Part shown: positions 1-42,933 of the stretch, in pieces
How the letters are laid out: each line of letters begins with the position of its first letter
Numbering within the stretch: the stretch's first letter is position 1
Position numbers and translations under genes: made by a program
Assembly: GCA_021432655.1 (NCBI GenBank)
Contig: MU271573.1
Coordinates: 1 to 42,933, forward strand
DNA from: Atractiella rhizophila
Lineage: Eukaryota
Reading direction: 5' to 3'
Length of the DNA stretch: 42,933 nt
The notes under the pieces: generated by a model
Databases searched by the model: none
Seen by the model: the letters and a program-made list of their open reading frames with translations, nothing else
Told to the model about the DNA's origin: nothing

Positions 1-1224
1 ATCGAAGTATGTGGAACAATCACTCATTCTGGCTGTTCCTCATTTGACTTCAGATACTGCTGTGTGCAAAAATTGTGCACCAAGAACCGCTGAGCTCTAC
101 AGCAAACACGTGTGTTTACTTTCCGTCCTTACCACACTTAAATTAACCACATCAATCAGCTCCAAGTATGTGGACAACATCAGATGACTTTCAGTCGTCT
201 CTGGACACAGTGTCAACGATGCCAAGGCAGTTTGGTACGGTTGGTTCGCTTGAAAGATACGTACTGACTTTGCGTAGCACCAAGACGTGATATGCTCAAG
301 CAAAGACTGCCCCATCTTCTACATGAGAAAGAAGGCTCAGAAGGATGTGATTGACGCGAGCACGACACTGGACCGATTTGACGGAACGTGGTGAGATGGT
401 GCGCAAGCCGTTCTGCCATTTCGTACTTTCCATGTAAAAACTTCATCCTTGGTTGTTACCTACGGTACCGTACATCTGCCGTCTGCAAGGCAACAGTATA
501 CACGCTAACTGAGTGAGATCCTGAGAAGGTACCAAACTCGTCCGTATGTTTGGAACCGTACCCGCTGAGCCGCAACGGAAACAGAAAGTCCGAAGCATGG
601 CCCGAAGTTAGCTCTGGATTGAATAGGGGTTGAACTGCGTTTTCGCTCCAAACAAAGCAATCTTTGGAAGGCTTTCAGGAGATCTCCAACGAGCTGAGTT
701 GAAAAACTCGTAGGTAGCAATTTCTTCGTTTTACCTTGAATGCTCAGGAAAGGATGGTGTTGATTTGTTTCGGACGAAGATGCGTGGAATCGCTTGTCCA
801 GATCTCGTCCCGTTTCCGGTAACTTTCGGATCCCTGCAACCCGCCACTGGAATCAAAATTCTCAGCTCGCCCCTATAATCGACCATCTCCTCAGCTCCAT
901 TCCCACATTTTTACGCTCAAATCCAGAGAAGAGAGCAGTTCTTTCGTGCCTGGACGTTGAATAATTTCTGTCTTTGGAGTTCGCAAATCCAGTTTTAGGT
1001 CAAATCGACTCTATCAAGTTTTGCATCATCTCGGACGAGGATCTCTAAAACTCCTAGACTACCTTCGCATCGTCGAATTTCGTCTATCAGTCCTGTTGTA
1101 GGCCTTTTCTTTTCTAATCCGCCACAATCATGCTGATTGTGTCGTCGGAAAGACGCCACTTTAGTCCTTCCGCGGTCGACCAGCCACATCAGTCTTGATC
1201 AGTAAATTCGAAGTCATACTCCCT

Positions 1225-2615
1225 ATGAATCAGTATCCTAATCCCACGATGGCCATGAATTCCCTCATGCCAAACTTCTCCCCGAATCCCAATCCTCAAC
1301 GGAGGAGGGGCAACTGTAAGTTTTTCAACAGTCAAAAGGTGAGTGACCGCTTCCGTTCCCCTCATTCTCGATAGCAATGATACGTGGTGGCATCTCATGC
1401 TTTGACTCCTTTCCTAGGGATTCGGCTTCGTGATTGATGGTAAACCAGAGGAGTTGGACAACCAAGAAGGTATACTTTCCATACTCTTCTTCATTACAGC
1501 TGACATTTTGACGTTTGTCTCCTAAGTCTTCGTCCACTGGACGGCAATTCAGGGAAGGCAAGGATTCAAGTCTCTGGCAGAAGTGAGTCCCCCCTTGCGT
1601 TACTTTCACATCACACTCCTTCCATGGAGCAACATTGACCAAATGATCCAGGGAGAAGAAGTAGAATACGATCTCCAACAGGGTCCAAAAGGTTTTTCTG
1701 CCACCAACTTGAGTGGACCGAATGGTCCGTTCCTTGTCTTTCCTGACAATTCTCCGAATGACCCCATGATCGATGCAGGGCGGCCCGTCATCGGAGATCC
1801 TCGAGCTAGATCGAAGTACTCATGCTGGTTATTTCCCAACTTCTTGCTAACATGTGCGGTCTGTAGTGCTCCTGGTCCTAATAATGCGGCCGGCAACGTT
1901 TACGGTTTTAATGGCCTGAACGACTTGGCAGGTGAGAACGCTCGATTAGCTCAATTTAGGTGATGCTGAAGTTTTTCGTATAGGTCAACAGCTTGCTTTG
2001 GACGCTTATGGTGGAGGCTATACTCCATATATGCAACACCAGTTCCTTGTCAACGGTGGACTCACCCCTGCGCTAGCTTCCCACGGTCAAATGTCTCCTG
2101 CCCTCGGAGGAATGAGCTCTCCGAACCCTCTCAACCGCCTCCCAGCGTCCCTCGCCCAATCCGGATCGTCTCTCCCTCTCGTCTCTCCTCTTCTTCAGCA
2201 ACAGCAACAAATGGGAATGAGCCCCATGATGAACAACTATTCCCCCAACCCTCTTGGGTACTCATCCCCCAACATTGGTGGCCTCAGTGGAAGAGGATCT
2301 CTGAGGAACTCCCCAAGTATCGGAGGGAGTGGATTTAATGGAATGGGGATGGCAATGAATGGAGGATTGGGTATCCAAGATATGGACAGATTTGGAGGTG
2401 CTGGGGCAAGCGGTTTGGGCAAGATGACGAATGGAACCAGTGGTTCCTTTGGAGGATACGGGGGAATGGGTAGCCTGAACCTGGATAACCCTTCCGGCGC
2501 AAGTATTGGCTCTCCTGTCCCCGGTAGTGGAAGTAGGAGCGCGAACGGGGACGAGCAGCAGAGTGGAACGGGGTCAAGAGATCTGCTTTACTCTAGTGGC
2601 GGCTTCAGGGAGTGA
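1225..2615 (+). CDS. Cold-shock domain (CSD) nucleic-acid-binding protein with a G/M/S/N/Q-rich low-complexity C-terminus (spliced)
   Basis: Manual splicing gives MNQYPNPTMAMNSLMPNFSPNPNPQRRRGNCKFFNSQK|GFGFVIDGKPEELDNQE|VFVHWTAIQGRQGFKSLAE|GEEVEYDLQQGPKGFSATNLSGPNG. This contains the RNP1 (KGFGFV) and RNP2 (VFVHW) motifs of the CSD. Introns are GT-AG (e.g. 1339-1417). The last exon matches ORF 1998..2615. Confidence 0.9.
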
Positions 2616-3818
2616 TTCAAACGCTCGACCTGTTCAGCTATTCGATGGATATGTCGTACTTCAGTCATATGAAAGGTGTTTCTCTACGGTTCGACGGTTG
2701 ATGAGTTCTCGCAACTCGAACGATTTCTCGGATCTTTCTGGATTATTTTTCTCGGCTTTCTTTCTCCCCAAAACCAAATTCAACATCGAATAATTATTTC
2801 GTCGCCCTCTCTCCTCATAAAGTTGTGATCGGTACCCCATTCTCACCACGCCCAGGCGATCCATCTCAATTCTCAAATCCAATCCCGTCTATACGTCCAC
2901 GTCGGTGCCAGAAAAGCGAGGTTTCTCGGTTCATCCCCTTTTATTTCCTTTTTATAGCTTGCCTTTAGCACGACCTTTGCTCCCTAAAGAGAAAATGACT
3001 TTGTTGTAATCCCATTCCGAATCAGACAACTCGACCGTTGTGTTCAAGCTCATTTCTTCTGTTTAAAAGCTCTCAATTTCGAGTTGTCTAGTGGAGCAAT
3101 TGGTCTCAGTACTCGCAAAAAAAGAATCTTCTTATTTTTCTCTTCCTTTCTTCTCTTCCATCTTCCTAGAATCCCGAATTATATAAGTAGTGTACTCTTT
3201 CCAGGTCGCTTCTTTCTTCATTCTCCCCAGTCATACGTACACGACCATTCTTCCGTTGCAATCTTCACTTCGTCTCGAAGTTATTCTCTGCCCATTCTGC
3301 CCCTACCCACAACTTCCTTAATACCTTCTACTTTCTCTCGACAGTTCCTCATTTCGGACAACATTGTGGAACTCTGATTTCTTATATGACCTTGATGGAC
3401 ACAAACTAGTCGTTGGATCGGGTGGTGTCAGTGATCTTGATAAGTTCCGGTTGTTACCTTAGACCTGCTTATTATTTCATTCGCGATCCGTAGTTCTTGT
3501 TAAATCCCAAGGTGTGAATGTCCGTTCTCTCCACCTATTGTTCCTTTCCCTCTCTCTTGAATTGTTCGTCGTGAACATGTCCCCTGTTCTTTCCCCTCTC
3601 ATATGAAGTGAAATATATATAAACGAATCATCCTTCTCCGATCTCGTGAAATCATGAAGAAACAACCAAGAAATTGTAACGAAGTGAAGCAATTCAAGTA
3701 CGCAGCGCAAAGGGGAATTGTTTGCGATTCCGAACAAATATTGGCAATCGGCTTAACCTCCCACACACTCGACTCAACTCAACGAAGCCTTCACAGACGA
3801 AAGGAAGCATCAAAAGCC

Positions 3819-5756
3819 ATGGAAGACGATACATTTGCTTCGGTGGCGTGGGACACACGAGCTAGTGATCCCTCGGACGAACCATTCTCTGCCAACCCGA
3901 TAGAGGAGCCGCTTGCGCCGTCTAGTCATGAAGAGCAGACATCATTGGCAAATGGCAACAGTAATGCAGGACCCTCGCAGCATTATGAAAGTCAACCCCA
4001 GAAAGCGGATGAGTTGGTCACCAAGTTGAAGAGAGAAGGAAGCCTGATAGTCGAAGTTAAGGATCCCGTGAAGGAGTTGGAGGGGACGAAGGAGATGTTT
4101 GTATCTTATTTGGTCTCTTCCCAGGTGAGAATTATCCGTTCGTCGTGCCTTTAGAGATGTATTGGTATTTGTGGTTCGCAGACCAGCCTGCCACACTTCT
4201 CCTCCACGAGCTCTTCCATACGACGTCGATTCCAAGACTTTGTCTTCCTCCGGGAGCACCTCTCGCGGGATTTTCCCGCTGCAGTTGTTCCACCACTCCC
4301 AGACAAGCATAGGCTAGGTGCATACATCCCTTCCGAATCGAGAAATCGCGCTGACCGGTTGCACTCAGAATACATAACTGGCGACCGCTTTAGCCCTGAA
4401 TTTATCGAGCGCAGGAGGATTGAGTACAGTTTCCAGTTGCATCGACGACGGGGAATTGATATGGTGTCCGCAGTCTCGAACTCTTCCTCATTCGCTTGTC
4501 TCGACATCCAGAGCTTTCACGAGCTAAGTTACTCCAAAGCTTTCTGGAAAGCACAGAATGGGTTTGCCTGTCTCCTCTATTATGTTGTACCTGACTCTGT
4601 GGTTAGAATGTCGTAATGCACCAACACCTGGCACATCCACCAAACAACGAATCTCCCGAACGTTCTACCATCCTCGACAACCTCTCCGACACTCTCCTTA
4701 ACGCCTTTACCAAGGTGAATATTTGCCTATAGTCCAATCTGGTTCCCCCTTCTATTTGCATTTTGCAATTACTGCGCCTTTTTCTGTCGAACGACAGCTC
4801 ACTGACTATAAGGGACGTCGCCGTCTTTCTTTTTCCGGCTATTTTGGTTCACAGGTTCGAAAGCCAGACGAGCGATTCGTTGAAATGAAGGATGGACTAG
4901 ACAAGTTCCAGGAGTGCTTGACAGGAGTGGAGAGGTACTCAAACAGAGGGAAAAACCGGGCTGTTGGTATGTGCCTCTTGGCTTTGAAGTGATGCAAGCT
5001 TATGATTGGTTTGGCAACAGATCTCTCATCCGATTATGAGGATTTTGCTCAAGGAATTCAAGGCTTGGGATATCTTGAGTCCGGAATCACGGAACCCCTA
5101 ACGAAATTTGAGAATGGCTTGTTGGATTTCTCGACTCATCTGCGAGAAACCGCATCTTCCTCCCAGGAACCATTCAACCATTCGTTATCCTCTCTCCTCG
5201 CGTATGCGACAGCGTTCTCGTCTGTTCTCAAACTGAGAGATCAGAAGCAACTGGATTTTGAAGAGCTTTCAGCGTACCTTAGCTCGCTCGCCTCAGAAAG
5301 GGATAGACTTGCAGGAGGCCATTCAGCTGGACTCGGTATCACAGGCTACTTTAAGGAGAAGATCGAAACACTGAGAAATGGAGAGACGGAGCTATCGAGA
5401 CAGATGAGGATCCGTAAGCTGGATGGGAAAATGAAAGAGGTTCGGCGCTCTCACTCTCACTCAATTTGCTGAGTGATATTCATCTCTGCTTACAGCTCGA
5501 AGATGCTGTAACCTCAGCAGCCGAAACACTCGAAGCGTTTAACACGGAGGTGGAGAAAGAGCACGACGTGTTCCAGTTGGCAAAGAGGCACGAAATGAAG
5601 GATCTTCTGGGCAAGTATGCTGAAGGTCAGATCGAAATGTATCGGAAAAGTATCGACGATTGGGACAAGTAAGCCTCGCTCTCCCTTTTCTTTGCGGCCT
5701 CGGTTCACAGTGACTGCAGGATCATACCTTATATTTCGAGAATCCAAGTGGATTGA
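3819..5756 (+). CDS. SNX4: Sorting nexin-4 / Atg24 (PX-BAR protein), spliced
   Basis: Starts MEDDTFASVAWD. PX motifs: VKDPVKELEGTKEMFVSYLV, RRRFQDFVFLREHL, VVPPLPDKHR, YITGDRFSPEFIERRR. BAR region: RKPDERFVEMK, LKLRDQKQLDFEELSAYL. Ends WDKIIPYISRIQVD* (TGA 5754-5756). Confidence 0.92.
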
Positions 5757-5947
5757 ATGGACAATACGCGACTTAATTGGCAACCAGGTGTTACGATAAT
5801 GCATGACTTGTTTCTTCAGTTCACGAGTCATCGGTTCTGTGCTCTGTATTAAAGGAGTAGGGCTTAAATTAATCGTACATTATCCAAGAACGGTGTTCTC
5901 TAATACAGTGAATCTGAAATTCGACAATGCACTCAGCAGCGCACATC

Positions 5948-8375
5948 CTAGAAGACAGAGGGGAAAGCACTGAAAATATCAGGATCCGGAGAGAATATGT
6001 TTCCTTCCGGAATAGCTGAGACAGTTGCCACAGGTACGACACATGCCACTGTCTGCAAGTTTTGCAAGTTCTGGAGATTTTGCTGAAGGAGCAGATTCTT
6101 GAGCATCACAAAGCGGTCGCGCTTCTCCTCAATTCCTTCCAGACATCGCTCGAATGCCACGAGACGATCAATGTTCGCACCACCTGCAATTGATGAGCCT
6201 TAAATTGAATTCAGTAAAGAGGACTGCAAGTGTACCTTCGAAAGACATTCGACGAGCGATGGCCAAACCACCCTCCATTTGTCCCATCCGTCTTCGGAAT
6301 GAAGTGTCATCGGACTCGATTAGCCAATCTGTGAGATACGAGAAACCGCTAGAACTTATATGAGCATGGGAACACCCGGAAGAGAAAAACAAAGGCACCC
6401 AGGGAGATAGTCATACGATCGGAACCATATTTGACCGATATGGGACATTGGAACCTGCTTTCGATTTTTGATAGCCCACAAGAAGTGCGCTCCGATCTTG
6501 TCAATCTGCTGCTCCACTTCTACCTTGGTCTTTCTGTAGAGATCCTCAAATACACTTGCTTCTCCTTTTCCATCGCCATAAAGGTCCGTGATCCTTCGGA
6601 AGAGGTGGAACAGACTGCCGCTGCTTCTAACCATGTCGTCAATCGAAAACTCGAAGCATTCGCTTCCGTAAGGAGTGATGATCATGTCAACCTCAATTGG
6701 CTCATGGTCCATTTCTTTGTTGTCTTGGAAGGGGACAGCTCGATATGGAGCAACGTTAGAGAATGAGACCAAAGAGCGATATTTTTGGCGGAGTTGCCAG
6801 CGCTCGAACATTATGTTCAGGAGGGTGTTGCTGAGATTGAGCGGAAGGGCTTGAGCGGTGAAAACTACTGGACACATCAATATGACCTGTCGGGGGTTGG
6901 TTTCTCACTTACTGGCAACGCAAGTCATTCGCTCGATAGCGATGCAAGACGCCCACATCATCTCGCAATGCTCTTTCAGACTCTGAGGAATGATCTGAGC
7001 CATCTCTTCTTTGAAAGTAGTATAGGCCTCGACAGGAATGATCGGGTTCGCGCTTTCCATGAATTGAGAGATGCGATCATCCGAGAGCATGGGAAGTCGA
7101 TTCGCAGCAATGCTGAGCTCAGCGTCCCTTCCCTGTACAGGACATCAGGAGGACGAAAAAGGTGGACCAAGGTATGTACCAGCAGAAGATGGAAGTTCGA
7201 GATGCGCTCTTGATCTGTCAACCAAACCTTCTCCTTCCCGTGTTCCTCGTCAAGCTTGAAAAAGTGTTCCACCGCCTTCTGACCGTATGTCCAACAAATC
7301 TGAGGCTCGTTGGAGCCTAACAGGTCTTCTTAATAAATCTTTTGCCTTGAAAAGAAAAAAGCGTACGCGTTGAGATGATCATGCTGAAGAGATATAACCC
7401 GCTCTTGGACGCCGCGTTGCTCTCACCCTCCACCTCTTCATTAGTTAGAAAGTCATCTAACGCTCCAGCAAGCATCTTCACACTGCCGAGTCTTGCATTA
7501 CCGAACTGCGAGAGGTCTCTCTTGCCCCAGAGATCCTTTGGCATGTCGCCGTATGAAGACCCAAGGATCACCTGTCACATTAACTGTCAGTATCCAGGAC
7601 TCAACGAGTCCAGGTAGCTCACAGAATGGCGAGAGCATTTGGAACCGCGAAAACAGTAAGTCAGAATCTTAGCCCTGTCAAGATTGCTGATTTGAGAGGA
7701 ATTTATGTCGCGACCGGCTAGCATCCATGTCTCGATAAGCTTCGGAAACTGAGAGATAAAGGAGGCGGTTCGTAGAGTAGAACCGTAAGAAATACAAAGC
7801 CCGTCTACAACAAGATTAGCTTTGAAAGCATTCGGATATTGGCGCGTGGACGAACCCATGAGAAGACTGGACAGAAGGGCAGAGTTCAGCTCCCAATTTC
7901 GCAGCTTGTTCTCATACGAGCTAGGGACAGTGTTTATTTCATCATTGAGTAATGAAAGTTTGATGATGATCTTGCTTCTTCGCTGGGTTTCTTCTGCCGA
8001 ACTTGGGACGACCTGCAAGTCCTCATCGCCGCCACCACCTTTGACTTTTGGACCTGGCTTCTTCCGAACGTAATTGAAAGTACATCTACATTCCGATCAG
8101 CATCTGTATGGAATGTCAAGATTAACGCACTCCAGCCCTCTATCTGCACACCATTTACACCTAAATTCTCCCTTCCTTCGCTCCCTCTTGTCTTTCGCCG
8201 TGACCGGCTCCTCAACACTCTCCGCCGGCTTACAGCCCCTCCTGCCTCTCCTACAAGCGTCGCAAGATTTATTCCATTGTTTCTGTTTCTTCTGGTTTGC
8301 GACAGTGGTCGGCGGCTCAACGCCCTGAACTGGGGAGGTCGGAGATTGGGATGAACTCGCGTTCGAGGACGACAT
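5948..8375 (-). CDS. Zn(II)2Cys6 fungal transcription factor (spliced)
   Basis: N-terminal KSCDACRRGRRGC-x24-CKWCADRGLEC six-cysteine cluster. Successive minus-strand exon ORFs (7587..8018, 7317..7571, 6976..7272, 6356..6880, 6168..6398, 5948..6160) follow. The introns I checked are short GT-AG. Confidence 0.8.
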
Positions 8376-9876
8376 GGGACGCGGTAAGATTGAATATTTT
8401 TTTCTGTCGGTGGATATTCCGGAAGGATTGTTGGGGAAACAGGAAGGATTTCTGGCTAGTGAAGAACCGCCCCTTCTTGACTTCCCCTCGCCGATTATAA
8501 ATCTTCCTGTAAATCGGAGTTCGGCGATAGCCTTACGTGGAGGACAATGCCGTTCTCACTTGAATTCCAACTTCGCGAGGCAAGTAGAGGCAACGGACAA
8601 AAGCCGCAGCCCTTTCGTGTACTCCCAGACGGACAGTGCTGGATTCTACAATTACAACATTGTTTCTCGATACTTATTAGCCTGAGTCTCTGCACAATTG
8701 CAGATTGTAGCTGCCACAGCTGAGGGGACAGCGATGGGAGGGAAAATCAGGACCATCCGAGGTGTTAAAACTTTATGAAGGCAATCAGATGCAAGTAACT
8801 GAGCCAGCATAGACCATCAACACTCTATTCGGAGTGCTGAGTTCTTGAGTTCTTGAGGAATCCCAAATCCCACGTCCAACAATCTGAAAGTCACACTTGT
8901 ATTTGTGTTGTTCCCTGGTCCCATTGCGGGCAAATTATTAGTAGTGAGAAAGTCAAGAGTGTAACGATAAAGTTGAATCGAACAAGATCTATTCCTGAAC
9001 AATAAGGCGTGGCAGCATCCACTTAAAGCAACAAGGCAGGCAATAAAGTCGGACACCTCGTGCGAAGTTCTCTCGCCACAGGCATCAGGCGCTGGCTGGT
9101 GACGAACAAGGTTCACAGATACTTGATCGCAATGCTAACATTTGTGAACAGGTTAAACCTGATTGGGAGAGGAGTTGACAGAACGAGGAAGTGAGCATGT
9201 GCGAGATGTTCATTTCTCGTCGCATCAAAGTAAACGACGTTGACGGCACAGGCACATGTCTATACTAAACATGTTAATCAAATAAGGAGTGCAGTCTGGG
9301 CGAGCAATTAGTTATAGAATGATTGTGGACGTTAATGATCCCTTTCTGATCCGCGTGAACTCATCCGGTAACTTGAAATCAGAATCATGATGCGGCTTTA
9401 GGAGCCAATGTAACTTGTTGAGGGCAATCGCTGCAACAATTTCAGAACAACCATTAGATGGACACTGAGACGGTATATTAGAATGAAGGGTCCACAGTCG
9501 CAAGCCCAGTAACAGCCAGGTTCACGCACACGCATGTTACAGGTTGGCATGATGGTTTAGCATCGTCATTGGGATCAGAGGCCGACCGGCCTTGCAATGT
9601 TGATTCTCACTCCTAAGATTTGCATAAAAATGAAGCTGAGGCGCTGATGCACACCCTCTCGACCCATGGAAGTATTGAAGACTGCTCACTGCTACTCAAG
9701 CTCGCTAATCTTTCGGCACAGTTGTAGCCGGCTACCGTGGCTCGGCTTATCAACTGAGGATTTAAATGCAAGTGGCCTGTCTCTGTTAGATTAAGGCTCT
9801 GCCTTTCTCTCGATTCAATTCTGCTTGAAGACTCTGCTCGACGCACGACTCAGTGACAGATTCAGTGGAGTACGAA

Positions 9877-11502
9877 ATGTCCCTCGACCTGAGTATCGGT
9901 AGTCTTTTTGATGTGAAGGGAAAGACAGCGCTTGTGACTGGAGGAGGTTCTGGGATTGGGTACAGTGAGTTGACCGAATGATTTCCCGCACCTCCATGAA
10001 GTGTAAAGCGAGTGTGAATTGAACTACAACGAAAGCGGATGCCCCAAATAAAAACGCCAGCGGTAGTCATTTTTAAACAAATGCCTTTGAACCCACGTTT
10101 GTGCGATGCGTTTGCTGACATGTTTATGCAGTGATTAGTGCCGCTTTGAGTAATGCTTTTGCTGGTTACACATCTTGCCTTCAACACTGAAGGAATCCAC
10201 TAGTCAACAATGGAGCAGATGTGATTATTGCTTCTCGAAAAGAAAAGGCATTACAAGAGGTTAGTTCGGGGACGTTAGCAGTTCCCCCTCTCTTACCAAG
10301 AGCGGATAGGCAGCAGAGACGCTCACGCGACAAGGTATGGAGCAAGTTGCAAGTTCAACTTCGAGCTTGAATGAAATCTAGGTCCTGGGAAGGCGTCTTA
10401 TATTGTCGCGGATATCAGCGTCAGTATCTACGTTGACCTTTTCCGCCGAGTCCGTCATTGATAAGTCATCAGTCCAAAGCTGGATGCGATGCGCTCGTTT
10501 CCGAGGTAAAAAACCGCGTTTCCAAACTTCACATCTTGGTGTGTCAGTCCATCCTGTCCCCAATTGAGTGCTGATTGTAGGGGCAGGTCAACAATTCTGG
10601 TGTAACATGGGTAGGCTGTGGAAGGTACTTGAAAGCATCAACACGTCTTAATTTGTGTGACAGGGCGCTCCTTTCAATGACTTCCCAGAGAAAGGGGGAT
10701 GGGATAGAGTGCTGGCTGCAAACGTCAAGGCACCTTTCTATGGTAAGTTCTATTCCACAAGATCTGTCATCACGTTCATCAGAGAACAGTCACGGCTGGG
10801 CTGGCGGACCTTCTGGCGAAGGACTCAAACAACACTGGTTTGTATCGTCCTTTTCTTGATCGTTTCAAGGTAATCGTTTGCGTTAGATCCTGGCCGAGTC
10901 ATTATCATCAGTAGTGTTGCGGGTATCAGTCCACGCGCTGAAGGTACAGCTGAGAAATCTGATATGGGCCTCACTGGTGCTGAACGTTCTCCTTAGGTGG
11001 CGGCCTTGCAGCAGAGGGGACTGGGACTTGGAGCTATGTGGCATCAAAGGCAGCAGCAAACCACCTCACTCAATCATTGTCAATCACTCTTGGTCCTCGA
11101 TATATCACGTCTGTCCTGCTTTCCTACTTTCGATTTTCGCGGTCTGATGTATTCCCGGACGAGACAGAGTGAACGCGATTTGCCCTGGTGTTTTCCCCTC
11201 TCGCATGACCACCTACGGCTTGAAGACCTCAGGTGAACAAATGGCTGCTTCCTATCCGATGAAAAGGTACGGTTCATCCCTTCTCACTTGAACAAAGCAA
11301 GCTGAATTACCATCAAGGTTCGGTAACACGCAGGATATGGCTGGCGTCGCCCTCTTCTTGTGCAGCAAAGCTTCCGCTCATGTCTCGGGTCTACTCCTAG
11401 CAGTGGATGGAGGCTCGACTATCGCTGGTCGGCAGGGTACGCTTGTCACCTTTTAAAGGATTCAAAAGGCTAATATGCATGATGCATGCAGCCAAACTGT
11501 AA
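9877..11502 (+). CDS. Classical short-chain dehydrogenase/reductase (RhlG/FabG-like), predicted peroxisomal (C-terminal AKL), many short exons
   Basis: Manual splicing gives MSLDLSIGSLFDVKGKTALVTGGGSGIGYMISAALINNGADVIIASRK...LVNNSGVTWGAPF...GRVIIISSVAG...WSYVASKAAANHL...VNAICPGVFPSRMT...LAVDGGSTIAGRQ|AKL*. The TGxxxGIG, NNSG and YxxSK motifs are present. The gene is almost invisible in the ORF track. Confidence 0.9.
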
Positions 11503-11683
11503 CAGGATTGCCCATGGCGTTTCCAAACTTGTCGCTTCAAAAGTGCAATGTGTGATGCATGTAATGCACGACCGTTTATAGCTTTGAATGGAACCTGCGT
11601 GCCCAGTTCTTGTCCTGTTATTGGATTAACTCGCCAAAAACTCGACACCGTTAGAATTCTAGATATGTTCCGCAGATGTAGGA

Positions 11684-13184
11684 TCAGTCATAACAGTACA
11701 GCGCTTCTAGCGACTTCTGAATATCCGTCTCTATCTCGTTTAAGCCCTTTCCAATGAAAACCAATTTTCCTCCTTCCCCTCCCACTTTCTCTGAGCTGTC
11801 CTCTTCGATCAGCTCTTTGACATCAAAAATCTCTCTAACACCCTGCATGATCCACCTCCGTTTCCTTCCATCCATATTCTTTGAAACTAGGTAGGCTTTC
11901 GATCGCAAAATTTCAATCTGACTCTCGTTGGATTTAGAAGAAGGAACTCTCCCTTCCCAGTGCAGAGAACCCATAAGCGCTTGCCATCCGCTATCAGAGT
12001 CATCTGGTTCTTGCGCCAGTGGTGCAGAAAGGTTTATGGATATCGAACTGATTCCTGGATGTCTCGGTAATGATCCACCGTGATCGTGGTCTTTGTTGCA
12101 TGATTCTGAGCACTCCTCATGCTTGTGGCCCTCATCGTGCAGGTGCGAGGGGGAAGCAAATGACGCATCTTGTAGTTTGAGTGAGGAGGATTCAGAGTAG
12201 AAGAGATTTTGTGAGAGGATGTTGGAGAGAGGGATGACAGAGTGGCGTGTTTCATGGATTGGGGAGGTAGGGTTGATGGATTCAATTATGGAACGAAGTG
12301 TAGGGATGCGATCGGAAGGCACGAGATCGAGTTTGTTGAGGAGAACGATGTCAGAACATGCAATTTGTCTATTGCCCCTCCGTCAGTGAACCTGGCTAGA
12401 TGTAGAGAGATAGGATCGACCGAATAGCCTCGTTGGGCTCTCCATCTCGCCGCTCCTCAGCTAACGACTGTCCTTTTGATAAGCCTCAGGGTATGAAGGG
12501 AATTAGTGGATTGCAGTACCTTTTCGATATTCACGGCGTCCACTAGCACGACTATAGAATCAAGATAGACATCGCTAAGCTGCCCTTCGTCCATCCAAAA
12601 GATCTTAGCCAATGCCGCTGTCCACAATTGAACAGCAACATGTATCAGCATCTCTCTTGCAATATGTAACAAGAAGAGAGACTAACCAGGATCTGCGAGT
12701 CCGGAAGTCTCGAGAAGAATGTAGTCGAACTTGCCCTTTTTCTCCATCAGGTTCTCGATCGCAGCGACACCATTGTCATAGACAGAACAGCAAAGGCAAC
12801 CGTTCTTTCTTCCCCACCATTATGAATCATCAGTTTTGCTGACACTACTCAGAGGAAAAGAAAATGTCGGCACCTGGAGTTCTAACCACTCTTCATATTG
12901 TGACCCGGAGGAAGCAACTGAGATGGATTTCGCTGTTCCTTCCTATGGATTAGTTTGCAATACTATGGATGGGGAAACGGCTCACATTCAATGTCGCCCG
13001 TGGATCCGAACTCATTCATGATCACTGCGATCTTAAGGTTGTGTTGCTCAGTCAATATATAACTGCATTCTCTGGCATTAGCTTGGTTGGATTGTGGACA
13101 AGATACTCGCTTTAGAAGGGTGGATTTCCCTGAGCCTAAATAACCGGTAAGAATGGTGATAGGCACTCGATCCTTTGTCTTCAT
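11684..13184 (-). CDS. ZNG1: COG0523/CobW-family G3E GTPase, zinc metallochaperone (ZNG1/CBWD-like)
   Basis: [18 protein letters not shown] (Walker A), [16 protein letters not shown] (CxCC), [14 protein letters not shown], a His-rich linker [22 protein letters not shown], and a CobW_C-like end (ILRSKA...QGVREIFD...KLVFIGKGL). Confidence 0.88.
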
Positions 13185-13329
13185 TTCTGCTCGCTGTTGA
13201 TTTCTGAAGCAAAGGAAAAAAAGGCTTCAAAGAAAGTAAATCACCTGACTCTGAGGCTTAGTCATGCATACTGGTCTATTGTGACTTGCACAAAGCAAGG
13301 CTTGTTAGAGAGAAAACGACCAGATTATC
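13185..13329. promoter_or_regulatory. Putative bidirectional promoter between ZNG1-like and SSL2/XPB
   Basis: Only about 145 nt separate the divergent start codons (13184 on -, 13330 on +). No specific motif was identified. Confidence 0.5.
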
Positions 13330-16677
<3,348 letters not shown>

Positions 16678-16842
16678 TGTTCTCGAAACTCCGCTGTGGT
16701 ATCTGCTATCAATTTTAGACAGTTCGTTGCACGGATGATGTTGATGCTATCTACGATTGTGGGGTACATGATAGATTTTGAGATGAGCGTAAATCGTTGT
16801 ACATGGATCGGATTGATGGTCGTTTTTGATAGTTCGTGACTC

Positions 16843-19138
16843 TTATGTGGATGGTGTTGCCGAAGAAAGGAAACGTGCGCGAGCAGCCATTTCTTTTCCG
16901 TAGGGCGATTTTGATCGTAAACGGCCGCCAAAATGGAACATAACAAAAGGGATCAAGCCTAAGAAGGCACACAGTCCTCCCAGCATTGATCCCCCTGCTT
17001 GAATGCCCATTGCGTCGTACACTATGCATGCGTAAGACGCAAACAGACAAGGTGACGACGAAATGCTCACTCTGAATAGTAAACAAAGGGAAAAAGGAAG
17101 CTCCCACATTTCTGACTGCGTTTAAAGCTGACAGTGCAGAGCTGGCGTAGAATGTGTAAGAATCTACGACATTCCAGTTATCACAATTCTCGCCCAGCAA
17201 GCAGACTGTTTACCTGATACGTAGTTGAACACAGACGTGTAAATGCCGTAGAGCGCAGCATATGCTATTCCGATGCCTAATAGACGTTGTTTGTTTATAT
17301 GACAAATGACAAATATGACGAGAAATTTACCTATCATCGATACTTCAGGTGGGATTGAGGCATATGAAGTCCTTCAGGAAATGTGAGGCTGGCGTATGAC
17401 ATGCGGAAGGACGAACCAGGTATACTGGAATACGCCTGAAGAATGTGTGAGGGTATATAAAAACACGGTGTCATTCACGAACCTAGGGGAAGGAGCAAGC
17501 CGGAGATCATAGCTATATAGAGGCGCGCTTCGGGCCCTTTTCGCTCGACGTTTTTATCGTAAAGACGGTCACTGGCGAAAATTGAGTCATCTACGTGTAG
17601 AGCAGCTAGCAGCCGAAATTGCGCACCAGAATGTGTTCAATGTTAGCCCTAGGACGCTCCCAACGATTTGCTTTGTGGATCGTGAGCTCTGTAGTTAAGG
17701 TGTTTGGCGTCACTTACAGAGACAAAAACGAGGCCTTGCTTCCCTGGACCAAAGTGATAGACGCGAGTGTAGACGAGAGGGATGGAGGAGAGGAATACGT
17801 AAAGGATCCCCCAAGCCACAAGTAACCAGAGGGAGAAGAGGAAAAGGACGAGCTCTGTGAAGAACAGTCGAAAAGGTCGAGTCAAACTAAATTTTAGCAG
17901 AGCTGCTATAGTGGGTCGATTCTCCTCTGATTTCGCATAATATCGTTTGTCTCCAGTTTCCTTCCGCAGACGAGCCGCTTTTCGAGAAAGTAGAACTGTT
18001 GCTCGTGTCTCACGACCTGCGAGAGCTAAGACGACCCCAACCGCGAAAGCTCCAGATAGCGCGAATATGATCCAGGCGATGACACGAAAGGAGTATACTT
18101 GTTCAACCCATCCGAAGAACGTGGGTCCAACACTGTGACACCCTTAGATCAGTTATACTATGACAGCTCTCACTCACCCAGTTAAGCAAAAGGCTGAGAA
18201 TGAAAAGAGTCCCTATAAACTGTTTAGTACTGAGTGATGGCTGGATAATGTTCATACCATAGGCAAACTACGGTCCTTAGCATCCCAAACGTCTGCTAAT
18301 GTACCCGCTGAGAGCTACCCCTCCTGTGAGCGGTCTGGAGTCACGGACAAATACCAAGCTGACAGCTACTCCAGTAGACGCTCCTATTCCACCTAATGTA
18401 CGAAAAACAAGCAATGTTGCAATGTCTTGTGCCAGAGCTTGCGGTAGAAAACAAATGGAAAACAGAAAGGCTTGACCGATACCATAGGTGAGTTTTCTAT
18501 TTCTTAAGAAGGAGCTGTTACAAACCAGACGAGATATAAATCATACTGAAGCCAGAAAGTCAGACGATGACACACGAGCTGGAGAAATTATTCGCTCACT
18601 TGCGTCCGAAAGTTTCAGACAGAGGAGCGAGTACTAAACCGCCTACACCAAAACTACACCGAGATCAACAAATGCTGTCAATTGCAAGTGAAGATCTCAC
18701 GTTATAGTGAACACTGTGATTCCAAGATTGGCCAATTCATGATTCACGCCTAGTTCATTTTGAAGAGTTCCCAATCCAATTGCGTATCCAGAAACCGAAC
18801 TGAAACGACAGTAAGGGGGGACTGTTAGTTAAGAGATATCTGATAGGGTCTGGCACGTACATACTGACTATTCCACAAAAGCCGATGCCAACAGCACTGA
18901 TCGCCCATTTACGAGACCGCGACCAATTTCGTGGATTCGCAGGATCATCTTCACCATCCCAATCAACAAGAAAGGGATCCACCTTCTCATCCACCTCATC
19001 GCGATAATTCTTCTCCAAGTCTTCATCAGCTTGAGTTTCTTCGTCTTTGTGTGCCTGCTTGCATTGCGTTGCTGAAGCTGGCGAATGTTCCGCAACCATA
19101 GTGTGGTTGGAATCGTTACGAACAACTGTTGTTGCCAT
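16843..19138 (-). CDS. MFS drug:H+ antiporter (DHA1 family), highly spliced
   Basis: LVDWDGEDDPANPRNWSRSRKW N-terminal signature, hydrophobic exons, RPFRLFFTELVLFLFSLW, GPEARLY, and a C-terminal GLIPFVMFHFGGRLRSKSPY typical of DHA1 proteins. Confidence 0.88.
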
Positions 19139-19680
19139 CTGTATCAAATAGTATTTGAACAGCCACACAAAAGCGCTGATGAAAGGAAAGAAAAAGAAGG
19201 GGGGAAACGTATTTGTCCCATATTGGTATAAGTAGGACAGTTCGTGCCGGTGTGCCGGCAACTCTGGTGCCAAAAGCTGCTGAGTCGCATGGGGATGTAT
19301 TCTTGCCAACCTTCACAACCTCGCTGTGTCGAGGAGGAAAGGCAGACGCGAGCAGTTCTTGGGACAGGCTCGAGGTGGGTGGTCGCTACAGGCAGGTCTG
19401 GCTGCATTAACTCCTCAGTGATGATCAGTAGGATTGCCTGCTGGGCAGATGTAGGCGCATCGTGACAGGGGCGTTATGCGGAGTTACAGGCACGTCCAAT
19501 GATTTCTCGCTCGCACTCACTCAACCTATGAGCGTAATGTGAGCCAAAGTTTAAAGTAGGGAGGGAGTCACCACACAGAAGGAAATGAAATACATTAAAA
19601 AGCTAAGTTCTGAATAACATATGATCCTTGAAGATAAGGCGGCGAAGGAAAACGTTGGATATGTATAAGGTGGTAGCAAG

Positions 19681-22600
19681 TCACGCTGCCTTCACCCGAC
19701 GACTGCTCACAATTTGCTTGAGAGAAACCTTTTCAGGCAGCCATTCGCCCTGTCATAGGTGTTGACACTTAACATAGCGCAATACATAAAGCGAGCAACG
19801 TACGTTATTGATGCACAGGATCTTCATTAGCCTGTGGTATCGCAAGTTTGGAAGCAGCTTCGGGGTGATGAGGAAGTACCTGGTAGAGAATTCATTATGG
19901 GTATATCGTATTAGTGGGAAGAAACTCACTGTCCGGCTTCATCTTTACACGTAACTTCGACAAGCTGGTTGTGAACAGCTCGCTCAGCTCTTTGGTCCAT
20001 TCCCTGATTGATCTCGTCTACGAGAGAGAAAGGACTTTTTGAAAGCTCAGTTAAACTCATGAGGTAAAGGATTGTTGAAAGAGAACGTTCCTAACTCTCG
20101 TAAGTAATGTAAGAGCTTAAGGAGGGACGACAAACTCCTCCGGATTGTCGTTGACCTGTAAGTGGTTGCATTTCATCGCCATCTCGGAATGAGACCATAA
20201 TTCTGATCCCCCATTTGGCATAGTCGGATTCTTCAGCAATTTGCACTTCTCCTTGGCATCCCATGCGAGCGAACGCTTGATCGAACTTCTTGCTTATGCC
20301 TTTGATGAGACTTTGCAAGGCGGGATACCATTGATCCTGTGGCTATACGTAAAGGCAAGGACATACGACCGATCCAAAGCGCACCCTAATTTCTTGCACT
20401 GCTCTACTAATATTGTGAAGTCGAGCGCTAGAAGCCTCCACTTGTCTCCTCAAGTGTATAATCTTTTCATGGCCGCGATCAACTTCTGTATTCCGGTTCA
20501 AAACCACTGACTGACCTTAGCCTTCCTGGTATTGTACTGGTCTCGAATATCCTGCGACACCTCCTCTGTCATATCCAGCTGGGTTCTTTGCGCCTGAATC
20601 AGCTCTTCAATCTCGTCCACTTTCGGAACAGGTTGCCGATCCTCCTCCATATGTGCCTGACGAAACTTGGTCTTCAGCTCCTCTTCAACACCGTCCATCG
20701 CTTGCTGCGCAGTGGCAAATAGCATCTTACATTCGGTAGTTAGGCTCTTGTGCGCAGTTCTACCTACAAAAGGATTAGGGATACTATCTGTGAGAAAGAT
20801 TGTTCAGCGTACTATGTTCATATTCTTGCTCCTTCATAAGCAAGATCTCTCGCTTTTCGTCAATCTGGCCTTGAAGGTGCGCGGCGTTTGCTTCTGCCTG
20901 AAGAAGTTCAAGAGACAAGATCTGAGCTTCAGCAGTAGCATCTACAATGCTGAAGAGAACTCTCTGACAACCCTGTTATTCGTATGATCCCACGGCGATA
21001 CCTTGCTCACTTTGGCTTCAAGCGCCATCTTCCTTCTGTTCTCGCAAATACTAAGGAGTTTCTTCGTGTGTCTCTTCTGCTCATCTTCTTCCTTTGGTCG
21101 ATCTGTGACCTTGACTAGGTGTTTGTTCTTGCCGGCTACGAGCAGTCCATGAATGGTACAGAAGGAAAGGCGGACGACGGAAGACAAGTGACGCACCTAG
21201 TTCATTGTTCGCTTTATTCCAATCATTCCATGCTTGTGTGACTCGCTTTTTCTCCTCGTTGATCTCGTTCTGTGTCTTGATAAGAATCCCATTACACGGG
21301 AAACGATGAAGAAACGAACGATCTCTTCCTTCAAAGGTCCAATTTGACTGTTCAGCTCGTCCTTCTGGGCGGTGGCTGCCTCTAATTTTTTCGTCGCTTC
21401 GTCCTTCAAGTTCACGTGGTGTGCCCTCGTCTGCTCCCACTCTCGTCTCAAGTCTTCGTTGTCTAGCGAGGTGTTTAGCTTCAACGTGTCACCTCACTAT
21501 CAGTAGTGGTTAAGCTGGCGCACCTGTGGTCCTCATCCAACTATCTCTACTGGATTGAATAGTTTTTGCCGTTGTCGTCATGTTGCCAGCGCCATACTTA
21601 GATTTAGAGAATGAGAAAGCCGAATCGTAGGTGAGATAGCTCCTGAAGATACGCGGATTGACAAGGTCCCCATTGACCTCCTGCGAGGGCTTGAAAGCTA
21701 CCGGCTTGTGAAAGTTTATGTTCAGCGTCAAGGCTAAATCAAAGAGGAAGACTGTCTACCAGGTTGTGAAGGTTTTGTGTCAGCTTAAGGTAGACCATGA
21801 CTTCTTCAGGTGCATCGAGAAGGTCAGACACATAGGCGTCGAGCCCATATTGCGACAACTACGAAGACTCGTCAAAAATACCTAAGTAGCGTAGAATCCG
21901 TACCTGTTCCGTAGGGACACGAGAAGAAAGCTCCCCTCGTGTTTGCGGCAACTCTGCCAGGTTCACTCGGAGGCGTTGCTTCTTATTCAGTTCTTCTGTG
22001 AGGAGGATGTAATCATCTCTTTCCGTGCAGACAAAGGTCCTAAGATTCGCATGACTGAAGACGCTTTCTGCTAATGTCACGATGCGAGAGTTGTTTTTGT
22101 ACCGATCCTTGATACTGACGGCGAGTCGGAGAGGTTGAGGAAGGGCTCCCTTGAATCGATCTTTATTCTCACGTATCCAGCAGACGGCTTTCCAAAGGGT
22201 TTGGTCCGCAAGTTGACATTGGTGATCTCTCTGTTGACGTGCATCTTGAAGCCTTGCCAGCCTGCCCAGTGCACTAGTCAGCAAAAAAATAGGAGGGAAG
22301 GATATTACACACTGATTCTCAGCGTGAGAGATGTCCCTTCTCGCCTTTTCCCTACTATCTGACCATTGGGCTTTCTCTTCGTCTAACTGCTTCACCTCCT
22401 GCCTGAGAGCATTCAATTGTCTCTCAAGGGGATCCACTCTACTCTTAAATGTGGTCGTATCTGGTCGATCTGGGACTTTCTCTACAACCTTTTCGAGTGC
22501 TCTAATCTCTTTCTGGAGTTTCCGAATCTGGTTCTGGGCTTCCTCTTCGTTCTTCTTAACTGTCTCCAGGTCCGAGCGCACCTTCCCGAGGTCGTCGTCC

Positions 22601-22893
22601 ACCTTAGAAAGTGCATCTTTCGTCCGACTGTAGCTTGCGACGAGCTTCGTCACATTATCATTCGCTTTCACCACACTCGCCTTCTTCCTCCTTACGCCTT
22701 CTTGCAGTTGCCTACACATGTGAATTGTAAAAGGCGCCAAGTATGGAACAGAAGGGACATACGCGCATTGGACATCAAAAGGCTTGAACCTGTCCCTCAG
22801 GGCGCTGAGTTGACCAGCAAGCTTCTCCTTCTCTTTCTTGAGCTTATCGGCTTCCTCTTTCTGCTGTTGGTACTTGGCGAATGGTAAAAGCAA
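19681..22893 (-). CDS. SMC5: SMC5, 5'-truncated: coiled coil, hinge and C-terminal ATPase half only
   Basis: LLPFAKY at the start of homology, hinge region (WIRENKDRFKG...TFVCTERDDY; YGLDAYVSDLLDAPEEVMVYL; KSKYG), WGIRIMVSFRDG, LTGQRQSGG|ERSLSTILYLMSL, PFSLVDEINQGMDQRAER, QYFLITPKLL. No Walker A-containing N-terminal exons were found upstream. Confidence 0.88.
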
Positions 22894-23189
22894 ATTCGAA
22901 TACCGAATGACGGACGCGGAAGATGGGTCGGAAAACGTTGTCCATGACGTCCACGCTTTTCCGTTCTAACGAAAATGAAGGTCAATACAATATCCCCTTT
23001 TACATTGCGAGGTGCAGCATGCAACGCTCCATCGTAACAAGCGCAACTATGTTGAAAACCAATACCTTAGTCATTCCATAACTCATTCTTGGAGAAGAAA
23101 CCTGATTCCAACGACAGCCGCAGGAAGGCTTTTGGAGGAAGTGGTCACAAGCCCAGAACAACAAACTCAGCTCAAGACAATACTGTCAT

Positions 23190-23227
23190 AGAATGATGAA
23201 GGAAGAATAATGAAGGAAGAATAATGA
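23190..23227. repeat. Short tandem repeat, 14-bp unit (AGAATRATGAAGGA), about 2.7 copies
   Basis: agaatgatgaagga agaataatgaagga agaataatga, read directly. Confidence 0.8.
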
Positions 23228-23672
23228 CTTTGTTAAAATCGCACTTGGTACGCTAAAGCGTTCTTCATTCCATCCTTAACTTCAACTTTGTTGCTAATAT
23301 TCCATGCTTTAATAGCATCACTTTATGGCAATGTCGCTCAGCATTTGCTCGGTATGTAAGATGACCCGCCAAAACATGACAGTTTACAGTGACTGGACCA
23401 TCTGAGTATCCCATCCCACCACATACAAACGAGTGTTCGTTCGCAGTTGATCATGAGGAACGCACCTTTGAAGGTATCGATCACAGTTCAGCTCGTTAAG
23501 TAACTGCCCTCCTGGGTAGCTCTAACAGACGCGCATCGATGTTGCTTTCGTCGTCCTTTCGCGAAATTCGAACACTTCAGCATTGATTCGACCATGGCAT
23601 TCCAGATTTAATGCTTAACCTTGCTTCTTTTCAATGTTACTTTGTTCTGCTTTGCCATTGTGTTGATTCGTA

Positions 23673-26002
23673 GGGCTTACACCATCCCGTCCGGAACAGA
23701 AGCAGTTCTCTTCAACAGCTCCCAATCAACCCCATGCTAACCTCACCTCAACCGCCGTACAGGAACAGATGTTTATGCGTCCAGCGTTAGGTACCCCAAG
23801 GCATATCGAGCGGGCTGAAAAAGAAGTGAGGGGGACATGGGTGTCTATGAACATAGAGGGGTTTATGGGGATGATGGAGAAGAGCAGCCCAAGACCCGAA
23901 GCAGCCCTTTCCGAGCTGCCGAAAACACGCCAGCCAATCGTACTGCCAATTACTGTGCCGCTGCAATACGATGTCGTAGTAAGTGCTGTGCTTTCTGCCG
24001 CTCACGGGAATGGGTTTCACAGATCGAATAGATCGATGCGATGAGCGATTGTTTGGATGGTGGATGGCAGCAGGTCAATACATCTGCTCATATCGACATC
24101 AATATCCCCAACGTCTTCGGCGCGACTAGTGTCAAACCGGATATCCTTCTTTATTCGCCATCCAGACGGGTAGTCGACGGTTGAATGACGGATATGAAGG
24201 AAGCTGAATTGTTCTGGGAATTTAAAAATGGTGTGCACCCCTTTCACGATGCTCCCACCAAAAAGGAAACGCACAAGGGCAAGGCGAATGCCGATGAACC
24301 TGAGATCGAAAACGATGCCTTGCAAGCGGAGATAGGCAGGGACGAAGATGAGAATGCCCCAAGCGGCTTTGAGAATGGAGCCGACAGTGCGGTGGAACTT
24401 CGCGGTCAAATAACGCTTTATAACACTGTCATTCAAATCCTCCAACACAGGACTCGCGTCTTTTCCATCTATATCGAGGGGAAAATAGCGCGCCTCCTTT
24501 GTCATTCTCGTGCGGGCACAGCTGTCACCTCTCCGTTCAATTACAACGAGGAACCCCATCTTCATAAATCTTCGTTTCGATACACTCGCTCTGCCAGAGC
24601 TCAACGAGGACATGACGACACGTACAGAAAACCCAGAAACCGTGTCGAGGAGGTAAATGCAAGGAAAGCACCTTGGACTTGAGGGTGACGATCCGCTATA
24701 CGTGGTTGAGTTCGATTCAACGAGCTACTACATCTCGGAACCTTTCACCGACTTTCACGAATATCCCGTCGGTCGCAACACGAAATGTTTCTGCCTATCG
24801 CCCTGGCCTTGAGAGTCTTGTCCTTTTGAAGGATATATGGAGGAAGATGGAGTACGAAAAGGAAGGAGACGCACTTCGAAAATTAAATCTTGCAAACGAC
24901 CTCAACGTCCCAACTGTTCTTGACGACCGCGATATGGACGGCAGCTTCCAGATGATCGCGGCACCGTATCGCCAAGCGATGCAACATTATATTCAGGTAA
25001 CTGACAAGATTGGACGGCCGCTTTCTTCATTCACGTCTAGCTGGGAAATGGTCAACGCGGTCTGTGATGCCATTCGAGGTATGTTTCTGTCTTGTTGTTA
25101 CTGATTGTCTGACCAGAACAAAGCCCACGAAGCCGCATGGGAGAGGACGACGATTTTATACCGCGATATTTCATCAGGCAATATCCTTATTTATGATCTA
25201 CCATCAACATCCGATGATGAGCCAAGAACCTCCCAAGGACTCTTGATTGACTGGGAAATGGCAAAAGTGGGCTTGTCAGAATCCTTTCCCAGGACTCCAG
25301 AACGCACTGTAAGATCATCCACCGGTTAATTGTGCAAGTCATTCTAAACTGGTGGCTGTTTAGGGCACCCATCAGTTCTTAGCTCTTGAACTCATGGGTC
25401 CAGATCACATCCCGCATGGACCTCGACACGACCTGGAATCGTTCATGTACGTCCTATTTTGGATCACACTACGTCATGCGCGTCATGCTAGCCAGTCGAT
25501 GTCAGACTCCAAAAGAAAAGAGTTGCTCGGAAAATTCGATCGGAAGAGTACGATGGCGGCAAGTCACGCAGCGAAATTGAGTTTTCTGAAGTCCCCCACC
25601 GAAGTTTTACATATTCGTCTGGACATGACGGGGCTGCGCGATGTGCTCGAGTCAGTTTGGCGGCCCTTCCAAGCTTACATGGATACACCGAACGTGAAAA
25701 TGAAGGCGACAGAAGCATCTTGACGCATTCTGATCTGATCCTAAAGCTTACATCCCGCTTGGAGACGAGAAATGGAAACGTACGAAGGATGCTGCAGTCG
25801 AGTACAAGGTGCAGAACGACCGAGAGATGACGCAGATGATGATGAAGATCAAGAAAGAACGGGCAAGTGGTCATGGAATGCAGGTGCGAGCGGTAGTCGA
25901 CGCAGTGGAAGGGGTTTGAGAAGCACGAAGAGTGCAGCGGGGAGTACGAAGAGCTCTGCCAGTCGGACGAGAAGCAGGGGTGGATCGAGTGGACTGGTTT
26001 AA
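23673..26002 (+). pseudogene. Fungal-specific protein kinase (FunK1 / Pkinase_fungal) pseudogene
   Basis: Motifs: VKPDILLY, ELFWEFK, RGQITLYNTVIQILQHRTRVFSIYI, PVGRNTKCF, LLKDIWR, LNVPTVL, IGRPLSSF, ILYRDISSGNILI, GLLIDWEMAK, RT|GTHQFLA, HGPRHDLESFMYVLFW. Disablements: in-frame TGA at 24182-24184 and frameshifts near 24671, 24792 and about 25720. Confidence 0.85.
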
Positions 26003-26841
26003 GGAGCCAAGGATGATGTGAGCTCCGCCCCTTGTGCGCAGAAACTGAAGGATTCACTCTAATATGTATTCTTTATTCCTGATGCTGTTTGGCTGCTTTC
26101 ACTTTTGGACATAATGTAACAATCTCACAGGCAGAACAGTGATGTCTTCGGGTCAAAAAGTGACGGGTAAAAAGCGAAACATCACCCAAAGATCTGAGAA
26201 ACTTCAGGAATGAATTCCTGAGAGATAGTACACTTGAATGCTACTATACAAACAGTGAGATAGAGCCTATGGCCTTGAAGTGTGGCTAAACCTGAACTAT
26301 TTTATGTCTTTCGACGTTGCAACCTGGTATGAAGATCCTTACAAAAGCTGAATTGTGATCGAAACAACTTTGCAGTTCCTACTGCCGGAGATGTCGAGTC
26401 GATTGATGAACAGCCTGAGGACAAGCCCAACATCGATGCATTGACATGAGTTTGACTCACACCCCTCTCAACTTTTTCATTCCGACTCTATGAGGCAGGA
26501 AATGTGCCTAGCTGCAGCGATGATTCGAAGCTTCGACAAGGAGCGAACGCTACAAATAGATGTTATGAGTGGTTTCTTAGGGTACCCCGGGATCTCCTCT
26601 CTTGCATCATCCTAAGTTATTGCTGAGTCTTGCATTAAGTTTGGGTCAGGATGCCGTTTAGGACGCAGAAGTGGAAGTCAACGAGAAGAATCCAGCTCGC
26701 CTGCCTTCTGCCAGTTTGTTTGAATACGTTGTTTGTGCCAGCTGTCTGCTATTTCTCCCAAATCGAATGTGAACTGCAATATCCACACGGTGTGATATTC
26801 ATCTGAACGATTCATGATGCGCTAGATTTCAGAATATCCTC

Positions 26842-27032
26842 CTATCAATCTACTGTGACATTTAATGGGAAATCGTTGTGCAGAATAAAGAGATTTGATT
26901 TTAGGCAAAGCCTCAAAAAGCTAGATCCTGAGAGTAACTATCAATCTACTGTGACATTTAATGGGAAATCGTTGTGCAGAATAAAGAGATTTGATTTTAG
27001 GCAAAGCCTCAAAAAGCTAGATCCTGAGAGTA
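26842..27032. repeat. Perfect tandem direct duplication, 95-bp unit (period 96)
   Basis: ctatcaatctactgtgacattt...gctagatcctgagagta occurs at 26842-26936 and again at 26938-27032. Confidence 0.95.
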
Positions 27033-27067
27033 TACGCCGGTGCGCTTAGCGAATACACCTGTACGTC

Positions 27068-28890
27068 TCACTGCTTGGCTCCTATACGACTCAACCGCTC
27101 TTTGTCCATCTTCACAGCACGCCTCCAAAGTTCCTCAGTCAGATGCTTCTCTCCCAGTGAAAGAGTGAGCAGTCTACGCCAACCGGGAAATCGGATCAGT
27201 GCATGAAGGGAAGGGAAGGGAAAGGAGCAGTGAGATGAAGCAAACCGCATAAGTGTGATACGTCTCCCTAGATCTCCCTCCACCACCTGCACAACGTTCT
27301 CCTTCCTCCATGCCGAGAAATCTGACGCAATTATCTGAGTCCCGGAAAGCCGTCAGCGTGTGCAGATGGTTTTCAGGTGGCTGACTTACTTCGCTTAGTG
27401 TCGGCGACAGTTCCACCTCTTTATCATTCGCGCTGCTGGAGAGATGCTGAATATAACCTCGAAGTCTGTCTAGGGACTCTCCGCTTCTAACCTCATGTTG
27501 CATCGGTGAATCGGAAGGTAAGACAGAAACAACAGCGTCTGTCTGAGCTACCCATTAATTTGCACTTGCCTGAGGACAAGGTGACACCTACAACAACAAT
27601 CGGTGTCCCGTGCGAGAGCACAATGAACCCGATATCTGTGGGAAAAGAAAAGGATGAGAAAGGGAAGGTATAGTCCAGTTTTTGTTCTCTGACAGCAGTC
27701 TGAAGCGCGTGGAGATTCTTTAAACCTGTACCGTAACATGTCAACAAACCGTGTATGATTTCAGGAGAGGAAGGTGTGCCTCCTTCGTTCAGTGCCCCTT
27801 CAGACAAGTGCGTCATGTCCACGCCTACAATCTGGCCGTCTGGCACTTGCAATAAACCTTTTGTTAAGGAATCACCGTCGGAGATGGGAGAAAGTTTGAT
27901 TGATGGATTGTTAAGATACCCAAGGGAGGTATGTAGCGTAAAGAAGCGCGGAAGAAGCTGAGCCAACGACTCGAATATAGGCGGGACGTGTGTTGTTGCG
28001 GTAGGGAGGGACAGTGCAATAGAAAGACGGCCGAGGGGTGGTGATCGAGTGTGTCTGAATACTCTGTCAGAGAATGATGCAAGGGAAGGGAGAGAAACTT
28101 GCATCCGACTTATGACGGAGAGGAGGAGCCATTCAGCCGCATGTTGGTCGCCGCTTAGTCCGTCAGTCAAATACCTCAGGGTCTCTTCGCGCAGAGTCTC
28201 AAACTCTTCGGTGGCTGGTATTGGAAGTGACAAGTCGTCTAGAGGTTCCATGTATAAAACATGAACTGTCGGTAGCTTCTCGTCTCCATTCTGGGTGACG
28301 AGATAGTCTTCCATGTCGAGGGAGGCGAGGTGGTCTTCAACTGATACACTGTTACCCCTTACCATGGAGGAGGGGTCGGAAGGTGGATAGAATATCCCTA
28401 CGCATTGAAGTAGTGAAGTCGAACGCAGCGAGTTCGCGAGAGTAGGGTCATACAACTTCAAAATGTAGCGCGAGTATGATCTTTCTGTCTTCATTCCCAA
28501 GTTCTAATCCACAGGTAAAGAACTGAATACCATCATTCCAGAAAGGATATAGCGTACCTCGCGAATCCACCCACTATCAACGTCCTCAACGATAATCACG
28601 CTGCGTTCTTCCCACTCTGCCTGTTCAACATTTCCCCCATCATCCTCAAGCTCTATCTTGTCAACATATCTAAAGCCAGTCGGTACGATTTCTTCACCCC
28701 TCGTCGTGTCGATCACCATACATCTCAGCCTCACCAAAGAAGCAGGCGGTGTGGTGTTATCAGCATAAGGCGGCGAGATTTGGAGGTCACGAAAGGAGGA
28801 TGAAATGGAGAGGTGCGTCTGCGGATCAGGGAAGGAACGAATGTACTCTAAAGGAGCACAGAGAGCAACTGATGATGGGGAGGGAGACAT
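27068..28890 (-). CDS. MCMBP: Mini-chromosome maintenance complex-binding protein (MCM-BP/Mcb1-like), spliced
   Basis: LVRLRCMVIDT, ILKLYD, GLSGDQHAAEWLLLSVISR, LTKGLLQVPDG..VDMTHLSEGALNEG|LKNLHALQ, LDYTFPFSSFSFPTD, and terminal RLLTLSLGEKHLTEELWRRAVKMDKERLSR. Confidence 0.85.
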
Positions 28891-28920
28891 TTCGATGAAG
28901 ATGAAAGTGGTCGTTCCTAC

Positions 28921-28935
28921 ACGCGACGCGTCGCG
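28921..28935. promoter_or_regulatory. CGCG-rich palindrome containing an MluI cell-cycle box (ACGCGT) upstream of MCMBP
   Basis: cgcgacgcgtcgcg is a perfect 14-bp palindrome about 30-45 nt upstream of the MCMBP ATG. ACGCGT is the yeast MBF site. Function here is inferred. Confidence 0.45.
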
Positions 28936-29203
28936 CCACTTAATCGATTGTCCTGAACTCAGGAAAATCACATGAAACAGGATTGGGGGTACAATGCAGG
29001 GTGCAATGGGTTACGATTTGACGACCGATCTCTCCCATCAGACTGAACATTTCATGTTGGAAGCGAGAGCTTCCACAGCACCAATCATCGAAAGCCAATT
29101 TCAGCTAATATTCTTAGTTATTATTCCCTTAATGGTGATTTTTAGTTGTAAGGATCGAAACTACAAGAAAATACACGACCACCTCAAATCTCCTACTTCC
29201 TAC

Positions 29204-31208
29204 CTAAACAACATCTGAAATATTCACCCTATCCCAATCTCAATGTTATTGCACTGGGATCTAGCAGAGGGGAGGGCTTACGGCATCTCATCGATCTGAG
29301 TAGCGTAATATTGCTCAATGTCCCTCAAAATCTTCACGTCATCCAAGGTGACAAACTAGTCCATTCTGTCAATACATGCAAAGCCCGTGAGTTGAAAGAC
29401 CAACGTTTATAGCAACTCCTTTTCGTCCAAAACGTCCAGAACGACCGATACGATGAATATAAGCTTCACGGTTGTTGGGCAGGTCATAGTTGATGACCAG
29501 CGACACTTGCTGGACATCGAGGCCCCTCGACCTAATCAGTCCCAACGAACCTTAGCTCCACTCTACGAAATGTTTGACGACAAACACGCACCAAACGTCG
29601 GTGGAGATGAGCACCCTCGAGTTACCCTGCCTGAACTCTCCCATGATAGCATCCCTCTCCGGCTGGGGCATGTCACCATGCATCGAAGCGACGGTGAAGT
29701 TGGCATCTCGCATCTTCTCGGCAAGCCAGTCGACCTTCTTCCGCGTGTTGCAGAAAATAACAGCTTGAGTAATCGTCAATGTGTCGTACAGATCGCAGAG
29801 CGTGTCAAATTTCCATTCCTCTTTGTCCACGGCTAGAACCAGCGAAGATCATAAACGTTGGTGTCAAAAGAGATGACGCACGTACCAACGAAGAATTGTT
29901 TAATTCCCTCCAGCGTCAACTCATCACGCTTCACCAATATCCTTATCGGGTCGGTCATGAACTTGTTCGTCATCTCCAGCACATCGTAGGGAAGAGTAGC
30001 CGATAGAATAACGACCTGAGTTTGCGGAGGGAGATACCTGTGGACATTTGTCACTTTCAACACTTCCCAAGGGCATCAGAACGAACCTATAGACGTCGTA
30101 CACCTGGTCCTTGAATCCTCGATTCAAGAGCTCGTCCGCCTCATCCAGTACAAGCATCTTGATATTCCTCGTTCGAAGATGTCGGCGTTTGATCATGTCG
30201 AAGACGCGGCCAGGGGTGCCAGAGACGACATGTTGCCCGTAGTCCAATTTGCGGATATCCTCGCCGATGGACGTGCCGCCGATGCAAGCATGGCATTGGA
30301 CATTCTGGAGAGAAATACAGTCAGTTTCATTAAGCAATTGGCGCAGCTTCGCGGCAGGAATACAACTTGTAAAAGAACAAGGTGATTGGAAGGCGGAAAC
30401 AGGGGGCGTTTATACTATCTTCACGTATCTGACCTAATACTGTTGAAGCCACCATCAGCTGTGAAGAGCAAGTAAATTGCTGCGTTTAGATGGCGGTGAT
30501 ACAACAACATTTCTTCAGGAGAAGCCAACAGGAATGAGATGCGGTTGTTCTACCGTTCAAGCAATGACAACTGATGCAGAAATAACAATTTGTTCGCCTT
30601 CTTTTCATGTGTCCAGAGCCTTCGTTTGAAAAATTAAGAACTAGAAAGGGACCGTACGCCCACATTTGTTCATGTCAATTGTCCAGCATGGGATACTTCG
30701 TTGGAGAAAAGGGAAAGGGGTTTCCATCTGAGCATCTGAGCATCAAAATTCGCCCATGAAAAGAAAGCTATTGGAGAAGCGGAAGAGCAAGAGAAGCGAA
30801 CTCATTCGCAGGAGTAGATTGTTTGAGAAATGGCCACCCTACATGGAAAGAGAGACGCACCATATAATCACCCAAAGCAAGCACTACACTCTGAATCTGG
30901 GTAGCCAGTTCCCTCGTGGGACTGAGCACCAGAGCTTGAGTCTCCCTGAGCTGGGTGTCTATGCTCTGCAAAATGCTAATGCTGAAAGTGGCAGTCTTTC
31001 CCGTCCCGCTCTGAGCCTGTGCGATGACATCGCGTCCCTTGGTGATGGGCAGGATGGCACGCTGTTGGATAGCTGAAGGCTTCTCGAAGTTGTATGCGTA
31101 TATGCCTCTGAGCAGGTCGTCCTTCAATCCGAGCGAGTCGAAGGTGGGCGCAATCGTCACTGACTCGGAGGTCTCGAACTGGAGGCGTGCGTCGGTGCTG
31201 GGATCCAT
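29204..31208 (-). CDS. FAL1: ATP-dependent DEAD-box RNA helicase eIF4A-III (Fal1; exon junction complex core)
   Basis: [143 protein letters not shown]. The [16 protein letters not shown] and YRYLPP segments favour eIF4A-III over eIF4A-I. Confidence 0.95.
30305..30860 (-). other. Unusually long (556 nt) first intron of FAL1
   Basis: GTGCGT donor after ...GDYM and TCTCCAG acceptor before NVQCH. About ten times longer than neighbouring introns. Confidence 0.85.
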
Positions 31209-32375
31209 CGTACTCGACAACTTGGAGGTTGCTGAAAAGTTAACCACGGTGGCCAAGGGGCTCAACCTTGCTTCAGGGGTCTGTTTCTTCCAGACAGCAC
31301 CTGCTTCATAGCTTCGTCCTGTACAAAGGCCCTTGTGAGTGCATTCTCATGACCGTGAAATCTGCTTTATCGAGATCCTTATTTTTACATCACTTACTTT
31401 TTTTCCATAGCACGGCCACTCCATCACACCCGTGAACTGCCTCAACCACATCTATCCTTGCGGGAGAGGGCCATCCAAGCCGCATCATATTCCGTTTACG
31501 TGGACATATTGAAATTCTCACCGTCCTGAGGAAGCCCGAACAGTTGCTCACACCGGATGCCTGTAGTACACGACTTTGCCGAAGAATACGATCGAGGGCT
31601 CCTTCGTAATCTTGGAGGAATCCGAATACTTCTACGACTTAAACCGGACGTCCCAATTACCCTTCGAGCATAGACGCCGCCTGAGAACGTAACATTAGGT
31701 GGAGGGTCTGCCTCCCACTCCGAGGGAGAGCGCCGCCGGACCAACGTGCGACATCGAATATGTTAAAATTCTATGCCACCTCCAACGACTTCTTCATGGA
31801 TTCTGACAAAGCTCTCCTCTTGCTGGCGGACGTGTAGCCGATTCGGTCCACCGCTTACTCTGCATTGCACGAAGCTAGTTTGGTACGAAGTGGAAACGTG
31901 ATTCGTATACCTTCAGCAGGAAAGACACAACAACAAAAGTAAATCCTGGGGAATCGATGACGCATCGATGGCTTTTCGATGGGAGCCGAGCCGACATTCA
32001 CATTTGTCCTGCAGCACTCCTACCGCCCCTCTCCCTTCCTCTCTTGCATCGACATGCCAATCACTCGTGCTCATTTAGTGGCAGTATACCAGTTGTAGAC
32101 GCGGACACGGTGCTCAGTCTGCGCAACCTCCTCATCATGCTTTGTACAAAGTAATTCCATGTATCTTCCTCGCTCCTGGATGTTGGGATGTTGGATTGGT
32201 CAACATAGCATTGGACTTGCTTGTAAGTGCGCGGTCAACTCTCTGTTACATTCGACTTATGTAGTTCAAAAATGAGCCTTTTCGCTCAAAGTACAGAACT
32301 TCTTCATATACCATTTCTACTGCACTTGGTTCTTGGAGCTCAAATGAGTACATTCTCCCTGTTCTCCCATCTGTT

Positions 32376-34118
32376 TCAAAAGGTTTCAAATGTAAAGGAA
32401 TGCCATCCATCTGCTCCTTGCTTCTTTGCCGCCTTCTCGGCATCGCCATCATCCCATTGCCCATAGAATATCTGGAGGTGAAATTGCGATGATTCTTTTG
32501 AATTTAAAGCATCAAGAAAGTTTACAAATCCGTCAAAAGCCACAGAATGACACCATTTTATGCAGAGTTCACTCACTTTGGACAGTTGGACTTGATGAAA
32601 GAAGTTAGATGAGAGAACATTGCTGTGTTCGTGACCGCCATCAATGTCCAGCGAAGTCAGATTTGGGAAGTTAGAAAGCATCAATGGTTCCTCCAAACGA
32701 AAGGTCCTGAATTGTAGTCTGTCAAACCAAGCGACAGGGAAAAACCTCAGAGTAAGCTGCTCTAGACGTGGCCAATATTCTTGATATCGGAATGTGAAGG
32801 GAAAGCAGCTGATGAGATGCAAACCCGTTAGGTTTGGTAATCGGTCCAAGGTCTCACAAAAAATGGGGGCTTGAAACACATCGATGAGCGTTATGCTTGC
32901 CAACCTCAAGAATTCTGCCCAATCAAACTTCAAAATGTTCGTCAACTGAAGTTGGAACGGTGGATTGAGTGTACGGGGTCCTTCCTCTCCTCGTTCTGTC
33001 ACCTGAAAATGTTCTAGAGTTTGCCGAGATCGAGTACGTTGCAGAAATTCAAAAGCAGATCGCATAGTCCATAGGTGAAGCTTCAGAAATCTGATGTGGT
33101 CAAAACTGACTAAGGACAACATACTTTTTACTTCCTCCTTCAAAGGCGGAGCTAAAAGTCTGATATATAAAATCTTGGGCTGAAAAGTCGTGACTTTTTG
33201 TAACAGGTGCAACAAACTCAGGCTTTGAGCTTGATCCTTGAAACTGTAGTCGAGACGAAACCATCTCCACCGGATGATTGCAGATTGTTCCAAACTTTCC
33301 AATTTTTGAAACGCGTGAACAGGCTCCGCTTCAAAAGTCTCAAATTGTTTACGCCACCTTTTGCAAACCCATTCACAGCAATTGTTGACAACTTGAAAAT
33401 GGTAAAATGGATCTTGAAGCGCCTGCCGACATGCACCGACAACCTCTGCCAGAATTAAGTCAAGTGTTTCCAATGGTAAATCTGAGATAGGGGAACTGTA
33501 GATTGGTAGAGGTATCGCAAGCCAAAAGATGAGTGAACATTTCGGTGCCGTTTTCCACATATTGGACGGTAAAGCAAGATCCTCAGGGTGTATTGTCATA
33601 GTGACGAGTCCCGATTCAGTATTTATAACAGTGGTCAAGCTCATGAATGATGTGTGATAGTCATCAGAGCTATCGGTAGTAACAACCTTCAAAATCTGAC
33701 GATGTTGCGCAGAGAAATAAATATGGAGCGTTTTGTGAGCAGGGTCGTCGGAAATAACGGGTGCAGGAAGAGATAGAACCTGAGCACCTTCGTCGTAAGT
33801 GAGTTCAATGTGAATGGGGTTTTCGCTTTCATCGGACTCGTTGACGTCATCTTCAATCGCCAACCTGATAAAATGCAAGCAAACTTCCTCGACCGCCGTT
33901 GCCTCGATAAATGAGCTAGTCCAGCTCAAATAGACAGCGTAATGCGGGTCTTCATCACAGGCGGTTTCCTCACGAGCAAGGTGGTAAAAGTGAATAATTG
34001 GTTCTTGTTTCGTCACTGCTGAAATGGTCAGATAATGGTCCATGGAAAGGGCAAGGTTGCCACCTAGTGCAGCAATTTCCTTATCTCCTCTGCACTTACT
34101 TCCGTCTCTGCTTTTCAT
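32376..34118 (-). CDS. Intronless F-box-like / LRR-like protein (580-aa ORF; true start possibly M at 34043)
   Basis: Internal ISDLPLETLDLILAEV...EWVCKRWR resembles an F-box. It is followed by LxxLxL segments (LPNLTGLHL, WPRLEQLTL, FPNLTSLDI). Confidence 0.55.
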   Translation of the reverse strand: MKSRDGSKCRGDKEIAALGGNLALSMDHYLTISAVTKQEPIIHFYHLAREETACDEDPHYAVYLSWTSSFIEATAVEEVCLHFIRLAIEDDVNESDESENPIHIELTYDEGAQVLSLPAPVISDDPAHKTLHIYFSAQHRQILKVVTTDSSDDYHTSFMSLTTVINTESGLVTMTIHPEDLALPSNMWKTAPKCSLIFWLAIPLPIYSSPISDLPLETLDLILAEVVGACRQALQDPFYHFQVVNNCCEWVCKRWRKQFETFEAEPVHAFQKLESLEQSAIIRWRWFRLDYSFKDQAQSLSLLHLLQKVTTFQPKILYIRLLAPPLKEEVKSMLSLVSFDHIRFLKLHLWTMRSAFEFLQRTRSRQTLEHFQVTERGEEGPRTLNPPFQLQLTNILKFDWAEFLRLASITLIDVFQAPIFCETLDRLPNLTGLHLISCFPFTFRYQEYWPRLEQLTLRFFPVAWFDRLQFRTFRLEEPLMLSNFPNLTSLDIDGGHEHSNVLSSNFFHQVQLSKVSELCIKWCHSVAFDGFVNFLDALNSKESSQFHLQIFYGQWDDGDAEKAAKKQGADGWHSFTFETF

Positions 34119-34348
34119 CGTCGTTGCGCAGCTCGATTCCTCAGCTCTGTTTTAGTTTGACATGCTCTCCGTACGGACCGTAACCTGAGATGCTGCTTTG
34201 GCATTTTCTTGAGTGAAAAAGTGTCGTCAGCTGCGAGATACCTGTCGATTTGTCTCTGTTGAGGTGTATTCACCACCTTGCAGGCCGGGCCTGGTGTCTC
34301 TGTAAAGGGTGAGAATGAGACAGAGTACTTTCTGGCCGGTGTTGTCAC
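34064..34348 (-). pseudogene. Possible decayed ORF with a bZIP-like basic motif
   Basis: Reads ...KTELRNRAAQRR*KAETEVSAEEIRKLLH*. NRAAQRR matches the Yap/AP-1 basic region but is interrupted by TGA (34115) and TAG (34064). Confidence 0.3.
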
Positions 34349-35207
34349 TTCATTTTCTGCTCTTCTTTGACGAGGTACCCGTCCAGGAGATGCTCGCCCT
34401 GTTTGGAGATGGTGTTGAACTAGGAGATCTCCAGTCGTTGCTTAGCTGGAGCTATGAACTCGGGAGTGTTAAGGCAAGAGCTGAATGAAGGAGAGTTGAT
34501 GAAGATGGTCAGGATTCCGCCGATGTGGTTGGATGTGAACGGACGAGATTAATACGAGAATGGTAAAGAAACTGGAAAGTGTCAGTCAGTGGGGTTTCAT
34601 CGTAGAAGACAGTCAAGTTTTCTAGGTTACTAGAGTTCCCTCACGATGAGAGAGTGCTTAGAGACTCTGGCCCCTTGACGATTCACAGCTTGACCTTCGT
34701 CGAATACCTTAGAAAACATGAGAGATTAAGCGTATCTCATTATTATTGTAATAACCTCCCTTTTATCGAAGGTTTAGCTGTCACAACTACAAGTAGGCGG
34801 GCAGGGCAAGCAATTTAGGCAATTAAGGTGCCCTATATCACATCCCATAAGTTACAAAAACGGATCTAAAGTCTTAAAGATGATCCCCGACCGTGGATGG
34901 AGGGTATTGTGCAATTATTGATATTATGAACAGCCGCATATAGATACAGTACCACGAATCAATTGAATACTCGTAATAGGGTGAATGCGATTGAAGCAAA
35001 CGGTCTTAACCAAGATCATATAAATGTCTAAAGACACGAATAGGTCCAAAGATCTCAATCCAACTCAGATATCGAGATTGTGGCTCGTACTTTCCCCAAG
35101 GTACAACACACAAGAAACGAGCTGTAGGCCATTTGAGAACGCGTAGATGAGGCCGTCCAACGGTATAAGTGACAACGCCCTTCTCAGTCAGTTGTGTTTA
35201 TAAGTCA

Positions 35208-36933
35208 TCATGGCCTGTTGCATCCTCCAGGGAGGAGAAACTTAAAACGTTCGGGATCCTCGATGAGCAATCGTGGTACATTCACTGCTCCTCTCCAGCT
35301 ATTTGCCCAGTCAGAGGGTCAGTCTCTTGTAAAAGCTAAACAGAGAAAGACTTGGAATAGGGTAAACGAACGGTCTCATATCCATTTGTCCCCATAGATC
35401 ACTCCAGGTGTATGCTTCAGGAAGCATGTCGAAAACGTCCCTCCCCTTGCACAAGCTCTCTCTTATCCATTCATCCGTCAACAAATCCTGCCTTCCTCCT
35501 ACTCTATCCGCATGACTGTAACCCGTCATCTTCTGCCTCACTTCCTCAATCGTGCGAAAACAGAATGAGCAATGCCAACCGCTATCTTCGAGAACCAGCT
35601 CAGTGCGCTTTCCATGTCCATAATACGTGTTATCTTCGAACACATTTACGCTCGCGCGCCAAGAGTTGACTGTGGGAGGGAGTGGGAATTCAAAGGAGTA
35701 GAGAAACTGGCAGAGAGAGAGGTGGATCGTTGGTCCGAAGTCACACTTTCGAAGAAGGGAGAGTGTGTGGGCGTACGGTATCTCGTCAACGTCGGACATG
35801 AGGACGAGAACTGTCGCTCCTTCATCCGCGTGAGAAGAGAGGTATTGACGAATCGTACGTGTCATCGTCCGTCGATGAGCGATTTCGATGTCGAAGGGAT
35901 CATAACCCGGTTCAAGTGGTTGACCAGGCAAGCTGCTCCAATAGCAAAAGTAAGCATGAAGAAGGAAAGCATACGCGCTGATCAAGGAGTGGTATTCAAA
36001 CGAGCAGCGCGTCTCGACCGCCATGAGCATTTTTGGAAGACCATGGGATAATTCAGCGGACGCGAATGTACGCGTAAATGGTGATTGTGGTATTCTTGCA
36101 CCTGTAATCGTGCTTTATATTAACAGGTGAGCAATGTCACCGTCGACCGTATCGATGTATTACATACGCCGCTGGAGCTTTGTCATCGAAATGTCGCGAC
36201 GCTCAGTGTCAACGGAGGCGGCTTCACACTCATGATCGAGCAGTTCATTGCACTGCAAGTCGATTAAGGACATAGATTTCCGAGTCCATCGATGCCTAGA
36301 CAACAAGCCTGTTTTTCTGCGGAATACAAATAAGACTAACAGCGAAGCAGGATGTACAATGCCTCCTGCTACATGAAAGAGCATGAAAGAGCCCAATAAA
36401 GTAGTGTAGTAGAAATACTGAGCTACTGATTTCGAGCCCACTTCCTCCATTCTTCAAATTTACGAGAAGACGTACAATTCGTACTGGATTCTGTTCCTCC
36501 ATCTCCCAAACTTGCCCTCTCCTCCGGCCATAAGAGCGTCGCGAAAAGGTGTGCCCTTTTCCTTGCCGGTGAAAGTCCCATTGCTCTCCACAACGACCCA
36601 TACGTCGACCACATCCTCCAATTCCCTCATTCGAACCTGCATCAGTTCGACTTCACTACTGATTAGCGTAGCATCCACAACCATGGCTTCTTTATCCCTC
36701 ATCTTCCATCCATGCAACGCACACCACTCAGCCGTACCCACTTCTGCGGGCTGGGCGTAGAAATGGTGAATGGGCTGCGAAGGGGCGGGTGAGGAGTCCC
36801 AGAGCGGACGCGTGACATAGGAAAGGGTATTGTGTATGCGATGGAGTATGGAATACGGGTTAGGGAGCAGGACTGCGATCAGACAGAGGGTTAAGACAAG
36901 CAAGAGAGCAAACAGGCGCCTGCGCATCGTCAT
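35208..36933 (-). CDS. Glycosyltransferase family 17 (beta-1,4-N-acetylglucosaminyltransferase/MGAT3-like), type II membrane protein
   Basis: N-terminal signal anchor, LSYVTRPLWD, WCALHGW, ELMQVRMREL..VVDVWVVVESNGTFTG.EK, LMSDVDEIP, FLYSFEF, SGWHCSFCFR, KMTGYSHADR, DVFDMLPEAY, terminal RFKFLLPGGCNRP*. Confidence 0.9.
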
Positions 36934-39385
36934 CTTGAAATATGAGTGATTGTTGTTGACTTTTGACTTTTGCTGTGATCAAAGCGGACAACAGAGGAAC
37001 CAAGCCGGCGAGCACTTAGGGTTACCATCGTTGCAGACAATACCGACTGACCGACTATGGTCGGAGGATGTACTGTGCAGTATTCGCTGTTACAATATAT
37101 AAATGCTCAAGTAGCCAGCCCCGGGAAACAATAAGGATCAGCGATCTTAAGGAAGTTGCATTGTATTGATATCTCTTCACGCGGTGTACGGTGGCCAGGA
37201 TATACGGAAATACTATTACCACAATCATTGAGAGAGAAAGTTGGTAGACGTTCACGGTCTGCTCCACTGGAAATTTCTTGATATTCTGTATTTTTGGTCG
37301 GCTTCTACGCAGGGAATCTACAGCAGAAGAAATTGAAAACGGGACGAAATTTACAAAGTCACGTGCTGCAACTGCCGACCCTCTACCATAGCTCACATGG
37401 CTGTTATTGTAATCATTGATTAGAATCAACAGATTTGTCATGCCACAGTTATTGATCAGTCAATTCATCAACAGCAGCAACAGTGTCCTATTGAAGACTT
37501 CGACTCGGAAGCTGAGAAACCACTAAGTTTAAAGCCCGAGTCATAGTTGGAGCCGGGACAATGCAAAGAGGCAAAGAGTATAACAAAGAGTATAACCTGG
37601 CAAGGTCTACTGAAATTTGCCGAAGTAGGAATAACAATGCAACTTTTCATCCTTGATGTTGTCTTGAATCTGAGCCCGCGGGTTCAGCAATTTATCTTCC
37701 ACGCTCTACCATATATCCAATTACAGAACGTTCAGTTTATCCTCCAGAGTTGCCCTGAGCAAACGCGAGAAAAATTTCAAGTATTACAACATATTGTTGG
37801 CACACAGAATGATGATGTGTGCATGATGATGACTCGGGTCGGAAACAATGTCAACGCGTGCTTTCTTTCTCCTTTCAGACAATTTCAGGTGTTCATAAAC
37901 CCTTCTCTGAACGAATGCTCCACTGTTCACACGTACAAAACCACGGTCCACAACTCAATGCTACTAACTTTCAACATCAACTTTTCCAAATCACCCAATG
38001 ACAATCCTCCTACTAATGAACAGAGAGCCGTTGTTCGTGGAGCATTTTGGTGAGAGAGAAAGGACATGGATGAGAAAGCGGAGGATGTCTAAATAAAGAG
38101 GTGAGCAGCCCGAGGAAAGAAAGTCCCGCAGCATTCTGTCACGTACCTTCTATAATGGCACGCAGCTGGGATCCAAGGTACTGGACATGATTTAGTTTAA
38201 TAATACGCAATGCACAAGGACGGACTAAAGTAAAATTGATCTCGTTGGTTGTTTTTGGAGAGAGCTGAGAGAGTAGTTGTCACCCTTGTGACACTTAGAA
38301 AGATTGAAGCTGAGATAAATATTCGTACTCGTTCTTCATCGCCTTTCGTTTCACAAATACAGCTACACCATCGCGCGCCACTGTATTTGTGAAGGTTTTT
38401 TGAGCCATCAATATACGTTGCATAAGTCGTAACATCAGAGCATGTCGCAAAGAAGCACTGGTTGTAAACTGTCTCCTTGTACATGTAATCACAACATACA
38501 TTGGCGCGAAGAGAAACAAAATGGATGAAAGAGCGCGCACAGGTGATAAAATAAGGCGGCCAGGTCCGTAGTAGGTCGAGGTCGAGGAAGTCCACTAGAG
38601 ACGGAGTCTCGAGCTACGGTCCATCTTATGGATATACGAGAGAGGACGCGACAGCGGATGGTGGTGAAATCTGCAAAGAGAGGCACCTGTAATAAGTACT
38701 GGAAGGATCTTGTTCTTTGACTCTGGTGTTGGAGGTGTTGAGACGGTTCTGGAAGGCGCCAACCGGCGCTGCTAGCAGCACTCGCTCCATTCTCCTAAGA
38801 CGCAAAGTGGCAACCAATGCTTTTGCTTTCTTCAGGCTTCTTCACCAGCTCAATGTTGAGATTGGTTTAACAGCGAGGCTTGTTATCAATATAGCTTACT
38901 ATAGCTCATTGAATTCGACAAATGATTGCATCAATCTCACCTTCCTCTACCAAGGCGAGCCGTGGTGAAATGGGTGCTGATACCCCTCCCCTTGAAGGAG
39001 ACTTTCGCAAATGGGTACGAAAAATTAGGCAAAAGGTTATCTCAGCATTCCCACGAAGGTGACGTTAGATAATTCGTTACCAGCTTCTCGCTTCTCTCCT
39101 CATATATAGCTTAAGCGGCTTCTCGTGGTGGCCATCAAAACTGTATATATGCTGCGTGTTGCAAACTTTGGAAAAGCCCGCATTCCTGACGCTGTACTAT
39201 CATTAATGTATAATTAGGCATATACAGGGATTCAATATCAGTTGTCAATAAATGGTCAGTGCGAGGGAAAGATGCAGATGCAGCTGGCCAGAACGTTAGT
39301 CCTTCTCGCTTGTGTATCCCCCATTGTCCTTGTAACCTTCAAGATATATGCTCTAAGAAAACGGCGTTCAGAACTGATATACGAC

Positions 39386-39726
39386 ATGTACAGTAATACC
39401 TATTACGGACATCATCGTGCGACTATTGTAAACGAATTTGCCCACACAAACGTTACTTAAATGGACCTTATGGATATATGGATAGATCCATTCCATGCAT
39501 TTCGGGGCGACGTAGAGAGAAGATATGCAAGGTTGTTGAAGAAGTTAGTCGACATCAACGACGTGTTTCTGAAAAATGGCGGGCACGGAGCATGATCATC
39601 ATGAAGTATGTCAGTGACTTGTTTCTTTCCTGGTAATAGACTGCTTGGATTACACAGAAGCTTTCCGAAGCTTTCCCTGTTTGATTCGCCGAGTAATCAA
39701 CGATCATTAGGCATAACCGAAAGTGA
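39386..39726 (+). pseudogene. Possible decayed coding relic of unknown family
   Basis: A protein-like frame (MYSNTYYGHHRATIVNEFAHTNVT*MDLMDIWIDPFHAFRGDVERRYARLLKKLVDINDVFLKNGGHGA*) with a GTATGT...AATAG intron-like segment and several scattered stops. Confidence 0.25.
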
Positions 39727-39852
39727 TGTCATCCAACTTCATCTCTTCGATATAAGAACGCTCCGGCTTCTCTTTCAAACGAACGAACGATCTCGCTCTG
39801 GCTTGATCACAGTTATACAATATATCACAAATCGACGCTACAAACCACTGGC

Positions 39853-40692
39853 ATGACCTCCACCACCAAACAAGTCTGGCCCACCGAGTCCCCCAAAGCT
39901 CCCCCAACGGAAAAGCAAAAGGGCTTTGCTGAACAGTTGGTGAAATCTCGAGCAGTAAGAGAGGAGGAACTTGACTCAGTGAAAACGAAGGGGGAAATGT
40001 CGGAGTTCATCGCTCATGTGCGTTTTCACTCCATTTTCCTCTGCACAAACTGAGTTGGTGCATAGGCTGTTTCGGATGCGAAACATACAGGACAAACGGG
40101 GTTCGATCCTATCAAAGCTCCTTCTCAAGAACAGAGGGACGGGCCGGCGACCCAAGCGCAATTGAATTTTGCGTCTCGGTAAGTCACTCTGAGACTATTT
40201 TCCCAGGATGCTCTCTGACTTGTGGAATGATTGCTGGCAGACTTGGGAAATCGACCTTTGTTGACTCCGCGTTGCTCGATAGTGGAGCTCTCAAAACCAA
40301 AGGAGCAGTCTCAGACTTCATCCAAGATTCCCAACGCGCCATCGCTCATGCTGCAGATGGTCCAGTGAATCCTGTAAAGACTGTGAAACCAGGACAGGCG
40401 GAAGATGATCCTCCTACCAAGAAGCAGTTGGAGTTTGCTCAACGGTGCGCCTCCCAGTATTTTCAAGGAGAACAATTCACGTGGAATGTGTAGACTTGTG
40501 GGTCATCCCGCGGTAGATAAGAGCAGATTGGAGGACGTGAAGACGAAAGGGGAGGCAAGCGAGTTTTTGAGCCAGGCTCAGAGGGTATGTCTTGTTACTT
40601 ATAGCGCTTCGAGTTTCTCGTTGCTTGATTGGATGTGATGTGATTACTGATTCTTCATACAGGTCGTCGCTGGTCAGGCTCCTCACAACTAA
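39853..40692 (+). CDS. Small protein of three ~40-aa repeats (PPTxKQxxFAxxL...KTKGExSxFI), 5 exons, unknown function
   Basis: Four GT-AG introns join cleanly. Repeats: PPTEKQKGFAEQLVKSRAVREEELDSVKTKGEMSEFIAH / PATQAQLNFASRLGKSTFVDSALLDSGALKTKGAVSDFIQD / PPTKKQLEFAQRLVGHPAVDKSRLEDVKTKGEASEFLSQ. Ends VVAGQAPHN*. Confidence 0.85.
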
Positions 40693-40999
40693 TACCTCCA
40701 AAAAATAGAATAAATCGCACTCTCGGCATCCGTCTGTATCATCAAAGCTGTTCATAGCCGTCAATGTTCATACTTGTCCGATTTCCGCCCCAAAATTCCG
40801 CTCACTCCGCACCTAAGCAACGTCGGGGCGGGTGGCCAATATTTAGATCATCAAGACATTGATAAATAAATGGTGTTCCACTATCAACACGTCAACTACA
40901 GTCGTCAAGACGACAGGAGGGTCCGACAAATACAAATATTTCAGTTCCAATTTGAGTATCAAACTCCATGCTTTCACTTCAGACCAACTGCAATACATC

Positions 41000-42905
41000 T
41001 TAGAACAGGAGTTTTGTGCTAGAGGAATTCGAAGCAACACTGCCTTTGAAATTTGAATCGTCCGAACCAATCTGCCTCCCAAGGAGATCGAGCAGCGTTT
41101 GCCAGATGAGCTCAAGTCCCGTACCAATGACTTTTGGGTCGGAAAGAGTTTCAGAGGTTGTCGTGTTAGCTGTTTATCATTAAACAAGACGGTGGGACAG
41201 GTGGGAAATTCATACTGATTTGACATCCAGAAACGAAGGGGACTCCTTTGAAACGATCGATGAAGAAGTTTTGTACTTTTGGAGCGCCGAGAATGAATAG
41301 GCCCGCCTACGATTAAATCAGGTCGAGGAAACAGAGGCTTGGTCCATACGCACATGTTCTGCCAGTCCTACATTACGCTGACCAAGTTAAACATCTCAGT
41401 ATCTAGCGCGGGATGTGTCGGGAAGATGGAAAGCGTCACCTCGTATAACAAACTTGGGGCCCCATTTGCGCAGTAAGACTTGACCATTGTCTCAACGTCT
41501 CCCACCGGTATACTACAGATGTGAGGAAGTAAGAATTAAGTAAAAGAATTAAAGGTGACGCACACTTCATCATGGAGAGCGTGATAAACGTAAGTTGGCG
41601 CCTGAGGCGTTTCACTTTTCACGAGTCCCAACGTGTTCTCGGTAGTCACCGCCTAAATCTCCTCTTCAATCGAGTGATTCTACATGCGAGCTAAGAGCGG
41701 ACCTTCACTTGAGGCAACGAAAGAAGATTCTTTCCGGCCGTAGTCCAAATAGGCGATTGTGCAGTTTGAAATGGAAAAGCGAGCAGATCTGCAACGACAC
41801 AGTGGTTGTTTGAGAAATCGATGGCTCCTTTTCCAAAAGTCGTTGCAATGCTATGTAGGAGGTCGTTGAGCGCTGTTCTTCATTTAAGTGAAAAGCGATT
41901 AATGAGAAGTTAAACAAGGCAACGAACGTTGGTAGGCATTCATCAGGCCGGTGATACCTGCCACACCCAAGCCAGCGAAGAGGCCACCGTCGAGATTAGC
42001 CAGGGTGCCCGCTACATTGGCCGGCGTTCCACCTTGCTCGGTATAAGTGCCGTGAAGCTGTCGGAAATGGTCTTCCTCACCTTGCGAAATTCCAATGATG
42101 TTCAGCTCCGGCGCGTACTTTATTGCGTTCTCCGTCAGTGGGCTGCAAATGAAAGAGGCAGAACGCACAGTCGGCTGAAGAGCTCCTGCCCATCCACTGG
42201 CAATTGCTCCCCTTGAGAGTTAGGATTAGTCGTGCGTCAAAGGATCTGGAAGAGAACGTACCCAGAGTATCCAGAAATTCCAATTTTTGTGTCAGCCGCC
42301 AGGCCCAACTCGGCGAAATTCAAAGCTGCTCGAATTCCGTCCAAAACTCCTTTCCCGCTGAGCCTTCCCGCCGCAAAGGCATTGTTTGGACCTTCATAAT
42401 CTGAGGAGACAACGGTCCAGCCTTGGTTCAGGAAGCCCTCGAGCAGGAGAAACTCGAAAGAAACGATGCTTGGTATTTGATTGTTTCCGGACTGGAAAGC
42501 GTACGACGGAGCACAAATTGAGCCAGTAGCGTCCTGAGCAGTGTTATACGCTACGAGATTTGGTTTCAAATCACTGGTCTTTGGCTTAAAGACTGTTGTA
42601 ACGGTCGCCTGCAAATTCATCAATTCCCTTCATAGAGAAGCAGAAATATGAACCATAGCAGTTCCATTGTGCGATTCAGTCCTGTAGAGAAGCTGCCAGG
42701 CTGTCACATTTTGAGGTACCAGTCCTAAAACCGCGACATTGACAGAGCGAGTCTTGAATATTGCCCCCAAGGCAGCGCTCTCAAAGCCAGCCGGGGGACG
42801 GTAAAAGGGGTCTGAAGCGGGGGGAGGAAGCGCACGCGGCGCGAGAGGCACAGCGAGCGCTTGACTCCAAACAGCGAAAGAGAGGAGGAAGGAGAGGAAC
42901 TGCAT
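41000..42905 (-). CDS. Secreted lipase, LIP (Candida antarctica lipase A / Candida LIP-like) family, spliced
   Basis: Signal peptide, PPASDPFYRPPAGFESAALGAIFKTR, AWQLLYRT, CAPSY, GWTVVSSDYEGP, VLDGIRAALNF, nucleophile GYSG|G, YAPELNIIG..GGTPAN. Stop at about 41000. Confidence 0.92.
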
Positions 42906-42933
42906 TTTCTGTCCACAACAACTTGAAGCAGCT

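Follow-up and report, generated by a model that had tools for sequence, protein, structure and literature searches.

A head-less Smc5 gene in an Atractiella rhizophila contig breaks inside an exon, probably at an assembly join

A 42,933-nt stretch of DNA from Atractiella rhizophila (contig MU271573.1, hereafter the window) carries a gene for Smc5 that lacks the first ∼270–280 residues of the protein, comprising the tail, the Walker-A head, and the start of the arm. Is this gene a natural head-less or split Smc5, a broken copy, or the product of a faulty contig?

From its best collinear match, the gene is judged to be Smc5, not Smc6, Smc1–4, or bacterial Smc. A 368-codon open frame at the locus matched one deposited protein, P0001 (hypothetical protein BT69DRAFT_1339185, 830 aa). 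A search with P0001 against the protein collection gave 454 matches at E <= 0.001 (best E 6.6e-127), and the best 120 of the 454 were almost all Smc5 proteins of 1,012–1,344 aa, the top named matches being Smc5; most of the homologues listed were 29–36% identical over 87–99% of the 830 residues. Residues 11–815 of P0001 aligned with residues 278–1075 of solved Smc5 (7qcd_A and others) or 280–1080 (9lwi_I), with E values of 6.7e-68 to 2.1e-50 for the solved chains. The Smc5 pattern is not a chance likeness, because the E values reach 6.7e-68 for solved structures and 6.6e-127 for homologues. Matches to Smc6 (E 1.4e-07) and to Smc3 and bacterial Smc (E at least 3e-06) were confined to the C-terminal head. 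Residues 165–432 of P0001 also matched a chain that holds an isolated fragment of Smc5 (5mg8_A, 347 aa; E 1.2e-10), which we take to be the Smc5 hinge, and alignment with homologues likewise supports a hinge between two long arms. The Pfam SMC_N score of P0001 was 27.8 bits, under the 40-bit cut-off, because half of the domain is missing.

The window retains the rest of the N-terminal arm, the hinge, the C-terminal arm, and the C-terminal half of the head, corresponding to Smc5 residues ∼278 to the end (Table 1). The gene closes with a TGA codon at 19683–19681 of the minus strand. Of the head motifs, the signature occupies 20147–20136 plus 20090–20088, with an intron between, and Walker B occupies 20021–19995.

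We compared contigs of four public runs with positions 19400–24400 of the window. Contigs of run X3 contained, among the joints listed, 14 with CT..AC ends that skip 45–61 nt each, and X3 therefore behaves as spliced RNA. Thirteen of these joints fall within the coding part of Smc5, the fourteenth is found shortly beyond the stop codon (19524–19574), and each becomes a GT..AG intron on the minus strand after a shift of 0–3 nt. Contigs of run X1 keep the introns and are DNA-like, that is, unspliced. Runs X4 (a metatranscriptome) and X7 (organism C) yielded ∼230–250 nt of one exon only (22010–22259), and these pieces carry no information on the break described below or on habitat. After removal of the 13 RNA-supported introns and one inferred intron, 838 codons are open from 22908 to the stop. 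From QKEEADK onward, the spliced product is identical to P0001, apart from the inferred intron, for which another site was chosen. The X3 joints and the open frame therefore indicate that the retained part of Smc5 is expressed and correctly spliced. These results bear out the preliminary description of this DNA, which had recognized the hinge, the signature QSGGE, and Walker B VDEINQGMD and had noticed no disablement from LLPFAKY to the stop.

Table 1. Features of the Smc5 locus and its surroundings (positions in the window; X1 and X3 are public runs)
Feature	Position	Strand	Evidence
Smc5 orthologue, 3' part	19681..22905	-	homologue matches, solved structures, open frame, X3 spliced and X1 unspliced contigs
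C-terminal head motifs QSGG/E and VDEINQGMD	19995..20147	-	sequence, translation
13 RNA-supported GT..AG introns, 45–61 nt	within 19750..22762	-	X3 joints
Smc5 introns 1–4 by coordinate	19750-19803, 19880-19929, 20091-20135, 20337-20384	-	X3
Smc5 introns 5–8 by coordinate	20463-20515, 20764-20812, 20964-21010, 21136-21196	-	X3
Smc5 introns 9–11 by coordinate	21463-21523, 21705-21759, 21859-21903	-	X3
Smc5 introns 12–13 by coordinate	22262-22312, 22712-22762	-	X3
One further Smc5 intron	between 21197 and 21462	-	inferred only
Break point	22905..22906	.	fit lost here by X1 and X3 contigs coming from the left and by one low-depth X3 contig coming from the right
20 in-frame non-Smc5 codons NGKAWTSWTTFSDPSSASVI	22906..22965	-	alignment, arm identity count
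Hypothetical 5' exon of the preliminary description, with 100-nt intron	22966..23086	-	sequence signals
Start of the deposited 830-aa model	22864..22945	-	translation, alignment, X3 contig
XPB/RAD25 helicase	13.4-16.7 kb	+	frame scan
MFS transporter	17.6-18.1 kb	-	frame scan
FunK1 fungal-type protein kinase (PF17667)	23769..25830 (frames 24.6-25.7 kb), 3' limit approximate	+	Pfam, X3 intron
MCM-binding protein	27.5-28.5 kb	-	frame scan
DEAD-box helicase	29.9-31.3 kb	-	frame scan
GT17 glycosyltransferase	35.3-37.0 kb	-	frame scan

Likeness to Smc5 starts at LLLPFAKY/LLLPFAKYQQQKEEAD (∼22893). In an alignment with 14 full-length homologues, LLLPFAKY was placed against motifs of the type IPFAQY, IPFARY, and LPFKEY, which follow ∼270–430 residues of each homologue. 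When 11 full-length Smc5 proteins were compared with the window by tblastn, the hinge and the C-terminal head were placed at 19,684–22,899, and nothing better than E = 0.94 was obtained before query residue 319. Weak matches at 33164–33361 (three queries, E 0.94–8.1) were rejected as chance, their translation having neither a P-loop nor SMC features. A scan of the window in six frames for G....GK[ST] returned five matches, only one of them in an open frame, and this one belongs to a CobW-type GTPase gene at 13145. The N-terminal half of the head with its Walker A motif (GPNGxGKS) was thus found neither in the same gene nor in the whole window, as had been described, and the window contains no N.

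The place at which Smc5 stops could be fixed to a single base. An X1 contig (record 2, 4,052 nt) fits the window from 20373 to 22905 with six other letters and then continues with 1,519 nt of sequence unlike the window. Read on the gene strand, the first 30 letters of this continuation end in TTGAC...CAG, followed by TTA CGG; this intron-like sequence would supply a branch-like site and an acceptor, as expected where an intron ends. The missing ∼280–330 codons with their introns would take up roughly 1.5 kb. A spliced X3 contig fits without a gap to the same base, 22905, beyond which at least 255 nt are unlike the window. The first 30 nt of this continuation, read in the Smc5 frame, encode EEREKLEKEL, directly before the window's RYSNLLLPFAKY. 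We compared these residues with the arms of 36 of 119 homologues, namely those in which a motif search found a PFAKY-like anchor. EEREKLEKEL showed a mean of 4.2 and a maximum of 6 identities of 10, compared with a mean of 0.6 and a maximum of 1 for the window's own ten codons (FSDPSSASVI). Over the 10 residues compared, the X3 RNA past 22905 thus fits the Smc5 arm of the homologues. The exon starts with TTA CGG at 22908 in X1 and X3, where the window has ATT CGG, and the agreement of both runs on TTA places the break within the exon, 3 nt from its start. Since the acceptor used by the X3 mRNA is absent from the window, the window cannot have produced this mRNA.

From the right, a low-depth X3 contig fits the window from 22905 onward and has 70 unlike letters before that point. 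The loose end of an X1 contig coming from the same side is at 22948; judged by eye, its loose letters resemble a diverged copy of window positions 22918–22947 and may belong to a paralogue of the sequence that precedes FunK1. Five loose-end 30-mers were sought in the window with up to three mismatches allowed, and none occurred. None of the X1 or X3 contigs listed bridges the window's join at 22905/22906, where the two sides overlap by at most 1 nt and have no shared repeat; beyond those listed, a minor contig that spans 22905–22948 may exist. X3 cover at 22907–23574 is little or none, and this absence of cover is not evidence. There is no tRNA at the break, a known-RNA search gave only sub-threshold chance matches, and no step in composition marks it apart from an intergenic stretch that is richer in AT.

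At three positions (19665, 21203, and 22675), X1 and X3 carry the same substitution relative to the window, and X1 has more. The window and the X1 contig are ∼0.26% different, introns included (9 sites in 19400–22905), and the X1 and X3 isolates are ∼99.7% identical to the window. Because X1 and X3 both continue past 22905, there is an intact, expressed Smc5 in near-identical isolates, the continuation being Smc5-like over the 10 residues read. On the basis of the same 10 residues of X3 RNA, these data suggest that Atractiella rhizophila itself is not without the Smc5 head.

We also looked for the missing piece in other collections. Among the matches listed, the protein collection contained no second A. 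rhizophila Smc5 of 456–1453 aa or 645–2000 aa, and a 50-aa exon query against longer proteins returned P0001 only (66 candidates). A 232-aa N-terminal piece of P0012, searched against 1.84 billion representatives, gave 3,018 matches at E <= 0.001. EEREKLEKEL (up to two substitutions) and RYSNLLLPFAKY (up to three) were absent from 264 proteins, including the best 150 of the 3,018; the piece could rank below these 150 or sit inside another cluster. Metagenome contigs gave 0 matches to a 27-mer of the upstream exon and likewise 0 to 33 nt taken from the window exon.

What stands upstream of the break in the window is not Smc5. The codons NGKAWTSWTTFSDPSSASVI are open by chance and are closed upstream by a stop. 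The preliminary description had pointed to this in-frame non-SMC stretch, to an acceptor near 22966, and to a donor after ATGAGTTATGGAATGACTAAG, and had proposed from them a foreign 5' exon spliced to 22965. All of these signals are in the sequence: the hypothetical exon would run from an ATG at 23086 to an AAG at 23066 (ATGAGTTATGGAATGACTAAG, 23086–23066), a donor follows directly, and an intron of 23065–22966 would end in the acceptor ...ttcgttag at 22966. The proposed splice is not supported, however, since no X3 joint listed connects 23086–23066 with 22965, and in the X3 RNA contig that extends to 22905 the upstream sequence is that of Smc5 and not the hypothetical exon. The deposited 830-aa model is built in another way, with an ATG at 22945–22943, an exon encoding MDNVFRPIFR in another frame, and then a 52-nt intron (22915–22864) that removes the conserved LLLPFAKYQ. 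No joint for this intron is among the X3 joints listed. Because X3 fits without a gap to 22905, inside the supposed intron, the deposited model looks like an annotation work-around.

The surroundings of the gene were examined in a gene scan of the window, in which 44 of the 64 frames of at least 110 codons were profile-searched. The genes flanking Smc5 on both sides are ordinary single-copy genes. The FunK1 gene is divergent from Smc5; two of its exon-sized frames scored 26.3 and 35.3 bits against PF17667 (cut-off 24.1), which places it in this family, and it has an RNA-supported intron at 23979–24031 (GT..AG joint 23978/24032). X1 contains several diverged copies of FunK1, with at least two contigs that have many differences at 23742–24400. 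The summed X1 depth was 755 in 22907–23073 and 470–790 in 23742–24400, and X1 contigs of about equal depth occur in pairs on the right-hand side (164 and 153 at 23025; 187 of 322 at 23777). A mobile element inserted in Smc5 was considered and rejected: the remaining 20 kb contain no N-terminal exon and no terminal repeats, and they consist of ordinary genes (MCM-binding protein, DEAD helicase, and GT17).

We consider a chimeric join made during assembly the most likely cause of the head-less Smc5, with a probability somewhat above one half. The organism would then have an ordinary, intact, expressed Smc5 gene, of which the window would keep only the 3' ∼5/7, the contig changing partner at 22905/22906. 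The join would fall 3 nt inside the exon, just past the exon's acceptor site; true Smc5 would lie left of 22905, and the DNA on the right would be intergenic, from upstream of the multi-copy FunK1, a region that does not adjoin Smc5 in the public data. The annotation pipeline would have rescued the open frame by means of an out-of-frame ATG and the unsupported 52-nt intron, giving the 830-aa protein. Several points speak for an artefact. Part of the sequence right of the break is multi-copy in X1, and assembly errors arise in such settings; contigs approaching from either side leave the window at one base, the X1 contig passes through 22905 without ending, and Smc5 is essential in yeasts. Against it stand the differences between the window and both runs, such that the window may be another haplotype or strain with a real break; both runs may also come from material other than that assembled. 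A misjoin driven by repeats would, moreover, not usually look like this, with an overlap of at most 1 nt and no shared repeat, although such a join could stem from a chimeric read or clone. We infer that the join arose during assembly, as opposed to within the cell; the missing head, the exact break, and the continuation in mRNA and DNA were observed directly. The main competitor, which we hold to be possible and distinctly less probable, is a real break private to one haplotype (a dikaryon nucleus or diploid copy) or strain, caused by a translocation or inversion with one break 3 nt inside the Smc5 exon. Intact copies in the second allele or in other strains would then supply the mRNA, and the window copy would be a promoter-less null or truncated allele. 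The substitutions shared by X1 and X3 could mark a distinct haplotype, the equal-depth X1 pairs are as in a heterozygous sample, and a join with 0–1 nt overlap fits end-joining. X3 moreover has the non-window letter at all three differing exonic or UTR sites, as if the intact allele alone were expressed, but this would occur by chance in 1 of 8 cases, and different strains explain the differences equally well. The X1 contig, furthermore, runs through 22905 into its continuation, where a contig would normally stop if it met a branch of half depth, the listed X1 and X3 contigs do not cross the window's join, and the deposited proteome has no intact second model among the matches listed.

The window could also contain a recent, truncated duplicate of the Smc5 3' part beside FunK1, the same haploid genome having an intact Smc5 at another place. 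We think this improbable. The difference of ∼0.26% from the X1 contig could be paralogue divergence, and FunK1 regions are multi-copy, but X1 gives a single contig over 20373–22905 that does not end at the break, one A. rhizophila protein only matches the 3' part among the matches listed, and neither the frame nor any of the 13 introns listed is damaged, so that there is no sign of decay. A Smc5 that is truly head-less or naturally split, with its N-terminal head and the start of its arm encoded at a distant locus, is very improbable. In the head-less form, the 830-aa protein would work without an ATPase head; the split form, in which the break at 22905/22906 would be real and two separately made halves would assemble through the antiparallel arm, is hardly to be expected either. 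It is true that the retained part is intact, spliced, and expressed, that a start can be built in silico, and, for the split form, that X1 and X3 may come from isolates other than the assembled one. However, an SMC ATPase head needs both termini, the X3 RNA is one continuous molecule across the break, and the window has no copy of the acceptor that this RNA used. In addition, the first intron of the deposited model would remove a conserved motif, the X3 contig reaching 22905 contradicts this intron, and neither of the two proposed 5' exons has a splice joint listed.

Taken together with the chimeric join as the preferred explanation, the head-less state most likely belongs to this contig's join only, and the locus is most likely not a new kind of gene. 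Of the readings offered in the preliminary description, mis-assembly and a broken allele or strain gained from the X1 and X3 contigs that leave the window at 22905, and a natural split or head-less Smc5 lost. The description had also anticipated that reads might contradict the join, and the contigs of the public runs X1 and X3 do so in kind.

The protein BT69DRAFT_1339185 (830 aa) should consequently not be read as a natural head-less Smc5. The contig is suspect at 22905/22906, and the main value of this result is a correction. If the break were real in one haplotype, a root endophyte would be carrying a recessive loss-of-function allele of a gene essential for chromosome maintenance. According to the available text of a phylogenomic study (PMC13347111), A. 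rhizophila is the only representative of its class there, and its genome is termed unpublished data; with a sole representative, errors in the gene set would pass straight into comparative work. The available text of the literature searched on this genome gave neither the assembly method nor the ploidy.

Canonical fungal Smc5 (7qcd_A, 7ylm_A, and 9lwi_I; basidiomycete P0002–P0120) is collinear with the window gene from residue ∼278 to the end, and both have PFAKY in the arm, a hinge, and the head motifs QSGGE (signature) and DEINQGMD (Walker B). Unlike the canonical protein with its N-terminal Walker-A head, the window gene is without the ∼270–330 residues that bear Walker A. Other Smc5 models are N-terminally truncated as well (P0039, 819 aa; P0067, 808 aa; P0091, 815 aa; P0098, 845 aa; and P0118, 780 aa). 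Proteins of 780–845 aa, P0001 included, make up 6 of the 120 best P0001 matches and begin inside the N-terminal arm, at positions equivalent to residues 242–323 of P0014. The search with the N-terminal piece also gave many short fragments among the best 150 of the 3,018 matches, and these two results indicate that broken Smc5 models are common in draft annotations. The start points of the other truncated models differ from that of P0001, for which the cause could be placed at one base. A chimeric contig or the break point of a structural variant likewise has two unrelated neighbourhoods abutting with an overlap of 0–1 nt, and there, too, contigs from both sides leave at one base.

To compare the window with public sequence data, the contigs of X1, an unspliced, DNA-like run, and X3, a spliced, RNA-like run, were aligned with positions 19400-24400. 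Both runs differed from the window by common substitutions at 19665 (A>G), 21203 (C>G) and 22675 (A>G), and a further six differences, spread over 20112-22731 and intronic in four cases, were seen in X1 alone. Because of these common substitutions and X1-only sites, the window either represents a haplotype or strain different from X1 and X3 alike or contains base errors.

Right of the break in the Smc5 gene (22905/22906), several X1 contigs, carrying many differences and small indels, covered the FunK1 kinase gene across 23742-24400, and the same was found for the short stretch at 22907-23073; the summed X1 depth across these two intervals was 470-790. These differing contigs point to a multi-copy family or to strongly diverged alleles. 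In X3, we observed an additional loose end at 22811, within the minus-strand Smc5 exon LLLPFAKY...QCA, with 89 unlike letters behind it. This end does not coincide with a splice site, and no copy of its letters was found elsewhere within the window; it may stem from a chimera in the graph, from a second allele or from a different transcript.

A 5,823-nt X3 contig ran from the 3' exons of Smc5 leftward beyond 19400 toward the MFS transporter gene (region 19400-19748), and a 51-nt intron downstream of the Smc5 stop (19524-19574) was spliced in it. This intron belongs to the 3'UTR of Smc5 or to the 5'UTR of the MFS gene, unless the transcripts overlap.

Two further features of the window are listed in the table. 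A Pfam search with the 591-codon frame gave no match at E <= 0.001, and Smc5 N-termini used as tblastn queries gave weak chance matches inside it.

Additional features of the contig
Feature	Coordinates	Strand	Location
Perfect tandem duplication, 95-nt unit, 1-nt spacer	26842-27032		flanked by the FunK1 and MCM-binding-protein genes
Open frame, 591 codons	32379-34151	-	

Among the best 120 of 454 protein matches to the deposited 830-aa Smc5 model, we found five other fungal Smc5 entries of 780-845 aa (P0039, P0067, P0091, P0098 and P0118). These entries, too, start inside the N-terminal arm, and they are probably broken gene models as well.
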